From: Escherichia coli | GTDB lineage: Bacteria; Pseudomonadota; Gammaproteobacteria; Enterobacterales; Enterobacteriaceae | Direction: 5' to 3' (one strand) | Length of the DNA stretch: 64,000 bases | Assembly (NCBI RefSeq): GCF_003334315.1 | Contig: NZ_QOWR01000024.1 | Shown: piece after piece, positions 1-64,000 of the stretch | Layout: each line of letters opens with the position of its first letter | Numbering within the stretch: position 1 is the first letter of the stretch | Notes under the pieces: generated by a model | Seen by the model: the letters and a program-made list of their open reading frames with translations, nothing else | What the model was told of the DNA's origin: nothing | Databases searched by the model: none | Made by a program: the position numbers and the translations under genes

Positions 1-258
1 TTATCGTGAGAGTAATTCATCGGCACGTTAAATCATATCAGGCGTAATACCACAACCCTTAAGTTAGCGCTTATGGGGTAAAACCCCGCGTACTGAATTG
101 TGATGGTTTGGTCTCCTGCACCCTTTTTTAATTTATATTGTTTATGTGAATATTATGCCTATGTTTATTATTCATATATATTACGGATGAAAATTATTTG
201 ATTATTCATAATGTAAATATTTTATTGAATGATATATATCACAGATAATTTTTAATAT
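1..258. promoter_or_regulatory. AT-rich region upstream of cas3, probable cas3 promoter and nucleoid-protein (H-NS-type) silencing target
   Basis: Bases 120-258 are very AT-rich (runs of tttatt/atatat) directly before the cas3 ATG at 259; AT-rich tracts are typical H-NS targets and cas promoters are known to be H-NS silenced in E. coli. Confidence 0.4.
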
Positions 259-2958
259 ATGCGTAAATATCCTTTAAGTTTACTGAAGGATAAAAATATT
301 GTGACTTTTTTTGATTTCTGGGGAAAAACCCGACGCGGCGAGAAAGACGGGGGCGACGACTATCACCTTCTTTGCTGGCATTCGCTGGATGTAGCCGCGA
401 TGGGCTATTTAATGGTTAAAAGAAATTGCTTCGGGCTGGCTGATTATTTTCGTCAATTAGGGATTTCTGACAAGGAACAGGCGGCTCAATTTTTCGCCTG
501 GTTGCTGTGCTGGCACGATATTGGAAAATTTGCCCGCTCTTTTCAACAACTTTACCTGCCCCCTGAACTCAAGATTCAGGAAGGTGCCAGAAAAAATTAC
601 GAAAAAATCTCTCATTCAACGCTGGGCTACTGGTTGTGGAATCATTATTTAAGTGAATGTCAGGAGTTACTTCCTTCATCTTCGCTCTCTCCGCGCAAAC
701 TTAGGCGAGTGATAGAAATGTGGATGCCCGTGACGACAGGGCATCATGGTCGGCCCCCTGATCGTATGGATGAATTGGATAATTTTCTGCCTGAAGACAA
801 AGCTGCAGCACGAGATTTTCTCCTTGAAATCAAACCACTGTTTCCGCTCATAGAGATCCCCGCATTCTGGGATGATGATGAGGGCATTGAACTTATAAAA
901 CACCTTTCCTGGTATATCTCTGCAACCGTCGTGCTCGCAGACTGGACGGGTTCGTCAACGCGATTTTTTCCACGCGTCGCACACCCAATGGATATTAAAG
1001 GTTACTGGCAGAAAACTTTAATTCAGGCTCAAAACGCCTTAACCGTCTTTCCTCTAAAAGCAAAAGTCGCGCCTTTCAACGGAATTAATACGCTGTTTCC
1101 TTTTATTGAGAATCCGACACCGTTACAGCAAAAGGTGCTGGATCTGGATATCAGCCAGCAAGGACCGCAGTTATTTATTCTGGAAGATGTGACTGGCGCA
1201 GGTAAAACAGAAGCGGCGCTTATCCTGGCGCACAGGTTGATAGCTGCGGGGAAAGCTCAGGGGCTGTTTTTTGGTCTGCCAACAATGGCAACGGCCAATG
1301 CCATGTACGATCGGCTGGTCAAAACCTGGCTTGCTTTCTATTCGCCAGAATCCCGCCCCAGCCTGGTGCTGGCACATAGTGCCCGCACATTAATGGACCG
1401 CTTTAATGAATCACTCTGGTCTGGTGATTTAGTCGGGTCAGAAGAACCGGATGAACAAACGTTCAGTCAGGGATGTGCGGCCTGGTTTGCCGACAGTAAC
1501 AAGAAGGCGTTGCTGGCTGAAATTGGCGTCGGCACGCTGGATCAGGCGATGATGGCGGTGATGCCGTTCAAACATAATAATCTGCGGCTTCTGGGGCTGA
1601 GTAACAAAATCCTGCTGGCTGATGAGATCCACGCCTGTGACGCTTACATGTCGTGCATTCTTGAAGGGTTGATCGAGCGGCAGGCGCGTGGCGGAAACAG
1701 CGTTATTTTGCTTTCTGCCACGTTATCTCAACAGCAGCGCGACAAACTCGTCGCTGCCTTTGCGCGGGGTACAGAGGGCCAGCAAGAAGCTCCGTTCCTG
1801 GAAAAGGATGATTACCCCTGGCTGACGCATGTCACGAAATCCGATGTGAACTCACACCGGGTAGCGACGCGCAAAGACGTTGAGCGTAGCGTCAGCGTGG
1901 GTTGGCTTCATAGTGAACAAGAGTGTATTGCGCGTATCGAATCGGCGGTAAGTCAGGGGAAATGCATCGCCTGGATCCGGAATTCTGTCGATGACGCTAT
2001 TAAGGTTCATCGTCAGCTGCTTGCCCGCGGCGTCATTCCTGCTTCCAGCCTTTCACTTTTTCATAGCCGCTTTGCTTTTAGCGATCGCCAGCGAATTGAA
2101 ACGGAAACGCTGGCACGCTTTGGTAAATATTGTAGTTTACAGAGAGCGTCGCAAGTCATTGTTTGTACACAAGTAATTGAGCAAAGCGTGGATATTGACC
2201 TGGACGAAATGATCTCCGACCTGGCCCCTGTTGATTTGCTGATTCAGCGAGCAGGACGATTACAGCGGCATATCCGCGATATTAATGGTCAGTTAAAGCG
2301 TGACGGAAAGGACGAGCGTTCCCCCCCTGAATTGCTGATTCTGGCTCCCGTCTGGGACGACTCTCCTGGCGACGAATGGTTTGGCAGTGCCATGCGTAAC
2401 AGTGCATTTGTCTATCCCGATCATGGGCGAATCTGGCTGACGCAGCGTGTGCTGCGTGAGCAAGGTGCTATTCAGATGCCACACGCAGCCCGGCTTCTTA
2501 TTGAATCCGTCTACGGTGAGGACGTGGTAATGCCGGAAGGATTTGCCCGCAGCGAGCAGGAGCAAGTGGGCAAATATTACTGTGATCGCGCAATGGCTAA
2601 AAAGTTTGTGCTGAACTTCAGGCCCGGCTATGCCGCCAATATCAACGATTACCTCCCGGAAAAACTGTCGACACGTCTGGCTGAGGAGTCTGTTTCCCTG
2701 TGGCTGGCTACCTGTATTGACGGTGTGGTGAAGCCTTATGCCACCGGTGCTCACGCATGGGAAATGAGCGTTGTCAGAGTGCGCCGAAGCTGGTGGAAAA
2801 AACATCGGGATGAGTTTTCTTTACTGGAGGGAGAGGCGTTCAGGCTGTGGTGCATTGAACAGCGACAAGATCCGGAGATGGCAAACGTGATTTTAGTCAA
2901 CGATGACGAAAGTTGCGGGTATTCGGCTACGGAAGGATTGATTGGCAAGGTTGGTTGA
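259..2958 (+). CDS. cas3: Cas3 HD-nuclease/SF2 helicase, type I-E (899 aa)
   Basis: N-terminal HD motifs (HLLCWHSLDVAAMG, CWHDIGKF), helicase Walker A (TGAGKTEAA) and DEIH box (LLADEIHACD); lies directly upstream of the Cascade genes. Confidence 0.93.
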   Translation: MRKYPLSLLKDKNIVTFFDFWGKTRRGEKDGGDDYHLLCWHSLDVAAMGYLMVKRNCFGLADYFRQLGISDKEQAAQFFAWLLCWHDIGKFARSFQQLYLPPELKIQEGARKNYEKISHSTLGYWLWNHYLSECQELLPSSSLSPRKLRRVIEMWMPVTTGHHGRPPDRMDELDNFLPEDKAAARDFLLEIKPLFPLIEIPAFWDDDEGIELIKHLSWYISATVVLADWTGSSTRFFPRVAHPMDIKGYWQKTLIQAQNALTVFPLKAKVAPFNGINTLFPFIENPTPLQQKVLDLDISQQGPQLFILEDVTGAGKTEAALILAHRLIAAGKAQGLFFGLPTMATANAMYDRLVKTWLAFYSPESRPSLVLAHSARTLMDRFNESLWSGDLVGSEEPDEQTFSQGCAAWFADSNKKALLAEIGVGTLDQAMMAVMPFKHNNLRLLGLSNKILLADEIHACDAYMSCILEGLIERQARGGNSVILLSATLSQQQRDKLVAAFARGTEGQQEAPFLEKDDYPWLTHVTKSDVNSHRVATRKDVERSVSVGWLHSEQECIARIESAVSQGKCIAWIRNSVDDAIKVHRQLLARGVIPASSLSLFHSRFAFSDRQRIETETLARFGKYCSLQRASQVIVCTQVIEQSVDIDLDEMISDLAPVDLLIQRAGRLQRHIRDINGQLKRDGKDERSPPELLILAPVWDDSPGDEWFGSAMRNSAFVYPDHGRIWLTQRVLREQGAIQMPHAARLLIESVYGEDVVMPEGFARSEQEQVGKYYCDRAMAKKFVLNFRPGYAANINDYLPEKLSTRLAEESVSLWLATCIDGVVKPYATGAHAWEMSVVRVRRSWWKKHRDEFSLLEGEAFRLWCIEQRQDPEMANVILVNDDESCGYSATEGLIGKVG

Positions 2959-3055
2959 GATGTCTGCGACAGGACTCTCTGAATAGTTGATACACCGAAA
3001 AGGATGGAAAGATGGACAACCGACCTGGGATGGTCTTTTTTACGAGAGGATGCGT

Positions 3056-4618
3056 ATGAACTCGTTTTCACTTCTGACAACCCCGTGGTTGCCCGTTCGT
3101 TTTAAAGACGGAACGACAGGCAAACTGGCGCCAGTCGATCTGGCGGATGAAAATGTTGTCGATATTTCTGCGCCGCGGGCAGATCTCCAGGGTGCGGTAT
3201 GGCAGTTTTTGCTGGGGCTACTACAAACCAGCTTCGCGCCAAAAGATCATCGTCGTTGGGATGATATCTGGGAAGACGGACTGGAAGCTGAAAAGCTACG
3301 GGAAGCATTGCAGTCATTAGAACATGCTTTCCAGTTTGGGCCAGATTCCCCTTCATTTATGCAGGATTTCGAGGCGCTCACCGGAGATAAAGTTCCGGTC
3401 GCTTCGCTACTGCCTGAGATTCCCGGCGCTCAAACAACGAAGTTTAATAAAGACCACTTTATCAAGCGTGGTGTAACGGAATACCTGTGCCCACATTGTT
3501 CTGCGTTAGCTCTGTTCTCCCTACAGTTGAATGCGCCGTCAGGTGGCAAAGGCTACCGCACCGGTTTACGCGGCGGTGGGCCGATGACCACTCTGATTGA
3601 ATTACAGGAATATCAGGGTAATCAACAAACTCCCTTGTGGCGCAAACTGTGGATCAATGTCATGCCGCAGGATGAAGCCGATTTACCGCTACCCAAAAAA
3701 TTTGACGATCTGGTTTTCCCCTGGCTTGGCCCGACGCGCACCAGCGAACTGGCCGGTGCGGTGGTAACCGATGAGCAGGTCAATAAACTCCAGGCGTACT
3801 GGGGAATGCCTCGCCGTATTCGTATTGATTTTAATACCACGACAGTCGGCAACTGCGATATTTGCGGTGAGCAGAGCGACGCGCTCCTGAGCCTGATGAC
3901 GACCAAAAATTACGGTGCGAATTATGCCATGTGGCAGCATCCCTTAACGCCTTACCGTGTACCACTTAAAGAGGGTGGCGAGTTTTACTCCGTTAAACCA
4001 CAACCGGGCGGTTTAATCTGGCGTGACTGGTTAGGCCTTATCGAAACGGGTAAATCAGAAAACAATACGGAACTTCCCGCGCTGGTGGTGAAACTCTTCA
4101 ATGCCAGCAGTCTCAAGCAGGCAAAAGTGGGCCTGTGGGGATTTGGCTATGATTTCGACAACATGAAAGCGCGCTGTTGGTACGAACACCATTTCCCGCT
4201 GCTGCTCGATAAAAAAGAAGGTCAGATACCGAAGCTGCGGCTGGCTGCGCAAACAGCTTCACGGATTCTAAGTCTGTTACGGAGTGCATTGAAAGAAGCA
4301 TGGTTCTCCGATCCAAAAGGTGCAAGGGGTGATTTTAGTTTTGTGGATATCGACTTCTGGAACAAAACTCAGCATCGCTTTCTGAGGTTAGTGCGCCAAA
4401 TTGAAGAAGGTCAGGATGCGGATGAATTACTCAGCAAATGGAATAAGGAAATTTGGTTATTCGCACGTCAGGATTTTGACGAGCGTGTATTCACCAATCC
4501 TTATGAGCCCGTTGATCTGGAACGCGTCATGACCGCGCGCAAGAAATATTTTACAACATCGGCGGAGAAGCAAAGTGCTAAAGCCGCCAGGGAGAAAAAG
4601 CAGGAGGCTGCTGAATGA
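3056..4618 (+). CDS. cse1: Cse1 (CasA) Cascade large subunit, about 520 aa
   Basis: First gene after cas3 in a I-E operon; start placed at MNSFSLLTTPWLPVRF by analogy with the CasA N-terminus (MNLLIDNWIPVRP) and a GAGG RBS at 3046-3049. The ORF track begins earlier at 2987, and an ATG at 3050 is an alternative. Confidence 0.8.
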   Translation: MNSFSLLTTPWLPVRFKDGTTGKLAPVDLADENVVDISAPRADLQGAVWQFLLGLLQTSFAPKDHRRWDDIWEDGLEAEKLREALQSLEHAFQFGPDSPSFMQDFEALTGDKVPVASLLPEIPGAQTTKFNKDHFIKRGVTEYLCPHCSALALFSLQLNAPSGGKGYRTGLRGGGPMTTLIELQEYQGNQQTPLWRKLWINVMPQDEADLPLPKKFDDLVFPWLGPTRTSELAGAVVTDEQVNKLQAYWGMPRRIRIDFNTTTVGNCDICGEQSDALLSLMTTKNYGANYAMWQHPLTPYRVPLKEGGEFYSVKPQPGGLIWRDWLGLIETGKSENNTELPALVVKLFNASSLKQAKVGLWGFGYDFDNMKARCWYEHHFPLLLDKKEGQIPKLRLAAQTASRILSLLRSALKEAWFSDPKGARGDFSFVDIDFWNKTQHRFLRLVRQIEEGQDADELLSKWNKEIWLFARQDFDERVFTNPYEPVDLERVMTARKKYFTTSAEKQSAKAAREKKQEAAE

Positions 4619-5151
4619 GTATTGTAAAAGAGGAGCACAAAGCCACGCTGCGCAAATGGCACGAGGAATTGCAGGAGAAACGTGGCGAACGTGCCAGTCT
4701 GCGGCGTAGTACGACGGTTAATGATGTTTGTCTGACGGATGGATTTCGCCTGTTTCTGAAGAACAGACAAATAAAGTGGCAGGATGAACCTGAGTGGCGT
4801 ATCACCGCACTGGCGCTGATAGCCGCAGTTAGCGCCAATGTTAAAGCTATTGATGAACGGCAGCCTTTTGCCGCGCAGCTGGCGGCGGTAATGTCAAAGG
4901 GGCGTTTTACTCGTCTGTCGGCAGTAAAAACACCGGATGAATTACTGCGCCAGTTACGCCGCGCAGTCAGATTATTAAACGGTTCCGTCAATCTTGACTC
5001 TCTGGCAGAGGGGGTCTTCCGTTGGTGCCAGGAGAGCGACGACCTGCTCAATCATCACCGCCGCCAGCAGCGGCCAACCGAATTTATCCGTATCCGCTGG
5101 GCGCTGGAATATTACCAGGCTGGCGACGCCGATAACGAACAAAATCAATAA
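4615..5151 (+). CDS. cse2: Cse2 (CasB) Cascade small subunit (178 aa)
   Basis: Small ORF in the Cse2 position; start overlaps the cse1 stop (ATGA-type coupling). Confidence 0.85.
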   Translation: MSIVKEEHKATLRKWHEELQEKRGERASLRRSTTVNDVCLTDGFRLFLKNRQIKWQDEPEWRITALALIAAVSANVKAIDERQPFAAQLAAVMSKGRFTRLSAVKTPDELLRQLRRAVRLLNGSVNLDSLAEGVFRWCQESDDLLNHHRRQQRPTEFIRIRWALEYYQAGDADNEQNQ

Positions 5152-5162
5152 AGGACTATCTC

Positions 5163-6218
5163 ATGACAACATTTATTCAGCTTCATTTGTTAACCGCTTA
5201 CCCTGCTGCCAACCTTAACCGTGATGATACCGGTGCGCCAAAAACTGTGGTGCTGGGTGGAGCAACGCGTCTGCGCGTTTCCTCGCAAAGTCTGAAATGT
5301 GCGTGGCGCACTTCTGCACTTTTTGAACAGGCACTGGCGGGCCATATTGGTATTCGCAGTGGGCGTATTGCGCGTGAGGCGGCAACTATCCTGATTGAGA
5401 AAGGAATCGAAGAGAAAAAAGCCATCGAATGGGCGGCAAAAATTGCAGATTATCTTGGGAAAGCTAAAAACGACAAAAAACCAAAAGATCCGCTCACTAA
5501 CGCCGAAACTGAACAGTTAGTCCATATCAGCCCGGCAGAATTTGACGCCGTAAAAGTGCTGGCCCATCAGCTTGCAGAAGAAAAGCGCGCGCCAAAAGAG
5601 GAAGATCTCGCGTTGTTACGCAAAGACCGTATGGCGGTAGATATTGCCATGTTTGGTCGTATGCTGGCGAATAAACCCGAGTTTAATGTTGAAGCCGCCT
5701 GCCAGGTAGCGCACGCATTTGGTGTCAGTGAAATGATTGTCGAAGATGATTTTTTCACCGCCGTTGATGATTTGCGCCAGGCTTCTGAAGATGCCGGTGC
5801 CGGGCATCTTGGTGAAACCGGATTCGGTTCTGCACTGTTCTACACCTATATCTGCATTGATAAAGATCTGCTGGTCGAAAACCTTGGCGGTGACGAAGCG
5901 TTAGCTAATCAGACCATACGTGCCTTTACGGAAGCCGCACTTAAAGTCTCCCCAACCGGCAAACAGAACAGCTTTGCCAGCCGTGCCTACGCCTCCTGGG
6001 CGCTGGCAGAAAAAGGCACCGATCAACCGCGTTCTCTGGCGGCAGCTTTCTATGAACCCATTAATGGCACCCGTCAGTTAGAGGTGGCGGTGCAGCGTAT
6101 TACAACTCTTCGCGAAAATATGAATACGGTCTACGAACAGAAGACCGATTACGCAAGTTTTGACGTGATGAACAAACAGGGAAGCATGAAGGACGTGCTG
6201 GACTTTATCTGCGCGTAA
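5163..6218 (+). CDS. cas7: Cas7e (CasC) Cascade backbone subunit (351 aa)
   Basis: N-terminus MTTFIQLHLLTAYPAANLNRDDTGAPK matches the Cas7e/CasC N-terminal signature (HLL..YP..NLNRDDTG) and the gene is in the expected position. Confidence 0.9.
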   Translation: MTTFIQLHLLTAYPAANLNRDDTGAPKTVVLGGATRLRVSSQSLKCAWRTSALFEQALAGHIGIRSGRIAREAATILIEKGIEEKKAIEWAAKIADYLGKAKNDKKPKDPLTNAETEQLVHISPAEFDAVKVLAHQLAEEKRAPKEEDLALLRKDRMAVDIAMFGRMLANKPEFNVEAACQVAHAFGVSEMIVEDDFFTAVDDLRQASEDAGAGHLGETGFGSALFYTYICIDKDLLVENLGGDEALANQTIRAFTEAALKVSPTGKQNSFASRAYASWALAEKGTDQPRSLAAAFYEPINGTRQLEVAVQRITTLRENMNTVYEQKTDYASFDVMNKQGSMKDVLDFICA

Positions 6219-6228
6219 GGGGCGGCTT

Positions 6229-6975
6229 ATGAGCCAATATCTGATTTTTCAGCTTCATGGGCCGATGGCGTCCTGGGGTGTCGATGCTCCAGGTGAAGTT
6301 CGTCATACCCATGAACTTCCTTCGCGCTCAGCATTGCTGGGGCTACTGGCTGCCGGGGTAGGGATTCGGCGTGATGATACCGAACGCTTAAACGCGTTTA
6401 ATCGCCACTATTCACTGGTGGTTTGCGCCAGCCGTAACCCGCGCTGGGCACGGGATTATCACACGGTCCAGATGCCAAAAGAGGTGCGTAAAGCACGTTA
6501 TTTCAGCCGTCGCGAAGAGTTGAGCGACCCTGAGCTTTTGAGCGCGATTATCTCCCGGCGCGACTACTACACCGATGCCTGGTGGATGGTGGCGGTGGCA
6601 ACAACCCCCGATGCGCCTTACAGCCTCGAACAGTTGCAGGACGGTTTACGCCATCCGGTTTTTCCGCTTTATCTGGGGCGAAAAAGTCATCCGCTGGCGT
6701 TACCACTTGCGCCGTTACTGCTCGAAGGCAACGCGTCTGATGTCTTACGTAACGCATACCAACAGTATCAGGATCGTTTCCGCGAACTGAAAGTCTCACT
6801 CCCGAAACTTCAGGATGAATGCTGGTGGGAAGGGGAGCACGATGGTTTGGTCGCAAGCAAAATATTACGCCGCCGGGATGTTCCTTTAAATCGTCAGCAG
6901 TGGCTGTTTGGGGAACGCACCATCAATCAGGGGCCGTGGCTCAGCAAGGAGGAACCATGTACCTCTCAAGAATAA
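6229..6975 (+). CDS. cas5: Cas5e (CasD) Cascade subunit (248 aa)
   Basis: N-terminus MSQYLIFQLHGPMASWG resembles the Cas5e signature (MRSYLILRLAGPMQAWG); 3' end overlaps the cas6e start by 19 nt. Confidence 0.9.
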   Translation: MSQYLIFQLHGPMASWGVDAPGEVRHTHELPSRSALLGLLAAGVGIRRDDTERLNAFNRHYSLVVCASRNPRWARDYHTVQMPKEVRKARYFSRREELSDPELLSAIISRRDYYTDAWWMVAVATTPDAPYSLEQLQDGLRHPVFPLYLGRKSHPLALPLAPLLLEGNASDVLRNAYQQYQDRFRELKVSLPKLQDECWWEGEHDGLVASKILRRRDVPLNRQQWLFGERTINQGPWLSKEEPCTSQE

Positions 6976-7603
6976 CCTTACATACCGGCCAGCTTTCGCC
7001 TGCGCAGTTGCTGCATCTGGTGGATCGCGGTGAATATGTGATGCATCAGTGGTTGTGGGATCTCTTCCCTGGCGGCAAAGAAAGGCAATTTCTTTATCGT
7101 CGGGAAGAACTCCAGGGCGCGTTTCGCTTTTTTGTCCTCTCGCAGGAACGCCCGGCAGAAAGTGAAACTTTCACCATCGAATGCCGGTCATTTACGCCCG
7201 AGCTGAGTACCGGACAACAACTTTGTTTCAACCTGCGGGCGAATCCAACAATCTGTAAAGCGGGCAAGCGCCACGATCTGCTGATGGAGGCGAAACGGCA
7301 GGTGAGGGGACAGGCGGAAGGAAGTGATGTCTGGTTGCATCAACAACAGGCGGCGCTGGACTGGCTGGCAGCGCAGGGGGAAAGAAGTGGTTTTACACTA
7401 CTGGATACCTCGGTTGATGCCTACCGACAACAACAACTCCGGCGGGAAAACTCCTGGCAACTGATCCAGTTCAGTAGTGTGGATTATACGGGGATGCTTA
7501 CGGTCACCGATCCTGGGTTATTTCTGCAACGTCTCAGTCAGGGGTATGGCAAAAGCCGGGCGTTCGGTTGTGGTCTGATGCTGATCAAACCTGGAGCAGA
7601 GGC

Positions 7604-7607
<4 letters not shown>
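6957..7607 (+). CDS. cas6e: Cas6e (CasE) pre-crRNA endoribonuclease (216 aa)
   Basis: Start placed at the internal ATG at 6957 (MYLSRITLHTG), matching the CasE N-terminus MYLS; C-terminal GCGLM motif. The ORF track start at 6819 is an artificial 5' extension. Confidence 0.88.
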
Positions 7608-8817
<1,210 letters not shown>

Positions 8818-8912
8818 GTTATCCGTTCTTTAAAAATAAGGAAATGTTTTAATTTAGTTGGTAGATTGTTGATGCGGAATAAATTTGTTTAAAACAGTTA
8901 TGTATGCTTAGT
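8818..8912 (+). promoter_or_regulatory. CRISPR leader (AT-rich), contains the array promoter and probable IHF-bending region
   Basis: About 95 bp of AT-rich sequence between the cas2 stop and the first repeat, the standard I-E leader position. Confidence 0.75.
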
Positions 8913-9429
8913 GTGTTCCCCGCGCCAGCGGGGATAAACCGGAGCGTAGAGATTCTCGAAACCGATCCGGACGGTGTTCCCCGCGCCAGCGGGGATAAAC
9001 CGAATAAATAATAATCCAGTAGCCCCATGTATTAGTGTTCCCCGCGCCAGCGGGTATAAACCGGTAATAAAAAATATTCTATTTCTGCTGAATCAGTGTT
9101 CCCCGCGCCAGCGGGGATAAACCGCTTGCGAGCAAAAGATCCAGGCCGAGAAAGACGTGTTCCCCGCGCCAGCGGGGATAAACCGCGATAACCGCGTCAG
9201 TATTGGACAGGATATCAGTGTTCCCCGCGCCAGCGGGGATAAACCGAATCTATTGTGAATTTGAAATGGTCCAGCACTGTGTTCCCCGCGCCAGCGGGGA
9301 TAAACCGGGTAAAAACACGGTCTGAACCGACATTCATGTGTGTTCCCCGCGTCAGCGGGGATAAACCGGGCGCACTGGATGCGATGATGGATATCACTTG
9401 GAGTTCCCCGCCCCTGCGGTAGAACTCCC
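8913..9429 (+). CRISPR. Type I-E CRISPR array: 9 repeats of 29 bp (last one degenerate) and 8 spacers of 32 bp
   Basis: Repeat GTGTTCCCCGCGCCAGCGGGGATAAACCG at 8913, 8974, 9035, 9096, 9157, 9218, 9279, 9340 with a strict 61-bp period; repeat 3 has GGGTATAAACC, repeat 8 has GCGTCAGC; terminal degenerate repeat GAGTTCCCCGCCCCTGCGGTAGAACTCCC at 9401-9429. Spacers at 8942-8973, 9003-9034, 9064-9095, 9125-9156, 9186-9217, 9247-9278, 9308-9339, 9369-9400. Confidence 0.97.
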
Positions 9430-9449
9430 AACTCCCATTTTCATACCCA

Positions 9450-10487
9450 TCAAGACGCCTTCGCCAGCTCCTTCACCAGCGGTAGCATTATCCGCATAAC
9501 ATCACGGCAGCGACGTTCTATTCTTCCTGGAAGTGCCTTATCAATATGTTGTTGATTATCCAGTCTTACGTCATGCCAGCTATTTCCCGCAGGGAATGCA
9601 GCTGTTTTTGCGCGTTGCTGATAACCATCCTTATTCCCAAGATTCCAATTTGTTGCTTCTACCGAAAGTACGGCAATACCGGCTTTGTCGAAAACTTCGG
9701 CGTCATTACAACAGCCAGTACCCTTCGGATAATTTTTATTCAAACCCGGATTGGTCGTTGCGGCAATTCCATGACTACGCGCAATTGCCAGTGCCCTGTC
9801 GCGCGTTAATTTCCTTACTGCTTCAGGGGTTTTTACACCACTGTTGAAATACAATTTATCGCCAACAATTAAGTTATCGAGATTAATCACCAGCAGCGTA
9901 TTTTTCTTTTCGGTGTCACTCATCCGCTTGAGTAAATTCTCAGCGCCTAATTTCCCTTCCTCTTCACCGCTGGTCGCTACAAATCGAATACCATACTCGG
10001 TAGGCGTATTTTTCAGGCGTTCTGCCAATTCCAGCATGACACCTAAACCTGCGGCGTTATCATCCATTCCTTGTAACGTCAGCCCGCCGAGATTGGCATC
10101 GGCGTCAGCATCGCTCAGCGGGGCGTAAGTATCCAGATGCGCCATAATGATGATCTGCTGCGGCGCTTTGCCTTCATGAGCGGCAATCACCGTACTTCCC
10201 GTCACGTTATGCCAGCTCTTACGATTATCGCGGGCGGTATAAATATACCGACTATTAAATGTCCGAATATCACTGCGATAACCCATTTGCTGAAACTGTT
10301 GGCGAATATAATCGGCAGATAACATTTCTGCAGGAGTTCCGGTCATGCGTCCCGGAAAGAAAGTAGCAATATGTCGTGCCTGAGTATTAGCAAAATCGCC
10401 AGGTTTAGGTGACGAGGCGTGTACGGGGAGAATAAAGCATACGCCGAGCGCCAGGGCAGCGGTACGGTGGCGCAATGCGGAAAACAT
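9450..10487 (-). CDS. iap: Alkaline phosphatase isozyme conversion aminopeptidase Iap (345 aa)
   Basis: Signal peptide followed by an M28-type aminopeptidase sequence; the conserved neighbour of this CRISPR array in E. coli. Confidence 0.9.
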   Translation of the reverse strand: MFSALRHRTAALALGVCFILPVHASSPKPGDFANTQARHIATFFPGRMTGTPAEMLSADYIRQQFQQMGYRSDIRTFNSRYIYTARDNRKSWHNVTGSTVIAAHEGKAPQQIIIMAHLDTYAPLSDADADANLGGLTLQGMDDNAAGLGVMLELAERLKNTPTEYGIRFVATSGEEEGKLGAENLLKRMSDTEKKNTLLVINLDNLIVGDKLYFNSGVKTPEAVRKLTRDRALAIARSHGIAATTNPGLNKNYPKGTGCCNDAEVFDKAGIAVLSVEATNWNLGNKDGYQQRAKTAAFPAGNSWHDVRLDNQQHIDKALPGRIERRCRDVMRIMLPLVKELAKAS

Positions 10488-10738
10488 AGTGAGTCCTTAA
10501 ATACCATGCAAATTTTTTTACCGCCATAGTATGAAACTGCCGCTGCGCTAAAACAATTTCAAATCTTCCTAAACGCCCGAAATCCGGTGCCTTAAGCACT
10601 TTTTGATATTAGCTTTGCCAAATCGTTATTCCGTTAAGGAACTACTCATTCTAATTGGTAATTTCATTCGTTCTCTTACGCTCCCTATAGTCGAAACATC
10701 TGATGGCAAGAAAATAGCGGTATTGCAAAGGAACGGTT

Positions 10739-11647
10739 ATGGATCAAATACGACTTACTCACCTGCGGCAACTGGAGGCGGAAAGCATCCACATTATTCG
10801 CGAGGTGGCGGCAGAATTCTCAAATCCGGTGATGCTCTACTCTATCGGTAAAGATTCCAGCGTCATGCTGCATCTGGCGCGCAAGGCGTTTTATCCAGGT
10901 ACGCTGCCTTTCCCGTTGCTGCATGTCGATACCGGCTGGAAATTCCGCGAGATGTATGAGTTCCGCGATCGTACGGCGAAAGCCTACGGCTGCGAGCTGC
11001 TGGTGCATAAAAACCCGGAAGGCGTGGCGATGGGGATTAATCCATTCGTGCACGGCAGCGCGAAACATACCGATATTATGAAAACTGAAGGCCTGAAACA
11101 GGCGCTGAACAAATACGGTTTTGATGCCGCCTTCGGTGGTGCGCGCCGTGACGAAGAGAAATCCCGCGCTAAAGAGCGAATCTACTCTTTCCGTGACCGC
11201 TTCCATCGCTGGGATCCGAAAAATCAGCGCCCAGAGCTGTGGCACAACTACAACGGGCAAATTAACAAAGGCGAAAGCATCCGCGTCTTCCCGCTCTCTA
11301 ACTGGACCGAGCAGGATATCTGGCAATACATCTGGCTGGAAAATATCGACATTGTGCCGCTGTATCTCGCTGCGGAACGTCCGGTTCTGGAACGCGACGG
11401 TATGTTGATGATGATTGATGACAACCGTATCGACCTGCAACCGGGCGAAGTGATTAAAAAACGGATGGTGCGTTTCCGTACGCTGGGCTGCTGGCCGCTG
11501 ACCGGTGCGGTGGAGTCAAATGCACAAACACTACCGGAGATCATCGAAGAGATGCTGGTTTCTACCACCAGTGAACGTCAGGGCCGCGTGATTGACCGCG
11601 ACCAGGCGGGGTCTATGGAGCTGAAAAAACGTCAGGGGTATTTTTAA
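10739..11647 (+). CDS. cysD: Sulfate adenylyltransferase subunit 2 CysD (302 aa)
   Basis: PAPS-reductase-like fold motif ([12 protein letters not shown]) and position upstream of cysN and cysC. Confidence 0.95.
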
Positions 11648-11648
11648 G

Positions 11649-13076
11649 ATGAACACCGCACTTGCACAACAAATCGCCAATGAAGGCGGCGTCGAAGCCT
11701 GGATGATTGCGCAACAACATAAAAGCCTGCTGCGTTTTCTGACCTGTGGTAGCGTCGATGACGGCAAAAGTACCCTGATTGGTCGCCTGCTGCACGATAC
11801 CCGCCAAATCTACGAAGATCAGCTCTCATCGCTGCATAACGACAGTAAACGTCACGGCACCCAGGGCGAAAAGCTGGATCTGGCACTGCTGGTGGACGGC
11901 CTGCAAGCTGAGCGCGAACAGGGCATCACCATTGACGTGGCTTACCGCTATTTCTCTACCGAGAAGCGTAAATTTATTATCGCCGACACCCCAGGGCACG
12001 AGCAGTACACCCGCAATATGGCGACTGGCGCATCGACATGTGAACTGGCGATCTTACTGATCGATGCCCGTAAAGGCGTGCTCGATCAAACCCGTCGTCA
12101 CAGTTTTATCTCCACACTGTTGGGGATCAAACATCTGGTCGTGGCGATCAACAAAATGGATCTGGTGGATTACAGTGAAAAGACGTTCACCCGTATTCGT
12201 GAAGATTATCTGACCTTTGCCGGGCAGCTGCCGGGTAATCTGGATATCCGCTTTGTGCCGCTCTCTGCACTGGAAGGCGACAACGTGGCTTCGCAAAGTG
12301 AAAGTATGGCGTGGTACAGCGGTCCAACACTGCTCGAAGTGCTGGAAACCGTGGAGATCCAGCGAGTGGTGGATGCTCAGCCAATGCGCTTCCCGGTGCA
12401 GTACGTTAATCGCCCGAATCTCGATTTTCGTGGTTACGCCGGAACGCTGGCATCCGGTCGCGTAGAAGTCGGGCAACGAGTCAAAGTGCTGCCCTCTGGT
12501 GTGGAATCAAACGTCGCCCGGATCGTGACTTTTGATGGCGATCGCGAAGAAGCCTTTGCCGGAGAAGCGATCACCCTGGTGCTGACGGATGAGATCGACA
12601 TCAGCCGTGGCGATCTGCTGCTGGCGGCAGACGAAGCGTTACCAGCTGTGCAGAGCGCGTCGGTGGATGTGGTATGGATGGCGGAACAGCCGCTTTCCCC
12701 GGGCCAGAGTTATGACATCAAAATTGCCGGTAAGAAGACGCGTGCTCGTGTTGATGGCATTCGTTATCAGGTTGATATTAATAACCTTACCCAACGCGAA
12801 GTTGAAAACCTGCCGCTGAACGGCATCGGCCTGGTGGATCTCACTTTTGACGAGCCACTGGTGTTAGATCGTTATCAGCAAAACCCGGTTACCGGTGGGC
12901 TGATTTTTATCGATCGCCTGAGCAATGTGACCGTAGGTGCCGGTATGGTGCATGAGCCAGTTAGCCAGGCAACTGCTGCGCCATCTGAATTTAGTGCATT
13001 CGAACTGGAATTGAATGCCCTGGTTCGCCGCCACTTTCCACACTGGGGCGCGCGCGATTTGCTGGGGGATAAATAA
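11649..13076 (+). CDS. cysN: Sulfate adenylyltransferase subunit 1 CysN, GTPase (475 aa)
   Basis: GTPase G1 motif [15 protein letters not shown] and DTPGH motif; starts 2 nt after cysD. Confidence 0.95.
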
Positions 13077-13681
13077 TGGCGCTGCATGACGAAAACGTCG
13101 TCTGGCATAGCCATCCGGTCACTGTGCAACAACGCGAGCTACACCACGGTCATCGTGGTGTAGTGCTGTGGTTTACCGGCCTCTCCGGGTCCGGTAAATC
13201 AACGGTCGCCGGGGCGCTGGAGGAGGCGTTACATAAACTCGGCGTCAGTACGTATCTGCTGGATGGCGATAATGTTCGCCACGGATTATGCAGCGATCTC
13301 GGTTTTAGCGATGCCGATCGTAAAGAGAATATCCGTCGCGTCGGTGAAGTGGCGAATTTGATGGTTGAAGCCGGACTGGTGGTGCTGACCGCATTTATCT
13401 CGCCACACCGCGCCGAACGCCAGATGGTTCGTGAACGCGTAGGAGAAGGGCGCTTTATCGAAGTGTTTGTCGATACGCCGCTGGCGATTTGCGAAGCCCG
13501 CGATCCAAAAGGCTTATATAAGAAAGCGCGTGCCGGTGAACTGCGCTACTTTACGGGAATAGATTCCGTTTACGAAGCGCCTGAATCGGCAGAAATTCAT
13601 CTCAATGGTGAACAATTAGTAACAAATTTGGTACAGCAATTATTAGATCTGTTGAGACAGAACGATATTATCAGATCCTGA
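13076..13681 (+). CDS. cysC: Adenylylsulfate (APS) kinase CysC (201 aa)
   Basis: P-loop GLSGSGKST; start overlaps the cysN stop by 1 nt. Confidence 0.95.
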
Positions 13682-13730
13682 GACACCACCGGGTTTCCAT
13701 GCCCGGTTCGTCAAAGTAACAGGATCAAAT

Positions 13731-14054
13731 ATGCGTAATAGCCATAACATTACACTAACAAATAACGACAGCCTTACTGAGGATGAAGAAACCACATGGT
13801 CACTGCCTGGTGCCGTGGTCGGTTTTATCTCCTGGTTATTTGCGCTGGCGATGCCGATGTTGATTTATGGCTCTAACACGCTGTTCTTCTTTATCTACAC
13901 CTGGCCTTTCTTTCTTGCGCTGATGCCCGTCGCGGTAGTGGTGGGGATTGCGCTGCATTCATTGATGGACGGAAAGCTACGCTACAGTATTGTTTTCACC
14001 CTGGTGACAGTAGGCATTATGTTTGGCGCACTGTTTATGTGGCTACTGGGCTAA
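13731..14054 (+). CDS. ygbE: Small inner-membrane protein YgbE (DUF3561, 107 aa)
   Basis: Hydrophobic 107-aa ORF between cysC and ftsB, as in E. coli. Confidence 0.8.
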   Translation: MRNSHNITLTNNDSLTEDEETTWSLPGAVVGFISWLFALAMPMLIYGSNTLFFFIYTWPFFLALMPVAVVVGIALHSLMDGKLRYSIVFTLVTVGIMFGALFMWLLG

Positions 14055-14247
14055 TTTGTACTTTCCCGTCTCCTCTGTTCATAATTCAAACCGTAACTAA
14101 TAATGAGATTATGTTCTGCACGCCCTGGGTATACGTAACAATGGACAAATGTGGTACATTTGCCCGCGTTGTCGCGGTATCCCCAACAGAGGATGTAGAG
14201 TCGTCTTCGGATGCATGGGATGATGATGCCGTTTTTCAGGGGGCAGG

Positions 14248-14559
14248 ATGGGTAAACTAACGCTGCTGTTGCTGGCTATTCTGGTCTGGCTACAGTATTC
14301 GCTGTGGTTCGGTAAGAACGGTATACATGACTATACCCGCGTCAATGATGATGTGGCGGCACAGCAAGCTACAAACGCGAAACTTAAAGCGCGAAACGAT
14401 CAACTTTTTGCCGAAATTGACGATCTCAATGGCGGCCAGGAGGCGCTCGAAGAGCGTGCGCGTAATGAACTCAGCATGACCAGGCCGGGCGAAACTTTTT
14501 ATCGTCTGGTGCCTGACGCGTCGAAGCGCGCACAGTCTGCGGGGCAAAACAATCGATAA
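14248..14559 (+). CDS. ftsB: Cell division protein FtsB (103 aa)
   Basis: N-terminal transmembrane segment followed by a coiled-coil; upstream of ispD. Confidence 0.9.
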
Positions 14560-14577
14560 ATCAGCCCGGGAATTAAC

Positions 14578-15288
14578 ATGGCAACCACTCATTTGGATGT
14601 TTGCGCCGTGGTTCCGGCGGCCGGATTTGGCCGTCGAATGCAAACGGAATGTCCTAAGCAATATCTCTCAATCGGTAATCAAACCATTCTTGAACACTCG
14701 GTGCATGCGCTGCTGGCGCATCCCCGGGTGAAACGAGTCGTCATTGCCATAAGTCCTGGCGATAGCCGTTTTGCACAACTTCCTCTGGCGAATCATCCGC
14801 AAATCACCGTTGTAGATGGCGGTGATGAGCGTGCCGATTCCGTGCTGGCAGGTCTGAAAGCCGCTGGCGACGCGCAGTGGGTATTGGTGCATGACGCCGC
14901 TCGTCCTTGTTTGCATCAGGATGACCTCGCGCGATTGTTGGCGTTGAGCGAAACCAGCCGCACGGGGGGGATCCTCGCCGCACCAGTGCGCGATACTATG
15001 AAACGTGCCGAACCGGGCAAAAATGCCATTGCTCATACCGTTGATCGCAACGGCTTATGGCACGCGCTGACGCCGCAATTTTTCCCTCGTGAGCTGTTAC
15101 ATGACTGTCTGACGCGCGCTCTAAATGAAGGCGCGACTATTACCGACGAAGCCTCGGCGCTGGAATATTGCGGATTCCATCCTCAGTTGGTCGAAGGCCG
15201 TGCGGATAACATTAAAGTCACGCGCCCGGAAGATTTGGCACTGGCCGAGTTTTACCTCACCCGAACCATCCATCAGGAGAATACATAA
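14578..15288 (+). CDS. ispD: 2-C-methyl-D-erythritol 4-phosphate cytidylyltransferase IspD (236 aa)
   Basis: Conserved N-terminus ([11 protein letters not shown]) and operon position. Confidence 0.93.
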
Positions 15289-15767
15289 TGCGAATTGGAC
15301 ACGGTTTTGACGTACATGCCTTTGGCGGTGAAGGCCCAATTATCATTGGTGGCGTACGCATTCCTTACGAAAAAGGATTGCTGGCGCATTCTGATGGCGA
15401 CGTGGCGCTCCATGCGTTGACCGATGCATTGCTTGGCGCGGCGGCGCTGGGGGATATCGGCAAGCTGTTCCCGGATACCGATCCGGCATTTAAAGGTGCC
15501 GATAGCCGCGAGCTGCTACGCGAAGCCTGGCGTCGTATTCAGGCGAAGGGTTATACCCTTGGCAACGTCGATGTCACTATCATCGCTCAGGCACCGAAGA
15601 TGTTGCCGCACATTCCACAAATGCGCGTGTTTATTGCCGAAGATCTCGGCTGCCATATGGATGATGTTAACGTGAAAGCCACTACTACGGAAAAACTGGG
15701 ATTTACCGGACGTGGGGAAGGGATTGCCTGTGAAGCGGTGGCGCTACTCATTAAGGCAACAAAATGA
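15288..15767 (+). CDS. ispF: 2-C-methyl-D-erythritol 2,4-cyclodiphosphate synthase IspF (159 aa)
   Basis: [14 protein letters not shown] signature; overlaps the ispD stop by 1 nt. Confidence 0.95.
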
Positions 15768-16793
15768 TTGAGTTTGATAATCTCACTTACCTCCACGGTA
15801 AACCGCAAGGCACCGGGCTGCTGAAAGCCAATCCGGAAGACTTTGTGGTGGTGGAAGATTTGGGCTTTGAGCCTGATGGTGAAGGTGAGCATATTCTGGT
15901 TAGAATCCTCAAAAACGGCTGCAATACCCGTTTTGTGGCGGATGCACTGGCGAAATTCCTGAAAATTCATGCCCGTGAAGTCAGCTTCGCTGGGCAAAAA
16001 GACAAACATGCTGTTACGGAACAGTGGTTATGCGCTCGCGTGCCGGGCAAGGAAATGCCCGATCTGAGCGCCTTTCAACTGGAAGGCTGCCAGGTGCTGG
16101 AGTATGCGCGGCACAAGCGCAAGCTGCGTTTAGGCGCGCTGAAAGGTAACGCCTTTACCCTGGTTCTGCGCGAAGTGAGCAATCGCGATGACGTTGAACA
16201 ACGTCTGATCGATATTTGCGTAAAAGGTGTACCGAACTACTTCGGTGCCCAACGTTTTGGGATTGGCGGTAGCAACTTGCAGGGGGCGCAGCGCTGGGCG
16301 CAAACCAATACTCCGGTGCGCGATCGCAATAAACGGAGTTTTTGGTTGTCGGCAGCCCGCAGTGCGTTGTTTAATCAGATTGTTGCTGAGCGCCTCAAAA
16401 AAGCAGACGTTAATCAAGTTGTTGACGGCGATGCGCTACAATTAGCCGGACGTGGTAGCTGGTTTGTAGCAACCACCGAAGAACTGGCGGAATTACAGCG
16501 TCGCGTCAACGATAAAGAGTTGATGATAACCGCCGCATTGCCAGGCAGTGGCGAATGGGGAACTCAGCGTGAAGCGCTGGCATTCGAACAAGCAGCTGTC
16601 GCCGCAGAAACTGAATTACAAGCTTTACTGGTGCGCGAAAAAGTTGAAGCCGCGCGCAGAGCGATGCTGCTGTATCCGCAACAATTAAGCTGGAATTGGT
16701 GGGATGACGTCACCGTAGAGATCCGTTTCTGGCTTCCGGCGGGTAGTTTTGCAACCAGCGTTGTCAGGGAACTTATCAACACAACAGGTGATT

Positions 16794-16813
<20 letters not shown>
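15764..16813 (+). CDS. truD: tRNA pseudouridine-13 synthase TruD (349 aa)
   Basis: Full-length ORF in the conserved position; 4-nt overlap with ispF. Confidence 0.92.
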
Positions 16814-18175
<1,362 letters not shown>

Positions 18176-18313
18176 AACGTGAGGAAATACCTGGATTTTT
18201 CCTGGTTATTTTGCCGCAGGTCAGCGTATCGTGAACATCTTTTCCAGTGTTCAGTAGGGTGCCTTGCACGGTAATTATGTCACTGGTTATTAACCAATTT
18301 TCCTGGGGGATAA

Positions 18314-19453
18314 ATGAGCGCGGGAAGCCCAAAATTCACCGTTCGCCGCATTGCGGCTTTGTCACTGGTTTCGCTATGGCTGGCAGGCTGTTCTGACACT
18401 TCAAATCCACCGGCACCGGTCAGCTCCGTTAATGGCAATGCGCCTGCAAATACCAATTCTGGTATGTTGATTACGCCGCCGCCGAAAATGGGGACGACGT
18501 CTACAGCCCAGCAACCGCAAATTCAGCCGGTACAGCAGCCACAAATTCAGGCTACTCAACAACCGCAAATCCAGCCAGTGCAGCCAGTAGCTCAGCAGCC
18601 GGTACAGATGGAAAACGGACGCATCGTCTATAACCGTCAGTATGGGAACATTCCGAAAGGCAGTTATAGCGGCAGTACCTATACCGTGAAAAAAGGCGAC
18701 ACACTTTTCTATATCGCCTGGATTACTGGTAACGATTTCCGTGACCTTGCTCAGCGCAACAATATTCAGGCACCATACGCGCTGAACGTTGGTCAGACCT
18801 TGCAGGTGGGTAATGCTTCCGGTACGCCAATCACTGGCGGAAATGCCATTACCCAGGCCGACGCAGCAGAGCAAGGAGTTGTGATCAAGCCTGCACAAAA
18901 TTCCACCGTTGCTGTTGCGTCGCAACCGACAATTACGTATTCTGAATCTTCGGGTGAACAGAGTGCTAACAAAATGTTGCCGAACAACAAGCCAGCTGCG
19001 ACCACGGTCACAGCGCCTGTAACGGTACCAACAGCAAGCACAACCGAGCCAACTGTCAGCAGTACATCAACCAGTACGCCTATCTCCACCTGGCGCTGGC
19101 CGACTGAGGGCAAAGTGATCGAAACCTTTGGCGCTTCTGAGGGGGGCAACAAGGGGATTGATATCGCAGGCAGCAAAGGACAGGCAATTATCGCGACCGC
19201 AGATGGCCGCGTTGTTTATGCTGGTAACGCGCTGCGCGGCTACGGTAATCTGATTATCATCAAACATAATGATGATTACCTGAGTGCCTACGCCCATAAC
19301 GACACAATGCTGGTCCGGGAACAACAAGAAGTGAAGGCGGGGCAAAAAATAGCAACCATGGGTAGCACCGGAACCAGTTCAACACGCTTGCATTTTGAAA
19401 TTCGTTACAAGGGGAAATCCGTAAACCCGCTGCGTTATTTGCCGCAGCGATAA
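18314..19453 (+). CDS. nlpD: Lipoprotein NlpD, LysM/M23-peptidase-family divisome amidase activator (379 aa)
   Basis: Lipobox (LAGCS), Q/P-rich repeats, LysM segment and C-terminal M23-like domain; contains the rpoS promoter region in E. coli. Confidence 0.93.
18509..18575 (+). repeat. In-frame tandem repeat inside nlpD encoding (QQPQIQ) x3
   Basis: Three near-identical units of about 21-24 bp (cagcaaccgcaaattcagccggta / cagcagccacaaattcaggct / caacaaccgcaaatccagcca). Confidence 0.7.
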
Positions 19454-19515
19454 ATCGGCGGAACCAGGCTTTTGCTTGAATGTTCCGTCAAGGGATCACG
19501 GGTAGGAGCCACCTT

Positions 19516-20154
19516 ATGAGTCAGAATACGCTGAAAGTTCATGATTTAAATGAAGATGCGGAATTTGATGAGAACGGAGTTGAGGTTTTTGACGAAAAGG
19601 CCTTAGTAGAAGAGGAACCCAGTGATAACGATTTGGCCGAAGAGGAACTGTTATCGCAGGGAGCCACACAGCGTGTGTTGGACGCGACTCAGCTTTACCT
19701 TGGTGAGATTGGTTATTCACCACTGTTAACGGCCGAAGAAGAAGTTTATTTTGCGCGTCGCGCACTGCGTGGAGATGTCGCCTCTCGCCGCCGGATGATC
19801 GAGAGTAACTTGCGTCTGGTGGTAAAAATTGCCCGCCGTTATGGCAATCGTGGTCTGGCGTTGCTGGACATCCTGGCCGATGAAAAAGAGAACGGTCCGG
19901 AAGATACCACGCAAGATGACGATATGAAGCAGAGCATCGTCAAATGGCTGTTCGAGCTGAACGCCAAACAGCGTGAAGTGCTGGCACGTCGATTCGGTTT
20001 GCTGGGGTACGAAGCGGCAACACTGGAAGATGTAGGTCGTGAAATTGGCCTCACCCGTGAACGTGTTCGCCAGATTCAGGTTGAAGGCCTGCGCCGTTTG
20101 CGCGAAATCCTGCAAACGCAGGGGCTGAATATCGAAGCGCTGTTCCGCGAGTAA
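19516..20154 (+). CDS. rpoS: RpoS (sigma-S/sigma-38) allele with an in-frame internal deletion: 212 aa instead of about 330
   Basis: N-terminal ([14 protein letters not shown]...[12 protein letters not shown]) and C-terminal ([13 protein letters not shown]...[10 protein letters not shown]) parts match RpoS, but the central part (regions 2.2-3) is absent; junction at the direct-repeat sequence GCGTTGCTGGAC (19858-19869). Confidence 0.85.
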
Positions 20155-20171
20155 GTAAGCATCTGTCAGAA

Positions 20172-20200
20172 AGGCCAGTCTCAAGCGAGGCTGGCCTTTT
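20172..20200 (+). terminator. Rho-independent terminator downstream of rpoS
   Basis: GC-rich imperfect hairpin (ggccagtctc...gaggctggcc) followed by TTTT. Confidence 0.7.
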
Positions 20201-20211
20201 CTGTGCACAAT

Positions 20212-20243
20212 AAAAGGTCCGATGCCCATCGGACCTTTTTATT
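20212..20243. terminator. Bidirectional intrinsic terminator between rpoS and ygbN
   Basis: Perfect hairpin ggtccgatg-ccc-catcggacc flanked by an A-run and a T-run. Confidence 0.7.
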
Positions 20244-20247
20244 AAGG

Positions 20248-21612
20248 TCAAATTACCGCCCATACGCACCAGGTAATTAAGAATCCGGTAAAACCGAGAA
20301 TGGTCGTTAACACTGTCCAGGTTTTCAGACCGTCTGCTACCGACAACCCCAGATATTTGGTCACAATCCAGAACCCTGAGTCATTAATATGTGACGCACC
20401 AAGCCCACCAAAGCAGGCTGCCAGCGTCACCAATACGCACTGAATCGGATTCAATCCCATCACCGCTTCTGAGAGTAACCCGCCGGTTGTCAGTATTGCT
20501 ACGGTTGCTGACCCCTGCGATGCACGCAGCGCCAGTGAAATAATAAATGCGGCTGGTAACAGAGGCAGGTCAATCATTTGTAGCATGTTGGCAAGGGCTT
20601 TGCCGACGCCCGATTCCACCAGCACTTTGCCAAATACCCCTCCAGCACCAGTAACCAAAATCACTACCGCCGCAGTGGGAAGGGCTGAGCCCATAATGTC
20701 GCTGGTGTGTTGTAAGCTCCAGCCGCGACGTAAAGCCAATAACCAGAATGCCAGCACCAGCGCAATCATTAGAGCTACCATTGGTGAGCCGATCAGCTGT
20801 AGCGTACCAAGCAGGGGATGCGAAGGCGGCATCAGTGTTGCGGAAACCGTACCCGCCATGATAATCGCGATAGGAATAACAATTAGCGAGGTGACCAGCG
20901 CGACGCCCGGTGGATTTATTTTATCGCTTAATTTTGTCGCGCCTTCCTCACTGGCCGGAGCCAGTTGCATCTGTTCCAGTACTTCCACCGACATCGCATA
21001 TTGGTGCTTATTGATTATTTTCGCTGCAAAGTAGCCAACAATCCCTACGGGAATAGAAATCGCAATACCGATGATGGTTAGCCAGCCGATGTCTGCGTGG
21101 AGTAACCCCGCTGCGGCGACAGGGCCTGGATGCGGCGGTACCGCCACATGTACAGTTAGCATGATCCCAGCGACAGGCAGGCCAAATTTGAGTGGCGATA
21201 TTTTGGCAACCTTGGCAAAACCGTAAATGATTGGCGCAAGAATAATAAAGCCGACATCAAAGAAGACGGGAATACCGAGGAAGAACGCTGCCAGAGTCAG
21301 CGCAGCGATAGTTCGTTTGTCACCTAACTTGCGACTGAAATAATTAGCCAGTGACTCTGCACCACCAGAGTGTTCGATCATACGCCCCAGCATAGCGCCC
21401 AGACCAATAATAATAGTGACGGAACCAAGCACACCGCCCATCCCGGCGATCATCACTTTACCCACTTCGCCCGCCGGTATACCCGCCGCAAGTGCGACTA
21501 ACAGGCTGACGAGGAGCAGAGCAACGAATGGTTGTACCTTTGCCTTGATGACCAGCAGCAACAGCATGATTACGCCAGCTAACGCAATGCATAACAATGT
21601 AATTGTGGACAT
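20248..21612 (-). CDS. ygbN: GntP-family acid-sugar permease YgbN (454 aa)
   Basis: Polytopic membrane protein with gluconate-permease-like sequence; last gene of the ygbJKLMN cluster. Confidence 0.9.
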   Translation of the reverse strand: MSTITLLCIALAGVIMLLLLVIKAKVQPFVALLLVSLLVALAAGIPAGEVGKVMIAGMGGVLGSVTIIIGLGAMLGRMIEHSGGAESLANYFSRKLGDKRTIAALTLAAFFLGIPVFFDVGFIILAPIIYGFAKVAKISPLKFGLPVAGIMLTVHVAVPPHPGPVAAAGLLHADIGWLTIIGIAISIPVGIVGYFAAKIINKHQYAMSVEVLEQMQLAPASEEGATKLSDKINPPGVALVTSLIVIPIAIIMAGTVSATLMPPSHPLLGTLQLIGSPMVALMIALVLAFWLLALRRGWSLQHTSDIMGSALPTAAVVILVTGAGGVFGKVLVESGVGKALANMLQMIDLPLLPAAFIISLALRASQGSATVAILTTGGLLSEAVMGLNPIQCVLVTLAACFGGLGASHINDSGFWIVTKYLGLSVADGLKTWTVLTTILGFTGFLITWCVWAVI

Positions 21613-21700
21613 GGGAAACCCTGTCTGAAAGTTATAGTTAACCTACCCCATCCGTAGATGGGGGGATGTATGGGTACGTTGTAATTAGGGATTTAACGAA

Positions 21701-22477
21701 TTAGCGCCAGGCGTCAAACCAGCCAAGCCCTTCTTCGGTGAGGCCACGAGGTTTATATTCACAACCGATCCAGCCCTGATATCCCACCTCATCGAACAGG
21801 CGGAACAGCCACGGATAGTTGATTTCTCCATCGTCCGGTTCATGTCGATCAGGTAGTCCGGCAATTTGTACGTGCGCATATTTCCCGGCGTAGTCGCGGA
21901 TTAAATGCGTCAGGTTGCCATCTACTTTTTGCGCATGAAAAGTATCTAGTTGAATAAACACGTTATCTCGCGCAACCTCTTCAACAATAGCCAGTGCCTG
22001 ATACTGGCTGGAGAAGAGATAATGAGGCTTAACGTCGGGGCTGAGTGCTTCAACTAATATTCGCTTGCCGTGTAGCGCAAAGCGGTCGGCAGCGTAGCGG
22101 AGATTATCGATAAATACTGCCCGGTACCGTTCAGCGTCTTCGCCAGCGGGCACGACGCCTGCCATCACATGGACTTGTTCACAATTGAGCGCCAATGCAT
22201 ATTCCAGTGCCAGGTCGATGTCTGCGTGTGCTTCGTGCTCACGTCCGGGAAGGGCGGATAATCCCCATTCCCCCGCATTAATATCTCCGGGAGCGGTATT
22301 GAACAGCGCCAGTGTCAGATGGTTTTGCTCCAGTTGCTTTTGGATTTGCAGGGTGGAGTAGTCATAGGGAAACAGAAATTCCACAGCATCGAACCCGGCT
22401 TTTCGCGCTGCGGCGAAGCGTTCAATAAAAGGCACTTCGGTGAACATCATGGATAAATTAGCTGCAAAACGAGGCAT
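21701..22477 (-). CDS. ygbM: Xylose-isomerase-like TIM-barrel protein YgbM (2-oxo-tetronate isomerase, OtnI) (258 aa)
   Basis: Hydroxypyruvate-isomerase-like sequence; conserved cluster position. Confidence 0.85.
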
Positions 22478-22481
22478 TGCA

Positions 22482-23120
22482 TTAACTCCTTAATTCCGCA
22501 ATTTCACCTGCGGTCAGATAACGGATCGGGCGGTCACCGAGAATAAAAATCAGCTTTGCCGTTTCCTCCAGCTCTTCCATATTGTTGGCGGCTTCTTGCA
22601 GGCTTTCACCGCAAACCACTGGGCCATGATTTGCCAGTAAAAAAGCCTGATTGTCTGCTGCCAGTTCCGCCAGATCCTGTGCGATGCGTTTATCGCCCGG
22701 TCGGTAATAAGGCACCAGCGGGACATTTCCCATCCGCATCACCACGTATGGTGTGAACGGACGAATAACGTTGCTGCTGTCCAGCCCTTGCAGGCAGGAA
22801 AGCGCCGTCGACCATGTGCTGTGCAAATGCACCACCGCTTTACAACGCGGATTGTTGCGATACAGCGCCAGATGAAAGAGCACCTCTTTCGAGGGTTTGT
22901 CACCACTTAACCATTCGCCATCCGCGGCGACTTTGGAAAGCCGCTGCGGATCGAGATTGCCCAGGCATGAACCTGTCGGTGTCGCCAGTAAATTCCCGTC
23001 AGGTAAAAGCAGCGACAGATTGCCAGCCGAACCGGTTGCATAGCCGCGCTGAAAGAATGAACTGGCAATCCGCGTCATCTCCTCTCGCAAAGACTGCTCT
23101 ACTTTTGCGAAATCGCTCAT
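22482..23120 (-). CDS. ygbL: Class II aldolase/adducin-family protein YgbL (3-oxo-tetronate 4-phosphate decarboxylase, OtnC) (212 aa)
   Basis: Class II aldolase-like motifs (HLHS, ANHG); cluster position. Confidence 0.85.
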
Positions 23121-24379
23121 GATAAAAACTCTCTTTGGGCTCGTGAAAAAAAGGCGTCATCACCGAAGTTGCCAGATTTAAGGGCGAGTGAGACAGGCTT
23201 ATCCAGTGCGTTTACCCACGGCACGCCGGGGGAAATGGTTGGGCCAATATGAAACCCTTTTATGCCCAGGCTCTGTGTGACTACGCCGGAGGTCTCACCG
23301 CCTGCGACAATAAAGCGTGCCACGCCTTCCGCCGCTAACCGCGCCGCTAGTTGAGAAAACAGTGTTTCTACTGCCTGACTGGCTTTTTGTGCACCGTATT
23401 GCTGTTGAATTGCTGCCAATGCGTCAGTGCTGGCGGTGGCAAAAACCAGTGGAGCAAGTACACTTTCCTGGCCCAGAACCCACTCTGCCAGTTCGTGTGC
23501 ATAAGTGGCCAGAGTTTCAGTTGAGAGGCAGCGTGCCACATCAACTTCACGGGCTGGTGCAATTTGACGGTAATGTGCTACCTGGCGGTTGGTCATTTGA
23601 GAGCATGAACCGGAGAGCACTACGCCGCGCCCAGCGAGCGGATGCCCTGCTTCGCGAGCCTGGTTACCGTTTTCTTGCGTCCACTGCCGGGCCAGGCCAA
23701 TCGCCAGACCAGAACCGCCCGTTACCAGTGGGGCATCGCGCAAGGCTTCTCCCTGAATTTCCAGATGGTGTTCGGTCAGCGCATCAAGCACCGCGTAGCG
23801 GTAGCCCTCTTGCTGTAAGCGAGCCAGCTCTTGACGAACGGCATCCACACCTTGTTCGAAAACATGTGCCGAAACGACGCCGCAGCGCCCTGTGGATTGC
23901 GCTTCAACCAGACGGGGAAGATAGCTGTCGGTCATGGGATTTACCGGGTGATGGCGCATCCCGGATTCGGCCAGCAGTTGATTCATTACGAACAAATACC
24001 CCTGATAAACCGTACGTCCGTTGACCGGCAGGGCCGGAGAGAAGACCGTAAACGGCGTGTCGAGAGCATCCATTAATGCATCGGTAACCGGGCCGATATT
24101 ACCTTTAGCCGTACTGTCGAAAGTAGAGCAGTATTTGAAATAGATCTGTTTGCAACCTTGCTGTTGCAACCAGCTCAGAGCCGCCAGCGATTGCTGTGTG
24201 GCTTCAACCACCGGACAGGAACGCGTTTTCAGGCTGATCACCAGTGCGTCGATTGCTTCCGGCATTTTACCTGTTGGAACACCGTTAATTTGTACCGTTG
24301 GTAGACCGTTTTCCACCAGAAAACTGGCGATATCCGTTGCGCCGGTAAAATCATCGGCGATAACGCCAATCTTGATCAT
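23117..24379 (-). CDS. ygbK: DUF1537-family four-carbon acid-sugar kinase YgbK (3-oxo-tetronate kinase, OtnK) (420 aa)
   Basis: N-terminal IADDFTGA motif typical of DUF1537 kinases; 4-nt overlaps with both neighbours. Confidence 0.85.
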   Translation of the reverse strand: MIKIGVIADDFTGATDIASFLVENGLPTVQINGVPTGKMPEAIDALVISLKTRSCPVVEATQQSLAALSWLQQQGCKQIYFKYCSTFDSTAKGNIGPVTDALMDALDTPFTVFSPALPVNGRTVYQGYLFVMNQLLAESGMRHHPVNPMTDSYLPRLVEAQSTGRCGVVSAHVFEQGVDAVRQELARLQQEGYRYAVLDALTEHHLEIQGEALRDAPLVTGGSGLAIGLARQWTQENGNQAREAGHPLAGRGVVLSGSCSQMTNRQVAHYRQIAPAREVDVARCLSTETLATYAHELAEWVLGQESVLAPLVFATASTDALAAIQQQYGAQKASQAVETLFSQLAARLAAEGVARFIVAGGETSGVVTQSLGIKGFHIGPTISPGVPWVNALDKPVSLALKSGNFGDDAFFSRAQREFLS

Positions 24380-25284
24380 GATTTCGCTCCCGGTAGAGTG
24401 ATGCCAGAGAAAATCTTGATAACTGCGCTATCGTCTTCTTTCCCGTAACCCGCGTTACTGGCGCTGGTGAACATATTCAATGCTGTTGAGGCCAATGGCA
24501 GCGGGAAGTGCAGGGCTTTGGCTGTATCGGCAACCAGGCCAAGATCCTTAACAAAAATATCGACGGCTGAATGCGGGGTGTAATCGCCATCCACCACATG
24601 ACGCATCCGGTTTTCGAACATCCAGGAATTTCCGGCGGCATTGGTCACGACGTCATACATCACATCCAGCGGGATCCCCGCACGGGCTGCAAGTGCCATC
24701 GCTTCGGCTCCGGCAGCAATATGTACGCCCGCTAACAACTGGTGAATAATTTTTACGGTCGAACCTAGTCCCGGTTCTGCACCTATGCGATAAACTTTTC
24801 CGGCAACGGCTTCCAGCACGGGTGCCAGTCGTTCAAAGGCAATATCGCTACCGGAGGCCATGACAGTCATTTCACCGTTAGCGGCTTTTACTGCACCACC
24901 AGAAACTGGCGCATCCAGCATTTCCAGATCGAATCCAGCCAGAGCGGTAGCAATTTCTTGCGCATCAGCACTAGCGATAGTGGAAGAAACCATTACTGCC
25001 GTACCGGGTTTCAGATGTTGTGCAACGCCTGTTTCACCAAACAGCACCTGTTTAACCTGGGCCGCATTGACCACCAGCACCAGCAGAGCGTCCAGTTTTT
25101 CGGCAAACGTCGCGGCGTTATCAGAAACCCCGCAAGCACCTGCCTCTTTCAACGTAGCGCAGGCATTGCTGTTCAGGTCTGCGCCCCAGGTAGAAAGACC
25201 TGCGCGGACACATGACAGTGCTGCTCCCATTCCCATTGACCCTAAGCCAACGATACCGACATGAAACTCAGATCCCGTTTTCAT
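24376..25284 (-). CDS. ygbJ: NAD-dependent 3-hydroxyisobutyrate-dehydrogenase-family enzyme YgbJ (L-threonate dehydrogenase, LtnD) (302 aa)
   Basis: Rossmann motif GIVGLGSMGMGAA at the N-terminus; first gene of the operon. Confidence 0.88.
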   Translation of the reverse strand: MKTGSEFHVGIVGLGSMGMGAALSCVRAGLSTWGADLNSNACATLKEAGACGVSDNAATFAEKLDALLVLVVNAAQVKQVLFGETGVAQHLKPGTAVMVSSTIASADAQEIATALAGFDLEMLDAPVSGGAVKAANGEMTVMASGSDIAFERLAPVLEAVAGKVYRIGAEPGLGSTVKIIHQLLAGVHIAAGAEAMALAARAGIPLDVMYDVVTNAAGNSWMFENRMRHVVDGDYTPHSAVDIFVKDLGLVADTAKALHFPLPLASTALNMFTSASNAGYGKEDDSAVIKIFSGITLPGAKS

Positions 25285-25365
25285 CTGCTCTCCTTGTTAA
25301 TTTAAGTGATATTTTGTTTGATATTGTGAATATAAGCGCTGGAAGATAACGATATGGTGAGCTGA

Positions 25366-25402
25366 TTCACATAAATTAACATTGTGTGTTATTTTATGTG
25401 AA
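25366..25402. promoter_or_regulatory. Candidate operator (inverted repeat) in the ygbJ-ygbI divergent promoter region
   Basis: TTCACATAAA (25366-25375) and its reverse complement TTTATGTGAA (25393-25402), 17 bp apart, in the intergenic region between the DeoR-family regulator gene and the operon. Confidence 0.35.
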
Positions 25403-25479
25403 CTAAGCGTTAGTTGCGCCGCGCACGTTTCGCAGGCAAATAGCGTAGAATGTCAGCAGGACAAAGGAAGGAGCAAAAG

Positions 25480-26247
25480 TTGATACCCGTAGAGCGTCGC
25501 CAAATCATCCTTGAGATGGTAGCTGAAAAAGGCATTGTCAGTATTGCTGAACTAACGGACAGAATGAATGTGTCACATATGACCATTCGTCGGGATTTAC
25601 AAAAACTGGAGCAGCAGGGAGCCGTTGTGCTGGTGTCCGGAGGCGTCCAGTCTCCGGGACGCGTGGCGCATGAACCTTCTCATCAGGTAAAAACTGCGCT
25701 GGCAATGACGCAAAAAGCGGCTATTGGCAAGCTGGCGGCAAATCTTGTTCAGCCGGGAAGTTGTATCTATCTGGATGCGGGAACGACCACGTTAGCGATA
25801 GCACAGCATCTGATTCACATGGAGTCACTGACTGTGGTCACAAACGATTTCGTTATTGCAGACTACTTGCTCGACAACAGTAATTGCACAATTATTCACA
25901 CTGGCGGTGCAGTGTGTCGGGAAAACCGTTCCTGTGTCGGGGAAGCCGCTGCGACCATGCTGCGCAGCCTGATGATTGATCAGGCTTTTATTTCTGCATC
26001 GTCATGGAGTGTGCGGGGGATTTCTACGCCAGCGGAAGATAAAGTCACGGTGAAACGGGCGATTGCCAGTGCCAGCCGCCAGCGAGTTTTGGTCTGTGAT
26101 GCGACGAAATATGGTCAGGTGGCGACATGGCTGGCGTTACCATTAAGCGAGTTTGATCAGATTATCACAGACGACGGTTTGCCGGAGAGTGCCAGTCGCG
26201 CGCTGGCGAAGCAGGATCTCTCTTTGCTGGTAGCGAAAAATGAATAA
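25480..26247 (+). CDS. ygbI: DeoR-family transcriptional regulator YgbI (255 aa, probable TTG start)
   Basis: HTH (IAELTDRMNVSHMTIRRDL) plus sugar-binding domain; strong RBS aggaaggag 7 nt before the TTG at 25480. The track ORF starts at the ATG at 25450, which has no comparable RBS. Confidence 0.85.
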   Translation: MIPVERRQIILEMVAEKGIVSIAELTDRMNVSHMTIRRDLQKLEQQGAVVLVSGGVQSPGRVAHEPSHQVKTALAMTQKAAIGKLAANLVQPGSCIYLDAGTTTLAIAQHLIHMESLTVVTNDFVIADYLLDNSNCTIIHTGGAVCRENRSCVGEAAATMLRSLMIDQAFISASSWSVRGISTPAEDKVTVKRAIASASRQRVLVCDATKYGQVATWLALPLSEFDQIITDDGLPESASRALAKQDLSLLVAKNE

Positions 26248-26270
26248 TGGCCTGCAATAACATTTGGTTA

Positions 26271-26296
26271 CTCATGCTTCACAGAAGAAGCATGAG
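26271..26296. terminator. Convergent-gene hairpin between ygbI and pphB
   Basis: Perfect 10-bp inverted repeat ctcatgcttc-acagaa-gaagcatgag, followed by actactttatttta. Confidence 0.6.
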
Positions 26297-26297
26297 A

Positions 26298-26954
26298 CTA
26301 CTTTATTTTATAAAATGACAGCCGCCCGCTTTTCGGCGTGCCGGTATCAATATAAATCTGGTTAGCGAACGTCTGAATGTTATCAAACATCATATGTCCA
26401 AATATAAAATAATCAGCGCCGTTTATTTGTTGTAACTCGCCATTAAGCGATTTCTGCACACGATCAACAGGCCAGAGTAATTCGCTTTCTGCTATTTCTT
26501 TACCAAACTGATATTCATCACCCGGATAATCTGCATGTGCGATGGCATATTTTATGTTGTCATTAATGATTTCAATAATATGTGGAAGGTGATGGAATTT
26601 CAGCAACAGATCTATTGCCTCTTGTTGCTCTGAATCATTTAAATCGAAAAACCAGTCACCACCGCTGGCAAGCCACATATTTCCATCGCCAGTTTCGAAT
26701 GCATCCAACGCCATCGCTTCGTGGTTGCCTTTAACCGACGTAAACCAGGGTTGGTTTAGCAGGCGCAGCACGTTAAGACTCTTCGGCCCACGATCAATAT
26801 TATCGCCGACAGAAATAAGTAAGTCGATTTCGGGGAAAAAAGAGAGTTGATGTAAGCGGGATTGTAATAACTGATATTCACCATGAATATCACCAACGAC
26901 CCATATATGGCGATAGTGATGGGCATTGATTTTTTGATAGCGTGTAGATGGCAT
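26298..26954 (-). CDS. pphB: Serine/threonine protein phosphatase 2 PphB (218 aa)
   Basis: Metallophosphoesterase motifs (GDIHG, GDNIDRG, GNHE). Confidence 0.92.
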   Translation of the reverse strand: MPSTRYQKINAHHYRHIWVVGDIHGEYQLLQSRLHQLSFFPEIDLLISVGDNIDRGPKSLNVLRLLNQPWFTSVKGNHEAMALDAFETGDGNMWLASGGDWFFDLNDSEQQEAIDLLLKFHHLPHIIEIINDNIKYAIAHADYPGDEYQFGKEIAESELLWPVDRVQKSLNGELQQINGADYFIFGHMMFDNIQTFANQIYIDTGTPKSGRLSFYKIK

Positions 26955-27059
26955 GGTTTTACCCTGTAAAATAAGCTTTCCTATTATACAGGGTGTTTTT
27001 ATTTTATTCGTCAGTTGTCGTTAATATTCCCGATAGCAAAAGACTATCGGGAATTGTTA

Positions 27060-29621
27060 TTACACCAGGCTCTTCAAGCGATAAATCCACTCCAGCGCCT
27101 GACGCGGGGTGAGTGAATCCGGATCAAGATTTTCCAGAGCTTCGACCGCAGGCGAAGTTTCTTCTGGTACTGACAGCAAAGACATTTGCGTACCATCCAC
27201 TTGCGTAGCGGCGGCGTTCGGCGAAATGCTTTCCAGCTCACGCAGCTTTTGCCGTGCGCGCTTAATAACCTCTTTTGGCACGCCTGCCAGAGCTGCAACC
27301 GCCAGGCCGTAGCTTTTGCTCGCCGCGCCATCCTGCACGCTGTGCATAAAGGCAATGGTGTCGCCGTGCTCCAGTGCATCGAGATGCACGTTAGCGACGC
27401 CTTCCATTTTCTCCGGTAACTGGGTCAGCTCGAAATAGTGGGTAGCAAACAGCGTCAATGCCTTAATCTTATTCGCCAGATTTTCTGCGCACGCCCACGC
27501 CAGCGACAGACCATCGTAAGTGGACGTTCCACGCCCGATCTCATCCATCAATACCAGACTGTACTCGGTGGCGTTATGTAAAATATTGGCGGTTTCGGTC
27601 ATCTCCACCATAAAGGTTGAGCGCCCGGACGCCAGGTCATCTGCCGCGCCTACGCGGGTAAAGATGCGATCGATAGGTCCAATCTCGACTTTTTGTGCCG
27701 GTACATAGCTGCCGATGTAGGCCATCAGCGCAATCAGTGCGGTCTGGCGCATATAGGTACTTTTACCGCCCATGTTCGGACCGGTGATGATCAACATGCG
27801 GCGCTGCGGCGACAGATTCAGCGGGTTGGCGATAAATGGCTCATTCAGTACTTGTTCAACTACCGGATGGCGACCTTCGGTAATGCGAATGCCCGGTTTA
27901 TCAATGAAGGTCGGGCAGGTGTAGTTCAGGGTATAGGCGCGTTCCGCCAGGTTCACCAGCACGTCGAGTTCCGCCAGCGCGCTCGCGCTCTGTTGCAACG
28001 CTTCCAGATGCGGCAACAGCAGGTCGAACAACTCTTCATAAAGCTGTTTTTCCAGTGCCAGTGCTTTGCCTTTTGAGGTGAGAACTTTATCTTCGTACTC
28101 TTTTAGCTCTGGAATGATGTAGCGCTCGGCGTTTTTCAGCGTCTGGCGACGCATGTAGTTGATGGGTGCCAGATGGCTTTGCCCACGGCTGATTTGAATG
28201 TAGTAGCCGTGCACCGCATTAAAGCCAACTTTCAGCGTGTCCAGGCCGGTACGTTCACGCTCGCGGACTTCCAGACGCTCCAGATAATCGGTCGCGCCGT
28301 CAGCCAGCGCGCGCCACTCATCCAGCTCTTCGTTATAGCCCGATGCGATAACACCACCGTCGCGTACCAGCACCGGCGGTGTGTCGATGATTGCTCGCTC
28401 CAGCAGATCGCGCAGCTCGGCAAACTCGCCCATCTTCTCACGTAGCGCCTGTACCGGTGCACTATCGACAGTTTCTAACTGCGCACGCAGCTCCGGCAGT
28501 TGCTGGAAAGCGTGGCGCATACGGGCCAGATCGCGTGGGCGAGCAGTTCGTAAAGCCAGACGTGCCAGAATACGTTCCAGGTCGCCGACCTGACGCAGTA
28601 CCGGCTGTAGCCCGGCGGTGAAATCCTGCAATGCGCCAATAGTTTGCTGGCGCTCAAGCAACACGCGGGTATCGCGCACTGGCATATGCAGCCAGCGTTT
28701 CAGCATACGGCTGCCCATCGGCGTGACGGTGCAGTCGAGCACAGAAGCCAGCGTATTTTCCGCACCACCCGCCAGGTTCTGGGTGATTTCCAGATTACGA
28801 CGCGTCGCGGCATCCATAATGATGCTGTCCTGCTCACGTTCCATGGTGATGGAACGAATATGCGGCAGAGTCGTACGTTGGGTATCTTTCGCATACTGCA
28901 ACAGACAACCGGCAGCACAAAGTCCGCGCGGCGCGTTCTCGACGCCAAAACCGACCAGATCGCGGGTCCCAAATTGCAGATTCAACTGCTGGCGCGCGGT
29001 GTCGATTTCAAACTCCCACAGCGGGCGACGGCGCAGGCCGCGACGGCCTTCAATTAACGACATTTCAGCAAAATCTTCTGCATACAGCAGTTCCGCAGGA
29101 TTAGTGCGTTGCAGTTCTGCCGCCATCGTTTCGCGGTCAGCCGGTTCGCTCAGGCGAAAACGCCCGGAACTGATATCCAGCGTCGCGTAGCCGAAACCTT
29201 TGCTGTCCTGCCAGATAGCCGCCAGCAGGTTGTCCTGACGCTCCTGCAACAGGGCTTCATCGCTGATGGTGCCTGGCGTAACGATACGCACAACTTTGCG
29301 CTCAACCGGACCTTTGCTGGTCGCCGGATCGCCAATTTGTTCGCAGATGGCAACGGACTCTCCCTGATTCACCAGTTTGGCGAGATAGTTTTCCACCGCA
29401 TGGTAGGGAATCCCCGCCATCGGGATCGGCTCTCCCGCCGAAGCACCGCGTTTGGTCAGTGAAATATCCAGCAGTTGCGACGCGCGTTTTGCGTCGTCAT
29501 AAAACAGTTCATAAAAATCACCCATCCGGTAAAACAGCAGGATCTCGGGATGCTGGGCTTTCAGCCTGAGATACTGCTGCATCATGGGCGTATGGGCGTC
29601 GAAATTTTCTATTGCACTCAT
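27060..29621 (-). CDS. mutS: DNA mismatch repair protein MutS (853 aa)
   Basis: Full-length MutS with Walker A (GPNMGGKST) and the conserved N-terminal mismatch-binding region. Confidence 0.97.
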
Positions 29622-29867
29622 GGGGTTATGTCCGGTTCCCTGATATTAAATGGGGTGTGATGGTTTTTATTTTCGTTGTAATCACATAAGGCGCACATGA
29701 TACCGGAGTTAATCATTTCAGGGGAAGAAGCGAACGGCGAGTTCTTGATGCTGGTTCCGGGAAAGATGCTGTTTTGCAGCTTTTGCGTGATGCTTATGAA
29801 GCAAGTACGCAAAATTGTATCGGTTGGCGAACCCTTCTTCTTTGGAGTCATAGTGCCCTTTAAGATT

Positions 29868-29890
29868 AAGATGTAATATAAATACATCTT
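29868..29890. promoter_or_regulatory. NsrR-type operator in the ygbA promoter
   Basis: AAGATGTAATATAAATACATCTT, a perfect inverted repeat (AAGATGTA / TACATCTT) 18 bp upstream of the ygbA start; matches the NsrR consensus AAGATGyATTTnAAATrCATCTT. Confidence 0.75.
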
Positions 29891-29907
29891 AATGAGGTGG
29901 AGGCAGC

Positions 29908-30261
29908 ATGTCCGGCAAGCGTATCTCTCGTGAAAAACTGACGATTAAAAAAATGATCGATCTTTATCAAGCGAAATGCCCGCAGGCGTCAGCGGAGCCG
30001 GAGCATTACGAGGCGTTGTTTGTTTACGCGCAAAAGCGGCTGGATAAATGTGTGTTCGGCGAAGAGAAACCAGCCTGTAAGCAGTGTCCGGTGCACTGTT
30101 ACCAGCCTGCAAAGCGTGAAGAGATGAAACAGATTATGCGTTGGGCCGGGCCGAGAATGCTGTGGCGTCATCCGATCTTAACCGTGCGTCATCTCATCGA
30201 TGACAAGCGTCCGGTGCCAGAACTGCCGGAAAAATATCGTCCGAAAAAACCTCATGAATAG
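29908..30261 (+). CDS. ygbA: Cysteine-rich protein YgbA (NsrR regulon, nitrosative stress) (117 aa)
   Basis: 117-aa ORF with multiple Cys, located between mutS and fhlA with an NsrR box upstream. Confidence 0.85.
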   Translation: MSGKRISREKLTIKKMIDLYQAKCPQASAEPEHYEALFVYAQKRLDKCVFGEEKPACKQCPVHCYQPAKREEMKQIMRWAGPRMLWRHPILTVRHLIDDKRPVPELPEKYRPKKPHE

Positions 30262-30297
30262 TATGCCGGACAGGCAGATCTGTCCGGCAATTTGCAG
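30262..30297. terminator. Bidirectional hairpin between ygbA and fhlA
   Basis: Inverted repeat gccggacag-gcagat-ctgtccggc immediately after both stop codons. Confidence 0.65.
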
Positions 30298-32376
30298 TTA
30301 AATCAATGCCGATTTATCAATTCCCAGCCGCTTCATCCGTGACAGCAGGGTCGTGCGTTTCAGCCCCAGACGTTGCGCAGCGCCTTTAGGCCCGGCAACC
30401 ACGCCGTTGGTTTCTTTCAGCACGCGCACAATCAACTGATATTCATCTTCGCCCTCCAGGGCGACAACCGTTGCGGCAGGCGGCGTTTCAGGTTCCGGTA
30501 AAACAATATCTGGCAATGACAGCTGCAGCACGTTACCGCGTGTTAGCAATACCGCGCGCTCAATGACGTTTTCCAGTTCGCGTACGTTACCCGGCCACTC
30601 CATGTTGCTCAAGGTGCGCAGCGTCTCGGCAGGAATGCTGTCGATATTGCGCCCCAGACGACGGGCAATTTTGAAGGTAAAGGCTTTCGCCAGCAGCGGA
30701 ATATCTTCCGGACGCTCGCGTAGTGGCGGCAGGTGAATCGGGAATACGTTCAGGCGGTAATAGAGATCGCTACGGAACTCACGGTCGGCGACCATTTTTT
30801 TCAGATCGCGGTTAGTCGCGGCGATTAGACGCACGTCCGTCTGAATGATTTTGTTGCTGCCGAGACGTTCAAACTCCTGTTCCTGCAATACACGCAGCAA
30901 CTTCGGCTGTAACTCCAGTGGCATATCGCCCACTTCGTCGAGGAACAGGGAGCTTTTATCCGCCAGTTCAAAACGACCGATACGCTGGGCGCTGGCACCG
31001 GTAAAAGCCCCACGCTCATGACCAAACAGATCGCTTTCCAGCAATCCGGCAGGCATCGCCGCGCAGTTCATTTTGACCATGCGGCGATTATTACGCCCAC
31101 TGAGATTATGGATCGCACGGGCAATCAGCTCTTTACCCGTGCCAGTTTCACCGAGGATCAGCACGGTACTGTCACTTTGCGCCACCATTTCAACTTGTTT
31201 AAGCACGCTGTACATGGCTTCGCTGCGGCCAATAATCTCGCCAAATTCACTATCAACATTGTTGAGCTGCTCGGTCAGGGCGAGGTTTTCATCAACCAGC
31301 CGTTCTTTCAGACGATGGATTTCCTGATAGGCGAGGGCGTTATCGACAGCGATTGCCACACGTTCGGCAATCTGGCGCAGTAAATTCAGATTGGTAGTGG
31401 TAAACACTTTCTCTTCGCATTGCGCCAGTTTCAGCACGCCCAGCATGGTGTCGCCAGACATCAGCGGTAACAGGCACAAGGTTTGAATCTGGTTGCCCCA
31501 GGTGTCGAACAACATGCGTTCATAGGGGGCTAAATCGTCCCGCTCGTGGAGATTGATCAGCAGCATCTCTTTACTTTTGAACACGCGTTCGGTGAGGGTT
31601 CCGGCTTCATCGACTTCGCTCTGTTCGTGGGCGGGATGCTGTTTATCAAGATAGTGAGTGGAGTAGATGTTGAGTTTGTTTTTACGGTGGCTGCGTAAGA
31701 CGATACTGATATCGTCAATGTCGAAATAGTAATGGATTTCTTTGGCGACTTCGCTGACCAGTTCGTCCATATCCAGGCGGGAAAGCACCGCGTTGGTGAT
31801 GGCGACCAGGATGCGGAAGTTATCGCGTTCCCGGCATAACAACTCATAGTCGACATTGTTAACGACGCGGCTCTGGATTTGTTCGGTGACGACAGAAACG
31901 ATCTGCGTAAATGTTTGCAGACGATTGAACTCTTTTTCGCTCCAGGGGCGATCGTCATAACGAATAAATTCACAGCCACCAAAAATATGCCCTTCCGCCG
32001 CCAGTGGCATCAGGCAATAGTGACCAAATTTTGGGTATAGCCCACCTGCGTCCAGCTGCGGCCAGGTTTCACAAAATTCTTCGTAACTGCAATGCAGCGT
32101 ATCAGGGCGCGACAAAATGCTGCGTACCGGACCGTGTGCCAGAACAGTTTCGTCTTCATATTTAATGGGGGTGTCTTTTTCACGCGACGCGTAATAAGAC
32201 GCACGTTGAGTCTGCGCTTGCCACAACACAATAGCCGCGTTGTCGGCGAGCGCAGAACGCTTTACCAGTTGCGAAAGAGCCTCACACAGCGAGGCCAGAT
32301 CGGGCTGCTGCAATAGTGTCCGAGTGATGTCGAACAACCCTTGTTGTCCGAGATCACTCATCGGTGTATATGACAT
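30298..32376 (-). CDS. fhlA: Formate hydrogenlyase transcriptional activator FhlA (sigma-54 bEBP, 692 aa)
   Basis: N-terminus MSYTPMSDLGQQG, AAA+ sigma-54 interaction domain ([14 protein letters not shown]) and C-terminal HTH; the track ORF carries a 12-codon upstream extension. Confidence 0.95.
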   Translation of the reverse strand: MSYTPMSDLGQQGLFDITRTLLQQPDLASLCEALSQLVKRSALADNAAIVLWQAQTQRASYYASREKDTPIKYEDETVLAHGPVRSILSRPDTLHCSYEEFCETWPQLDAGGLYPKFGHYCLMPLAAEGHIFGGCEFIRYDDRPWSEKEFNRLQTFTQIVSVVTEQIQSRVVNNVDYELLCRERDNFRILVAITNAVLSRLDMDELVSEVAKEIHYYFDIDDISIVLRSHRKNKLNIYSTHYLDKQHPAHEQSEVDEAGTLTERVFKSKEMLLINLHERDDLAPYERMLFDTWGNQIQTLCLLPLMSGDTMLGVLKLAQCEEKVFTTTNLNLLRQIAERVAIAVDNALAYQEIHRLKERLVDENLALTEQLNNVDSEFGEIIGRSEAMYSVLKQVEMVAQSDSTVLILGETGTGKELIARAIHNLSGRNNRRMVKMNCAAMPAGLLESDLFGHERGAFTGASAQRIGRFELADKSSLFLDEVGDMPLELQPKLLRVLQEQEFERLGSNKIIQTDVRLIAATNRDLKKMVADREFRSDLYYRLNVFPIHLPPLRERPEDIPLLAKAFTFKIARRLGRNIDSIPAETLRTLSNMEWPGNVRELENVIERAVLLTRGNVLQLSLPDIVLPEPETPPAATVVALEGEDEYQLIVRVLKETNGVVAGPKGAAQRLGLKRTTLLSRMKRLGIDKSALI

Positions 32377-32449
32377 TTTGTTCTTCCAGGAAAGCACCGC
32401 AAAGCGGTGCAAAAGGTCATTGACTAACTATAGGAGATTTAGAATTTTA

Positions 32450-33460
32450 TTAGCATATACGCGGAAGCGGTTCGGCGTGTGGTAAATCGAGGGTTCGTTT
32501 CACGCCATACAGACCGGCAAGACGAACACCTTTACGTTCCACCACTTCACCAATCAGCGCCGCGTCTTTCCCCAGTGGATGGGAATGTAACGCTGCCAGC
32601 ACTTGCTCTGCCGCGTTGCGTTCAACAGCTATTACTAGTTTGCCTTCGTTGGCAAAGTTCAGGGCGTCCAGTCCCAGCAATTCGCAAACGCCACGCACGG
32701 CAGGTTTAACAGGCAGTGCCGCTTCTGAAAGTTCAATACCACAACCGCAGGCTGCCGCGAACTCATGAACCACCGCGTTTACACCACCACGGGTGGCATC
32801 ACGCAGCGCTTTCACGCCGGGAATGTCACGCAGCGTCTGAATAAGCGGCGTCAGCACCGCGCAGTCGCTGACCAGTTCGCCATCCAGCCCCAGCTGCTCA
32901 CGCAGGTTAAGGATAGTCGCCCCGTGGTCGCCGAGTGTACCGCTCACCAGCAATACATCGCCTGCGGTTAGCGTCTGTGCGCCCCAGTGAATATTCGCCG
33001 GAATTGCGCCCATGCCAGCGGTGTTGATAAACAGTTTATCTACCGCGCCGCGCTGCACCACTTTAGTATCGCCAGTAACGATGGCAATGCCTGCCGCGCG
33101 GGCGGTTTCTGCCATGCTGGTCACTACGGCTTTCAGTGTCTCCATCGGCAATCCTTCTTCGAGGATAAAGCCACAGGAGAGATAGCGCGGAATAGCGCCA
33201 CTGACCGCAACGTCATTGGCTGTGCCGCAAATCGCCAGCTTGCCGATATTACCACCAGGGAAGAACAGCGGGTCAATAACGTAACTGTCGGTGGAGAACG
33301 CCAGACGGTCGCCTTCCGCTACCAGCTGCGCCAGATCAAGACGTGCCTGATCTTCCTGCTCTGCCAGCCACGGGTTGGCAAAGGCTTCCATAAACAGGCT
33401 GTTGATTAATTGCTGCATCGCCTGGCCGCCGCTACCGTGGGCGAGTTGGATATTATTCAC
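32450..33460 (-). CDS. hypE: Hydrogenase maturation protein HypE (336 aa)
   Basis: AIR-synthase-like fold with the conserved C-terminal PRIC. Confidence 0.93.
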   Translation of the reverse strand: MNNIQLAHGSGGQAMQQLINSLFMEAFANPWLAEQEDQARLDLAQLVAEGDRLAFSTDSYVIDPLFFPGGNIGKLAICGTANDVAVSGAIPRYLSCGFILEEGLPMETLKAVVTSMAETARAAGIAIVTGDTKVVQRGAVDKLFINTAGMGAIPANIHWGAQTLTAGDVLLVSGTLGDHGATILNLREQLGLDGELVSDCAVLTPLIQTLRDIPGVKALRDATRGGVNAVVHEFAAACGCGIELSEAALPVKPAVRGVCELLGLDALNFANEGKLVIAVERNAAEQVLAALHSHPLGKDAALIGEVVERKGVRLAGLYGVKRTLDLPHAEPLPRIC

Positions 33461-34578
33461 GCTTCACTCTCCTGCTGACGATACTGATACCACGCGGCGC
33501 ACGCTCCTTCGGAGGAAACCATCAGCGCACCAAACGCGGTTTGAGGATTACAGGTGTTACCAAACAGCGGGCATTGATGCGGCTTACATTTGCCCGTTAA
33601 TACCTCACCACAACGCGCGCGCGGGTCATCGCAGACCTGCTGCGGTGCCGGGCGGAAATGTGCTTCGGCATCGAATCGTTGATAATCCGGCGTCAGGTGC
33701 ACGCCAGAAGATTCAATCACGCCTAAGCCGCGCCATTCGCTGTCGCCGTTGACACAGAACACATCGGCAATCGCCTGTTGCGCCAGCAGGTTACCGGCAT
33801 CCGGTACCACTCGACGATACTGATTCTCTACCTTGCTGTGGGCCGCTATTTTCTGCTCCACCAGCATCACCACGCCTTGCAGTAGATCAAGGGGTTCGAA
33901 ACCAGCGACCACCAGCGGACGATGAAAATCGCTGGCGATAAAATTATAGGCATCAGTGCCGATAACCATACTAACGTGGCCCGGCGCGAGGAACGCGTCG
34001 ATACCGTTATCCGGCTGTTCCAGCAAACTGCGCAGCGTCGGGATAAGCGTAATGTGCTGGCAGAAGAAGTAAAAATTCTGCACATCACGCGCTTTCGCCT
34101 GTTGCAGAGTGATAGCGGTGGTCGGCATAGTGGTTTCAAAACCTAAGCCGAAGAACACCACTTTGCGGGTTGGATTCTCCTGCGCCAGTTTCAACGCATC
34201 CATCGGCGAGTAAACGATGCGCACATCGGCACCGCGTGCTTTTGCCTGCAACAGCGATCCCTGTTTCCCCGGCACGCGCATGGCGTCGCCAAAGGTACAG
34301 AAGATGACTTCCGGATGGCTGGCAATCTCCACGCAGGTGTCGATTCTACCCATCGGCAGTACGCACACCGGGCACCCCGGACCGTGGATAAACTCAACGT
34401 TTTCCGGCAGTAACTGGTCGAGGCCGAATTTAAAGATAGCGTGGGTATGACCGCCACACACTTCCATAATCCGCAGAGGGCGTTCGGCGGTGTAAGAGAG
34501 ATGTGAAGCACGTTCGCGCAGATGCTCAATTAACTGCATCACCTGTTCCGGCGCGCGATATTCATCAACAAAACGCAT
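33457..34578 (-). CDS. hypD: Hydrogenase maturation protein HypD (373 aa)
   Basis: Conserved CGXH and CPVC motifs; 4-nt overlap with hypE. Confidence 0.93.
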   Translation of the reverse strand: MRFVDEYRAPEQVMQLIEHLRERASHLSYTAERPLRIMEVCGGHTHAIFKFGLDQLLPENVEFIHGPGCPVCVLPMGRIDTCVEIASHPEVIFCTFGDAMRVPGKQGSLLQAKARGADVRIVYSPMDALKLAQENPTRKVVFFGLGFETTMPTTAITLQQAKARDVQNFYFFCQHITLIPTLRSLLEQPDNGIDAFLAPGHVSMVIGTDAYNFIASDFHRPLVVAGFEPLDLLQGVVMLVEQKIAAHSKVENQYRRVVPDAGNLLAQQAIADVFCVNGDSEWRGLGVIESSGVHLTPDYQRFDAEAHFRPAPQQVCDDPRARCGEVLTGKCKPHQCPLFGNTCNPQTAFGALMVSSEGACAAWYQYRQQESEA

Positions 34579-34850
34579 TATTTTTCCTCGCCATACAACA
34601 GCGCGCCGACATCCGGCTCAACGTCAAACATGTTTTGTAAGGCGTCGAGAGTGTCGCGTGCTTCGGCTTCATTAATTACGCTCATGGCAAAGCCAACGTG
34701 TACCAGTACCCACTGGCCCACGCGCGGCTGACCGTTTTCATCGCAGCTGCCGACTAACGTTAAATCGACATCGCGCTGAATGCCGCAGACGTCGACTTTC
34801 GCCTGGTTGCCGTCAATGGTGCGGATCTGGCCGGGAACGCCTATGCACAT
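34578..34850 (-). CDS. hypC: Hydrogenase maturation chaperone HypC (90 aa)
   Basis: Start at MCIGVPGQI (the HypC signature N-terminal Cys); the track ORF is extended 9 codons upstream. Confidence 0.9.
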
Positions 34851-35713
34851 CGCTGTGTCTCCAGCCAGTTCAGCCACTGGTCCATCCCTTCGCCGCTGGT
34901 GGCGGAAATAAGGATGATTTCAATTTCTGGATTGACTTCGCGGGCGCAGGCGATGCACTTTTCAACGTCAAAGTTGAGATACGGCAACAGGTCAACTTTG
35001 TTGAGCAGCATCAGCGAGGCGGCGGCAAACATATGCGGATATTTCAGCGGTTTGTCTTCACCTTCGGTAACGGAAAGCACCGCCACTTTGTGTTTTTCAC
35101 CGAGATCGAAGCTGGCCGGGCATACGAGGTTGCCAACGTTTTCGATAAACAGAATACCGTTATCGTCCAGTGGCAGACGCGGTGCGGCGTCGGCAATCAT
35201 CTGTGCGTCAAGATGGCAGCCTTTACCGGTGTTCACCTGAATCGCTGGTGTGCCGGTAGCGCGAATGCGTGCGGCATCGTTCACGGTTTGCTGGTCGCCT
35301 TCAATAACTGCGCACGGAACGCTGTCTTTCAGGCGCATTAGGGTTTCCGTCAGCAGGGTGGTTTTACCGGAACCAGGGCTGGAAACCAGGTTGAGCACCA
35401 GTTGCTTGCGGGCAGCAAAGCGCGCGCGGTTGCGTTCAGCCAGACGGTTATTTTTGTCCAGCACGTCAATTTCGACTTCCAGCATCCGACGCTGGCTCAT
35501 GCCCGGTGCGTGAGTACCCGCTTCGCCATGACCGTAATGCAGGTCGCCTTCTTCAGTCTGGCTGGGGGTAAATTCAGGCGCTTTAATGCCGGTGATTTTC
35601 ATCTTCGGGCGTGCCGCCGGGGCAAATGGCGCGCTACGAAACGCGGAATGAGGGTTATGTTCATCACCCTCGATATACAGGTTGCCTTCACCGCAACCGC
35701 ATGTTGTACACAT
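34841..35713 (-). CDS. hypB: Hydrogenase nickel-incorporation GTPase HypB (290 aa)
   Basis: N-terminal [10 protein letters not shown] metal-binding motif and GTPase P-loop (GSGKTT). Confidence 0.95.
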
Positions 35714-35716
35714 CGC

Positions 35717-36067
35717 TCACTCCTGGTCTATTTCTATCCGCCGAATCTGTAAACCGTCGTCTGCCACAATCTGCAGCATGTCACCATGACACTGTGGACA
35801 GCGGCGGACGCGCTGGGTCAGTAGCGTCACATACTGTTGGCATGTTTCACACCAGCATTCGGCCTCTTGTTCTTCGAGGTGCAGTTTACAACCTTCCGCC
35901 ACGCTGCCGCGGCAAACCAGATCAAAACAAAAGGCAAGAGAGCTGGTTTCGACACAAGAAAATGCGCCAATTTTGAGCCAGACCCCAGTTACGCGTTTTG
36001 CGCCGTGTTTTGCGGCCTGCTGTTCGATCAATTCCAGTGCCCGTTGGCAGAGGGTTATTTCGTGCAT
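35717..36067 (-). CDS. hypA: Hydrogenase nickel-insertion protein HypA (116 aa)
   Basis: MHEITLCQ N-terminus and CxxC...CxxC zinc site; the track ORF has a 4-codon extension. Confidence 0.93.
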   Translation of the reverse strand: MHEITLCQRALELIEQQAAKHGAKRVTGVWLKIGAFSCVETSSLAFCFDLVCRGSVAEGCKLHLEEQEAECWCETCQQYVTLLTQRVRRCPQCHGDMLQIVADDGLQIRRIEIDQE

Positions 36068-36097
36068 ATCGCCTCCCATTAACTATTGCCAGCTACA

Positions 36098-36114
36098 AGC
36101 AATAATTGTGCCAG
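36098..36114 (-). promoter_or_regulatory. Sigma-54 (-24/-12) promoter for the hyp operon
   Basis: Reverse complement reads CTGGCAC-aatta-TTGCT (GG-N10-GC spacing), about 30-45 bp upstream of hypA. Confidence 0.7.
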
Positions 36115-36129
36115 TGTTGATTATCCCTG

Positions 36130-36180
36130 CGGTGAATAATGTCGATGATGTCGAAATGACACGTCGACACGGCGACGAAA
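36130..36180. promoter_or_regulatory. Candidate FhlA upstream activating sequences between the hyp and hyc promoters
   Basis: Repeated GTCGA / CGAAAT motifs (tgtcgaaatgacacgtcgacacggcgacgaaattc) midway between the two divergent sigma-54 promoters. Confidence 0.4.
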
Positions 36181-36224
36181 TTCATCTTTAGCTTAAAAAT
36201 CTCTTTAATAACAATAAATTAAAA

Positions 36225-36241
36225 GTTGGCACAAAAAATGC
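36225..36241 (+). promoter_or_regulatory. Sigma-54 (-24/-12) promoter for the hyc operon
   Basis: TTGGCAC-aaaaa-ATGCT with GG and GC at the canonical spacing, about 40 bp upstream of hycA. Confidence 0.7.
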
Positions 36242-36278
36242 TTAAAGCTGGCATCTCTGTTAAACGGGTAACCTGACA

Positions 36279-36740
36279 ATGACTATTTGGGAAATAAGCG
36301 AGAAAGCCGATTACATCGCACAGCGGCATCGTCGCCTACAGGACCAGTGGCACATCTACTGCAATTCGCTGGTTCAGGGGATCACGTTATCGAAAGCGCG
36401 CCTGCATCACGCCATGAGCTGCGCGCCGGACAAAGAACTCTGTTTCGTCCTTTTTGAACATTTTCGCATTTACGTCACCCTGGCGGATGGCTTTAACAGC
36501 CACACCATCGAGTATTACGTCGAAACAAAAGATGGCGAAGACAAACAGCGGATTGCGCAGGCGCAACTGAGCATTGACGGCATGATTGATGGCAAGGTCA
36601 ACATCCGCGATCGCGAACAGGTTCTGGAACACTATCTCGAAAAAATCGCTGGCGTTTACGACAGCTTATACACCGCTATTGAAAACAATGTGCCGGTGAA
36701 TTTAAGCCAACTGGTAAAGGGACAAAGCCCGGCAGCATGA
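36279..36740 (+). CDS. hycA: Formate hydrogenlyase regulatory protein HycA (153 aa)
   Basis: First gene after the divergent hyp/hyc promoter region. Confidence 0.9.
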   Translation: MTIWEISEKADYIAQRHRRLQDQWHIYCNSLVQGITLSKARLHHAMSCAPDKELCFVLFEHFRIYVTLADGFNSHTIEYYVETKDGEDKQRIAQAQLSIDGMIDGKVNIRDREQVLEHYLEKIAGVYDSLYTAIENNVPVNLSQLVKGQSPAA

Positions 36741-36864
36741 GCTGAGGCTTTGCCCGTTTTGCAGGCGTTACGCCTGTTTGGGGATGGGCGTGTCGATGAG
36801 TGTCGAAAATGACATTTCATCGGCATGTTTTCGTCAAAAATGACAATCACCTGAGGAATGCCTG

Positions 36865-37476
36865 GTGAATCGTTTTGTAATTGCTGACTCCACGCTCTGT
36901 ATCGGCTGCCACACTTGTGAGGCCGCCTGTTCAGAGACGCATCGCCAGCACGGCCTGCAATCAATGCCGCGCCTGAGAGTGATGCTGAATGAAAAAGAAT
37001 CTGCGCCGCAGCTCTGTCACCACTGTGAAGATGCACCCTGCGCGGTGGTCTGCCCGGTTAACGCCATCACCCGCGTTGATGGGGCCGTGCAGTTGAATGA
37101 AAGCCTGTGCGTAAGCTGCAAGCTGTGCGGCATCGCCTGCCCGTTTGGCGCAATTGAATTTTCCGGCAGCCGTCCGCTGGATATTCCGGCAAACGCCAAT
37201 ACCCCGAAAGCGCCACCGGCACCGCCTGCTCCGGCGCGTGTCAGCACATTGCTTGACTGGGTGCCAGGTATTCGCGCGATCGCCGTCAAATGTGACCTTT
37301 GTAGCTTTGATGAACAAGGTCCGGCCTGCGTGCGGATGTGCCCGACTAAAGCCCTGCATCTGGTGGATAACACTGATATCGCCCGCGTCAGCAAACGTAA
37401 GCGTGAGCTGACTTTTAACACGGACTTTGGCGATCTCACCTTGTTTCAGCAGGCTCAAAGTGGAGAGGCTAAATGA
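36865..37476 (+). CDS. hycB: FHL complex 4Fe-4S ferredoxin-type subunit HycB (203 aa)
   Basis: Multiple CxxCxxCxxxCP ferredoxin motifs. Confidence 0.95.
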   Translation: MNRFVIADSTLCIGCHTCEAACSETHRQHGLQSMPRLRVMLNEKESAPQLCHHCEDAPCAVVCPVNAITRVDGAVQLNESLCVSCKLCGIACPFGAIEFSGSRPLDIPANANTPKAPPAPPAPARVSTLLDWVPGIRAIAVKCDLCSFDEQGPACVRMCPTKALHLVDNTDIARVSKRKRELTFNTDFGDLTLFQQAQSGEAK

Positions 37477-39299
37477 GCGCAATTTCCCTGATCAATAGCG
37501 GCGTGGCGTGGTTTGTCGCCGCCGCTGTTCTGGCATTTCTCTTTTCTTTTCAAAAAGCGTTAAGTGGCTGGATAGCTGGAATTGGCGGCGCGGTTGGTAG
37601 TCTGTATACGGCAGCCGCGGGCTTCACTGTACTGACTGGCGCGGTTGGCGTGAGCGGTGCGCTGTCGCTGGTAAGCTACGATGTGCAAATTTCTCCGCTT
37701 AACGCGATTTGGCTGATTACGCTCGGTCTGTGCGGTCTGTTTGTCAGCCTCTACAACATTGACTGGCATCGCCACGCGCAGGTGAAGTGCAACGGCTTGC
37801 AGATCAATATGTTGATGGCTGCCGCCGTCTGCGCCGTCATTGCCAGCAACCTCGGCATGTTCGTGGTAATGGCCGAAATCATGGCCCTGTGCGCGGTGTT
37901 CCTCACCAGCAACAGCAAAGAGGGCAAACTGTGGTTTGCGCTGGGGCGTCTTGGCACTCTGCTGCTGGCGATTGCTTGCTGGCTGCTGTGGCAGCGTTAT
38001 GGCACGCTGGATCTGCGCCTGCTGGATATGCGTATGCAACAGCTGCCGCTCGGTTCCGATATCTGGCTGCTCGGTGTGATTGGCTTTGGCCTGCTGGCCG
38101 GGATTATTCCGCTGCACGGCTGGGTGCCGCAGGCACATGCTAACGCCTCTGCGCCAGCTGCCGCGTTGTTTTCTACGGTAGTCATGAAAATTGGCCTGCT
38201 GGGCATTTTAACCCTGTCACTGCTGGGCGGTAATGCACCGCTGTGGTGGGGGATCGCGCTGCTGGTGCTCGGCATGATCACCGCGTTCGTCGGTGGTCTG
38301 TATGCGTTGATGGAACACAACATCCAGCGCCTGCTGGCTTACCACACCCTGGAAAATATCGGCATTATCCTGCTGGGGCTGGGCGCTGGCGTAACGGGTA
38401 TCGCGCTCGAACAACCGGCACTGATTGCTCTTGGCCTGGTCGGTGGTCTGTACCATCTGCTTAACCATAGCCTGTTCAAAAGCGTACTGTTCCTCGGAGC
38501 GGGGAGCATCTGGTTCCGTACCGGTCATCGCGATATCGAAAAACTCGGTGGTATTGGCAAGAAAATGCCGGTTATCTCCATCGCCATGTTAGTCGGGCTG
38601 ATGGCAATGGCTGCGCTGCCGCCGCTGAATGGTTTTGCCGGGGAATGGGTTATCTATCAATCCTTCTTCAAACTGAGCAATAGTGGCGCGTTTGTTGCCC
38701 GTCTGCTGGGGCCGCTGCTCGCCGTGGGTCTGGCAATTACCGGTGCGCTGGCGGTGATGTGTATGGCGAAAGTCTATGGCGTCACGTTCCTCGGCGCGCC
38801 GCGTACCAAAGAAGCCGAAAACGCCACCTGTGCACCGCTCCTGATGAGCGTAAGCGTAGTGGCACTGGCGATTTGCTGCGTAATTGGCGGTGTTGCTGCG
38901 CCGTGGCTGCTGCCGATGCTGTCTGCTGCTGTACCTCTGCCGCTGGAGCCTGCTAACACCACCGTTTCTCAACCGATGATCACGTTGCTGCTGATTGCCT
39001 GCCCGCTGCTGCCATTCATCATTATGGCGATTTGCAAAGGCGATCGTTTGCCATCGCGTTCCCGCGGCGCGGCCTGGGTGTGCGGCTACGACCACGAAAA
39101 ATCAATGGTGATTACCGCTCACGGTTTTGCCATGCCGGTGAAACAGGCGTTTGCGCCAGTGCTGAAACTGCGCAAATGGCTGAATCCGGTGTCGCTGGTG
39201 CCGGGCTGGCAGTGCGAAGGTAGTGCGTTGCTGTTCCGCCGGATGGCGCTGGTTGAACTGGCGGTACTGGTGGTGATTATTGTTTCACGAGGAGCCTGA
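37473..39299 (+). CDS. hycC: FHL complex membrane subunit HycC (NuoL/antiporter-like, 608 aa)
   Basis: Polytopic hydrophobic protein; 4-nt overlap with hycB. Confidence 0.95.
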   Translation: MSAISLINSGVAWFVAAAVLAFLFSFQKALSGWIAGIGGAVGSLYTAAAGFTVLTGAVGVSGALSLVSYDVQISPLNAIWLITLGLCGLFVSLYNIDWHRHAQVKCNGLQINMLMAAAVCAVIASNLGMFVVMAEIMALCAVFLTSNSKEGKLWFALGRLGTLLLAIACWLLWQRYGTLDLRLLDMRMQQLPLGSDIWLLGVIGFGLLAGIIPLHGWVPQAHANASAPAAALFSTVVMKIGLLGILTLSLLGGNAPLWWGIALLVLGMITAFVGGLYALMEHNIQRLLAYHTLENIGIILLGLGAGVTGIALEQPALIALGLVGGLYHLLNHSLFKSVLFLGAGSIWFRTGHRDIEKLGGIGKKMPVISIAMLVGLMAMAALPPLNGFAGEWVIYQSFFKLSNSGAFVARLLGPLLAVGLAITGALAVMCMAKVYGVTFLGAPRTKEAENATCAPLLMSVSVVALAICCVIGGVAAPWLLPMLSAAVPLPLEPANTTVSQPMITLLLIACPLLPFIIMAICKGDRLPSRSRGAAWVCGYDHEKSMVITAHGFAMPVKQAFAPVLKLRKWLNPVSLVPGWQCEGSALLFRRMALVELAVLVVIIVSRGA

Positions 39300-39301
39300 G
39301 A

Positions 39302-40225
39302 ATGAGTGTTTTATATCCGTTAATTCAGGCGCTGGTGTTATTTGCCGTTGCGCCGCTGCTCTCCGGTATTACCCGCGTGGCGCGCGCCCGTCTGCATAAC
39401 CGTCGTGGGCCGGGTGTGTTGCAGGAGTATCGTGACATTTTCAAACTGCTGGGCCGCCAGAGCGTTGGCCCGGATGCCTCCGGCTGGGTGTTCCGCCTGA
39501 CGCCGTATGTGATGGTGGGCGTCATGCTGACTATCGCTACTGCGCTGCCGGTGGTGACCGTCGGTTCTCCGCTGCCGCAACTGGGTGATTTGATCACCTT
39601 ACTGTATCTCTTTGCCATCGCGCGTTTCTTCTTTGCCATTTCTGGTCTGGATACCGGTAGCCCGTTTACCGCTATCGGCGCGAGCCGTGAAGCGATGCTT
39701 GGCGTGCTGGTCGAACCGATGCTGCTGCTTGGTCTGTGGGTTGCCGCACAGGTTGCCGGTTCCACCAACATCAGCAACATCACCGACACCGTTTATCACT
39801 GGCCGCTGAGCCAGAGCATCCCGCTGGTACTGGCGCTTTGTGCCTGTGCGTTCGCCACCTTTATCGAAATGGGCAAACTGCCGTTCGACCTGGCGGAAGC
39901 CGAGCAGGAGCTGCAGGAAGGCCCGCTCTCTGAATACAGCGGCAGCGGCTTTGGCGTCATGAAATGGGGTATCAGCCTGAAACAGCTGGTGGTGTTGCAG
40001 ATGTTCGTCGGGGTGTTTATTCCGTGGGGACAAATGGAAACCTTCACCGCCGGTGGACTGCTGCTGGCGCTGGTGATTGCCATCGTAAAACTGGTGGTCG
40101 GCGTCCTGGTTATCGCGCTGTTCGAAAACAGCATGGCCCGTCTGCGTCTTGATATTACTCCGCGCATTACCTGGGCTGGGTTTGGCTTTGCATTTTTAGC
40201 GTTCGTCTCCTTGCTGGCGGCGTGA
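39302..40225 (+). CDS. hycD: FHL complex membrane subunit HycD (NuoH-like, 307 aa)
   Basis: Hydrophobic, NuoH-like; operon position. Confidence 0.95.
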   Translation: MSVLYPLIQALVLFAVAPLLSGITRVARARLHNRRGPGVLQEYRDIFKLLGRQSVGPDASGWVFRLTPYVMVGVMLTIATALPVVTVGSPLPQLGDLITLLYLFAIARFFFAISGLDTGSPFTAIGASREAMLGVLVEPMLLLGLWVAAQVAGSTNISNITDTVYHWPLSQSIPLVLALCACAFATFIEMGKLPFDLAEAEQELQEGPLSEYSGSGFGVMKWGISLKQLVVLQMFVGVFIPWGQMETFTAGGLLLALVIAIVKLVVGVLVIALFENSMARLRLDITPRITWAGFGFAFLAFVSLLAA

Positions 40226-40242
40226 TTAAAGAGAGTTTGAGC

Positions 40243-41952
40243 ATGTCTGAAGAAAAATTAGGTCAACATTATCTCGCCGCGCTGAATGAGGCATTTCCGG
40301 GCGTCGTGCTGGACCACGCCTGGCAGACCAAAGATCAGCTGACTGTCACCGTAAAGGTGAACTACCTGCCGGAAGTGGTGGAGTTTCTTTACTACAAACA
40401 GGGTGGCTGGCTGTCGGTGCTGTTTGGTAACGACGAACGCAAACTGAATGGTCATTACGCCGTTTACTACGTACTGTCGATGGAGAAGGGCACTAAGTGT
40501 TGGATTACGGTTCGCGTCGAAGTTGACGCCAACAAACCGGAATATCCGTCCGTGACGCCGCGCGTTCCGGCGGCGGTGTGGGGCGAGCGTGAAGTGCGCG
40601 ATATGTACGGTTTGATTCCGGTTGGTCTGCCGGATGAACGTCGTCTGGTGCTGCCGGATGACTGGCCGGATGAACTTTATCCGCTGCGTAAAGACAGCAT
40701 GGATTATCGTCAGCGTCCGGCACCGACCACCGATGCTGAAACCTACGAGTTCATCAACGAACTGGGCGACAAGAAAAACAACGTCGTGCCGATTGGTCCG
40801 CTGCACGTCACTTCTGATGAACCGGGCCACTTCCGTCTGTTCGTCGATGGCGAAAACATTATCGACGCCGACTACCGTCTGTTCTACGTCCATCGCGGCA
40901 TGGAAAAACTGGCGGAAACCCGTATGGGTTATAACGAAGTGACCTTCCTCTCTGACCGTGTGTGCGGGATCTGCGGCTTTGCCCACAGCACCGCCTACAC
41001 CACGTCGGTGGAAAACGCGATGGGGATTCAGGTGCCAGAACGTGCGCAGATGATCCGCGCCATTCTGCTGGAGGTAGAACGCTTGCACTCGCATCTGCTC
41101 AACCTTGGCCTGGCCTGTCACTTTACCGGCTTCGACTCCGGCTTTATGCAGTTCTTCCGCGTGCGTGAAACCTCCATGAAAATGGCAGAGATCCTTACCG
41201 GTGCGCGTAAAACCTACGGCCTGAACTTGATCGGCGGGATTCGTCGCGATCTGCTGAAAGACGACATGATCCAGACCCGCCAGCTGGCACAACAGATGCG
41301 TCGTGAAGTGCAGGAGCTGGTGGATGTGCTGCTGAGCACTCCGAACATGGAACAGCGCACTGTCGGCATTGGTCGTCTGGACCCGGAAATCGCTCGCGAC
41401 TTCAGTAACGTCGGCCCGATGGTCCGTGCCAGCGGTCACGCCCGTGATACCCGCGCCGATCACCCGTTTGTCGGCTATGGCCTGCTGCCAATGGAAGTCC
41501 ACAGCGAGCAGGGCTGCGACGTTATTTCCCGTCTGAAAGTGCGTATCAACGAAGTCTATACCGCGCTGAACATGATCGACTACGGTCTGGATAACCTGCC
41601 GGGTGGCCCACTGATGGTGGAAGGCTTTACCTACATTCCGCACCGCTTTGCGCTGGGCTTTGCCGAAGCGCCGCGCGGCGATGATATCCACTGGAGCATG
41701 ACCGGCGACAACCAGAAGCTGTACCGCTGGCGCTGCCGTGCCGCGACCTACGCGAACTGGCCGACCCTGCGCTACATGCTGCGCGGCAACACCGTTTCCG
41801 ATGCGCCGCTGATTATCGGTAGCCTCGACCCTTGCTACTCCTGTACCGACCGCATGACCGTGGTCGATGTGCGTAAGAAGAAGAGCAAAGTGGTGCCGTA
41901 CAAAGAACTCGAGCGTTACAGCATTGAGCGTAAAAACTCGCCGCTGAAATAA
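40243..41952 (+). CDS. hycE: Hydrogenase 3 [NiFe] large subunit HycE (569 aa)
   Basis: N-terminus MSEEKLGQHY, N-terminal RxCGxCxxxH and C-terminal DPCxxCxxR Ni-Fe ligand motifs; start at the ATG at 40243 (the track begins at 40222). Confidence 0.95.
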   Translation: MSEEKLGQHYLAALNEAFPGVVLDHAWQTKDQLTVTVKVNYLPEVVEFLYYKQGGWLSVLFGNDERKLNGHYAVYYVLSMEKGTKCWITVRVEVDANKPEYPSVTPRVPAAVWGEREVRDMYGLIPVGLPDERRLVLPDDWPDELYPLRKDSMDYRQRPAPTTDAETYEFINELGDKKNNVVPIGPLHVTSDEPGHFRLFVDGENIIDADYRLFYVHRGMEKLAETRMGYNEVTFLSDRVCGICGFAHSTAYTTSVENAMGIQVPERAQMIRAILLEVERLHSHLLNLGLACHFTGFDSGFMQFFRVRETSMKMAEILTGARKTYGLNLIGGIRRDLLKDDMIQTRQLAQQMRREVQELVDVLLSTPNMEQRTVGIGRLDPEIARDFSNVGPMVRASGHARDTRADHPFVGYGLLPMEVHSEQGCDVISRLKVRINEVYTALNMIDYGLDNLPGGPLMVEGFTYIPHRFALGFAEAPRGDDIHWSMTGDNQKLYRWRCRAATYANWPTLRYMLRGNTVSDAPLIIGSLDPCYSCTDRMTVVDVRKKKSKVVPYKELERYSIERKNSPLK

Positions 41953-41961
41953 GGAATCGCC

Positions 41962-42504
41962 ATGTTTACCTTTATCAAAAAAGTCATCAAAACCGGCACG
42001 GCGACCTCGTCTTATCCGCTGGAGCCGATTGCGGTTGATAAAAACTTCCGTGGTAAGCCAGAGCAGAACCCGCAGCAGTGCATCGGCTGCGCGGCCTGCG
42101 TCAATGCCTGCCCGTCAAACGCCTTAACGGTTGAAACTGACCTCGCCACAGGAGAGCTTGCCTGGGAGTTTAATCTTGGGCGCTGCATCTTCTGTGGACG
42201 CTGCGAAGAAGTCTGCCCGACGGCGGCGATCAAACTGTCGCAAGAGTACGAACTGGCGGTGTGGAAGAAAGAAGACTTCCTGCAACAGTCCCGCTTCGCG
42301 CTGTGCAACTGCCGCGTCTGCAATCGTCCTTTCGCCGTCCAGAAAGAGATCGACTACGCCATTGCGCTGCTTAAGCACAACGGCGACAGCCGCGCGGAAA
42401 ACCACCGCGAAAGCTTTGAGACTTGCCCGGAATGTAAGCGCCAGAAATGCCTGGTGCCGTCCGACCGTATTGAACTGACTCGCCATATGAAAGAGGCCAT
42501 CTGA
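41962..42504 (+). CDS. hycF: FHL complex 4Fe-4S subunit HycF (180 aa)
   Basis: Two CxxCxxCxxxCP motifs. Confidence 0.95.
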
Positions 42505-43271
42505 TGAGCAATTTATTAGGCCCCCGTGACGCCAACGGCATTCCGGTCCCCATGACGGTGGATGAATCCATCGCCAGCATGAAGGCGTCGTTACTGAAAA
42601 AAATCAAACGTTCTGCCTATGTTTACCGCGTGGACTGCGGCGGCTGCAACGGTTGCGAAATCGAAATTTTCGCCACTTTATCGCCGCTGTTTGATGCAGA
42701 ACGCTTCGGCATTAAAGTCGTTCCTTCACCGCGTCATGCGGATATTTTACTGTTTACCGGCGCGGTCACCCGTGCAATGCGATCCCCTGCGCTGCGTGCG
42801 TGGCAGTCCGCGCCGGACCCGAAAATTTGTATCTCCTACGGTGCCTGCGGTAACAGCGGCGGGATCTTCCACGATCTCTACTGCGTGTGGGGCGGTACGG
42901 ATAAAATTGTCCCTGTGGATGTTTATATCCCTGGCTGCCCGCCAACGCCTGCCGCCACGCTGTACGGCTTTGCAATGGCGCTCGGCCTGCTGGAGCAGAA
43001 AATTCACGCCCGTGGGCCGGGTGAACTGGATGAACAACCGGCGGAGATCCTGCATGGCGATATGGTGCAGCCGCTGCGCGTGAAAGTGGATCGCGAAGCA
43101 CGTCGCCTGGCGGGTTATCGTTACGGTCGTCAGATTGCCGATGATTACCTTACACAGTTAGGGCAGGGCGAAGAACAGGTTGCACGCTGGCTGGAAGCGG
43201 AAAACGATCCGCGTCTGAACGAGATTGTCAGCCATCTGAATCATGTTGTTGAAGAGGCGCGTATCCGATGA
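42504..43271 (+). CDS. hycG: Hydrogenase 3 small subunit HycG (NuoB-like, 255 aa)
   Basis: NuoB-like Cys motifs (CGGCNGC, GCPP). Confidence 0.95.
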
Positions 43272-43678
43272 GTGAAAAGGTGGTGTTCAGTCAACTGAGC
43301 CGTAAATTTATTGATGAGAACGATGCCACGCCCGCCGAGGCGCAGCAGGTGGTCTATTACAGCCTGGCGATTGGTCACCACCTTGGGGTTATCGATTGCC
43401 TGGAAGCGGCGCTCACCTGCCCGTGGGATGAATATCTGGCATGGATTGCCACTCTGGAGGCAGGCAGTGAAGCCCGCCGCAAAATGGAAGGCGTGCCGAA
43501 ATATGGTGAGATCGTCATCGACATTAACCATGTGCCGATGCTGGCCAACGCATTCGATAAAGCCCGGGCAGCGCAAACTTCGCAGCAGCAGGAATGGAGT
43601 ACAATGCTGTTAAGTATGCTGCATGATATTCATCAGGAAAACGCCATCTATTTGATGGTGAGGAGACTGCGTGACTGA
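43268..43678 (+). CDS. hycH: FHL maturation protein HycH (136 aa)
   Basis: Conserved position; 4-nt overlap with hycG. Confidence 0.9.
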
Positions 43679-44141
43679 CGTTTTACTCTGTGTTGGCAAT
43701 AGCATGATGGGCGATGATGGCGCAGGTCCGCTGCTGGCGGAAAAGTGCGCCGCCGCGCCGAAAGGTAACTGGGTGGTGATTGACGGCGGTAGCGCACCGG
43801 AAAACGACATCGTCGCTATCCGTGAACTGCGCCCGACACGACTGCTGATTGTCGACGCCACGGATATGGGGCTAAACCCCGGCGAGATCCGCATCATCGA
43901 CCCGGATGATATCGCCGAGATGTTTATGATGACTACCCATAACATGCCGTTGAATTACCTTATCGACCAGTTGAAAGAAGATATTGGCGAAGTGATTTTC
44001 CTCGGCATTCAGCCGGATATCGTCGGCTTTTACTACCCGATGACCCAGCCGATTAAAGATGCGGTAGAAACCGTTTATCAACGACTGGAAGGCTGGGAAG
44101 GAAATGGCGGCTTCGCGCAGTTAGCGGTGGAAGAAGAGTAG
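43671..44141 (+). CDS. hycI: Hydrogenase 3 maturation endopeptidase HycI (156 aa)
   Basis: N-terminus [20 protein letters not shown] is typical of hydrogenase maturation proteases. Confidence 0.93.
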   Translation: MTDVLLCVGNSMMGDDGAGPLLAEKCAAAPKGNWVVIDGGSAPENDIVAIRELRPTRLLIVDATDMGLNPGEIRIIDPDDIAEMFMMTTHNMPLNYLIDQLKEDIGEVIFLGIQPDIVGFYYPMTQPIKDAVETVYQRLEGWEGNGGFAQLAVEEE

Positions 44142-44211
44142 TTTTTCATTAAGGAATCAGGACAGGGATGTTCTTGATGGGGTGAACCAGCTCTGATGCC
44201 AAATGCTAAAT

Positions 44212-44292
44212 TGCCCGATGCGCTGCGCTTATCGGGCCTTCATGGTTCGTGCGACATGTAGGCCGGATAAGGCGTTCACGCCGCATCCGGCA
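44212..44292. repeat. REP/BIME element (two REP palindromes) between hycI and ascB
   Basis: gcccgatgcgctgcgcttatcgggcc and gtaggccggataaggcgttcacgccgcatccggca, the canonical REP consensus (GCCGGATAAGGCGTT...). Confidence 0.85.
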
Positions 44293-44299
44293 CTGTTAC

Positions 44300-47190
<2,891 letters not shown>

Positions 47191-47273
47191 CGGATTTTAT
47201 CCTGTTATCAGTAGGGTAGATGTAGTTGTTATCAGTCGACGTGACGGAAAAATGCCGATGCTGAAACGGAATT

Positions 47274-47289
47274 AAGAAACCGGTTTCAC
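47274..47289. promoter_or_regulatory. AscG-type operator palindrome in the ascF-ascG divergent promoter region
   Basis: Perfect 12-bp palindrome GAAACCGGTTTC at 47276-47287; a related half-site TGAAACCGGTCAC lies at 47351-47363. Confidence 0.6.
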
Positions 47290-47449
47290 AAAATCATGAA
47301 TAGTTGTCACTAAATAAGCAAGAGAGTGAATTGTTCATTTTTTATATTTGTGAAACCGGTCACCTGAATATTTTTCCCGCCGATTGTGCAAGGACAATCG
47401 GCAAACGGTGCAGTACACTGCGTTGATTGCGTGTAAAGGGATGAAAATG

Positions 47450-48460
47450 ATGACGACGATGCTGGAAGTGGCGAAGCGCGCCGGGGTTTCAAAAGCGACC
47501 GTTTCCCGCGTGCTTTCAGGTAATGGCTACGTCAGCCAGGAGACTAAAGATCGCGTGTTTCAGGCGGTAGAAGAGAGCGGTTACCGTCCAAACTTGCTGG
47601 CGCGCAATCTGTCGGCGAAGAGTACTCAGACGCTGGGGCTGGTAGTGACCAACACGCTTTACCACGGCATTTATTTTAGTGAATTACTCTTTCATGCCGC
47701 GCGAATGGCGGAAGAGAAAGGGCGGCAGTTGCTATTGGCAGATGGTAAACACAGCGCAGAAGAAGAGCGCCAGGCGATTCAGTATCTGCTGGATCTGCGC
47801 TGCGACGCGATCATGATTTACCCGCGTTTTTTAAGCGTGGATGAGATCGATGACATCATTGACGCGCACAGTCAGCCGATAATGGTGCTTAATCGCCGCC
47901 TGCGCAAAAACAGCAGCCATAGCGTCTGGTGCGATCATAAACAGACCAGTTTTAACGCCGTGGCAGAGTTGATAAACGCCGGGCATCAGGAGATTGCTTT
48001 CCTTACCGGCTCGATGGATTCCCCCACCAGCATTGAACGTCTTGCCGGGTATAAAGACGCGCTGGCGCAGCATGGTATTGCGCTCAATGAAAAACTTATC
48101 GCTAACGGTAAATGGACGCCTGCCAGCGGGGCCGAAGGGGTAGAAATGTTGCTCGAACGTGGGGCTAAATTTAGCGCGTTAGTTGCCAGTAACGACGATA
48201 TGGCGATAGGTGCGATGAAAGCGTTACACGAGCGCGGCGTAGCGGTGCCAGAGCAGGTGTCAGTTATCGGATTCGATGATATCGCTATTGCCCCCTACAC
48301 CGTTCCGGCGCTCTCCAGCGTAAAAATTCCGGTGACTGAGATGATTCAGGAAATTATTGGACGGCTGATTTTTATGCTCGATGGCGGGGATTTCTCACCG
48401 CCGAAAACCTTCAGCGGAAAACTGATCCGCCGCGACTCACTCATTGCTCCTTCGCGATAA
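47450..48460 (+). CDS. ascG: LacI/GalR-family repressor AscG (336 aa)
   Basis: N-terminal HTH (MLEVAKRAGVSKATVSRVL) and periplasmic-binding-protein-like effector domain; reading frame intact. Confidence 0.93.
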   Translation: MTTMLEVAKRAGVSKATVSRVLSGNGYVSQETKDRVFQAVEESGYRPNLLARNLSAKSTQTLGLVVTNTLYHGIYFSELLFHAARMAEEKGRQLLLADGKHSAEEERQAIQYLLDLRCDAIMIYPRFLSVDEIDDIIDAHSQPIMVLNRRLRKNSSHSVWCDHKQTSFNAVAELINAGHQEIAFLTGSMDSPTSIERLAGYKDALAQHGIALNEKLIANGKWTPASGAEGVEMLLERGAKFSALVASNDDMAIGAMKALHERGVAVPEQVSVIGFDDIAIAPYTVPALSSVKIPVTEMIQEIIGRLIFMLDGGDFSPPKTFSGKLIRRDSLIAPSR

Positions 48461-48608
48461 ACATTGTCATCACATGTCATCGTCACTAGTGTCGATGACA
48501 TCGTTTTTCCTGCATTACAGAAATTAATTTCCTTAAATAACAGTAAATTAAAAACTGGCATGATTTGTGAATGTATCGGCGCATTAACTGTCATTGCTGG
48601 AGAATTTG

Positions 48609-49136
48609 ATGAACCGTTTCATCATTGCTGACGCGAGTAAATGTATTGGTTGCCGTACCTGTGAAGTAGCGTGCGTGGTTTCTCATCAGGAAAATCAGGA
48701 TTGTGCATCGCTGACCCCGGAAACTTTTTTACCGCGTATCCATGTCATTAAAGGTGTGAACATTTCCACGGCGACAGTTTGCCGTCAGTGTGAAGATGCA
48801 CCGTGCGCTAACGTCTGCCCGAATGGTGCTATCAGCCGTGATAAAGGGTTTGTTCATGTGATGCAGGAACGTTGCATTGGTTGCAAAACCTGCGTTGTGG
48901 CTTGCCCGTATGGTGCGATGGAAGTGGTGGTACGTCCGGTGATCCGCAACAGCGGCGCGGGTCTGAATGTACGGGCTGACAAAGCCGAAGCCAATAAATG
49001 CGACCTGTGCAACCATCGTGAAGACGGCCCGGCGTGTATGGCGGCTTGCCCGACTCATGCGCTGATTTGTGTCGATCGTAATAAACTTGAACAACTGAGC
49101 GCAGAAAAACGCCGCCGTACGGCGCTGATGTTCTAA
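48609..49136 (+). CDS. hydN: Formate dehydrogenase-H associated ferredoxin-type electron transfer protein HydN (175 aa)
   Basis: Four Cys clusters of 4Fe-4S type; [23 protein letters not shown]-terminus. Confidence 0.93.
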
Positions 49137-49288
49137 AAATCTTACAGAACTGTTCTGGCATCAAAGGAATTCCCGGAAATATTCGTAGAATACGGAGCGG
49201 GCGGTATCGCCGACCTGTGACTGCCGGATGCGACGCTGTCGTGTCCGGCAGGGCGGGTTACGCAATTCATGATGGCGGGAATAACTCA

Positions 49289-51541
49289 ATGGCAAAAAAC
49301 ACATCTTGCGGTGTCCAACTGCGTATTCGTGGCAAAGTGCAGGGCGTCGGTTTTCGTCCGTTTGTCTGGCAGCTGGCACAGCAATTAAATCTTCACGGCG
49401 ATGTCTGTAATGACGGCGATGGCGTAGAAGTCCGGCTGCGGGAAGACCCGGAAACGTTTCTTGTTCAATTGTATCAGCACTGCCCGCCGCTGGCGCGTAT
49501 TGATAGCGTCGAGCGTGAGCCGTTTATCTGGTCACAACTGCCCACCGAGTTCACTATACGCCAGAGCACAGGCGGCACCATGAATACGCAAATTGTTCCC
49601 GATGCCGCTACTTGCCCTGCTTGCCTTGCCGAAATGAATACCCCAGGCGAACGGCGTTATCGTTATCCGTTTATCAACTGTACCCACTGCGGCCCGCGTT
49701 TCACCATTATTCGCGCCATGCCTTACGACCGCCCGTTTACCGTGATGGCGGCGTTTCCGCTATGTCCGGCCTGTGACAAAGAGTACCGTGACCCGCTCGA
49801 TCGTCGCTTCCACGCCCAGCCGGTGGCCTGCCCGGAGTGTGGCCCGCATCTTGAATGGGTAAGTCATGGTGAACATGCGGAACAAGAGGCGGCATTACAG
49901 GCAGCTATCGCACAGTTAAAAATGGGCAAAATTGTCGCCATCAAAGGGATTGGCGGATTTCATCTTGCCTGCGATGCACGTAACAGTAACGCGGTGGCGA
50001 CACTTCGGGCGCGCAAACATCGCCCGGCGAAACCGCTGGCGGTCATGTTGCCAGTGGCTGACGGTTTACCAGACGCTGCGCGCCAGTTGCTTACCACGCC
50101 CGCCGCGCCGATTGTGCTGGTGGATAAAAAATACGTTCCTGAGCTTTGTGATGATATCGCCCCTGACCTTAACGAAGTCGGGGTAATGTTGCCTGCGAAC
50201 CCGCTCCAGCATTTGCTGTTACAGGAACTGCAATGCCCGCTGGTGATGACCTCCGGCAACCTGAGCGGTAAACCACCAGCTATCAGCAACGAACAGGCGC
50301 TGGCGGATTTGCAGGGCATTGCCGACGGATTTTTGATACATAACCGCGACATCGTGCAGCGGATGGATGATTCGGTGGTGCGCGAAAGCGGCGAAATGCT
50401 GCGCCGTTCGCGGGGGTATGTGCCGGATGCGCTGGCTTTGCCTCCGGGCTTTAAAAATGTTCCGCCTGTGCTGTGTCTCGGCGCGGATCTGAAAAATACC
50501 TTCTGCCTGGTGCGCGGTGAACAAGCGGTGTTGAGTCAGCATCTGGGCGATTTAAGTGACGATGGCATCCAGATGCAGTGGCGCGAAGCGTTACGCCTGA
50601 TGCAAAACATCTACGATTTCACCCCGCAATACGTTGTGCATGACGCACATCCGGGCTATGTCTCCAGCCAGTGGGCGCGCGAAATGAATCTGCCGACGCA
50701 AACGGTGCTGCATCATCATGCCCACGCAGCGGCGTGTCTGGCAGAGCATCAGTGGCCGCTGGATGGCGGTGATGTCATTGCTTTGACGCTCGACGGTATC
50801 GGTATGGGGGAGAATGGCGCTTTGTGGGGCGGCGAGTGCCTGCGGGTGAACTATCGCGAATGTGAGCACCTGGGCGGCTTGCCTGCAGTGGCGCTTGCTG
50901 GTGGCGATTTGGCGGCGAAGCAGCCGTGGCGAAACCTGCTGGCGCAGTGCCTGCGCTTTGTGCCGGAGTGGCAGAATTATCCCGAAACAGCGAGTGTGCA
51001 ACAGCAAAACTGGAGCGTGCTGGCGCGGGCCATTGAGCGTGGAATTAACGCGCCGCTGGCGTCATCGTGTGGGCGTTTTTTCGATGCAGTGGCGGCGGCA
51101 CTGGGCTGTGCGCCAGCCACGTTAAGTTATGAAGGTGAAGCGGCTTGTGCTCTGGAGGCGCTCGCAGCCTCATGCCACGGAGTGACGCATCCGGTGACAA
51201 TGCCGCGGGTGGACAATCAACTGGATCTCGCCACTTTCTGGCAGCAGTGGCTGAACTGGCAGGCACCGGTTAATCAACGCGCGTGGGCGTTTCATGATGC
51301 GCTGGCGCAGGGTTTTGCCGCGTTGATGCGTGAGCAGGCCACGATGCGTGGTATCACTACGCTGGTATTTAGCGGCGGGGTTATTCATAACCGTTTGCTG
51401 CGTGCACGTCTGGCGCATTATCTCGCTGATTTCACATTGCTCTTTCCACAGAGTTTACCGGCGGGTGATGGCGGTTTGTCTCTGGGGCAGGGGGTTATTG
51501 CTGCGGCGCGTTGGTTAGCGGGTGAAGTCCAGAACGGATAA
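49289..51541 (+). CDS. hypF: Carbamoyltransferase HypF (hydrogenase maturation, 750 aa)
   Basis: Acylphosphatase-like N-terminus ([18 protein letters not shown]), two Zn-finger CxxC pairs, YrdC-like and Kae1-like domains; start at MAKNTSCG (the track is extended 24 codons). Confidence 0.95.
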
Positions 51542-51564
51542 AACGTGTTGCATTTGGACACCAT

Positions 51565-51648
<84 letters not shown>

Positions 51649-51668
51649 TTTTAGGCACAGTAGCCCAC

Positions 51669-52802
51669 CTACATCGGCAATGTTTTCAACAATCCAAATG
51701 CCTCTTTCATCCGATCCTCACTGACCACAAAGGCGCGAAGCTGGTCAGCATCGTCAACGCCGCGCGCCACCATTCCCTGGCGTTCGGTATTAATTTGCCA
51801 GCGTAAATCCTGACGCTGGGTTTCGCCTGCCAGATGCAGCGGTAATTCCGGCGTTTTGATTTTCACCAGCATCGCCGGGAGTTTCAGCGGCGTGTTATTG
51901 CCGAGAAGATTTTTTGCCAGCACCATCGCGCTAAGTTGAATCGGCTGGAGGAACGGCAATACCTGACCGTTAATTTCCGCGCAATCGCCCAGCGCGTAAA
52001 TATCGGTATTACTGGTTTGCAGATAACTATCGACGCAAACGCCGCGATTAATCGTCAGCCCGGCGCGTCGTGCCAGGGCGGTTTCCGGGCGCAGTCCGGT
52101 GGCGGCAATTACCGCATCCACTTCGATATTGCGCTGGCGGTCCAGCGTTGCCTGAATGCCAGAATCCGTTTTTTCCAGCCCCTGTAACTGAGATTTCAAC
52201 AGCAGATGAACGCCCATCTCCGTCAACCGATGCTGCAAGCGGCTGCTTACTTCCGGTGGCATTAACGACGCCAGAATACTGGCAGCGTTGTCGATTAGCG
52301 TGACCGCTTTGCCTGCACGACAAAAATCCATCGCCAGTTCGCTACCAATCAAACCACCGCCAACAATCAACACGCGTCGGGCATCCCGCAGTTGCGTTTC
52401 ACAGGCGCGATACTCTTGCTGACTATTTAACGTCAGCATTAACTCACGCCCAGGCACAGGCGGGACAAAGGCACTGGCACCGGTTGCCAGTACTAGCTTG
52501 TCGTATTGCCACTGATTATTCTGGCTTTTCACCACACGGGCTTCGGCATCGATATCCGTCACCCAGGTTTGTGGAAACAGGTGCAGATTAAACTGCTCGG
52601 CAAATTCACCCGCCGTCTGGCGGGTAAGGTCATCGGCACGTTGCCCCTGACTGATAACATGGCTGATGTCAGGTTTGTTGTACTCATCCATGCTGTCGGC
52701 GGCAATCAAGGTTAATGGAATAGTGGCGTCCTGTTTGCGAATATTTTTCACCAGTTGTCGGGCGGCGAAGCCCGAACCAATGATCACAATGCCGTTGCTC
52801 AT
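51669..52802 (-). CDS. norW: NADH:flavorubredoxin reductase NorW (377 aa)
   Basis: FAD/NAD Rossmann motifs ([22 protein letters not shown]). Confidence 0.95.
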
Positions 52803-54238
52803 TTTGCCTCCGATGCCAGTTCGTCAAAGACGTCTTTGCCGAGGGAGCATTCCGGGCAGAGGAAGTTATCCGGAACTTCACTCCACGGCGTTCCTGGCGC
52901 AACGTCCTGCATTGGCTCGCCTTTTGCCGGATCGTAAATCCACTGGCAGACGCTGCACTGCATCCGTGGGCCGAGGTCAGCCGTCGTGGTGGCAGAGGTT
53001 TCTTCTTTAACCACCGAATTCACCGTGCTCTGCGGCAGCGGCGCGAGCGCCCACTGACGGGCGATTTCGCGACCGTGTTCACGGCATAACTCCAGAGCGT
53101 CCTGGTCTGGTCGCCATTTGGCTTTCAGGCTGAGCGACATTTCGAAACCCGCATCCTGCAGGCGCGTGGAAAGACGATCCACCGCACCGCCGCTCCAGCC
53201 GTGAGATCCGAAAGCACTGGCGCGTTTGTTACGGAAGCGTAATCCGGTCATCTCCTCCACCAGCCCGGCGATTTTCGGCATCATCACGTTATTCATCGTC
53301 GAAGTGCCGACCAGCACGCCTTTTGAGCGGAAGACATTGGTCAGGATTTCGTTTTTATCGCTTCGGGCGACGTTGAAAATTTTCACCGCCACGCGTGGGT
53401 CGGTTTCCGCAATTCCCTGGGCGATAGCGTCAGCCATCATGCGGGTGTTATTCGACATGGTGTCGTAGAAAATGGTGATTCTGTCTTCCTGATAATCAGC
53501 CGCCCATTTCAGGTACAGCTCGACAATTTGCGTCGGGTTATCGCGCCATACCACGCCGTGGGAAGTGGCTATCATATCGACTGGTAAGTTAAAGCCCAGG
53601 ATCTCGGTAATTTTCGGCGTTACCAGGCGGCTGAACGGCGTCAGGATATTGGCGTAGTAACGTTGGCACTGCTCGAAAAGCTCCGTCTGATCCACTTCAT
53701 CGTTGAACAGATGCTCGTCGCAGTAGTGCTGACCGAAAGCATCGTTACTGAACAGCACCGCGTCGCCTGTCAGGTAAGTCATCATGCTGTCCGGCCAGTG
53801 CAGCATTGGTGTTTCGACAAAAATGAGCTGTTTGCCGTTGCCGATATCCAGCGTGTCGCCAGTTTTCACCACATTAAAATTCCACTCCGGATGATGGTGA
53901 TGACCATTTATCGAGTCGATAGCGTTGGCAGTACAGTAGATCGGCGTATCGGGAATTTGTGCCATCAGTTCGGTCAGCGCCCCAGCGTGGTCCTCTTCTG
54001 CATGGTTAATCACGATGTAATCGATATCCGCCAGATCGATTTCATTACGCAGGTTCTGCACAAATTCGCGGCTGAATTTATGGTCGACGGTGTCGATCAG
54101 CACGTTTTTTTCTTCGCGGATGAGGTAGCTATTGTAGCTGCTGCCGCGCAGCGTTTTATATTCCGTGCCGTGAAAATCACGCACTTCCCAGTCACGTTGA
54201 CCAACCCAATGAATGTTATTTTTCACCACAATAGACAT
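52799..54238 (-). CDS. norV: Anaerobic nitric oxide reductase flavorubredoxin NorV (479 aa)
   Basis: Metallo-beta-lactamase-like diiron domain (HAEEDHAG), flavodoxin domain and C-terminal rubredoxin (CxxC...CPxC). Confidence 0.95.
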
Positions 54239-54284
54239 AGCAACCTCAATTTATTCAGCGTGTTCTAAAAAGATGTCTTGCTAA

Positions 54285-54302
54285 TTGCAGATTGCGTGCC
54301 AG
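54285..54302 (-). promoter_or_regulatory. Sigma-54 promoter for norVW
   Basis: Reverse complement reads CTGGCAC-gcaat-CTGCA (GG-N10-GC), about 45-65 bp upstream of the norV start. Confidence 0.7.
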
Positions 54303-54356
54303 TTTTTTATCTGATTGTTTTTACTCTATAAATAAAATTATGCCCATTAATGAGTA

Positions 54357-54412
54357 GTCAAAATGACTATCAATCAAATGGTCGATATGACAATATCTAT
54401 AGTCAAATTGAC
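54357..54412. promoter_or_regulatory. Three NorR binding sites (GT-N7-AC inverted repeats)
   Basis: GTCAAAATGAC (54357-54367), GTCGATATGAC (54381-54391), GTCAAATTGAC (54402-54412), the classic triple NorR enhancer immediately upstream of norR. Confidence 0.85.
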
Positions 54413-54424
54413 AGTGAGGCAAAG

Positions 54425-55939
54425 ATGAGTTTTTCCGTTGATGTGCTGGCGAATATCGCCATCGAATTGCAGCGTGGGATTGGTCATCAGGATCGTTTTC
54501 AGCGCCTGATCACCACGCTACGTCAGGTGCTGGAGTGCGATGCGTCTGCGTTGCTACGTTACGATTCGCGGCAGTTTATTCCGCTTGCCATCGACGGTCT
54601 GGCAAAGGATGTACTCGGTAGACGCTTTGCGCTGGAAGGGCATCCACGGCTGGAAGCGATTGCCCGCGCCGGGGATGTGGTGCGCTTTCCCGCAGACAGC
54701 GAATTGCCCGATCCCTATGACGGTTTGATTCCTGGGCAGGAGAGTCTGAAGGTTCACGCCTGCGTTGGTCTGCCATTGTTTGCCGGGCAAAACCTGATCG
54801 GCGCACTGACGCTCGACGGGATGCAGCCCGATCAGTTCGATGTTTTCAGCGACGAAGAGCTACGGCTGATTGCTGCGCTGGCGGCGGGAGCGTTAAGCAA
54901 TGCGTTGCTGATTGAACAACTGGAAAGCCAGAATATGCTGCCAGGCGATGCCACGCCGTTTGAAGCGGTGAAACAGACGCAGATGATTGGCTTGTCCCCT
55001 GGCATGACGCAACTGAAAAAAGAGATTGAGATTGTGGCGGCGTCCGATCTCAACGTCCTGATCAGCGGTGAGACTGGAACCGGTAAGGAGCTAGTGGCGA
55101 AAGCGATTCATGAAGCCTCGCCACGGGCGGTGAATCCGCTGGTCTATCTCAACTGTGCTGCACTGCCGGAAAGTGTGGCGGAAAGTGAGTTGTTCGGGCA
55201 TGTGAAAGGAGCGTTTACTGGCGCTATCAGTAATCGCAGCGGGAAGTTTGAAATGGCGGATAACGGCACGCTGTTTCTGGATGAGATCGGCGAGTTGTCG
55301 TTGGCATTGCAGGCCAAGCTGCTGAGGGTGTTGCAGTATGGCGATATTCAGCGCGTTGGCGATGACCGTTGTTTGCGGGTCGATGTGCGCGTGCTGGCGG
55401 CGACTAACCGCGATTTACGCGAAGAGGTGCTGGCAGGGCGATTCCGCGCCGATTTGTTTCATCGCCTGAGCGTGTTTCCACTTTCGGTGCCGCCGCTGCG
55501 TGAGCGGGGCGATGATGTCATTCTGCTGGCGGGGTATTTCTGCGAGCAGTGTCGTTTGCGGCAGGGGCTCTCCCGCGTGGTATTAAGTGCCGGAGCGCGA
55601 AATTTACTGCAACACTACAGTTTTCCGGGAAACGTGCGCGAACTGGAACATGCTATTCATCGGGCGGTAGTTCTGGCGAGAGCCACCCGCAGCGGCGATG
55701 AAGTGATTCTTGAGGCGCAACATTTTGCTTTTCCTGAGGTGACGTTGCCGCCGCCAGAAGTGGCGGCGGTGCCCGTTGTTAAGCAAAACCTGCGTGAAGC
55801 GACAGAAGCGTTCCAGCGTGAAACTATTCGTCAGGCACTGGCACAAAATCATCACAACTGGGCTGCCTGCGCGCGGATGCTGGAAACCGACGTCGCCAAC
55901 CTGCATCGGCTGGCGAAACGTCTGGGATTGAAGGATTAA
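54425..55939 (+). CDS. norR: NO-responsive sigma-54 activator NorR (504 aa)
   Basis: GAF domain, AAA+ sigma-54 interaction domain ([14 protein letters not shown]) and HTH; start at [15 protein letters not shown] (the track ORF is extended across the enhancer). Confidence 0.95.
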
Positions 55940-56901
55940 ATAATCCCGGCCTGATAGAAATCCTGCAGGTTTATTGCGCCGGTGAGTTTGCCGTTTTCAT
56001 CCACCACCGGTGCGGCAGTGATTTTGCGCTTCATCAGGATCTCTTTGGCGTCGATGGCGCGACTTTGCGATTGCAACGTGGTGCCGCCGACCGTCATCGC
56101 TTCATTGACTGGCGTGGTGAGTGCGCCGCCGCCAACCAGCCAGCGACGTAAATCGCCGTCGGTAAAGACGCCTTGTACCTGTTGTTGAGCGTCACATACC
56201 GCCACCAGCCCCAGACCGGTGCGGCTGAGTTCCAGCATCGCATCCATCACGCTGGCGGTTAACGCCACCTGTGGGATGGCATCGTCACGGCGCATCAGAT
56301 GATGCACTTTATTCAGCAAGCGAGCGCCCAGTGCCCCGGCTGGGTGGGAGCGGGCAAAATCTTCTTCATTAAATCCGCGCGCCTGCATGACCGCCATCGC
56401 CAGCGCGTCACCCATCATCAGGGTATTGACGGTGCTGGAGGTCGGCGCAAGGTGCATCGGGCAGGCTTCGCGTTCTACGGAGATATCCAGCACCGCTTTT
56501 GCCGCCAGGCCCAGCGGTGACGTCGGTTTGCCGGTCATCGCCAGCAGCGCGATAGATTTATCTTCCAGACGCGGAATAATCAGATCCAGTTCCTTCGCGC
56601 CACCGGAGTAAGAGATAAACAGCATCACATCGCGGCTTTCGATCATCCCCAGATCGCCGTGCAGCGCTTCTGCCGGATGGACAAAAAAAGCCGGAGTGCC
56701 GGTACTGGCAAGCGTTGCGGCGATTTTCTTACCAATGTGGCCCGATTTGCCAATTCCCGAAACCACCACTTTGCCTTCACAGTGCAGGATGATATTGGCG
56801 GCGCGAACAAAATCATCGCCCAGACGTTCCGGTAAACGGCTTGCTTCCTGCAACTCCAGCATTAACGTCTGACGTCCCGCGTTCAGTAGTGCTTCACTCA
56901 T
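55936..56901 (-). CDS. gutQ: D-arabinose 5-phosphate isomerase GutQ (321 aa)
   Basis: SIS domain followed by tandem CBS domains. Confidence 0.93.
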
Positions 56902-57667
56902 TGCTCTCTCCGGTTATGATCACATCGATCCCTTTCTCTTCCAGCGCCTGACGAAACGCCGGATCGATACCTGCGTCGGTAATCAGCTTATCGACGCTTT
57001 CAAGACTGCAAACTACGTTGGGGCTTTTACGGCCAAACTTTGATGAGTCCGCCATCAAAATCACTTCGCGCGCGGCATTGCACATTGCCTTACTGACGGT
57101 ATAAACCTCGTTAAAGGTGGTTACGCCCGCATTGAGATCGATGCCGTCGGTGCCCATAAACAATTTATCGAAGGTGAAATGCTCGAAGGCATTCTCTGCC
57201 AGTTGCCCGTGAAATGAGGCCGATTTTTTGCGAAACGTTCCGCCTGGCATCAGGATAGTTTGTTCGTTATCCAGTTCGGATAGCGCATTGACGATATGCA
57301 GGCTGTTGGTCATCACCGTGATGTTATTAAAGCGCGAGAGCAGGGGAACCATCTGCAAAACGGTACTGCCAGCATCAAGAATGATCGAATCGCCATCATG
57401 GATAAAACTAACGGCAGCTTCTGCAATCAGCTCTTTCTTGTGGGTGTTGATGAGTGTTTTATGATCGATAGGCGGATCGGATTCCTCTTTATTCAACACC
57501 ACTCCGCCATAAGTACGAATGACGGTTCCTGCATGTTCCAGAATGACCAGATCTTTGCGAATGGTTGTGCCTGTGGTGTCAAAGTATTGCGCCAATTCTT
57601 CAACCGAGCATTTACCCTGCTTTTGCAGATACTCCAGAATGGCGGCCTGACGCTGACGAGGTTTCAT
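56894..57667 (-). CDS. srlR: DeoR-family glucitol operon repressor SrlR/GutR (257 aa)
   Basis: DeoR HTH N-terminus ([14 protein letters not shown]) and sugar-binding domain. Confidence 0.93.
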
Positions 57668-57733
57668 GGGCGTGATTACCTGATTTAGGTTTCAAAATGA
57701 TAACTTCGCAAGCAAGTAACATTCACAACGAAA

Positions 57734-58093
57734 TTATCCACGTTTCAGTTTAAGCGCCAATGATAGAGCATTCTGTGATAGTGGATCATGGGGAAAGATC
57801 ACATCGGGTTGTAAATCACCCGCATGCATGCCGGTAATTGCGGGAATTTTTTGCGGTCGGGCGAAGATGGTCAGTCCTTTCATAAACAAGGTGTCGACGA
57901 TGCGCTGCTGATCGTCCAGCGCGATGGCGACCACGACCCGCGGTTTAAAGCGCCCGCTGGAACGGCCCACGCCAACCCGACCTTGCTGGCATAGTGTGTC
58001 GAAGGCACGGTTAAAACGAGAAATTTGCCAGCCGCCTAAGGCCAGTTGCGCACACCAGGCGATAACGGCGACAGTGATGAGTGCGGATACCAT
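57734..58093 (-). CDS. gutM: Glucitol operon activator GutM (119 aa)
   Basis: Small ORF between srlD and srlR. Confidence 0.88.
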   Translation of the reverse strand: MVSALITVAVIAWCAQLALGGWQISRFNRAFDTLCQQGRVGVGRSSGRFKPRVVVAIALDDQQRIVDTLFMKGLTIFARPQKIPAITGMHAGDLQPDVIFPHDPLSQNALSLALKLKRG

Positions 58094-58198
58094 AACTTTT
58101 CCTTAATGTAGTGGCGGAAGTCCTGTAGGCCTGATGAGCGTAGCGCATCAGGCATTCTATTAGTCTCACGGAGATCCTTAACGGATCTCCGCTGTTGA

Positions 58199-59353
<1,155 letters not shown>

Positions 59354-59363
59354 GTTTCAGCCT

Positions 59364-60901
<1,538 letters not shown>

Positions 60902-61138
60902 TTATTGTTTTATTACCAAACGGCAACCTAATCTAATCAGATCGAAAGATTTAAAAGTGTTATTTTGATCGCAAAATGAAAGATAAATATTTTAATTTAA
61001 AAGTTTGAATGAAAGGATAGCGAGGAGAATGAGTTGAGTTATGTAAAGTCCGTATCGGGCAGTGACTACCGCTTCCTTGTGCGGGGCGTGATGCTTTACC
61101 ATACTTGCCCCTGGTTGAATCTGTTAAATGGACTCCTC

Positions 61139-62224
61139 ATGTTCAAGCGTCGTTATGTAACATTGCTTCCCCTTTTTGTGTTGCTTGCCGCCTGTAGCAG
61201 CAAGCCAAAACCTACTGAGACTGAAACGACCACCGGAACGCCGTCTGGCGGCTTCCTGCTTGAGCCGCAGCACAATGTGATGCAGATGGGCGGCGATTTC
61301 GCTAATAACCCGAATGCCCAGCAGTTCATCGACAAAATGGTGAACAAACACGGTTTCGATCGTCAGCAGTTGCAGGAAATTCTCTCCCAGGCGAAGCGTC
61401 TGGATTCGGTACTGCGGCTGATGGATAACCAGGCACCAACCACATCGGTGAAACCGCCATCAGGTCCGAACGGCGCATGGCTGCGTTATCGCAAAAAATT
61501 TATTACGCCGGACAACGTGCAGAACGGTGTGGTTTTCTGGAATCAGTATGAAGATGCGTTGAATCGCGCGTGGCAGGTGTATGGTGTACCGCCGGAAATT
61601 ATCGTCGGGATTATCGGCGTTGAAACCCGCTGGGGGCGCGTGATGGGGAAAACTCGCATCCTCGATGCGCTGGCAACGCTGTCATTTAACTACCCACGCC
61701 GCGCGGAGTATTTCTCTGGCGAGCTGGAAACCTTCCTGTTGATGGCGCGCGACGAGCAGGACGATCCGCTCAATCTGAAAGGTTCCTTTGCCGGGGCGAT
61801 GGGCTACGGACAGTTTATGCCGTCGTCTTACAAACAATATGCGGTAGATTTCAGCGGCGACGGGCATATCAACCTGTGGGATCCGGTTGATGCGATCGGT
61901 AGCGTGGCGAACTATTTCAAAGCACACGGCTGGGTGAAAGGCGATCAGGTCGCGGTAATGGCAAACGGTCAGGCTCCAGGCTTGCCAAATGGCTTCAAAA
62001 CCAGGTACAGCATTTCGCAGCTTGCCGCGGCAGGTTTAACGCCACAGCAGCCGCTGGGCAACCATCAACAAGCCAGCCTGCTGCGTCTGGATGTCGGTAC
62101 CGGTTACCAGTACTGGTACGGTCTGCCGAACTTCTACACCATCACCCGTTATAACCACAGCACCCATTACGCAATGGCGGTCTGGCAGTTAGGACAAGCC
62201 GTGGCGCTGGCGCGCGTACAGTAA
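61139..62224 (+). CDS. mltB: Membrane-bound lytic murein transglycosylase B MltB (361 aa)
   Basis: Lipobox LLAACSS after the signal peptide; start at MFKRRYVTLLPLFVLLAACSS (the track ORF is extended 35 codons). Confidence 0.93.
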   Translation: MFKRRYVTLLPLFVLLAACSSKPKPTETETTTGTPSGGFLLEPQHNVMQMGGDFANNPNAQQFIDKMVNKHGFDRQQLQEILSQAKRLDSVLRLMDNQAPTTSVKPPSGPNGAWLRYRKKFITPDNVQNGVVFWNQYEDALNRAWQVYGVPPEIIVGIIGVETRWGRVMGKTRILDALATLSFNYPRRAEYFSGELETFLLMARDEQDDPLNLKGSFAGAMGYGQFMPSSYKQYAVDFSGDGHINLWDPVDAIGSVANYFKAHGWVKGDQVAVMANGQAPGLPNGFKTRYSISQLAAAGLTPQQPLGNHQQASLLRLDVGTGYQYWYGLPNFYTITRYNHSTHYAMAVWQLGQAVALARVQ

Positions 62225-62368
62225 CTATTTGCAAGAGGGGGGCGTGAGCTTCCCTCTGGCTAATCAGCTTTTTTCTGAATCCTCCTCGTAAAATTGCAAC
62301 GCCAACACCATCTTCCTGACGAAAGTGTTATCTTGTCCGGCATAAATTTTTGACTGACAGAGGTTGTG

Positions 62369-62866
62369 ATGACTGACAGTGAACTGATGCAGTTAAGCGA
62401 ACAGGTTGGGCAGGCGCTGAAAGCCCGTGGCGCAACCGTAACAACTGCTGAGTCTTGTACCGGCGGTTGGGTAGCGAAAGTGATTACCGATATTGCCGGT
62501 AGCTCCGCCTGGTTTGAACGCGGATTTGTCACCTACAGTAACGAAGCCAAAGCGCAGATGATCGGCGTACGTGAAGAGACGCTGGCGCAGCATGGCGCGG
62601 TGAGTGAACCCGTCGTGGTGGAAATGGCGATAGGTGCACTGAAAGCGGCTCGTGCTGATTATGCCGTGTCTATTAGTGGTATCGCCGGGCCGGATGGCGG
62701 CAGTGAAGAGAAGCCTGTCGGCACCGTCTGGTTTGCTTTTGCCACTGCCCGCGGTGAAGGCATTACCCGGCGGGAATGCTTCAGCGGCGACCGTGATGCG
62801 GTGCGTCGTCAGGCTACTGCGTATGCATTGCAGACCTTGTGGCAACAATTTCTACAAAACACTTGA
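62369..62866 (+). CDS. pncC: NMN amidohydrolase PncC (CinA-C domain protein, YgaD, 165 aa)
   Basis: CinA C-terminal domain motif (TAESCTGGW); directly upstream of recA. Confidence 0.93.
   Translation: MTDSELMQLSEQVGQALKARGATVTTAESCTGGWVAKVITDIAGSSAWFERGFVTYSNEAKAQMIGVREETLAQHGAVSEPVVVEMAIGALKAARADYAVSISGIAGPDGGSEEKPVGTVWFAFATARGEGITRRECFSGDRDAVRRQATAYALQTLWQQFLQNT

Positions 62867-64000
<1,134 letters not shown>

Follow-up and report, generated by a model that had tools for sequence, protein, structure and literature searches.

What lies between cysH and cas3 in a natural Escherichia coli, and does it hold the Cas genes silent? The question is raised by the beginning of a 64,000-nucleotide stretch of E. 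coli DNA (hereafter the window), the first 258 positions of which precede the annotated start of cas3. A reading based on the letters and the open reading frames only (the sequence-only reading) had taken this whole segment for cas3 regulatory DNA, namely a strongly AT-rich, curved nucleation site for H-NS, derepressed by LeuO as in K-12, which keeps an intact Cas system transcriptionally silent and is preceded by a short hairpin. We found instead that positions 1–258 form a mosaic made up of three modules, each with a history of its own, i.e. the end of an insertion sequence (IS), the tail of the mRNA of hokX, a small toxin gene, and the probable control region of cas3. The boundaries between these modules and the identity of the IS are observed directly, and we consider the reading as a whole to be probable. 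The architecture cysH / hok-sok / IS186 / IG3 / IG4 / cas3 (E1) is already published (Almendros et al. 2014, PMC3903273), and our finding is therefore largely ordinary; what we add is modest, namely a correction of the cas3 start codon and a conserved CRP/FNR-like box.

Layout of the DNA upstream of cas3

The features of the region are the following, with positions numbered from the first letter of the window.

1–74, minus strand: transposase-proximal (left) end of an IS186/IS421 (IS4-family) element, from identity to strain 602354 and K-12 IS186A
about 51–74: terminal inverted repeat caacccttaagttagcgcttat, the IS end
75–86, no strand: target-site duplication GGGGTAAAACCC, right half of a split GGGG-N6-CCCC target
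75–131, plus strand: 3' tail of the mRNA of hokX (hok/sok type I toxin), from IS-free strains, strain S88 and the predicted fold
75–92, plus strand: remnant of the stem-loop after the hok stop codon, within the hokX tail
110–123, plus strand: fold-back (fbi) element ggtctcctgcaccc, from predicted pairing with the mRNA 5' end
124–129, plus strand: T-run, within the hokX tail
132–300, plus strand: AT-rich 5' region of the cas-E1 cassette, taken as putative cas3 promoter and 5' UTR; GC 17.8%, the lowest in the 64 kb
228–243, no strand: candidate CRP/FNR-type box AATGATATATATCACA, 8/10 matches to TGTGA-N6-TCACA, centre 65.5 bp upstream of GTG 301
259–2958, plus strand: cas3 as annotated in RefSeq (899 aa); probably 301–2958 (885 aa)
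286–303, plus strand: Shine–Dalgarno-like GAAGGA (286–291) and probable cas3 start GTG (301–303), from relatives and profile alignment

Over positions 1–400 the window is 100% identical to E. coli strain 602354, where cysJ, cysI and cysH are followed by a 50-aa Hok/Gef gene, an IS421 transposase gene on the opposite strand and cas3. In most other E. coli genomes the match begins at position 75, and positions 1–77/89 match IS186/IS421 copies everywhere. The next boundary is set by the cas-less strain S88, in which hokX and 75–131 are present and the sequence then diverges directly toward iap; the AT-rich tract of the window starts at 132, precisely at the limit of the homology with S88. Strains without cas lack the tract, as does K-12. 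In the latter, the homology with the hokX locus extends no further than the hok ATG; reading frame and tail of hokX have been lost there, sokX alone being retained, and the sequence upstream of cas3 is unrelated. The earlier interpretation is thus wrong for positions 1–131, which consist of an IS end and the hokX tail and are not cas regulatory DNA, and supported in part for 132–258.

The GC content is 17.1% over 119–258, 15.7% over 132–258 and 17.8% over 132–300, the value for the whole 64-kb window being 53%. Direct measurement places 132–258 at the extreme of the window: it has the lowest GC content, tied, among all 63,874 segments of 127 bp, and the only island with 25% GC or less in the 64 kb lies around it. 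About 140 bp nearly devoid of G and C had been announced immediately upstream of cas3. The AT-richness and the position hold; the wording is overstated, since 132–258 contains 20 G/C among 127 bases, and the length is about 170 bp (132–300) and not 140 once cas3 starts at GTG 301 (see below). Other, milder AT-rich islands are found at 25291–25408, 54241–54428 and 60866–61059 (100-bp GC of 23–27%).

The IS186 end and the hokX mRNA tail

The transposase start codon lies at 20–18 on the minus strand, with a reading direction away from cas3; the window therefore begins inside the IS. In 602354, the CDS annotated as "IS4-like element IS421 family transposase" ends at window position 20, and the peptide MNYSHD encoded by window positions 20–1 (minus strand) extends there to the annotated 370-aa IS421 transposase, of whose gene only the first 20 nt are inside the window. 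Window 1–89 matches K-12 IS186A, and the element of 602354 measures 1337–1339 bp from junction to junction. Its terminal inverted repeat of about 23 bp, CATAAGCGCTAACTTAAGGGTTG, the reverse complement of which is found at window 51–75, recurs without a mismatch at the ends of IS186A, B and C in K-12.

The empty site, present in B7A (a locus without the IS), reads GCGGGGGTAAAACCCCGC, whereas the filled site consists of GGGGGTAAAACCC, the IS running from ATAAGCGC to GCGCTTAT, and GGGGTAAAACCCCGC. The 12 bases at 75–86 are found again at the other IS junction (positions 4726–4737 of locus L001), so GGGGTAAAACCC is directly observed in a single copy in the empty site and in two copies, one per junction, in the filled one; with the IS ends set one base further out, the duplication reads GGGTAAAACC instead. 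A GGGG-N6-CCCC target with a 10-bp duplication was present at four of the four IS186 sites examined, i.e. K-12 IS186A, B and C and the present one. More specifically, the targets in K-12 are (i) GGCGGGGAGTGATCCCCGCC, about 20 nt after the hokC stop codon; (ii) GCGGGGAGTAATCCCCGC, about 20 nt after the hokE stop codon; and (iii) CCGGGGATAATTCCCCGG, the stem of the nupC terminator, with a 10-bp GG-N6-CC duplication at each of the three copies. There is no other GGGG-N6-CCCC within the 64-kb window. The target consensus that SaiSree et al. reportedly described for IS186 in 2001 agrees with GGGG-N6-CCCC.

A survey of 5,426 complete E. coli genomes gave 333 with the IS at hokX in the present orientation, 177 with the opposite orientation (e.g. 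O104:H4 and CH4790) and 3,416 with an empty site, meaning that about 13% of the hokX sites are occupied. A count of 1,929 genomes for the opposite orientation was discarded, being inflated by similar hokE/IS186 junctions, and the stricter query gave the 177 quoted above. The existence of both orientations, together with the presence of the IS on two different cas3-upstream alleles (the loci compared include CH4790, O104:H4 and EC0430), points to repeated insertion at hokX. The stem-loop that follows the stop codon of hok-family genes is a recurrent target of IS186, at hokX, hokC and hokE. Note that the transposase gene of the O104:H4 copy of IS421 at hokX is frameshifted.

These comparisons account for the short hairpin noted in the first 120 bp, the function of which could not be assigned from the letters. 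Its motif, GGGGTAAAACCCC, is present at 75–87, but the structure is weak as it stands in the window (–9 kcal/mol, z = –1.6, with 13 of 200 shuffles folding as well). The empty and filled sites identify it as the right-hand copy of the 10–12-bp target duplication of IS186, inside the hokX mRNA tail. In IS-free strains the hairpin is intact, ACGCGGGG-GUAAAA-CCCCGCGU, with a folding energy of –17.7 kcal/mol (z = –3.9, 0/200 shuffles).

As for hokX itself, the Hok stop codon of B7A lies 10 nt before the sequence of window position 75. The Rfam sok model matches the B7A region upstream with 113 bits (gathering threshold 59), and the 50-aa ORF found upstream, outside the window, matches HokA (E = 9e-16) and Hok (E = 1e-10), both matches being below the curated NCBIfam cut-offs; RefSeq annotates the product as "Hok/Gef family protein". 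A Rfam search of window 1–3200 gave no hits, the hok/sok model matching only upstream of the window. We assign the hokX system as hok/sok, with toxicity and control by Sok as predicted properties. In the predicted folds of the B7A hokX mRNA (minimum-energy and centroid, z = –3.8), nt 7–12 and 15–19 pair with the 3' sequence GGUCUCC..GCACCC, that is, the 5' GGGUGC..GAGGC pairs with window 110–123, and the same fold forms an 8-bp stem after the stop codon. A fold-back of the 3' end onto the 5' end is typical of hok mRNAs. Small ORFs in the AT-rich tract (33 aa at 100–201) were judged to be due to chance.

At this locus IS186 hit the conserved stem-loop after the hok stop codon, splitting the stem and duplicating 10–12 bp, and the IS now separates the hok reading frame from the 3' fold-back element (110–123) and the T-run. 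By analogy with hokC and hokE in K-12, the insertion is expected to disable or deregulate hokX; in the case of gef/hokC, IS186 is thought to disrupt the fbi sequence (PMC3562002).

Could either of these two modules nevertheless act on cas3? The hairpin might be a rho-independent terminator or some other regulatory structure directed at cas3, in keeping with its G+C-rich stem and with the fact that one other IS186 target is the nupC terminator hairpin. However, the stem of the intact allele is followed by GUACUGAAUU and not by a U-run, the hairpin is kept with hokX in strains without cas, and homologous stems follow hokC and hokE, all of which makes a role of this kind very improbable. Just as improbable is the idea that the IS end gives cas3 an outward or hybrid promoter, so that IS-bearing strains would express cas3 differently. 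The IS does lie 226 bp upstream of the start codon, at a site occupied in about 13% of cases, and any transcription running on from cysH or hokX would also be stopped by it; yet no outward –35/–10 pair was found in 51–100, the transposase promoter reads the other way and both IS orientations occur. Besides, the promoter effect for which IS186 is known is a disruption, that of the lon promoter (SaiSree 2001, as cited in PMC11251521).

The AT-rich tract and the start of cas3

The type I-E locus of the window is of the cas-E1 variant, and the E1-specific primer cas3E1-R (Almendros et al. 2014) matches window 340–359. All eight cas genes are full length, aligning end to end with the type I-E NCBIfam profiles, which bears out the earlier statement that they are intact. 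The CRISPR array (8912–9426) comprises nine repeats with a 61-bp spacing, the third with a G-to-T change and the last degenerate, and its leader (8767–8921) is AT-rich with a minimum GC of 24%. A contig of 6,981 bp assigned to an actinobacterial metagenome-assembled genome (MAG), Collinsella sp., contains a cas3 fragment 100% identical to that of E. coli at the amino acid level (query residues 351–400), probably as a result of binning contamination. According to PMC3903273, hok-sok is present in all strains except E2, IG3 occurs with or without cas and IG4 only with E1, IS186 is inserted at the GC-rich IG2–IG3 boundary, and conclusions drawn from K-12 may not apply to E1. Positions 132–300 apparently correspond to the IG4 of these authors.

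Where does the tract end? RefSeq places the start of cas3 at ATG 259, but the evidence strongly favours GTG 301 as the true start. Twelve loci with a related Cas3 were fetched from other species, 11 of which cover the gene start. A GTG, TTG or ATG start codon stands at the position of window 301 in nine of the 11, and in the other two, K. grimontii and Chimaeribacter, an ATG is no more than four codons away. The reading frames themselves are directly informative: ATG 259 is out of frame in two relatives, Pseudocitrobacter vendiensis (91% identity) and a second lineage labelled E. coli (89%), owing to a single additional base between it and the GTG, and several relatives have stop codons a few codons upstream of position 301. 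Furthermore, GAAGGA lies 9 nt before GTG 301 and ATG 259 is devoid of such an element, and, with translation from the GTG, the alignment to the K-12-type Cas3 NCBIfam profile begins at residue 2 of the protein. With a start at GTG 301 the non-coding AT-rich tract therefore runs to position 300, i.e. over 169 bp, and with GAAGGA as ribosome-binding site it would contain a promoter and a short leader.

The 169 bp are 82% AT, the extreme of the 64 kb, and rich in TpA steps (31 of 168 dinucleotides versus 4% window-wide) more than in phased A-tracts. An alignment of six E. coli alleles divides them into a variable part (135–228), with many substitutions and 2–3-nt indels, and an almost invariant one (229–300), which is also nearly invariant in Pseudocitrobacter and more so than the adjacent coding sequence. 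In P. vendiensis, a member of another genus, cas3 is 91% identical and the proximal 100 bp or so of upstream sequence are nearly identical, a similarity which suggests that the cas-E1 module, including its control region, was recently shared horizontally.

Regulation of cas3 and comparison with known systems

The candidate box at 228–243 fits the FNR consensus TTGAT-N4-ATCAA about as well as the CRP consensus (8/10), and the match alone is no better than chance, with 17 such matches in the window versus 25 expected. What singles it out is its position. Five of ten lineages, namely E. coli, Phytobacter, K. grimontii, S. diarizonae and one Citrobacter genome, have a box with at most two mismatches between –64.5 and –69.5 relative to the start codon, in flanking upstream sequences that cannot be aligned, and none of 5000 dinucleotide-preserving shuffles placed more than two lineages in one 6-bp bin, a figure obtained with a motif chosen after inspection of the sequences and with lineages that share ancestry. 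C. youngae, K. indica and the second E. coli-labelled lineage lack the box or have it at another distance, and the spacing of the box to any candidate –10 element gives no clear fit to class I or class II activation. Upstream of cas3 on the plus strand, a strict sigma-70 promoter/terminator scan found no promoter, and a relaxed scan yielded overlapping weak candidates, the best with 8/12 matches. If the conserved box is functional, a regulator of the CRP/FNR family would read the tract through it, in addition to H-NS.

The case for H-NS rests on composition: because 132–300 is 82% AT, we lean, without strong conviction, towards the view that H-NS binds the tract and dampens its activity. The only match to the H-NS consensus TCGATAAATT in the tract has two mismatches and is uninformative, and a literature search for H-NS ChIP data in a cas-E1 strain found none. 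Silencing in the strict sense is plausible, considering the AT extreme and the silencing of cas3 by H-NS reported for S. Typhi (Medina-Aparicio 2017, as cited in PMC8039139), but it is no more than plausible, since the K-12 data on H-NS and LeuO concern a non-homologous spacer, that between cas3 and casA. As for the curvature ascribed to the region, it was not recovered: a wedge model, admittedly simple, puts the tract at the 30th–85th percentile of 120-bp segments, with end-to-end/contour ratios of 0.964–0.987. The most curved 120-bp segments in this model lie at 521–660 (within the 5' part of cas3) and around 14341, 36751 and 48421, away from the AT-rich tract.

In K-12, H-NS and LeuO act on Pcas, located in the cas3–casA spacer, and on the CRISPR leader, and the factors controlling cas3 "have not been identified" (PMC4782391). 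The effect of hns on cas3 itself depends on the study and the growth phase: the transcript is up 8-fold in a Δhns strain at stationary phase (PMC4782391) and unchanged at mid-log phase (Westra 2010, as cited in PMC4782391), a cas3 reporter is only "slightly increased" in Δhns and is active and CRP-dependent in the wild type (PMC7019758), and all cas genes are about 5-fold up in Δhns in one study (PMC5394155). Now, the window matches K-12 only via IS186, with no homology to the region upstream of K-12 cas3 or to the cas3–casA spacer. The K-12 paradigm, which was derived from Pcas in the 414-bp cas3–casA spacer and from the leader, should thus not be transferred to this region as the sequence-only reading had done. 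Its statement that the system is silent although all genes are intact holds in part: the eight genes are full length, but "silent" is too strong, because even in K-12 the loss of hns brings no increase in cas3 at mid-log phase and the cas3 reporter is active and CRP-dependent in wild-type cells.

The distribution of AT-rich DNA differs as well. The AT-rich islands of the K-12 locus are the 414-bp cas3–casA spacer (29.5% GC, minimum 18%) and the leader, the region upstream of cas3 having 34% GC; in the window they consist, besides the leader, of the tract preceding cas3 (minimum 14%), the cas3–cse1 spacer (2959–3055) being 97 bp long with 47% GC. S. diarizonae, a Salmonella relative, has the E1-like layout, with AT-rich DNA upstream of cas3 and no AT-rich cas3–cse1 spacer. 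As the AT island lies upstream of cas3 here and between cas3 and casA in K-12, the tract may, by analogy and without shared descent, play the role of the H-NS-bound K-12 spacer for cas3 and possibly for the downstream genes. In the cas-E1 variant, a common transcript might cover cas3 and the Cascade genes; in S. Typhi, a separate cse1 promoter has been described (PMC8039139). The cas3–cse1 spacer of the window contains a weak GACC/GGTC stem and a T6 run at about 3022–3041.

Two other views of the segment have to be set against the reading of the third module as a cas3 control region. One is that all of 1–258 works as cas3 regulatory DNA in the K-12 manner, with a curved H-NS nucleation site, relief by LeuO, a silent Cas system and a regulatory hairpin upstream. 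Although the extreme AT content, the intact cas genes and the effects of H-NS on cas3 in stationary-phase K-12 and in S. Typhi (PMC4782391 and PMC8039139) go in this direction, 1–131 is an IS and a hokX tail, the LeuO/H-NS region of K-12 is a different, non-homologous spacer, no curvature is predicted, and K-12 cas3 has basal CRP-dependent activity with little effect of hns at mid-log phase (PMC7019758 and PMC4782391); we consider this view unlikely. The other view, to which we give just as little credence, holds the tract to be a mere scar at the junction of an exchanged cas-E1 module, i.e. foreign or unconstrained DNA without a regulatory role, cas3 being transcribed from a weak constitutive promoter. 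It would explain why the tract begins exactly at the module boundary, why 135–228 differs among alleles by many substitutions and 2–3-nt indels, and why no strong promoter consensus is seen. It does not sit well with the near invariance of 229–300, which includes Pseudocitrobacter and exceeds that of the adjacent coding sequence, with the positionally conserved box of distant relatives, and with the AT-rich upstream DNA of most, though not all, relatives.

Returning to the mosaic with a genuine cas3 control region, a broader proposal can be made tentatively, as a possibility that we judge to be on the improbable side. In cas-E1 and in its relatives from Salmonella, Citrobacter, Klebsiella and Phytobacter, cas3 would be translated from the start at GTG 301 and controlled by a single AT-rich tract that combines damping by H-NS with a CRP/FNR box about 65 bp before the start codon, immunity being wired to nutrition or oxygen, unlike in K-12, and recurrent IS186 insertion altering the upstream context. 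If true, this would tie immunity to the nutritional or oxygen state of the cell, in a departure from the K-12 model, and IS186 in the hokX stem-loop of about 13% of strains would change the transcriptional context upstream. Most natural E. coli with a type I-E system carry cas-E1, whereas regulatory knowledge comes nearly all from the cas-E2 system of K-12. The H-NS/LeuO region of K-12 has no homologous counterpart here, where AT-rich, control-like DNA precedes cas3 instead, which calls for caution in carrying the "silent unless LeuO" model over to wild strains. The hairpin, for its part, neatly illustrates how one structural element of hok-family mRNAs is struck by IS186 again and again. Altogether, these results bring no major change to current understanding.

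With respect to known systems, the insertion resembles those of IS186 at hokC and hokE in K-12 in the element itself, the position about 20 nt after the stop codon, the GGGG-N6-CCCC stem-loop and the 10-bp duplication, and at hokC the orientation of the IS relative to hok is also the same; hokX is however a different paralogue, and both IS orientations are found there in the population. The locus of Almendros et al. (2014) shows the same gene order, i.e. cysH, hok-sok, IS186 at a GC-rich boundary, IG3, IG4 and cas3 (E1), and the distributions of IG3 and IG4 given there are those of 75–131 (with and without cas) and of the DNA from 132 onward, respectively. The passages of that paper covered here do not assign the GC-rich site to a hok stem-loop and do not deal with the cas3 start codon or with motifs inside IG4.

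The Pcas region of K-12 cas-E2 (Pul 2010, Westra 2010) and the present tract are both AT-rich islands inside a type I-E locus, but the former lies between cas3 and casA and the latter upstream of cas3, with no sequence homology; a CRP site overlapping the LeuO site has also been reported at the K-12 cse1 promoter. The cas3 promoter of K-12 (Yang et al. 2020, PMC7019758), which is activated by cAMP-CRP, likewise has a CRP-type element within the 40–75 bp that precede the start codon: the footprint in K-12 extends from –66 to –38 and the box predicted here from –73 to –58, in unrelated sequences, the K-12 site being a poor match to the consensus shown experimentally and ours a better match that is predicted. 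Finally, the Cas3 of Salmonella belongs to a related lineage (67% identity to S. diarizonae), and the layout there is the same, AT-rich DNA preceding cas3 and the cas3–cse1 junction being of normal GC content. The upstream sequences of the two cannot be aligned outside the box, which S. diarizonae carries, in a CRP-like form, at –64.5.

Follow-up and report, generated by a model that had tools for sequence, protein, structure and literature searches.

The window, a 64,000-nucleotide stretch of an Escherichia coli chromosome, contains a type I-E cas operon of the non-K-12 variant that resembles the Salmonella cas-STM operon. This variant is present in about 45% of complete E. coli genomes. All genes share one orientation and lie contiguously in the order cas3-cse1-cse2-cas7-cas5-cas6e-cas1-cas2. 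The order and orientation from cas3 to cas2 are identical to those of cas-STM, the genes of which are also contiguous (PMC7712790), and contiguous I-E operons of this kind are found in Citrobacter, Klebsiella and Phytobacter as well. Models of the K-12 type scored below their cut-offs on the proteins encoded here (CasA, 110.9 versus 576 bits; Cas3, 425 versus 569).

The cas3 coding sequence, as annotated in RefSeq, occupies positions 259-2958 of the plus strand and encodes 899 aa, with the NCBIfam models TIGR01587 and TIGR01596 both above cut-off. The cse1 (casA) coding sequence follows on the same strand at 3056-4618 (520 aa, beginning MNSFSLLTTPWLPV), and its product falls in the type I-E Cse1/CasA family, TIGR02547. 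The match to this model reached 610.6 bits against a cut-off of 70.05, with residues 5-509 covering model positions 1-504. Cse1 shares 74-77% identity with its counterparts in Salmonella and Citrobacter, and all of them show the N-terminal pattern M-x-x-FSLLTTPWLPV. Between the cas3 stop codon (TGA, 2956-2958) and ATG 3056, both read directly from the sequence, lies a plus-strand spacer of 97 bp (2959-3055, GC 0.47), exactly the length given in the first-pass annotation.

The start codon of cse1

Three in-frame codons have been considered as the start of cse1, and each predicts a different N-terminus: MNSFSLLTTPWLPVR from ATG 3056, MRMNSF from ATG 3050 and MIHRKGWK from position 2987. Direct reading placed ATG 3056 in the cse1 frame. 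The sequence GAGAGG at 3044-3049 positions a GAGG that ends 6 nt before this codon, as had been claimed. This Shine-Dalgarno sequence forms a predicted anti-SD duplex of -5.8 kcal/mol at a spacing of 5-6 nt to ATG 3056. It falls within a 22-nt block (ATGGTCTTTTTTACGAGAGGAT, 3030-3051, plus strand) that is identical in all 13 Escherichia alleles.

The N-termini of the homologues point to the same codon. The tryptophan of the WLPV motif is residue 11 when counted from ATG 3056, which is the modal position, and it falls at residue 8-12 in 112 of the 116 homologues that have the motif. Thus, the comparison of Cse1 N-termini across orthologs that had been proposed earlier favours ATG 3056. Counted from 2987, the same tryptophan would be residue 34. 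Longer N-termini were limited to two Logan-only sequences, which share one extension, and one call in which cas3 and cse1 are fused. The RefSeq/PGAP start of casA was equivalent to 3056 in all 13 genomes inspected.

It is highly improbable that Cse1 starts upstream, either at position 2987 with 23 additional residues or at ATG 3050 with two. Both codons are in frame and lie 3' of the last stop (2984-2986), and the reading frame from 2987 appears in a mechanical ORF listing. The 23-residue upstream reading (xIHRKGWKDGQPTWDGLFYERMR) and the ATG at 3050-3052 were both found as the first-pass annotation described them. However, the codon at 2987-2989, described there as ATG, is TTG. Since it directly follows the in-frame TAG at 2984-2986 (the two codons together span 2984-2989 on the plus strand), it is only the earliest codon at which the open frame could start. 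Its Shine-Dalgarno match is poor in both strength (-4.0 kcal/mol) and spacing (11 nt), and the homologues lack an upstream extension at their N-termini. Among alleles, the extension varied in the manner of non-coding DNA. TTG 2987 is replaced by TGG in Escherichia sp. MOD1, the 23-codon stretch contains an in-frame TAA (GGATAACC) in NWU_4 and E. albertii, and in E. albertii and MOD1 the sequence 3' of the TTG is thrown out of frame by an 8-bp indel. ATG 3050 (plus strand) has 0-nt spacing from the Shine-Dalgarno sequence and is ATA in the O157:H7 strains Z903 and EDL933. We therefore rejected both codons.

Taken together, the RefSeq calls, the ortholog N-termini, the frame-breaking polymorphisms, the loss of ATG 3050 and the Shine-Dalgarno spacing identify ATG 3056 as the start of cse1, as first proposed, and the cas3-cse1 gap is non-coding. 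This start is ordinary and already known from the public annotation, so the practical value of confirming it is small. An intercistronic gap of 97 bp with an upstream in-frame near-cognate codon is likewise unremarkable.

Lineage-specific origin of the cas3-cse1 gap

The length of the gap sets the Escherichia loci apart from the other cas-STM-like operons. In Salmonella (two clusters, of 1577 and 500 sequences), Citrobacter youngae and Phytobacter, cas3 and cse1 nearly abut, at a distance of 11 nt, and the distance is mostly 2-22 nt in archaeal homologues. With a gap of 97 bp in this locus and of 89 bp in both E. albertii and Escherichia sp. MOD1, the junction is an Escherichia-specific variant of lineage-specific origin. 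The extra 78-86 bp supplies the well-spaced Shine-Dalgarno sequence of cse1.

We found no second copy of the gap in the rest of the window. Resemblance elsewhere was limited to its last ~45 nt, which resemble the end of a 176-bp gap in Intestinirhabdus alba. Homology to the long cas3-cse1 gaps of C. rodentium, K. spallanzanii, K. indica, Atlantibacter and Chimaeribacter was rejected; in that comparison C. rodentium and Intestinirhabdus alone gave a match, and it covered just 13-15 nt around the Shine-Dalgarno sequence. We also considered whether the gap might be a relic of the ancestral junction together with an old start codon (ATGGACAAC, 3012-3020, like the M-D-N start in Salmonella). This was not supported. 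Of 2000 shuffles, 123 gave a local alignment as good as that with the Salmonella junction, and those with Citrobacter and Phytobacter did not rise above chance. A structured RNA in the gap was rejected: the search against Rfam gave no match up to E = 1, and the fold z-scores lay between -0.7 and +0.6.

Within the gap, an 8-bp tandem duplication (GATGGAAA followed by GATGGACA, 3003-3018, plus strand) is present as a single copy in alignments of E. albertii and Escherichia sp. MOD1. An antisense ORF of 109 codons (2751-3080) contains the site of this 8-bp indel. The fraction of variable sites was 0.186 in the gap, compared with 0.235 and 0.406 at the third codon positions of cas3 and cse1. Variation was unevenly distributed, with 3 of 27 sites variable in 3029-3055 compared with 15 of 48 and 9 of 22 in the remaining parts. 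The 5' two-thirds of the gap drift at roughly the synonymous-site rate, with no recognisable function.

The gap had also been described as the equivalent of the K-12 cas3-casA gap, which carries the Pcas promoter. Both gaps lie between cas3 and the first Cascade gene; beyond this shared position, the proposed equivalence failed on size, on GC content, on sequence similarity and on the I-E variant to which each belongs. The K-12 gap measures 414 bp with 29% GC, compared with 97 bp and 47% GC here. When the gap with 20-nt flanks was searched against the 414-bp K-12 region (blastn-short, word size 7), no match was found, so at the level of sequence the gap has no homology to K-12 Pcas. K-12 Pcas is silenced by H-NS and activated by LeuO and LrhA, and its control region extends from about -116 to +55 (PMC12968389). 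Control of this type, with LeuO and LrhA sites flanking the start, takes up over 170 bp and could not fit into a 97-bp gap. Moreover, the K-12 gap is AT-rich DNA of the kind bound by H-NS (GC 0.29), whereas the gap here is not (0.47); the AT-rich, promoter-dense DNA of this variant lies upstream of cas3 (GC 0.255). Control in this variant most likely sits there. The K-12 model of a separate, H-NS/LeuO-controlled Pcas between cas3 and casA should therefore not be applied to this other I-E variant, whose carriers include many pathogenic lineages. The cas-STY locus of Salmonella Typhi, also type I-E and from Enterobacteriaceae, differs again: cas3 there forms its own transcription unit, and the cse1 promoter depends on LeuO.

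Candidate signals in the gap and in cas3

Under a consensus definition of a sigma-70 promoter (four or more matches out of six per hexamer and a spacer of 16-18 nt), we found no site in 2500-3500, compared with 0.9 expected from shuffles. Under relaxed criteria, a single weak candidate appeared in the gap at 2987-3013 on the plus strand (TTGATA 2987-2992, 15-nt spacer, AAAGAT 3008-3013), with 5/6 and 3/6 matches and a predicted start near 3020. It scored 7.89 with a position weight matrix (PWM), and 9.16 in alleles carrying AATGAT. Among E. coli alleles, the third base of its -10 hexamer (3010) varies between A, T and G, and the site spans the 8-bp duplication.

We consider it unlikely that the gap holds a weak sigma-70 promoter starting near 3020 that arose in E. 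coli through the 8-bp tandem duplication. Such a promoter would produce a Cascade-only transcript with a leader of ~36 nt and would partly uncouple Cascade from Cas3. No other PWM site in the gap scores as high. The candidate occurs in all 11 E. coli alleles, without change in the -35 hexamer, in the length of the spacer or in five of the -10 positions (1, 2, 4, 5 and 6, with the key bases A2 and T6 among them), while 4 of the 15 spacer bases vary. However, the difference between hexamers and spacer (1/12 versus 4/15 variable bases) comes from a sample too small to carry weight. The -10 hexamer has just three of six matches, a 15-nt spacer is disfavoured, and the gap DNA is not AT-rich. PWM scores at least as high were reached by 4.6% of equal-sized windows inside the coding DNA of the cas operon, and sites in the K-12 Pcas region score higher, at 9-11. 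E. albertii and MOD1 lack the site (best score below 5) and yet have an intact operon.

Cascade subunits are needed in larger amounts than Cas3. This demand would favour some internal promoter or differential translation. In addition, TTGATA-N15-AAAGAT lies in the 99.9th percentile of positions, an observation that tells against read-through as the sole source of cse1 transcripts. Even so, it seems quite unlikely that the duplication within the lineage-specific insert created a weak internal promoter of the form TTGATA-N15-AAnGAT. If it did, Cascade could be made without Cas3 in the variant of nearly half of E. coli, with O157:H7 and other Shiga-toxin strains among the carriers. This would represent an independent and non-homologous way of arriving at the uncoupling of cas3 and Cascade known in K-12, and a modest example of a promoter that arose from a short duplication.

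A promoter for Cascade could instead lie within the cas3 coding sequence, leaving the gap as a mere 5' leader. In relatives with the 11-nt junction, any Cascade-specific promoter would have to sit inside cas3, and thousands of intragenic start sites have been reported in EDL933 (PMC10469882). However, no promoter-like site in 2300-2958 exceeded a PWM score of 5.3, the sigma-70 scan of 2500-3500 was also empty, and the GC content of the 3' half of cas3 (52-57%) also speaks against such a promoter. On this evidence, a promoter inside cas3 is unlikely.

The other feature of the gap is a small hairpin (GACC-TGGGAT-GGTC) followed by six T residues at 3022-3041 on the plus strand, with a 4-bp stem and a stability of about -6 kcal/mol. 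It might be read as a leaky intrinsic terminator or attenuator that stops most cas3 transcripts before cse1. The 3' arm and the T-run are invariant in the 13 Escherichia alleles, and two substitutions in the 5' arm retain pairing through G-U wobble. To count as an intrinsic terminator, a GC-rich stem had to span 5 or more bp and have a U-run after it, with stability above chance. The stem falls under the threshold of the scanner as well as this limit, and its z-score against shuffles is about 0; the terminator assignment was rejected. Stopping before cse1 with no strong promoter downstream would also leave Cascade unexpressed, so that attenuation at this site is very unlikely. Immediately 3' of the U-run comes the Shine-Dalgarno sequence, and U-rich tracts in such a position aid ribosome binding. 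The U-run more plausibly belongs to the translation-initiation region of cse1 than to a terminator.

Transcription and translation of cse1

The AT-rich region upstream of cas3 (75-300, plus strand) has a GC content of 0.255 over 75-258 and many promoter-like PWM matches, with scores of 7.2-9.4. An AT-rich stretch directly upstream of cas3 is shared with the cas-STM relatives, and the same dip was seen in Salmonella, C. youngae, Phytobacter, E. albertii and Escherichia sp. MOD1 (GC 0.20-0.32 just upstream of cas3, here and in the related loci). This region is likely to be the main promoter region of the cas3-to-cas2 operon.

A literature search covering E. coli, Klebsiella and S. Typhimurium returned no start-site or operon mapping for this variant, and the supplements of Landstorfer 2014 hold no cas entries. 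In EDL933, Cappable-seq maps a transcription start at 3694696, detected in four stationary-phase conditions. It lies 19 nt within the annotated cas3 coding sequence and corresponds to window position 278. The complete EDL933 sheet of start sites located just downstream of annotated starts has no entry from casA to cas2. Under standard culture conditions, the locus is probably silenced.

Overall, cse1 is probably translated from ATG 3056 on transcripts that read through from the cas3 promoter, with the gap serving as an ordinary intercistronic spacer and not as a promoter cassette. The mapped start at the 5' end of cas3 in EDL933 supports this reading. Transcription of cse1 would most likely originate mainly in the AT-rich promoter region around the start of cas3 and continue across the gap, where no convincing terminator would interrupt it. 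The conserved 3' third of the gap (3030-3055) would then act as the translation-initiation region of cse1, consisting of the U-run, GAGAGG and the 6-nt spacer; a role of the U-run in cse1 translation is suggested by its position.

The annotated start of cas3 itself may need revision, also in view of the transcription start mapped at 278. ATG 259 has no Shine-Dalgarno match (+0.4 kcal/mol), while GTG 301 is preceded by AAGGA at 286-290 (anti-SD, -5.5 kcal/mol) and may be the true cas3 start.

The cse1 start codon

Open reading frames and NCBIfam models placed cas3 at 259-2958 and cse1 at 3056-4618, followed in order by cse2, cas7, cas5, cas6e, cas1 and cas2 in a type I-E operon. The K-12-specific equivalog models scored below their cut-offs for both Cas3 (425 vs 569 bits) and CasA (111 vs 576 bits), and the general Cse1 model gave 611 bits on the cse1 product. 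The operon is therefore not of the K-12 kind but represents the second variant of the I-E system in E. coli. The window is 100% identical to many E. coli chromosomes, and the queried stretch was found in 2447-2453 of 5426 complete E. coli genomes, with a chromosomal location in every case. According to a published comparison, strains matching cas-STM number over 600 across Escherichia, Shigella and Klebsiella (PMC7712790). A MAG contig labelled 'Collinsella sp.' (JAIJJM010000114.1) shared 98% identity with the cas3-cse1 region of this E. coli, its 97-bp gap included, and probably comes from E. coli through mis-binning. Three of the 13 inspected E. coli genomes (L002, L044 and L046) had cas3 annotated as a frameshifted pseudogene alongside an intact casA.

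Direct reading confirmed the 97-bp gap described in the first-pass annotation, with the cas3 TGA at 2956-2958 and the gap at 2959-3055. The ATG codons at 3050 and 3056 are both present and in frame, and a ribosome-binding motif, GAGAGG (3044-3049), lies ahead of ATG 3056. The residues of the proposed 23-residue extension from 2987 were otherwise correct, but its first codon is TTG, not ATG, and lies immediately 3' of an in-frame TAG (2984-2986). With this one exception, the earlier observation is real.

ATG 3056, which had been favored from the outset, is the correct cse1 start, and six lines of evidence (annotation, an indel, TAA/TGG alleles, an ATA allele, homologue N-termini and Shine-Dalgarno pairing) agree on it. 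The RefSeq casA (1563 nt) begins at the equivalent of 3056 in 13/13 inspected genomes, among them O157:H7 Z903 and EDL933, O103:H2 and members of five further allele classes. E. albertii and Escherichia sp. MOD1 lack the 8-bp tandem duplication that E. coli has at 3003-3018 (GATGGAAA|GATGGACA), so that the extension falls in another frame in these two lineages. An in-frame TAA (GGATAACC) interrupts the extension in strain NWU_4 and E. albertii, and the codon at the TTG 2987 position is TGG in MOD1. The position 3050 codon is ATA in O157:H7, leaving 3056 as the sole conserved ATG. Among the 120 best Cse1 homologues, 116 carried a WLPV motif, and its tryptophan fell at residue 8-12 in 112 of these. 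The exceptions were two Logan-only sequences with one common 20-residue extension, one cas3-cse1 fused call and one sequence with the tryptophan at residue 15. In the window this tryptophan is residue 11 counted from ATG 3056 and residue 34 from TTG 2987. The anti-Shine-Dalgarno duplex for ATG 3056 reached -5.8 kcal/mol at a spacing of 5-6 nt; the spacing for ATG 3050 is 0 nt, and TTG 2987 has a weak match (-4.0 kcal/mol) 11 nt distant. TTG 2987 was thus rejected on the frame-shifting indel, the TAA/TGG alleles, the homologue N-termini and its poor Shine-Dalgarno match, and ATG 3050 on the O157:H7 ATA and its spacing. The finding is an ordinary one of low interest, the start being already annotated publicly.

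Conservation and length of the cas3-cse1 gap

The comparison of alleles covered 13 from Escherichia, of which 11 came from E. coli. The fraction of variable sites in the whole gap was 0.186 among the E. coli alleles and 0.278 among all 13, and the corresponding values at third codon positions were 0.235 and 0.341 for cas3, and 0.406 and 0.421 for cse1. The 5' and middle parts drifted at about the synonymous rate, with 9/48 (15/48 for all 13) variable sites in 2959-3006 and 6/22 (9/22) in 3007-3028. Only 3/27 sites varied in 3029-3055 in either set, and a 22-nt block, ATGGTCTTTTTTACGAGAGGAT (3030-3051), was invariant. Because U-rich enhancers of translation initiation are generally known, this block most likely represents the cse1 translation-initiation region, with a U-run adjoining the Shine-Dalgarno sequence. 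We regard the gap as a short intercistronic spacer specific to Escherichia, with the ribosome-binding region of cse1 as its conserved part. It occurred once within the window, Rfam gave no match to it, and none of its RNA folds was more stable than shuffled sequence. The only similarity to another locus was between its last ~45 nt and the end of the gap in Intestinirhabdus. A hairpin followed by T6 at 3022-3041 is not credible as a terminator (about -6 kcal/mol, not better than shuffles). An 8-codon mini-ORF in the cse1 frame, MSATGLSE* (2960-2986), begins 2 nt past the cas3 stop and is probably meaningless, since it lacks a Shine-Dalgarno sequence and its codons differ among alleles.

Among relatives taken from genome collections, the distance from the cas3 stop to the cse1 start was lineage-specific. 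It was 11 nt in Salmonella enterica (two clusters of 1577 and 500 sequences), Citrobacter youngae and Phytobacter ursingii, 89 bp in E. albertii and MOD1, 97 bp in the window and other E. coli, 151 bp in K. indica, 176 bp in Intestinirhabdus alba, 495 bp in C. rodentium, about 500 bp in K. spallanzanii and Atlantibacter, and 862 bp in Chimaeribacter. The Salmonella 'cas-STM' genes are contiguous, and 357 nt separate cas3 in the 'cas-STY' (Typhi) system (PMC7712790). Archaeal Cse1 homologues (L025-L034 and L037; Methanosarcinales and others, genomes and MAGs) were 37-40% identical to the window Cse1, and in most of these loci cas3 ends 2-22 nt upstream, a compact junction like that of Salmonella.

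The first cse1 codons (window 3056-3075, compared with L006, L007, L008, L024, L048, L050 and L053) co-varied with gap length. M-x-x-FSLL starts were paired with gaps of 11-97 nt (Salmonella, C. youngae, Phytobacter, Escherichia) and MFPxNL starts with gaps of 151-500 bp (K. indica, K. spallanzanii, C. rodentium), which suggests recombination breakpoints at the extreme 5' end of cse1. A different junction occurred in 7 of the 5426 E. coli genomes, for example at 459-923 of NZ_OX030728.1 (L044). Here a frameshifted cas3 of the window variant is followed by 465 bp, in which there are a perfect hairpin of 10 bp and two degenerate CRISPR-repeat-like units in reversed orientation (TATCCCCGCTGACGCGGGGAAC), and then by a different casA (MYPTSLITSPWL); this looks like a recombinant locus. 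In one homologue from a Logan contig (P0021, 666 aa), a single ORF runs across the short junction from the C-terminal part of Cas3 (...CGYSANEGLIGMMGG) into Cse1 (…FSLLTTPWLPV), which could be a true read-through fusion or a sequencing error.

Transcription of cse1

The gap had been likened to the K-12 interval that carries Pcas. This equivalence did not hold: the K-12 cas3-casA region is 414 bp with 29% GC, whereas the window gap is 97 bp with 47% GC, and no sequence similarity was found between them. In K-12, the sites that control Pcas extend from about -116 to about +55 relative to the start site (PMC12968389). The Pcas analogy does not transfer to this variant, whose AT-rich DNA sits upstream of cas3 instead (75-258, 25.5% GC). 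A 20-32% GC dip directly upstream of cas3 was also seen in Salmonella, C. youngae, Phytobacter, E. albertii and MOD1.

A sigma-70 scan of 2500-3500 returned no sites. In a second, position-weight scan, the best scores were 9.3-11.2 in the K-12 Pcas region, 7.2-9.4 upstream of cas3 (60-258) and 5.3 or less in the last 650 nt of cas3, where a promoter inside the gene seems unlikely. The gap scored 7.89 in the window allele, 9.16 in the O157:H7 and NWU_4 alleles and below 5 in E. albertii and MOD1. Its single promoter-like site, TTGATA (2987)-N15-AAAGAT (3008), might act as a weak or minor promoter; no feature sets it apart, and we regard this as similarly improbable. The 15-nt spacer is disfavored, the -10 hexamer matches at 3/6 positions with a third base that differs among E. 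coli alleles (A, T or G), and about 4.6% of equal-sized windows inside cas genes equal its score. The site straddles the 8-bp duplication and so is missing from E. albertii and MOD1. Most likely, and with reasonable probability, cse1 is transcribed from the promoter region of cas3.

In Cappable-seq data on O157:H7 EDL933 from eight conditions, the rows listed give one start site at the locus; it is on the minus strand at 3,694,696 and was seen in each of the four stationary-phase conditions (PMC10469882). This row belongs to the sheet of start sites just downstream of annotated start codons, which is complete and in which casA-cas2 have no entry (PMC10469882). In the literature searched, no other start-site or operon mapping of this variant was found. 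The site lies 19 nt within the annotated EDL933 cas3 coding sequence (EDL933 coordinates), equivalent to window 278. ATG 259 is a questionable start for cas3, although annotated as such, and has no Shine-Dalgarno match. GTG 301 is preceded by AAGGA (286-290), coincides with the beginning of the Salmonella gene call and would give a product (MTFFDFWGK) of 885 aa, similar in length to K-12 Cas3.

The window opens within the terminal part of an IS421 element (1-74), whose insertion point lies about 185 nt upstream of cas3, an arrangement identical to that in strains 720632 and CFSAN061761. O157:H7 lacks the element, and homology resumes at window 75. The AT-rich region adjoining cas3 is intact despite the insertion.

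Follow-up and report, generated by a model that had tools for sequence, protein, structure and literature searches.

The window analyzed in this study, i.e. the whole stretch of 64,000 nucleotides, contains an array of short repeats at positions 8913–9429 on the plus strand. Reading of the sequence, a repeat finder and explicit parsing all resolved this array into nine repeats of 29 nt and eight spacers of 32 nt, with the repeats starting at 8913 + 61 × i (i = 0 to 8) and all eight spacers differing from one another. The eight spacers, the strict 61-bp periodicity and all coordinates of an original prediction, which had been made from the sequence alone, thus proved to be exact. The consensus repeat, GTGTTCCCCGCGCCAGCGGGGATAAACCG, is present in six identical copies and is predicted to form a hairpin with a stem of 7 bp and a tetraloop. 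The nine repeats fit the partially palindromic type I-E repeat G(A/T)GTTCCCCGCGCCAGCGGGGATAAACCG, with a single mismatch in each of two copies and a degenerate last copy. Both single-mismatch repeats were found as described before. In repeat 3 (9035–9063, plus strand), the G at repeat position 21 (window position 9055) is replaced by T; this nucleotide belongs to the 3′ arm of the hairpin and is the final one of the stem ahead of the published cut site. In repeat 8 (9340–9368, plus strand), the loop nucleotide C at position 13 is replaced by T (C13T). The last unit (9401–9429, plus strand) is indeed degenerate, with 19 of 29 positions identical to the consensus, and its predicted fold is a different hairpin (GAGUUC...GAACUC, −12.6 kcal/mol). 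No further copies of the repeat were detected elsewhere in the 64-kb window.

All eight cas genes of a type I-E system are located directly upstream of the array (Table 1), in agreement with its earlier assignment to the Cas6e type. The genes contain no internal stops, their products matched NCBIfam I-E families above the curated cutoffs, and K-12-specific NCBIfam models scored below cutoff. The start of casA was adopted from the annotation of genome CP53. CasE of the window retains the motif around the catalytic histidine (YVMHQWLWDLFP, compared to YQLHQGLWHLFP in K-12), which was identified via the published H20 (PMC5965381). The gene order cas2e–CRISPR–iap is shared by the window and the matching RefSeq genomes, and the locus is 99.8% identical to many RefSeq genomes that annotate “CRISPR” at this place. 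It is a textbook E. coli CRISPR1 array, which is already known and annotated in public genomes. Only a private base change within one of the repeats, adjoining the RNA-processing cut site, is out of the ordinary.

Table 1 Features of the type I-E locus in the window, in order of position.
Feature	Position	Strand	Properties
cas3	259..2958	+	899 aa without internal stop; above cutoff for the NCBIfam Cas3 HD and helicase core domains; 29% identical to K-12 Cas3
casA/cse1	3056..4618	+	520 aa; TIGR02547, 610 bits; 21% identical to K-12 CasA
casB/cse2	4615..5151	+	178 aa; TIGR02548, 99 bits
casC/cas7e	5163..6218	+	351 aa; TIGR01869, 439 bits
casD/cas5e	6229..6975	+	248 aa; TIGR01868, 160 bits
casE/cas6e, pre-crRNA endoribonuclease	6957..7607	+	216 aa; TIGR01907, 289 bits; 27% identical to K-12 CasE
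cas1e	7604..8527	+	307 aa; TIGR03638, 381 bits; 85% identical to K-12 Cas1
cas2e	8524..8817	+	97 aa; TIGR01873, 132 bits; 86% identical to K-12 Cas2
Leader	8818..8912	+	95 nt; 73.7% A+T (window 53% G+C)
Spacer 1	8942..8973	+	32/32 with ATG PAM in IMG/VR contig L050, 12090–12121; myovirus tail-sheath gene
Spacer 2, orphan	9003..9034	+	28% GC; no match in phages, plasmids, IMG/VR, metagenome contigs
Spacer 3, orphan	9064..9095	+	22% GC; no match
Spacer 4, orphan	9125..9156	+	No match
Spacer 5	9186..9217	+	32/32 with ATG PAM in IMG/VR contig L042; DUF2590/phrog_1237 gene, tail-baseplate module, ESSI-2-like temperate myovirus
Spacer 6, orphan	9247..9278	+	Accompanies spacer 8 in other strains’ arrays
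Spacer 7	9308..9339	+	P7 upf94.2 (lxr region in P1), P1/P7-like phage-plasmids
Spacer 8, orphan, ancestral trailer-end spacer	9369..9400	+	No foreign match
iap, downstream edge of the locus	9450..10487	−	NF007568, 705 bits, and RefSeq annotation

The nearest genome, CP53, has the same cas2e–CRISPR–iap locus with the same repeat consensus, and direct reading of its array revealed all eight spacers of the window in identical arrangement. Just two changes within 901 nt set the window apart from CP53, namely the G21T substitution in repeat 3 and one fewer A in the leader. The T13 variant of repeat 8 is identical in CP53 and in EC590, whose array is a deletion variant with the spacer order S1-S2-S5-S6-S7-S8. 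The two loci are less similar upstream: cas3 of CP53 is a pseudogene, whereas the cas3 ORF of the window is intact and has a C at position 2428 where CP53 has a T, and CP53 carries an IS5 copy upstream of cas3, with the alignment to the window stopping at window position 64. The spacer set is shared by further complete genomes, for instance PCN061, HS30-1, ECZP248 and H2; in PCN061 and ECZP248, 100% of a query comprising spacers 1 to 5 was covered in one place.

CRISPR I of E. coli K-12 MG1655 occupies the same chromosomal position and has the same 61-nt period. Its repeat differs from that of the window only at position 2 (A in K-12, T in the window), and the terminal degenerate repeats of the two arrays are nearly identical. 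In contrast, the K-12 array contains 13 spacers, of which only the last (spacer 8) is common to the window, and the leader of the window is alignable to the K-12 leader, yet diverged. The Cas1 and Cas2 proteins of K-12 are 85–86% identical to those of the window, whereas Cas3 and CasA to CasE share only 21–35% identity. The K-12 repeat that precedes the shared last spacer has the same T13 as repeat 8 of the window in addition to G12A, and the K-12 array itself carries three point-variant repeats. The variant repeats highlighted in the original prediction are thus present, but such variants are normal for this locus. Type I-E arrays of Salmonella enterica, another species with other spacer content, also consist of GTGTTCCCCGCGCCAGCGGGGATAAACCG repeats and are accompanied by a similar cas variant.

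Searching the spacers in phage and plasmid databases, as had been proposed, yielded targets for three of the eight (spacers 1, 5, and 7), each with 32 of 32 positions matching phage or phage-plasmid DNA. For spacers 1 and 5, the 12 positions that were unspecified in the search pattern or outside of it all agreed as well (4^−12 = 6 × 10^−8). The ORF targeted by spacer 1 matches the tail sheath family phrog_23, and the phages nearest to this gene are vB_EcoM-569R10 and relatives, with 84% identity across the 61% of the gene that aligned. A role of the ATG beside this protospacer as start codon was rejected because the tail-sheath ORF is read in another frame. The isolated phages nearest to the target of spacer 5 are ESSI-2-like. 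This spacer also matched, at 28 of 32 positions, a prophage of E. coli N1420 that is annotated with a P2-family capsid, and three of the four mismatches are at third codon positions. Spacer 7 including the repeat-derived G matched 33 of 33 positions in P7, SJ46, and many plasmids.

The PAMs of the three protospacers agreed in part with the AAG/ATG type that had been anticipated, as those of spacers 1 and 5 are ATG but that of spacer 7 is CTG (in 33 of 33 IMG/VR contigs). An AWG-type 5′ PAM, the final G of which is carried into the array, is thus present for spacers 1 and 5, whereas the PAM of spacer 7 is non-consensus but keeps the G at −1. Slipped or flipped acquisition behind the CTG was rejected, with the nearest AAG at −7 to −5 and a downstream flank of TTT. 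In K-12, CTG is a Group C PAM that functioned with one of the spacers tested but not with another (PMC4678831). ATG has been linked by a published comment to Cas1–Cas2 variants distinct from those of K-12 (PMC6568314); both consensus-PAM protospacers found for the spacers of the window use ATG, and the cas variant of the window is a non-K-12 one. The spacers appear to have logged two contractile-tailed phages (spacers 1 and 5, ATG) and P1/P7 phage-plasmids (spacer 7, CTG). Concrete targets are now available for three of the eight spacers, all of them temperate elements, in agreement with the published view that CRISPR1 is mainly a record of prophages and P1-like phage-plasmids. The CRISPR1 arrays of E. 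coli have been described as unchanged over years and as directed mostly at prophages, the most frequent targets being P1, RCS47, and SJ46 (PMC10910852).

The remaining spacers 2, 3, 4, 6, and 8 are orphans that had no foreign match in INPHARED phages, PLSDB plasmids, or IMG/VR, based on scans that required an exact match at ≥20 positions, so that diverged protospacers would be missed, and on IMG/VR patterns with N at every sixth position. Likewise, no matches were obtained for spacers 2 and 4 in metagenome contigs or for spacers 4 and 6 in the GTDB species genomes, and among the matches listed for complete E. coli genomes none of the orphan spacers was located outside arrays. In PLSDB, spacer 8 was found only in chromosomes filed as plasmids and in one IncHI2 plasmid with a copy of the locus. 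Self-targeting and a lack of periodicity had been named beforehand as grounds against the array; the array is truly periodic, and none of the spacers matched elsewhere in the window at ≤9 mismatches.

Spacer 1 recurs inside CRISPR2 arrays of other lineages. In CREC-591 and ET565, CRISPR2 (on the queE/ygcF side) has the identical GTGTT repeat and the 61-nt period, and a spacer identical to spacer 1 is located at position 3 or 4. These arrays differ from that of the window in locus and leader, comprise 20–22 spacers, and have no further spacer in common with it. Spacer 1 most likely entered CRISPR1 and CRISPR2 through separate captures of one ATG-flanked protospacer, and recombination between arrays could also have led to this sharing. 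The occurrence of ATG at both consensus-PAM targets and of the same protospacer in two arrays of different lineages points to strongly preferred protospacers.

Spacer 8 was detected in approximately 4,243 of 5,426 complete E. coli genomes (~78%), including the K-12 derivative DH10B; among the matches listed, this count arose mostly via spacer 8. In 35–42 of the 5,426 genomes, which come from different hosts and countries, ≥80% of the spacer set is present at a single location. The arrays of relatives differ from that of the window by internal deletions. Since the oldest spacer is nearly species-wide, the full set is found in dozens of genomes, and relatives show internal deletions, the array represents an old and eroding record rather than a recently updated one. 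The original prediction had regarded the leader-proximal spacers as the most recently acquired. This holds true as a relative order, but not in the sense of a recent event, because the CP53 array is identical and spacer 1 is found in CRISPR2 of other lineages. Altogether, we are highly confident that the array is the chromosomal CRISPR1 (= CRISPR 2.1, iap side) of Escherichia coli with a complete type I-E cas operon of a non-K-12 sequence variant, and that its spacers form a vertically inherited record of temperate elements, which is old and erodes slowly. The spacer set can also be used as a lineage marker.

Whether the record excludes its targets was assessed for spacer 7. Among the 5,426 complete genomes, spacer 7 was present on two replicons (array and P1-like plasmid) in at most 26 genomes, compared to 21–23 expected under independence; this test, which is rough because matches with up to two mismatches were counted and a few chromosomal matches are not annotated as CRISPR, revealed no depletion. 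The counts fit a record that does not exclude its target. Carriage of spacer 7 with no sign of exclusion of the perfectly matching P1/P7 target agrees with either a silent system or a weak PAM.

The proposed orientation of transcription, from the cas2-proximal leader, is supported by the handle AUAAACCG, by the position of the degenerate end, and by the PAMs, which are located 5′ of the protospacers in plus orientation. By analogy to other members of the family, the A+T-rich leader beside cas2 would drive transcription of the array, and Cas6e would bind each repeat hairpin and cut after position 21. The resulting crRNA of 61 nt would consist of the 8-nt handle AUAAACCG, the 32-nt spacer, and the 21-nt hairpin. 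Cascade loaded with such crRNAs is expected to locate PAM-flanked protospacers, with subsequent degradation of the target by Cas3. A simple scan of positions 8700–9600 for sigma-70 and terminator consensus sequences returned no sites.

The leader contains a run of four A at 8891–8894 (plus strand), i.e. at −22 to −19 from repeat 1, whereas CP53 and EC590, in which this stretch was read, have five A. In K-12-type leaders, an IHF site within 35 bp of repeat 1 is needed for acquisition, and the shortened A-run falls within the 35 bp that were delimited as the IHF-binding region of this leader type (PMC5224486). The private 1-nt deletion would move the expected IHF-binding region 1 bp nearer to repeat 1. 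The IHF consensus WATCAANNNNTTR was matched in the leader at only seven of nine positions, as in K-12, which is too weak to place the site independently.

The substitution in repeat 3 is also private to the window sequence. The unit of spacer 2, repeat 3, and spacer 3 matched at 92 of 93 positions in all 51 complete genomes that hold it, consistent with a G as in CP53, and G21T was absent from all 51. Position 21 is a G in every E. coli repeat that was read, aside from the terminal degenerate ones. G21T is predicted to shorten the stem from 7 to 5 bp and to reduce its stability from −15.1 to −10.1 kcal/mol, i.e. by ~5 kcal/mol through the loss of the two bottom pairs. The hairpin of the crRNA has been described as a 7-bp stem with a tetraloop (PMC5965381), Cas6e cleaves directly after G21 (PMC3683919), and the bottom base pair rests on a beta-hairpin that positions the scissile phosphate (PMC3902920, PMC3727216). 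The exchange would remove the C6–G21 pair at the foot of the hairpin, beside the scissile bond. Cutting in repeat 3 is probably impaired, which would yield less mature crRNA-2 (at its 3′ end) and crRNA-3 (at its 5′ handle) and leave the other six guides unaffected. More tentatively, G21U might block cleavage in repeat 3, in which case spacers 2 and 3 would be released as one fused RNA of 122 nt (handle-S2-R3-S3-hairpin). This would constitute a natural two-guide knock-out within an otherwise intact operon, and could also provide a natural substrate for the question how strictly the bottom C–G pair is required by this non-K-12 Cas6e, which acts on almost the K-12 repeat despite its identity of only 27% to K-12 CasE. 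The mechanistic literature is based on Cas6e and Cascade of K-12 or Thermus, and because the interference proteins of the window are only 21–35% identical to those of K-12, both the PAM rules and the tolerance of G21U may differ here.

Several other readings of the locus have to be weighed against an eroding CRISPR1 record. It is extremely improbable that the periodic element belongs to another repeat class, such as a REP/BIME cluster, a minisatellite, or a coding repeat of the 112-aa ORF that was mechanically listed across the array on the minus strand (9093–9431), and this possibility was rejected. Besides that ORF, it could draw on Rfam 15, which returned no family at gathering score in the whole window or at E ≤ 1 in the array, evidently because the library contains no model scoring this repeat. 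Eight near-perfect copies of 29 nt at an exact period exclude chance, and the palindromic repeats separated by unique 32-nt spacers, the adjoining cas operon, the perfectly matched phage DNA with PAMs for three spacers, and the RefSeq annotation of the locus all argue for CRISPR. Tandem Repeats Finder covered only 8974–9124 of the array because unique spacers lower the score, which is a limit of the tool and no contradiction. Another alternative, which we consider quite improbable, is that the locus is a currently active defence, in which crRNAs are produced, spacers 1, 5, and 7 protect the strain at present against the matching myoviruses and P1-like phage-plasmids, and spacers are still being added. 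It would agree with the intact ORFs of all eight cas genes, including the cas3 that is a pseudogene in the nearest relative, with the perfect matches of spacers 1 and 5 at the consensus ATG PAM, and with the capture of the spacer 1 protospacer in two different arrays of different lineages, which suggests that adaptation worked repeatedly in nature. However, the identical array in CP53 and the wide distribution of the spacer set over hosts and countries speak against recent acquisition, and arrays with spacer 7 co-occur with target-bearing P1-like plasmids about as often as by chance. Moreover, the CTG PAM in K-12 worked with one spacer but not with another (PMC4678831), the leader has a private 1-nt deletion in its IHF region, and type I-E systems of E. 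coli are reportedly repressed by H-NS, with arrays that are stable over years (PMC5965381, PMC10910852).

For the G21T substitution, a reading that would compete with impaired processing is that the change is real but functionally neutral, with Cas6e tolerating U21 and a 5-bp stem and all eight crRNAs maturing normally. We regard this as possible, albeit doubtful. A hairpin with a 5-bp G–C core and the same loop is still predicted for the repeat alone and in its context, the K-12 array contains a stem mismatch (G18A) as well as loop variants, and Cas6e grips the hairpin mainly via the backbone of the 3′ strand (PMC3727216). This must be set against the reported position of the lost pair on the beta-hairpin that places the scissile phosphate (PMC3902920, PMC3727216), against the identity of the altered base as the nucleotide after which Cas6e cuts (PMC3683919), the 2′-OH of which is the attacking group as inferred from the general mechanism (PMC3727216), and against the G found at position 21 of all other non-terminal E. 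coli repeats that were read. Impaired cutting in repeat 3 remains the probable outcome, and the private G21T allele would be a ready natural variant for the study of Cas6e substrate requirements. For both G21T and the leader deletion, an origin from errors in sequencing or assembly, or from laboratory passage, is unlikely. In its favor, the 901-nt query has at least two differences from every complete genome, none of which carries the T, the deletion affects an A homopolymer and G21T the terminal position of a G run, which are contexts where errors typically arise, and a further 1-nt deletion is present at 18298. However, window and CP53 differ at approximately one position per 1.6–3.7 kb throughout, mostly by substitutions, so that two differences within 900 nt are no strong excess, and a G-to-T substitution is atypical of an error in homopolymer length.

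In the array, nine repeats of 29 nt, the first at 8913 and each further one 61 nt on, alternate with eight spacers of 32 nt (S1-S8, numbered from the leader on the cas2 side). Direct reading, a repeat finder and explicit parsing agreed on this structure, confirming the strict 61-bp periodicity and the spacer count of the original prediction. Six repeats are identical (GTGTTCCCCGCGCCAGCGGGGATAAACCG). As read originally, repeat 3 carries a T instead of G at position 21, repeat 8 has a T instead of C at position 13 within the loop, and the last repeat is degenerate. No further repeat copies were found in the 64-kb window, and a check for self-targeting within the window revealed no second match of any spacer with up to nine mismatches. 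A 112-aa ORF running antisense across the array was rejected as a gene and is an artefact of the repeats.

Of 5,426 complete E. coli genomes, all but one (5,425) were matched by a 901-nt query over the locus, and the best matches (99.8% identity) had cas2e, CRISPR and iap annotated beneath them. The nearest genome, CP53, contains the identical eight spacers in identical order. The eight uninterrupted ORFs upstream each score above the curated cutoff of NCBIfam type I-E families, iap lies downstream, and the leader (95 nt from cas2 to repeat 1) has an A+T content of 73.7% in a window of 53% G+C. Together, these features identify the array as the classical E. coli CRISPR1 (CRISPR 2.1). The G+C content over the cas genes is ordinary (47-55%), and within the cas region only the leader (26% G+C) and a 258-nt stretch preceding cas3 (29.5% G+C) are A+T-rich. 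In CP53, an IS5 copy is located upstream of cas3, and cas3 is a pseudogene with an internal stop. The cas3 ORF of the window is intact (899 aa), and the first 63 nt of the window are not alignable to CP53, where the IS5 copy sits (window 1-2958 versus CP53 sequence L001 1-3759).

Coordinates of the features described in the text (window positions unless another sequence is named).
Feature	Position	Strand	Remark
CRISPR1 array	8913-9429		between cas2e and iap
cas operon	259-8817		
cas3, casA/cse1, casB/cse2, casC/cas7e, casD/cas5e, casE/cas6e, cas1e, cas2e	upstream of array		NCBIfam type I-E
cas3 site	2428		C; T in CP53
Leader A-run	8891-8894		-22 to -19; one A fewer than in CP53 and EC590
Repeat 3, position 21	9055		T instead of G
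Terminal repeat	9401-9429		19/29 positions agree with consensus
112-aa ORF	9093-9431	-	TTG start; rejected
iap	downstream of array	-	
Single-base deletion	18298		pcm-nlpD intergenic; relative to CP53
Tandem repeat	18512-18576		24-nt period, 2.7 copies; inside nlpD by CP53 synteny
rpoS	19516-20154	+	212 aa instead of 330
rpoS deletion junction	19858-19869		
Tandem repeat	24264-24310		24-nt period, 2.0 copies; inside otnK by CP53 synteny
EC590 array	L052 1173-1506		S1-S2-S5-S6-S7-S8
Spacer identical to S1, CREC-591	L051 1502-1533		CRISPR2 position 3 or 4, unrelated neighbours
Spacer identical to S1, ET565	L053 1502-1533		CRISPR2 position 3 or 4, unrelated neighbours
pIOMTU792 CRISPR1 copy	L056 (NZ_LC542972.1) 244436-249468		cas6e-cas1e-cas2e-CRISPR-iap

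Four features agree with transcription from the cas2 side, in support of the orientation proposed originally: the leader, the degeneracy of the distal repeat, the presence of the AUAAACCG handle ahead of each plus-strand spacer, and the PAMs located 5' of the protospacers in plus orientation. A simple scan for sigma-70 sites returned no consensus promoter, which we regarded as uninformative.

The array of K-12 MG1655 occupies the same position, also ends in S8 and has a repeat that differs at base 2 only. The cas operon of the window is mosaic relative to K-12, as Cas1 and Cas2 are close (85-86% identity), whereas Cas3 and CasA-E share only 21-35% identity with their K-12 counterparts. This low identity indicates that the operon is a sequence variant distinct from that of K-12, and a second I-E variant has been described before in E. 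coli. Rules of mechanism established in K-12 apply here by analogy only. The catalytic-His motif of CasE (His20 taken from the literature) is conserved between both.

A mature crRNA is made up of a handle of 8 nt, a spacer of 32 nt and a hairpin of 21 nt, whose 7-bp stem carries a tetraloop (PMC5965381), and ViennaRNA predicted exactly this hairpin for the consensus repeat. The T13 of repeat 8 also occurs in CP53, in strain EC590 and, together with G12A, in the K-12 counterpart, and the change is therefore old. Two further variants in the K-12 array are a TT in the loop and G18A in the stem; point-variant repeats are thus normal at the CRISPR1 locus. The terminal repeat, which is near-identical in K-12, lacks the AUAAACCG handle and was predicted to form another, fairly stable hairpin (GAGUUC...GAACUC, -12.6 kcal/mol, z = -5).

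Among the single-base repeat variants seen, the change in repeat 3 (G21T; G21U in the RNA) is nearest to the cleavage site, as Cas6e cuts directly after G21 (PMC3683919). It turns the C6-G21 pair into C-U with a predicted loss of the two bottom pairs, in line with the weakened hairpin suspected originally. For the repeat alone, the predicted stem shrinks from 7 bp (-15.1 kcal/mol) to 5 bp (-10.1 kcal/mol), and in the S2-repeat 3-S3 context the energy changes from -21.4 to -15.9 kcal/mol. We lean towards the view that G21T would lower cutting within repeat 3; the consequences would then fall on crRNA-2 at its 3' end and on crRNA-3 at its 5' handle. A literature search found no experiment on G21U in E. 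coli. Over 901 nt, the window differs from CP53 only by G21T and one missing A in the leader, and the S2-repeat 3-S3 unit matched at 92 of 93 positions in all 51 complete genomes holding it, which is why G21T appears private to the window sequence. That this change next to the cleavage site is simply tolerated seems rather unlikely to us, and we consider it more doubtful still that the private base is a sequencing error.

No complete genome showed fewer than two differences to the 901-nt query, and the second difference from CP53 lies in the leader A-run. In the K-12-type leader, an IHF region within 35 bp of repeat 1 and an integrase-anchoring site at -50 to -53 are both required for acquisition (PMC5224486). 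One could speculate that a 1-bp change in spacing might matter; IHF-consensus matches in the leader are only weak, likewise in K-12. Alternatively, the missing A could be an error, as it lies in a homopolymer, where sequencing errors are common. Compared with CP53, the window has 12 differences in its first 19 kb and a further 12 in its last 44 kb, and hence the pair found within 165 nt of leader and array is only a mild excess. Counting the A-run, the first 19 kb contain two single-base deletions, the other being in the pcm-nlpD intergenic region.

The spacers were searched in phages and plasmids as 33-nt units (spacer plus repeat-derived G) joined by N runs. Targets, which the original prediction had left to a search, were found for S1, S5 and S7, whereas S2, S3, S4, S6 and S8 had no foreign match in any collection searched (phages, plasmids and IMG/VR, for some spacers also metagenome contigs and GTDB). 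S7 had matches identical at all 33 positions in phage P7 (gene upf94.2; lxr region in P1), in Salmonella phage SJ46 and in many P1-like plasmids, whereas P1 itself is 88% identical. S5 first matched, at 28/32 positions, a prophage of E. coli N1420 whose annotation includes a P2-family capsid. The match lies in a DUF2590 gene flanked by those for the tape measure and baseplate J, and codon third positions account for three of its four mismatches. A wobble-degenerate S5 pattern retrieved twelve IMG/VR homologues, one of which (L042) was perfect (32/32); the closest isolated phages are ESSI-2-like (ESSI2_ev239, Cronobacter phage ESSI-2). S1 matched the tail-sheath gene of IMG/VR contig L050 (32/32). 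Among phages, vB_EcoM-569R10 and related E. coli myoviruses come closest, with 84% identity across the 61% of the gene that aligned. For S1 and S5, all 12 positions unspecified in or outside the search pattern agree (chance 6e-8).

The AAG/ATG-type PAM expected originally was present as ATG for S1 and S5, whereas for S7 the PAM position was CTG in each of the 33 IMG/VR contigs that contain its exact protospacer. Slipped or flipped acquisition of S7 was ruled out, with the nearest AAG at -7 to -5 and a downstream flank of TTT. In K-12, CTG is a Group C PAM that was active with one tested spacer and nonfunctional with another (PMC4678831). The ATG consensus of natural E. coli protospacers was linked in a published comment to Cas1-Cas2 variants unlike those of K-12 (PMC6568314), and our two ATG PAMs are consistent with this link. 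The spacer targets also agree with a survey of 1,769 CRISPR1 arrays, in which E. coli spacers mostly targeted prophages, P1, RCS47 and SJ46 were the phages most often hit, ESSI2_ev239 was among the targeted coliphages, and ~40% of the spacers were orphans (PMC10910852).

The S7 unit matched 1,141 records in 1,115 genomes, at 1,028 chromosomal and 122 plasmid places. As a population proxy of protection, an S7-bearing chromosome and a target-bearing plasmid co-occurred in at most ~26 genomes, a rough bound derived from record counts rather than genome by genome and including matches with up to 2 mismatches. With 21-23 genomes expected under independence (hypergeometric P(X<=20) = 0.34, P(X<=26) = 0.84), S7 and its target plasmids showed no depletion of co-occurrence. 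This fits a silent system (H-NS repression), a weak CTG PAM, or both.

The spacer query matched ~4,243 of 5,426 genomes, mostly via S8 among the matches listed, and S6 and S8 are jointly present in other arrays; at least 80% of the spacer set occurred in one place in only 35-42 genomes. EC590 has an internal deletion of S3-S4, presumably caused by recombination between repeats. In a search with S1-S5, matches of at least 99% identity that spanned no more than two spacers occurred in 119 records. Each of the 29 S1-only matches listed was annotated as CRISPR, and both S1-only arrays inspected (CREC-591 and ET565) are CRISPR2 arrays on the queE side. The simplest reading is that other lineages independently captured the same ATG-anchored protospacer; alternatively, the unit could have been transferred by recombination between arrays. 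Since S1 and the spacer set recur across genomes, the original prediction that leader-proximal spacers are the newest holds as an order only, and no spacer in the array is recent. A copy of the chromosomal CRISPR1 locus, with an S8-like spacer (31/33) as its last one, is also present on pIOMTU792, a conjugative IncHI2A plasmid of 293 kb; this may reflect mobilisation of a chromosomal segment or an assembly error.

Overall, the original interpretation was correct and the finding is real, at a locus already known and annotated in a model species. What is new is that three spacers have targets, that S1 recurs in CRISPR2, that S7 showed no sign of excluding its target and that G21T appears private; these points are useful annotations rather than discoveries.

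Elsewhere in the window, rpoS has an in-frame deletion of 354 nt (118 codons) relative to CP53, bounded by two copies of a 12-nt direct repeat, GCGTTGCTGGAC. The deletion takes out about residues 119-236, which probably correspond to regions 2-3 of the sigma factor, and the allele is therefore presumably null.

Follow-up and report, generated by a model that had tools for sequence, protein, structure and literature searches.

In the 64,000-nucleotide stretch of Escherichia coli DNA analysed here (hereafter the window), rpoS has lost 354 bp of its interior in frame, and we consider it very likely that the result is a loss-of-function allele generated by misalignment of two 12-bp direct repeats, recurrent in E. 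coli and recent in the present lineage. The gene is known to be polymorphic, with natural null alleles (PMC3074542, PMC7527412). The allele described here is neither unique nor new, as it is present in the databases and has very probably been met in the literature before.

Structure of the rpoS allele

The gene was identified as rpoS by nlpD lying upstream and by the 100% identity of the retained 639 bp to rpoS; its start ATG is the one used by RefSeq for the identical allele in strain 3059. We took the rpoS gene of strain 720632 (L001:1617-2609; 993 bp, 330 aa) as the intact reference. Aligned with it, the window gene shows a single 354-bp gap and zero mismatches in the rest, and removal of nt 343-696 from the reference in silico reproduces the window allele exactly. 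The 212-aa product corresponds to sigma-S without residues 119-236, with a predicted mass of 24.3 kDa, compared with 38.0 kDa for the full-length protein.

Within intact rpoS, the 12-mer GCGTTGCTGGAC is found at nt 343-354 and again at nt 697-708, a spacing of 354 that equals the length of the deletion. The match between the copies ends at exactly 12 bp, since their flanking bases differ on either side. The pattern expected of a deletion between short direct repeats is therefore present in full: exact repeats at both ends of the parental segment, one copy left behind, and a deletion as long as the spacing. Both copies encode Ala-Leu-Leu-Asp (ALLD) with the same codons, at residues 115-118 and 233-236. 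Owing to this duplication the fusion may be written as residues 1-118 joined to 237-330 (94 aa) or, equivalently, as 1-114 joined to 233-330. The initial annotation had proposed an in-frame deletion of about 354 bp whose junction sits on a 12-bp direct repeat, had numbered the fusion as residues 1-118 followed by the C-terminal 94 residues with the second repeat-encoded stretch near residue 233, and had suggested alignment to a reference as the check; the alignment, with its one gap bounded by the 12-bp repeat, agrees with that description on every point.

Domain content and predicted effect of the deletion

Of the 70 residues in region 2, 45 are lost, and of the 75 in region 3, 63 (Table 1). 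Of the features of a functional RpoS, regions 1.2 and 4 are present, and a complete region 2 and region 3 are missing; by subregion, the 212-aa product is without regions 2.2-2.4, 3.0, 3.1 and most of 3.2. The Pfam matches support the earlier statement that regions 2.2 to 3 are lost, with the qualification that a remnant of region 2.1 and the end of region 3.2 are kept.

In sigma factors of the sigma-70 family, regions 2.2-2.4 make the main contact with the beta-prime clamp helices and serve in -10 recognition and melting, and region 3.2 threads towards the active site. Residue K173 of sigma-S, which RssB requires for delivery of the protein to ClpXP, falls within the deleted segment. Because the core-binding, melting and -10 regions are gone, the 212-aa product should be unable to direct transcription as a sigma factor, and the strain would be expected to behave as an rpoS null although rpoS, its promoter and leader are in other respects intact. 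The general stress response (catalase HPII, acid and osmotic resistance, glycogen and curli) is predicted to be lost, and nutrient scavenging to improve. Structures of the sigma-S holoenzyme have been solved (for example 5IPL, 6OMF and 6KJ6), and D118, the last residue of the repeat-encoded ALLD motif, lies in the conserved core-binding region (PMC7845604).

Table 1. Features of the rpoS locus in the window (nucleotide positions) and Pfam domains of the full-length and window RpoS proteins (residue positions)
Feature	Position	Strand	Remarks
nlpD, upstream of rpoS	18314..19453	+	ORF; annotated as nlpD in relatives; unchanged relative to strain DAM
rpoS deletion allele	19516..20154	+	639 bp including stop, 212 aa; ORF and translation
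Retained 5' part, codons 1-114	19516..19857	+	N-terminal acidic region, region 1.2, start of region 2 (2.1)
Deletion junction	19858..19869	+	Sole surviving copy of GCGTTGCTGGAC, encodes A-L-L-D; BLAST segments against strain DAM overlap exactly there
Retained 3' part, codons 237-330 and stop	19870..20154	+	End of region 3.2, all of region 4 (4.1, 4.2 helix-turn-helix)
GC-rich hairpin, then T-run, after the rpoS stop	20170..20204	+	AAAGGCCAGTCTC-AAGC-GAGGCTGGCCTTT, then TCTGT; read from the sequence
Sigma70_r1_2 (PF00140)	56-88 full-length; 56-88 window protein		E = 8e-12 in the window protein
Sigma70_r2 (PF04542), full-length	94-163		Model positions 1-70, E = 8e-23
Sigma70_r2 remnant, window protein	94-120		Model positions 1-27 of 71, E = 0.025
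Sigma70_r3 (PF04539)	174-248 full-length		E = 6e-21; no match in the 212-aa protein
Sigma70_r4 (PF04545)	262-315 full-length = 144-197 window protein		E = 3e-15 in the window protein

Evidence for a derived and recent state

We compared the region around rpoS with 5,426 complete E. coli genomes. Of these, 5,393 matched the query over 80% or more of its length, and the best 30 of these 5,393 matches all came in two pieces, with a span 354 bp longer than the query. A second screen, whose E-value cut-off could be passed by a contiguous junction only, returned one of the 5,426 genomes, that of strain 3059 (NZ_CP103559), a blood isolate from Houston. The extra 354 bp in these best matches and the single complete genome with the junction mark the short form as derived and as the native length of no lineage; the possibility that 212 aa is simply the normal length in this lineage, which had been raised at the outset, is thereby ruled out.

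The closest complete genome, that of strain DAM, encodes an intact RpoS of 330 aa. It is collinear with the window over the full 64 kb and differs by 17 SNPs, two 1-bp indels and the 354-bp deletion. Between positions 18299 and 22143 the deletion is the sole difference, which leaves nlpD, the leader of rpoS and the terminator unaltered. That so near a relative retains an intact rpoS points to a very recent deletion in the lineage of the window, and its occurrence in one of 5,426 complete genomes is as expected for short-lived mutations at the tips of the tree.

Recurrence of the junction across lineages

The identical 212-aa protein is deposited as WP_064562037.1, on 32 contigs in the protein collection and in 54 blocks of the gene index, counts that mix independent events with clonal copies and are not counts of independent events. 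The NCBI pipeline names it 'sigma factor-like helix-turn-helix DNA-binding protein'. At least 24 contigs were read, and they fall into four rpoS-mutS arrangements. In the first, shared by the window, ygbN directly follows rpoS (L003 and 3 further similar contigs). In the second, marR, decarboxylase BCD and ygbN follow (L004, L005, L007, L008 and 5 further similar contigs); in the third, of O157:H7 type, the order is marR, decarboxylase BCD, phosphatase and mutS (L006 and 7 further similar contigs); and in the fourth, of B2 type, it is flavodoxin, MBL hydrolase and ygbN (L009, L010 and 1 further similar contig). The window itself matches contig DABDHO010000020.1 of GCA_012773515.1 without a difference over 12,639 bp.

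The carriers are diverse in sequence. Eight representative loci differ pairwise by 14-155 SNPs in a common 6.6 kb, and the nucleotide sequence of the deleted allele occurs in five or more haplotypes, which differ synonymously both before and after the junction. The single complete carrier, strain 3059, encodes the same 212-aa sequence (L002:2687-3325) and has the same 71-bp junction as the window, but it differs in having a MarR regulator and a hydroxyarylic acid decarboxylase island between rpoS and ygbN, in 66 SNPs in the 6.6-kb flank and in 22 mismatches in 3.3 kb.

Several carriers also have near-identical relatives in which rpoS is intact. Over 12.6 kb, L004 is matched with 100% identity, except for the extra 354 bp, by a set of complete genomes that includes CFSAN061768, L006 by O157:H7 strains, and L009 by the O18:H1 strain CFSAN067215, with ABU 83972 at 99.9%. 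The identical junction thus recurs in L004, L006, L009 and the window, each with its own near-identical intact-rpoS relatives. Much the most economical reading is that the 354-bp deletion arose independently in several E. coli lineages.

A census of direct repeats in rpoS

The 12-mer is the longest direct repeat in rpoS, followed by two 10-mers and four 9-mers. The presence of such a repeat is in itself unremarkable, since 24 of 300 codon shuffles of the gene contain one of at least 12 bp. Among the 16 repeat pairs of at least 8 bp, 11 are in frame; for each of these 11 we predicted the product of a deletion between the repeats and looked it up by exact protein sequence (Table 2). Ten control deletions kept these sizes but were displaced by 30 nt, with at most 2 bp of microhomology.

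Table 2. Predicted products of in-frame deletions between direct repeats of rpoS and their occurrence on record
Deletion	Repeat	Product	Contigs
354 bp	12 bp	212 aa	32
273 bp	10 bp	239 aa	8
30 bp	10 bp	320 aa	2
456 bp	9 bp	178 aa	1
96 bp	9 bp	298 aa	190
585 bp	8 bp	135 aa	1
216 bp	8 bp	258 aa	1
654 bp	8 bp	112 aa	1
612 bp	8 bp	126 aa	absent
237 bp	8 bp	251 aa	absent
672 bp	8 bp	106 aa	absent

Eight of the 11 repeat-flanked products are on record, and exact look-up of the shifted control products found none of the ten (Fisher p = 0.001). The difference persists when the 354-bp allele is left out (7 of the 10 other pairs, with repeats of 8-10 bp, versus 0 of 10; Fisher p = 0.003). This bias indicates that the in-frame rpoS deletions on record are overwhelmingly repeat-mediated and that the 354-bp allele is one predictable member of the class. 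Together with the recurrence of the junction in unrelated backgrounds, it lends support to the repeat-mediated origin that had been proposed from the window alone. Repeat length is not the sole factor: the 96-bp deletion between 9-bp repeats, on 190 contigs, outranks the allele of the 12-bp repeat, on 32, and distance, clonal spread or residual function also matter.

The 298-aa product of that 96-bp deletion is 32 residues shorter than RpoS and arises by loss of nt 120-215 between 9-bp GGCCGAAGA repeats at nt 120 and 216. It loses part of the N-terminal region and of region 1.2, its 190 contigs are the most for any in-frame deletion tested, and the names attached to it include 'MULTISPECIES ... 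Enterobacteriaceae' and O157:H7; the allele may be clonal, or it may keep part of its function. Salmonella enterica proteins of equal length fall into the 90%-identity clusters of the 258-aa and 112-aa deletion products (P0052 and P0018). This cluster membership, with the repeats in Salmonella unchecked, suggests that similar rpoS deletions also occur there.

On the mechanism, the two identical 12-bp repeats, 354 bp apart, would misalign, the intervening DNA would be deleted, and one copy would be left at the junction. The likeliest route would be RecA-independent replication slippage, since 12 bp falls short of the roughly 23-27 bp that RecA-dependent recombination requires to be efficient, although single-strand annealing or some other short-homology route would leave the same signature. 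The segment between the repeats is predicted to fold slightly better than shuffled sequences (z = -2.35), with no clear stem joining the repeats, and no strong inverted repeats flanking the 12-bp repeats were found. The in-frame outcome is a side effect of both repeats encoding Ala-Leu-Leu-Asp with the same codons. Recurrence may in turn reflect the coincidence of the longest repeat in the gene with conditions that favour rpoS nulls, namely nutrient limitation, some infections and laboratory storage.

Alternative explanations

The source of the window is a draft assembly, and the gap might in principle be a collapse at the 12-bp repeat in a genome whose rpoS is full-length. Short-read assemblers typically use k-mers longer than 12 bp, with which the two repeat contexts should stay distinct. 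At least 24 contigs, read from separate assemblies, share the junction, as does the complete genome NZ_CP103559, and 5,425 of the 5,426 complete genomes, which contain the same repeats, lack it; in ECOR6, moreover, a 354-bp rpoS deletion was found by PCR and sequencing (PMC4209514). We therefore regard an assembly collapse as a negligible prospect. A single deletion that then spread between lineages by homologous recombination would fit the standing of the mutS-rpoS region as a recognised recombination hotspot in E. coli (PMC4209514) and the identical 639-bp allele common to L003, L005 and L007. Against such spread, the 12.6-kb loci of L004, L006 and L009 are each 100% identical to intact relatives of their own lineage except for the 354 bp; L009 keeps lineage-specific synonymous sites at allele positions 264 and 378, which would confine an imported tract to less than about 114 bp around the junction; and no longer imported haplotype block foreign to the carriers' own clade was seen. 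Spread from one event is thus highly improbable, and independent recurrence is the reading that we follow.

A further alternative accepts the deletion and asks whether the 212-aa product is a neomorph, that is, a stable fragment of region 1.2-2.1 plus region 4 with regulatory activity, whose recurrence would reflect selection for that activity in addition to a mutational hotspot. Such a fragment might occupy or compete at the beta-flap or the -35 element, or it might titrate sigma-S partners. Region 4, the ClpX-recognised N-terminus and the reading frame are all preserved, the RssB determinant K173 is removed, and, as in-frame deletions on record go, the allele is one of the more frequent. The in-frame status, however, is explained by the same four codons being used twice, in a gene where most of the longer repeat pairs are in frame (11 of the 16 counted above); the allele is outnumbered by truncated rpoS products of 160 aa (112 contigs) and 162 aa (69 contigs); the single carrier among 5,426 complete genomes gives no sign of long-term persistence or clonal expansion; and loss of most of domain 2 probably destabilises the remaining helix. 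A selected new function is accordingly quite unlikely, and we retain the simple loss of function. The setting of the event is less clear-cut. That the deletion is genuine but arose or was enriched during laboratory storage or subculture, and not in a natural host, is a possibility to be taken seriously, if a somewhat doubtful one; it concerns where the event happened and is compatible with slippage, leaving the mechanism unchanged. Nutrient limitation favours rpoS alleles that have lost their function, and such alleles build up with laboratory handling (review PMC7527412); in the passage of that review that cites Bleibtreu et al. 2014, rpoS is said to be inactivated predominantly during laboratory storage. 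The carriers look like tip mutations with intact, near-identical relatives, and ECOR6, reported with a 354-bp rpoS deletion, is a long-stored collection strain (PMC4209514). On the other side, rpoS mutations, loss-of-function alleles included, arise and converge within patients during extraintestinal infection (PMC7845604), and one carrier, strain 3059, is a blood isolate; the sequence itself carries nothing that separates host or environment from laboratory.

Neighbouring genes and the remainder of the window

In the window the gene order is nlpD, rpoS and then directly ygbN. Within nlpD lie the principal promoter of rpoS and the larger part of its long leader. The hairpin downstream of the rpoS stop (Table 1) is identical in relatives and is likely to be an intact intrinsic terminator; a simple consensus terminator scan made no call at this position, where the hairpin is visible by eye only. 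The mutS gene is an intact ORF of 853 aa with no difference from strain DAM within the gene, and a mutS mutator background is not indicated.

One of the two 1-bp indels relative to DAM lies at 18298, between pcm and nlpD and upstream of the start annotated for nlpD; a sequencing difference in a homopolymer may account for it. As judged by alignment to DAM, positions 1-20 of the window belong to the end of an IS4-like IS421 transposase gene, just upstream of cas3. The window further contains a complete type I-E CRISPR-Cas system (cas3, casA-E, cas1e and cas2e; cas3 to cas2 at about 259-8817) with an array at about 8913-9368 beside iap. Tandem Repeats Finder reported no more than 2.5 copies of the 61-bp repeat-plus-spacer unit (8974-9124), and the remaining array coordinates were transferred from the DAM annotation. 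The array differs from that of DAM by one SNP (9055), and a 1-bp indel relative to DAM precedes it just upstream (8891).

Relation to known rpoS alleles

In the literature covered, a 354-bp rpoS deletion appears in one mention, for ECOR6, and no account of a repeat mechanism or of recurrence was found. The mention is made in passing and gives neither mechanism nor recurrence: '354 bp-deletion ... (position 298 to 651 bp)' (Ewers et al. 2014, PMC4209514). ECOR6 and the window are alike in deletion size, gene and K-12-type rpoS-ygbN arrangement and unlike in coordinates, the published ones being offset by 45 nt from nt 343-696. Taken literally, a deletion of nt 298-651 does not give the window allele; probably it is the same event, numbered differently. 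An imperfect match of 7 out of 9 between TAACTTGCG and TAACGAGCG, at rpoS nt 291-299 and 645-653 (L001), also has a 354-bp spacing, and its position near the ECOR6 coordinates 298-651 is probably coincidental.

Other rpoS alleles on record include K-12 rpoS396(Am) (PMC4444293), the frameshift, amber and 28-nt deletion alleles of the ECOR collection (PMC3074542) and the five-residue in-frame deletion rpoS* of Salmonella 14028s (PMC4223078); those in PMC4759930, PMC9144400 and PMC7845604 are likewise other than the 354-bp deletion. The K-12, ECOR and 14028s alleles share with the present one that they are derived, lineage-tip changes reducing or abolishing sigma-S activity, as is predicted here. 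They are point mutations, frameshifts and small deletions, whereas the 354-bp allele removes 118 residues across two domains, is tied to a defined repeat pair and recurs with an identical junction. Deletion hotspots in lacI and RecA-independent deletion between short direct repeats have reportedly been described, by Albertini et al. in 1982 and by Bzymek and Lovett in 2001. Like those deletions, the rpoS event involves exact short repeats, keeps one copy and has the longest repeat as its recurrent hotspot; it differs in that for rpoS we infer the mechanism from the sequence signature.

Implications

The recurrence and the repeat census add some value to what is known of this allele, and they leave the understanding of rpoS biology unchanged. 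In practice, surveys by gene name would miss the allele or count rpoS as absent, owing to the name given by the NCBI pipeline; the junction-specific 71-mer or the 212-aa sequence could be used to screen genome collections instead. The allele is also relevant to reading strain phenotype or fitness in food and clinical settings. For the species as a whole, the spectrum of rpoS null alleles has, on these results, a deterministic part, in which the longest internal repeats regenerate the same deletions across phylogroups.

Follow-up and report, generated by a model that had tools for sequence, protein, structure and literature searches.

The spacer between ygbI and ygbJ in Escherichia coli carries a large inverted repeat, and the question raised by this locus is whether that repeat serves as the operator of YgbI, the DeoR-family regulator encoded beside it, as an earlier note on this DNA had proposed. 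We analysed the locus within a window of 64,000 nucleotides (contig NZ_QOWR01000024.1 of assembly GCF_003334315.1), to which all positions below refer. The best explanation, which we consider likely, is that the region is an L-threonate operon, ygbJKLMN (ltnD-otnK-otnC-otnI and the gene of a GntP transporter), beside the divergent repressor gene ygbI, and that the palindrome is half of a composite YgbI operator arranged around a class II CRP-dependent ygbJ promoter. The cluster, its repressor and its CRP site are already known from the literature and the RefSeq annotation; the analysis adds a model, testable at base-pair resolution, of how the YgbI operator and ygbJ promoter are arranged, and the finding that otnK is frameshifted in the reference strain K-12.

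An intact L-threonate gene cluster

The gene order across the window, as in E. coli, is nlpD-rpoS-ygbNMLKJ/ygbI-pphB-mutS. Annotated E. coli chromosomes match the cluster at 100% identity, and it was found in 4603 of 5426 complete E. coli genomes (~85%). Its six ORFs lie where the earlier note had placed them, and the claim that all six are intact was borne out, since each protein exceeded the cut-off of its own NCBIfam equivalog model (6/6) and is full length against it. On the minus strand, ygbJ (ltnD; 24376..25284, 302 aa) encodes an L-threonate dehydrogenase, a member of the beta-hydroxyacid dehydrogenases (NF043037, 473.6 bits, cut-off 350), ygbK (otnK; 23117..24379, an intact 420 aa) a 3-oxo-tetronate kinase (NF043035, 598.4 against 350), ygbL (otnC; 22482..23120, 212 aa) a 3-oxo-tetronate 4-phosphate decarboxylase with a class II aldolase fold (NF043034, 334.8 against 250), ygbM (otnI; 21701..22477, 258 aa) a 2-oxo-tetronate isomerase (NF043033 OxoTetrIsom, 395.4 against 325), and the ORF named ygbN in annotated E. 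coli genomes (20248..21612, 454 aa) a GntP-family transporter (NF007332, 827 against 524). On the plus strand, ygbI (25480..26247, 255 aa) encodes the DeoR-family repressor (NF040890, 482.8 against 400).

The dehydrogenase, isomerase and GntP permease assignments of YgbJ, YgbM and YgbN thus hold by equivalog, and so do two families for which the note had proposed HMM checks: YgbL matches the decarboxylase equivalog, with its class II aldolase fold, and YgbK is a two-domain DUF1537-type kinase. The YgbK alignment spans positions 1-417 of the 418-position NF043035 model, and its Pfam domains are SBD_N (4-228, E 7.5e-76) and NBD_C (253-411, E 3.9e-42), which we take to be the DUF1537 halves under new names. 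A third family on that list, PdxA-like, has no counterpart in the cluster. The YgbM ortholog of Scandinavium has the Pfam domain AP_endonuc_2, OtnI being a TIM-barrel isomerase, and YgbI orthologs combine an HTH_DeoR domain with a C-terminal DeoRC sensor domain (PF08220 and PF00455).

Taken at the level of sequence families, the enzymes would support a pathway that runs from L-threonate through 2-oxo-tetronate, 3-oxo-tetronate and 3-oxo-tetronate 4-phosphate to DHAP and CO2; the reactions are those already established for these enzyme families. Of the threonate/erythronate catabolism proposed earlier, the threonate part is backed by the L-threonate dehydrogenase equivalog, and the erythronate part found no such backing, there being no erythronate dehydrogenase (DenD) equivalog among the NCBIfam matches of the cluster. 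The literature searched gave no growth data for E. coli on L-threonate.

The 4-nt overlaps described for the whole operon apply to two of its four junctions, ygbJ/ygbK and ygbK/ygbL, both of the ATGA type. The ygbL/ygbM junction is a 4-nt gap, with the Shine-Dalgarno sequence within the end of ygbL, and ygbM/ygbN an 88-nt gap with a hairpin (CCCCATC-TACG-GATGGGG, 21646..21663, minus strand), which was read directly from the sequence and is followed by no T-run; a terminator scan gave no match in this spacer.

That ygbK is intact has meaning because its counterpart in K-12 MG1655 is truncated by a 1-nt deletion (window position 23228), the frameshift leaving 388 aa instead of 420. otnK is intact in the window strain and in most natural E. 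coli, and frameshifted in the reference K-12. In its genes, their order and the spacer, the K-12 locus (b2735-b2740; PMC8464067, PMC6452873) is otherwise identical in kind to the window; the two spacers differ by two substitutions and no indels, while the otnK-otnC junction is a 4-nt overlap in the window and a 91-bp gap in K-12 with its 388-aa form.

Promoters of ygbI and ygbJ

The start of ygbI is most likely TTG 25480, the start used by RefSeq, rather than ATG 25450, which gives a 265-aa ORF (the NF040890 match covers residues 11-263 of this long form). The ygbI transcription start has been mapped 21 nt upstream of the short start, with the -10 element 'CGTAGAAT' (PMC2760140). This puts the promoter at 25446..25459 on the plus strand, with the -10 TAGAAT at 25446-25451 and transcription starting at ~25459, downstream of ATG 25450. 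The element is kept, as CGTAGAAT or CGTAAAAT, in 7 of the 12 species compared (E. coli, E. albertii, Entomohabitans, Salmonella, locus L008, Serratia and Yersinia).

For ygbJ, we predict a -10 hexamer TATATT (25329..25334, minus strand) and a +1 at the A at 25322. Positions 25334, 25333 and 25329 of the hexamer (T-12, A-11 and T-7) are invariant in 12/12 species. The CRP site GGTGAgctgatTCACA (25356..25371) matches the TGTGA-N6-TCACA pattern and binds CRP in Footprint-seq, which lists taTGTGAatcagaTCACCata at ygbI/ygbJ with an in vitro Kd of 8.4 nM (2026; PMC12871828); we located this sequence in K-12. G25357, G25359 and TCACA 25367-71 are invariant in 12/12 species, and the alignment has no indels between the CRP site and the -10 hexamer. 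The site would be centred at -41.5, a value that depends on the predicted -10 and +1; neither a mapped ygbJ transcription start nor crp-mutant data came up in the literature searched.

The inverted repeat belongs to a conserved array

The repeat as it was first noted, TTCACATAAA (25366-25375), 17 nt and TTTATGTGAA (25393-25402), is present exactly as stated. It is better described as a 37-bp palindrome (25366..25402), the repeat search giving 16-nt arms at 25366-25381 and 25387-25402 that are complementary at 15 of 16 positions and separated by a 5-nt gap. Among 2000 dinucleotide shuffles of the 195-bp spacer, used as the null model, perfect arms of at least 10 nt with at most 40 nt between them occurred 13 times, and 15/16-complementary arms never (0/2000). 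The repeat is thus real and non-random.

The same search returned a third copy of the arm at 25295-25309, and the palindrome turned out to belong to a larger array in which the TGTTA-N5-TGTGA unit recurs as A1, A2, B and C, each a proposed YgbI operator unit. Their 15-bp consensus, TGTTAATTTWTGTGA, pairs two TGTKA pentamers at a distance of one helical turn. Site A1 (TGTTAATTTAAGTGA, 25295..25309, plus strand) spans +14 to +28 relative to the predicted ygbJ start; its TGT.A and GT are invariant in 12/12 species and its PWM score is 22.8 bits. The degenerate site A2 (TGTTTGATATTGTGA, 25315..25329, plus strand), 20 bp or two 10-bp steps of the pentamer array from A1, overlaps the predicted -10 and +1, and has TGTT 25315-18 and TGT.A 25325-29 invariant in 12/12 species; its PWM score in E. 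coli is <8 bits, and constraints on the promoter or discriminator could account for its conservation instead. Site B, the left arm of the palindrome (25367..25381, minus strand; reverse complement TGTTAATTTATGTGA), is kept in 12/12 species, scores 23.0 bits and overlaps a CRP half-site. Site C (TGTTATTTTATGTGA, 25387..25401, plus strand) is the right arm.

A1, A2, B, the TATATT -10 box and the CRP site retain both sequence and spacing across the 12 enterobacterial species. The invariant columns comprise TGT.A pentamers in 10-bp phase (25295, 25305, 25315 and 25325), the -10 box, the CRP half-sites, and TCACA and T.ACA at 25367-81; as TGTGA/TCACA pentamers also resemble CRP half-sites, part of this conservation may be CRP's. 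A1 and B are inverted copies, 72-73 bp apart in all 12 species. A PWM trained on A1 and B alone, with C left out, recovered C in E. coli, E. albertii, Salmonella, Entomohabitans, Scandinavium and locus L008. In the PWM scan of the 12 species C was absent from the six more distant ones, which in its place have matches directly over the ygbI promoter, a position that suggests autoregulation. PWM matches occurred at 15 per kb in the spacers versus 0.09 per kb across 135 kb of flanking sequence. Three matches reach at least 15 bits in the E. coli spacer; among 5000 shuffled spacers, just 5 contained any such match and none more than one. Moreover, the module (B, CRP half-sites, -10, A2 and A1) occurs a second time in Yersinia massiliensis, before an MFS transporter gene beside ygbI, with its -10 hexamer retained as TAGATT. 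Phylogenetic footprinting (left arm 12/12, right arm in the six closest species) therefore supports the proposal that the repeat is a YgbI operator, and the predicted operator is larger than the repeat.

Published YgbI data and alternative readings

The earlier description of the regulation of this cluster as poorly characterised is partly outdated, as the CRP site (PMC12871828) and ChIP-exo and ygbI-deletion RNA-seq data (PMC8464067) have been published; the latter work defined no binding motif. In K-12, YgbI is a single-target repressor with one ChIP-exo peak, in the ygbI-ygbJ spacer, and deletion of ygbI raised ygbJ, K, L, M and N by log2 5.6, 5.2, 5.1, 4.6 and 4.0 (PMC8464067). ygbI mutations arising in laboratory evolution likewise gave higher ygbJKLMN expression (PMC6452873). 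The peak (NC_000913.2 2859304-2859334, signal-to-noise 12.5; PMC8464067 Dataset S3) corresponds to window positions 25402..25432. This mapping was checked by indel-free alignment and sequence identity. The offset between NC_000913.2 and.3 coordinates was assumed to be 1978. Because the reported interval touches the outer base of the palindrome and does not cover it, ChIP-exo, the sole source of in vivo binding data, does not confirm the motif at the base-pair level; the conserved repeats adjoin the peak, and none lies under it. The Reg-Seq YgbI sites at idnK and leuABCD bear no resemblance to TGTTA-N5-TGTGA.

The position of the peak raises the possibility that the true operator is the GC-richer stretch beneath it, which covers -57 to -27 relative to the ygbI start as mapped and includes a small palindrome, CTAA-GCG-TTAG, the large one being incidental. 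We give this little credence. The stretch is not conserved outside Escherichia, not even in Salmonella (YgbI 87% identical), unlike the TGTTA-N5-TGTGA units; its edge meets the outer base of the palindrome as though only one exonuclease border of a larger complex had been paired; and without further sites it cannot explain 16- to 47-fold repression at a promoter ~100 bp away. Nor does it seem at all probable that the pentamers are sites for CRP or a different global regulator, for example H-NS, with YgbI binding elsewhere. One pair, GGTGA-N6-TCACA, does bind CRP in vitro, the spacer is AT-rich, and H-NS was marked in it by Shimada et al. (PMC3946193), but A1, B and C are direct repeats, whereas CRP needs an inverted 5-6-5 arrangement, an invariant TGTTA stands where CRP would prefer TGTGA, the motif is limited to ygbI-linked spacers and the MFS promoter adjacent to ygbI, and in distant species it sits over the ygbI promoter, as for a local autoregulator.

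An improbable but slightly better candidate is that the palindrome represents two overlapping divergent sigma-70 promoters, with a TTCACA -35 on each strand and TATTTT and GTTAAT/TAATTT as -10 elements, so that its symmetry reflects promoter elements and not a repressor site. Our scan did give TTCACA-18-TATTTT with an extended-10 TG on the plus strand, and Shimada et al., whose ygbJ hexamers differ from ours and lie within the palindrome, chose TTCACA-18-TATTTT for ygbI and TTCACA-16-GTTAAT for ygbJ in an RNAP SELEX fragment (PMC3946193). Against this, the mapped ygbI start at ~25459 with its -10 TAGAAT is ~57 bp past the start implied by the palindrome (PMC2760140), the right arm is missing from 6/12 species in which the left arm, the CRP site and the TATATT -10 remain, and the same 15-mer recurs near the ygbJ start (+14 to +28) as well as at ygbI promoters, positions at which it cannot be a -35. 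The two readings are not exclusive, as an operator may overlap weak promoters.

A composite operator model

In the composite operator that we favour, B and C would form the palindrome, approximately -45 to -79 relative to the predicted ygbJ start, and A2 and A1 would cover -7 to +28. Oligomeric YgbI on these 15-bp units would block RNA polymerase in the -10/+1 region. Since the TGTGA pentamer of B also belongs to the upstream half of the putative class II CRP site, YgbI may also compete with CRP (anti-activation), and the fixed 72-73 bp between the inverted pair A1/B suggests that it could loop the 72-bp core promoter. Release would come from a pathway intermediate, probably, by analogy to other DeoR-family repressors and in view of the Brucella VdtR gel-shift result described below, the phosphorylated compound 3-oxo-tetronate 4-phosphate. 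A second unit would have taken the place of the autoregulatory one at the ygbI promoter in the Escherichia/Salmonella clade, creating the palindrome. If the model is true, K-12 is unable to produce the phosphorylated inducer, its otnK being frameshifted, and the operon stays locked off, which would explain why it is activated there solely via ygbI mutations. The protein-unit contacts, the ygbJ transcription start, the looping and the inducer are all predictions, and the full combination of four TGTKA-pair units, a fixed 72-73 bp loop, CRP anti-activation, a clade-specific unit swap and K-12 lock-off is a tentative proposal, on which we would stop a little short of betting. The analysis bears on tests of L-threonate use in gut E. 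coli, L-threonate being an ascorbate breakdown product.

Comparison with known systems

The four-step L-threonate/D-erythronate pathway of aldolase-DUF1537 clusters (LtnD/DenD, OtnI, OtnK and OtnC) comes from Ralstonia eutropha H16 (cited in PMC10580937). The window has LtnD, OtnI, OtnK and OtnC equivalogs, all above cut-off, but no DenD equivalog among the NCBIfam matches and no PdxA-type gene, and the pathway is predicted here from its genes; the transporter is of the GntP type, rather than MFS. In Brucella, the DeoR repressor VdtR controls an ltnD-otnK-otnI cluster and binds multiple sites at the ltnD promoter, its deletion causing >30-fold derepression, and the free acids induce in vivo but do not release VdtR in gel-shift assays (PMC10580937). 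YgbI and VdtR are thus both DeoR-family repressors of the same pathway; the regulator gene is inside the operon in Brucella and divergent in the window, and no CRP component has been reported for the Brucella cluster.

Within E. coli itself, DeoR recognises the 16-bp palindrome TGTTAGAATTCTAACA at three operators with looping, and GlpR recognises tandem 10-bp half-sites. As with these regulators, the proposed YgbI operators are multiple, surround a CRP-assisted catabolic promoter and have TGTTA-containing half-sites in 10-bp phasing, and the spacing of the units suggests cooperative binding or looping. Unlike theirs, the proposed units are direct pentamer repeats (TGTTA-N5-TGTGA) in inverted pairs 20 bp and 72 bp apart, an architecture that appears to be previously undescribed yet ordinary in its DeoR-type design.

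Intact cluster and pathway assignment

The window, a piece of the E. coli chromosome, has the gene order nlpD, rpoS, ygbN, ygbM, ygbL, ygbK, ygbJ, ygbI, pphB and mutS, with ygbN through ygbJ on the minus strand and ygbI on the plus strand. In a profile search all six proteins of the cluster (20248-26247) scored above curated NCBIfam equivalog cut-offs: YgbJ as L-threonate dehydrogenase (473.6 bits, cut-off 350), YgbK as 3-oxo-tetronate kinase (598.4, cut-off 350), YgbL as 3-oxo-tetronate 4-phosphate decarboxylase (334.8, cut-off 250), YgbM as 2-oxo-tetronate isomerase (395.4, cut-off 325), YgbN as GntP transporter (827, cut-off 524) and YgbI as the repressor YgbI (482.8, cut-off 400). YgbK contains both Pfam SBD_N and NBD_C, which we take to be the halves of DUF1537 under new names, and so belongs to DUF1537 as the earlier note had proposed. 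The PdxA-like family also listed there has no counterpart, the cluster being without any PdxA-like gene; since the NCBIfam matches for the cluster also include no D-erythronate dehydrogenase equivalog, the family evidence points to L-threonate specifically as the substrate. The pathway chemistry rests on the NCBIfam names, PMC10580937 and general knowledge. YgbM (21701-22477), besides passing the isomerase equivalog, is labelled 'HPr family phosphocarrier protein' by RefSeq and NCBIfam NF007441; its Scandinavium ortholog carries Pfam AP_endonuc_2, and the label looks like a mislabelled model name.

The 4-nt overlaps described for the operon are present at two of the four junctions, ygbJ/ygbK and ygbK/ygbL (ATGA), but not at ygbL/ygbM, separated by a 4-nt gap, nor at ygbM/ygbN, where an 88-nt gap holds a small hairpin (21646-21663, minus strand; 7-bp GC-rich stem CCCCATC-TACG-GATGGGG, without a T-run). 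A terminator scan returned no convincing terminator in this gap or 3' of ygbN. On ygbI deletion ygbN is induced less than ygbM (log2 3.95 and 4.62), and the hairpin may be linked to this weaker induction. The ygbI open reading frame could start at ATG 25450, the RefSeq start being TTG 25480; the published transcription start, 21 nt upstream of the short start and with the -10 box CGTAGAAT (PMC2760140), falls downstream of ATG 25450.

The description of the cluster as intact captures a real property, as K-12 MG1655 is one base short at window position 23228 (about 3786 in locus L005) and the window allele is not. The K-12 YgbK sequence departs from the intact form at residue 385 and terminates at 388 aa, without the end of the NBD_C domain; the one-base loss thus accounts for the truncated YgbK, the 91-bp ygbK-ygbL gap and the split into 'ygbJK / ygbLM' operons in the K-12 annotation. 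The 6-kb cluster matches several annotated E. coli chromosomes at 100% identity and was found in 4603 of 5426 complete E. coli genomes, the whole cluster being missing from 823 (about 15%). Just 370 of 4581 genomes have the K-12 ygbK allele at an identity of at least 99%, and 2341 have the window allele at that level; among the matches listed at the top, the K-12 allele belongs mostly to K-12-derived laboratory strains. With this frameshift in otnK (ygbK), K-12 may no longer be able to carry out the pathway or make a phosphorylated inducer.

Neighbouring DNA and related contigs

Beside the cluster, rpoS (19516-20154) is 354 bp shorter than the K-12 gene through an in-frame deletion (212 aa against 330; junction near 19857/19858) that falls between two ALLD-coding repeats. 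Because it removes roughly residues 114-231, this allele is, judged from its sequence, probably null. The best database matches all span the extra 354 bp, and rpoS is full-length in HS30-1, which has an identical ygb cluster. In Salmonella (L006) the neighbours of ygbI, next to rpoS, are a MarR-like gene and genes for UbiX/UbiD-like decarboxylases, so the mutS-rpoS interval is arranged differently in Escherichia and Salmonella. A YgbI 99% identical to that of E. coli is encoded on a 9-kb contig (RKCM01000024.1, 'MAG: Oscillospiraceae bacterium UBG124'), most probably E. coli DNA mis-binned into an Oscillospiraceae metagenome-assembled genome.

Conserved elements in the ygbJ-ygbI spacer

The inverted repeat TTCACATAAA-N17-TTTATGTGAA sits at 25366-25402, precisely where the earlier note had placed its candidate operator. 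Of 2000 dinucleotide-shuffled spacers, 13 contained perfect 10-nt arms; a repeat search extended the arms to 16 nt (25366-25381 and 25387-25402, 15/16 complementary, 5-nt gap), a match reached in none of 2000 shuffles, and revealed a third copy of the repeat unit at 25295-25309, adjoining the ygbJ ribosome-binding site.

For footprinting, four YgbI loci were gathered by a related-locus search of genome contigs, then nine more via protein homologues and their encoding contigs. The E. coli spacer was aligned with those of 11 other species or loci (E. albertii, Salmonella, Entomohabitans, Scandinavium, locus L008, Serratia, Yersinia massiliensis, Pectobacterium, Dickeya, Citrobacter portucalensis and Pantoea), whose YgbI proteins share 96% to 62% identity with that of E. 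coli. The invariant columns of these 12 spacers are clustered, not scattered. They comprise TGT.A at 25295, GT at 25306-7, TGTT at 25315-18 and TGT.A at 25325-29, in a strict 10-bp phase; T (25334), A (25333) and the final T (25329) of a -10 hexamer TATATT read on the ygbJ strand; G25357, G25359 and TCACA (25367-71), forming GGTGA-N6-TCACA; and T25377 with ACA at 25379-81. Between the -10 box and TCACA there are no indels in any of the 12 species, the intervening sequence being free to vary.

A 15-nt weight matrix (consensus TGTTAATTTTTGTGA) was trained only on the units A1 (25295-309) and B (25367-81, reverse strand), which lie 72-73 bp apart in 12/12 species. In the six closer species it also picked up unit C (25387-401), on which it had not been trained, and in the six distant species without C it matched directly after the ygbI -10 box (TAAAAT-TCACAAT..TTATCA). 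Match density is 15 per kb in the spacers, compared with 0.09 per kb over 135 kb of flanking DNA. Three matches in the E. coli spacer reach at least 15 bits, a score attained even once in only 5 of 5000 shuffles. An 11.3-bit match inside ygbI (25886-25900, minus strand; TGTGAATAATTGTGC), at the same codon positions in five species, probably reflects conserved coding sequence and not a site.

In Yersinia massiliensis (L010, 3960-4160) a full second module, with B, CRP half-sites, a -10 TAGATT, A2 and A1 at 73-bp spacing, precedes two genes next to ygbI, one for an MFS transporter and one of the epimerase/dehydrogenase family, and at the sequence level is an independent check of the operator module. 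As this copy is about 75 nt further from its ATG, its position argues that the conserved module would work at transcription, not translation. The divergent operon there begins with ygbK, not ygbJ, and together with the second copy this indicates a differently organised local regulon. A conserved 5'-UTR RNA element was also considered and is unsupported, given the displaced Yersinia copy and an Rfam search of 20000-26400 that gave nothing relevant (one sub-threshold Streptococcus sRNA match).

Published binding data and alternative readings

YgbI has been described as a "single-target" repressor, with a single ChIP-exo peak in the ygbJ-ygbI spacer and ygbJKLMN up 16- to 47-fold on ygbI deletion (PMC8464067), and evolution on m-tartrate raised ygbJKLMN expression through ygbI mutations (PMC6452873). 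No YgbI binding motif was found in the searchable literature. Among new CRP sites of high affinity, a 2026 Footprint-seq preprint lists taTGTGAatcagaTCACCata at ygbI/ygbJ (Kd 8.4 nM; PMC12871828); it is the GGTGA-N6-TCACA site of our alignment.

The ChIP-exo interval (NC_000913.2 2859304-2859334) maps to window 25402-25432, with sequence identity confirmed and an alignment without indels, and adjoins the outer base of the palindrome without covering it. The true YgbI operator might be the sequence under this interval, which is not conserved outside Escherichia, not even in Salmonella. ChIP-exo supports an operator at the level of the spacer and is neutral to mildly negative at the level of base pairs. 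The palindrome might instead consist of two divergent promoters, as predicted computationally by Shimada et al. and in a promoter scan; this reading conflicts with the mapped ygbI transcription start and with the right arm having been lost in half of the species. The repeats might also belong to CRP or H-NS, against which the units are direct repeats with an invariant TGTTA and are confined to ygbI-linked promoters.

The operator motif is absent from the sites that Reg-Seq gave YgbI, at idnK (-48 to -27), leuABCD (-18 to +1) and the dicC promoter, the idnK site having one CGTGAAATTAT half-unit only. A 12.5-bit match, TGTCATTATTTGTGA, in the K-12 idnD-idnK spacer (L016, 960-974; -138 to -124 of idnK) falls outside both the mutagenised window and the YgbI-attributed site. 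This comparison gives no support either way for the motif and agrees with the single ChIP-exo target.

A proposed model for YgbI repression

If the conserved TATATT serves as the -10 box, the predicted ygbJ +1 is A 25322. The CRP site would then be centred at -41.5, a class II geometry with a poor -35 region, and the proposed YgbI units would lie at -7 to +8 (A2, 25315-25329), +14 to +28 (A1), -45 to -59 (B, whose TGTGA is common to the upstream CRP half-site) and -65 to -79 (C). YgbI, probably oligomeric as a DeoR-family protein, would occupy A1, A2, B and C and block access of RNA polymerase and CRP, possibly forming a loop from the 72-bp core promoter that separates B from its inverted partner A1. 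In the Escherichia/Salmonella clade unit C would have taken the place of the unit over the ygbI promoter, giving the palindrome. A pathway intermediate would release YgbI. This four-part mechanism is the most economical reading, its last steps being ones we infer.

The observation in the earlier note was essentially correct, and its interpretation as a catabolic cluster with a candidate operator is supported. The system was already annotated and partly characterised, and the operator architecture is apparently undescribed but conventional; what is added is a precise, testable operator/promoter model and the K-12 otnK frameshift. By analogy with other DeoR-family repressors, a phosphorylated inducer is likely, here 3-oxo-tetronate 4-phosphate. 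The Brucella regulator VdtR, for which L-threonate and D-erythronate induce in vivo and do not release the repressor in gel shift (PMC10580937), would fit such a phosphorylated inducer for YgbI.

Follow-up and report, generated by a model that had tools for sequence, protein, structure and literature searches.

A conserved NsrR operator upstream of ygbA in Escherichia coli and its probable overlap with the promoter

The ygbA locus and its palindrome

The window, by which we mean the whole 64-kb (64,000-nucleotide) stretch of E. coli DNA analysed here, carries ygbA on its plus strand (29908–30261), with mutS (27060–29621) and fhlA (30298–32412) on the minus strand to either side; the fhlA coordinates are those of the longest open reading frame (ORF), the gene annotated in K-12 MG1655 being shorter. 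The 117-residue ygbA product corresponds to MG1655 b2732 and belongs to the YgbA_NO family (Pfam PF11756; E = 1.4e-40, residues 4–106), and RefSeq names it a 'nitrous oxide-stimulated promoter family protein'. Five of its residues, C48, C57, C60, H63 and C64 (spaced C-x8-C-x2-C-x2-H-C), are invariant in 12 orthologues, a pattern of cysteines and histidine that suggests a metal or Fe-S site. Many RefSeq E. coli genomes match the 1-kb piece around the site discussed below at 100% identity and carry the annotation mutS / ygbA / fhlA there, and positions 9340–64000 align with MG1655 at 99.0–99.5% identity in reverse orientation. Positions 1–9339 have no MG1655 alignment; they hold a divergent type I-E cas operon, with large ORFs at 259–8527 (+), and a 2.5-copy CRISPR remnant at 8974–9124 (repeat GTGTTCCCCGCGCCAGCGGGGATAAACCG).

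Upstream of ygbA, the initial annotation had described a perfect inverted repeat with 8-bp arms at 29868–29890. The 23-mer there reads AAGATGTAATATAAATACATCTT and its outer 8 bp on either side are fully complementary, as described, although the arms in fact reach 11 nt: the whole perfect palindrome (29865–29893, unstranded) consists of ATTAAGATGTA at 29865–29875 and TACATCTTAAT at 29883–29893 around a 7-nt spacer, with ATT and AAT flanking the 23-bp motif externally. Read in the 11-1-11 register of NsrR operators, the same 23 bp form the inverted repeat AAGATGTAATA-T-AAATACATCTT (29868–29890, unstranded), in which 9 of the 11 symmetric pairs match and whose 3' edge lies 17 nt before the ygbA ATG (29908). 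The window has three perfect inverted repeats whose arms reach 11 nt or more with spacers of up to 12 nt, against 0.25 expected from Markov shuffles. The other two, at 20212–20239 (AAAAGGTCCGATG..CATCGGACCTTTT) and at 27026–27054 (ATTCCCGATAG..CTATCGGGAAT), the latter directly 3' of the mutS stop codon, look like terminators by their position.

Match to the NsrR motif and conservation across enterobacteria

NsrR, an iron-sulfur protein of the Rrf2 family, is a repressor and a sensor of nitric oxide (NO). When the window was searched with the degenerate NsrR consensus AAGATGYNTTTNAAANRCATCTT, allowing up to three mismatches, the ygbA site was the sole match, at two mismatches, and 100 dinucleotide-preserving shuffles yielded none. 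The NsrR motif itself was derived by Rodionov et al. 2005 (PMC1274295). We also scored the window with a palindromised weight matrix built from the 25 other distinct 11-1-11 sites of Table 4 in PMC5320621, ygbA being excluded: the ygbA site scores 22.9 bits, the top of the window, while the top scores of 200 random sequences of 64 kb average 13.8 bits (s.d. 2.2) and reach 20.6 at most. It carries the AAGATGCATTT-N-AAATGCATCTT inverted repeat characteristic of 11-1-11 NsrR operators and would stand about 7th among the 26 published sites of that type, below ytfE (32.1 bits) and hcp (27.2 bits) and above hmp (21.2 bits). The description of the site as near-consensus was a fair one.

The E. coli operators of ytfE (AAGATGCATTTAAAATGCATCTT), hmp (hmpA; TTGATGTATCTCAAATGCATCTT) and hcp (AAGTTATATTTAATATACATGTT) have the 11-1-11 repeat and the outer arms AAGATG...CATCTT in common with ygbA (PMC5320621 Table 4), and like it are promoter-proximal, NsrR-repressed and NO-induced. 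They differ from it in the interior of the left half-site, the inner part of which departs from the NsrR consensus (TAATA in place of CATTT): ygbA has TAATA-T where the other three have CATTT-N, apparently because its half-site doubles as a −10 hexamer.

Two further loci in the window bear on NO regulation. Positions 36807–36829, between hycA and hycB, read AAATGACATTTCATCGGCATGTT, identical to a published NsrR site that was ChIP-seq-positive in strain CFT073 and is assigned there to hycB (PMC5320621 Table 4); this is the second-best matrix score of the window, at 16.9 bits, but the sequence belonged to the training set. The norVW promoter, like that of ygbA, is NO-responsive, yet it is served by NorR, a second dedicated NO sensor, which is a sigma-54 enhancer-binding activator acting at GT-N7-AC sites (PMC1274295), in contrast to the repressor palindrome of ygbA; the two share no mechanism. 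Nor are the two adjacent, as the initial annotation had placed them: norW (51669–52802) is followed by norV (52799–54238) and norR (54350–55939 as the longest ORF, the annotated MG1655 start mapping to about 54425), and the end of norW is 21.4 kb away from ygbA, with fhlA, hypA-E, hycA-I, ascGFB, hydN and hypF in between.

Alignment of YgbA orthologues gave 80 loci, one per species, from Escherichia, Citrobacter, Salmonella, Enterobacter, Klebsiella, Raoultella, Kluyvera, Lelliottia, Leclercia, Pluralibacter, Phytobacter and Trabulsiella, together with Rahnella and Hafnia. Within the 200 nt upstream of ygbA, the best matrix match ends 12–22 nt before the ATG in 79 of the 80 species, the exception being Hafnia, where it ends 41 nt before. 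Best scores in the −80..−1 region have a median of 19.8 bits, compared with −5.8 bits (maximum 8.4) in a control segment at −480..−401; in both position and score, the site thus shows the phylogenetic footprint of an NsrR operator. A profile anchored on the site finds A2, T7, A8, T12, T22 and T23 invariant, A1, G6, A11 and C18 conserved in at least 98% and A19 in 95%; conservation is moderate at the flanking positions −2/−1 and +24/+25, and bases at least 3 nt outside the site are essentially without constraint.

Symmetry, by comparison, is poorly kept. Across the 67 distinct orthologous sites only 5–9 of the 11 pairs are complementary, and the mismatches come without compensation: at pair 7/17, 54 of the 67 have a non-complementary T:G and 13 a complementary pair, and pair 4/20 is complementary in 20. 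Because arm complementarity varies without compensatory change, the conserved entity is, judging by this pattern, two protein-recognition half-sites and not an RNA stem.

A predicted promoter within the operator

Positions 7–12 of the site conform to TAnnAT in 80 of 81 orthologous promoters (TATTAT in 52, TAATAT in 8, TAAAAT in 8, TAGAAT in 7, and others). Within this hexamer A11 is kept at 99% even though the NsrR consensus base at that position is T, while its mirror, position 13, varies freely (A 34, T 25, G 7 and C 1 among the 67 distinct sites), which argues for a constraint on the hexamer beyond NsrR recognition; the A11/T12 pattern would fit what a sigma-70 −10 hexamer (T−12, A−11, A−8, T−7) imposes. 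The predicted −10 element in the window is accordingly placed at TAATAT, 29874–29879 (+), inside the left half-site, and its presence there would account for why, in all the species examined, that half-site deviates from the NsrR consensus. That the NsrR site overlaps the ygbA −10 element, as the initial annotation had proposed, is thus probable on comparative grounds.

The rest of the promoter can be laid out from this hexamer. A weak −35 element, TAGTGC, is predicted 17 bp upstream of the −10, at 29851–29856 (+); it matches the consensus at 2 of 6 positions in the window, compared with CTGAAA (4 of 6) in the Enterobacter/Lelliottia/Leclercia group, and its third base is G in 73 of the 80 species. 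A TTG at the −35 suggested by column majority was rejected as an artefact of pooling CTG with TAG/TGG hexamers, the G alone being conserved. A simple sigma-70 consensus scan of 29550–30350 detected no promoter, an outcome we take to reflect the weak −35 TAGTGC and not a missing promoter. From the geometry of the −10 assignment and the conserved C18–A19 of the site (99% and 95%), transcription is predicted to start at 29886 (+), the A of that CA, 7 nt past the −10 (MG1655 2,856,828, minus strand). The predicted leader would then be 22 nt long and carry the Shine-Dalgarno sequence GGAGG at 29899–29903 (+), 4 nt before the ATG and within a TGGAGGCA block that is invariant in the Escherichia alignment. 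No mapped ygbA start turned up in the supplementary data of ROSE, Cappable-seq and Rend-seq studies or of one Salmonella ChIP-exo paper, and text searches of the literature for a statement on the ygbA promoter or a −10 overlap returned nothing useful.

Several other features occupy the mutS–ygbA intergenic region. Ahead of the ygbA promoter lie, at 29768–29780 (+), a terminator-like hairpin, GCTGTTTTGCAGC, with TTTTGCGTGA after it and, at 29781–29814, an 8-nt inverted repeat, TTTTGCGT/ACGCAAAA. The only FNR-like sequence found by a consensus scan, at 29787–29800, has two mismatches and lies about 92 bp ahead of where transcription is predicted to begin, a non-activating position; we rejected it as a likely chance match. 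A 59-residue ORF at 29697–29876 (+) takes its stop codon from the TAA of TAATAT; it appears as a 'hypothetical protein' of 44 or 59 residues in some RefSeq genomes and is unannotated in MG1655, and because its length differs among strains it is probably a spurious call.

We consider the 23-bp palindrome to be an NsrR operator at the sigma-70 promoter of ygbA that represses by promoter occlusion, a reading to which we give a probability of about 0.93; the precise placement of the −10, −35 and +1 we infer from sequence, and with it the view that repression works by steric occlusion. An NsrR dimer would occupy the two 11-bp half-sites, the left one holding the −10 TAATAT and the right one spanning the predicted start at about 29886. 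Coverage from about −19 to +5 would follow, and with it, given this −10/+1 geometry, exclusion of RNA polymerase from the ygbA promoter. NO, by nitrosylating the NsrR cluster, would release the repressor and allow ygbA to be transcribed.

The operator could instead lie downstream of the true promoter and either act as a roadblock or obstruct the leader, without covering a −10 at all. The poor Escherichia −35 (TAGTGC) at the inferred position and the empty promoter scan would suit such an arrangement, and the constant location of the operator just ahead of the ribosome-binding site is compatible with the leader as well. The same scan, however, offers no better promoter further upstream, and the near-universal TAnnAT (80 of 81) includes an A11 and a T12 that NsrR recognition does not need and whose mirror positions are unconstrained. 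The abstract of the primary study, by Bodenmiller and Spiro in 2006, is moreover reported to place the inverted repeat over the −10 of the ytfE, hmpA and ygbA promoters. Taken with these points, a downstream operator strikes us as improbable.

Still less credit is due to the idea that the palindrome works as an RNA hairpin, whether a leader structure or a terminator of upstream transcription, and not as a DNA operator. Were 29865–29893 transcribed it would indeed form an 11-bp stem of −13.2 kcal/mol (z = −3.9 against shuffles); yet no U-tract follows the stem, its pairing decays uncompensated across the 67 distinct sites as described above, and with the predicted start inside the repeat the stem would be absent from the mRNA. 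An Rfam scan of 29400–30400 at E ≤ 1 returned no RNA family. Binding by some other regulator, such as the Rrf2 protein IscR, or a chance AT-rich palindrome, seems to us equally far-fetched: palindromes are frequent in AT-rich promoter DNA and Rrf2 sites are similar in length, but the score against an NsrR-specific matrix is far beyond chance, the position is kept over 80 species, published genetic and ChIP evidence implicates NsrR, and the FNR-consensus scan offered just the weak match some 90 bp upstream.

NsrR regulation of ygbA and operator alleles within E. coli

Binding, repression and induction by NO or nitrate are known for ygbA from the literature. In E. coli K-12 ygbA is under NsrR repression (Bodenmiller & Spiro 2006, cited by PMC1274295, PMC2884951 and PMC5320621), on evidence that, as these accounts relate it, includes reporter fusions and ChIP-chip, the latter finding the ygbA promoter bound by NsrR in vivo (Partridge et al. 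2009, cited by PMC5320621). Mutation of nsrR in Salmonella raises ygbA mRNA 31.8-fold (Gilberthorpe et al. 2007, PMC2884951), and ygbA transcription is very high in Salmonella within the macrophage vacuole (PMC7232297). For strain CFT073, Mehta et al. 2015 (PMC5320621) list the ygbA site among 27 predicted 11-1-11 sites and the gene among those most highly induced by nitrate/NO; their NsrR ChIP-seq has no ygbA peak, which they judged a probable false negative. The NO-responsive derepression of ygbA by NsrR that the initial annotation predicted is therefore already established, and the reporter and nsrR-mutant experiment it proposed had been published earlier with the predicted outcome. ygbA is a textbook NsrR-regulon gene and its operator an established element, which makes the observation correct but ordinary.

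Within E. coli the operator is polymorphic. Three variants occur among the alleles of the ygbA promoter: the K-12-type AAGATGTAATATAAATACATCTT of the window, AAGTTGTAATATAAATGCATCTT in O157:H7, and AAGTTGTAATATAAATGCACCTT in UTI89, E2348/69, E. albertii and other Escherichia. Reverse-complemented, the last, B2-type, variant equals the ygbA site published for CFT073, AAGGTGCATTTATATTACAACTT (PMC5320621), which occupies the same locus and position as the site in the window; the window allele differs in having A4, A17 and T20, which make its symmetry perfect over 8 bp (11 bp counting the flanks), the B2-type allele being less symmetric. In the Escherichia alignment A4 and A17, the partners of T20 and T7, are confined to the K-12-type lineage and, judged against E. 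albertii, E. whittamii and the cryptic clades, are the derived bases, so that, as far as the alignment goes, the perfect symmetry of the palindrome is a derived, lineage-specific allele (T4>A, G17>A) and not a conserved property of the operator.

Comparison of the 62-bp ygbA promoter (29846–29907) with 5,426 E. coli genomes shows how widely the alleles are distributed. Among complete genomes with a match, 2106 are identical to the window, 746 match at 95–99%, 89 at 90–95% and 2442 at 80–90%; a K-12-like promoter (at least 95% identity) is thus present in about 2,850 genomes and a diverged allele like that of B2 strains, UTI89 and CFT073 in 2,442 (about 45%). This dimorphism fits the character of the fhlA/mutS locus, a known hotspot of recombination and island insertion (PMC7232297).

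Whether the two types behave alike is a separate matter. K-12 is positive for ygbA by ChIP-chip and CFT073 is without a ChIP-seq peak, as far as PMC5320621 recounts both, and the K-12-type and B2/CFT073-type alleles might differ in their affinity for NsrR. We hold this to be doubtful: because the two score almost equally with the matrix (22.9 and 21.95 bits), a functional difference is speculative. If it were real, it could set distinct NO thresholds for ygbA, and would explain the contrast between a ChIP-positive K-12 and a peakless CFT073 without recourse to a false negative.

What the analysis adds to the published picture is the −10 element that appears to be embedded in the left half-site and the polymorphism of the operator within E. 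coli. The main value of the result is that a genuine, experimentally validated operator is recoverable from raw sequence.
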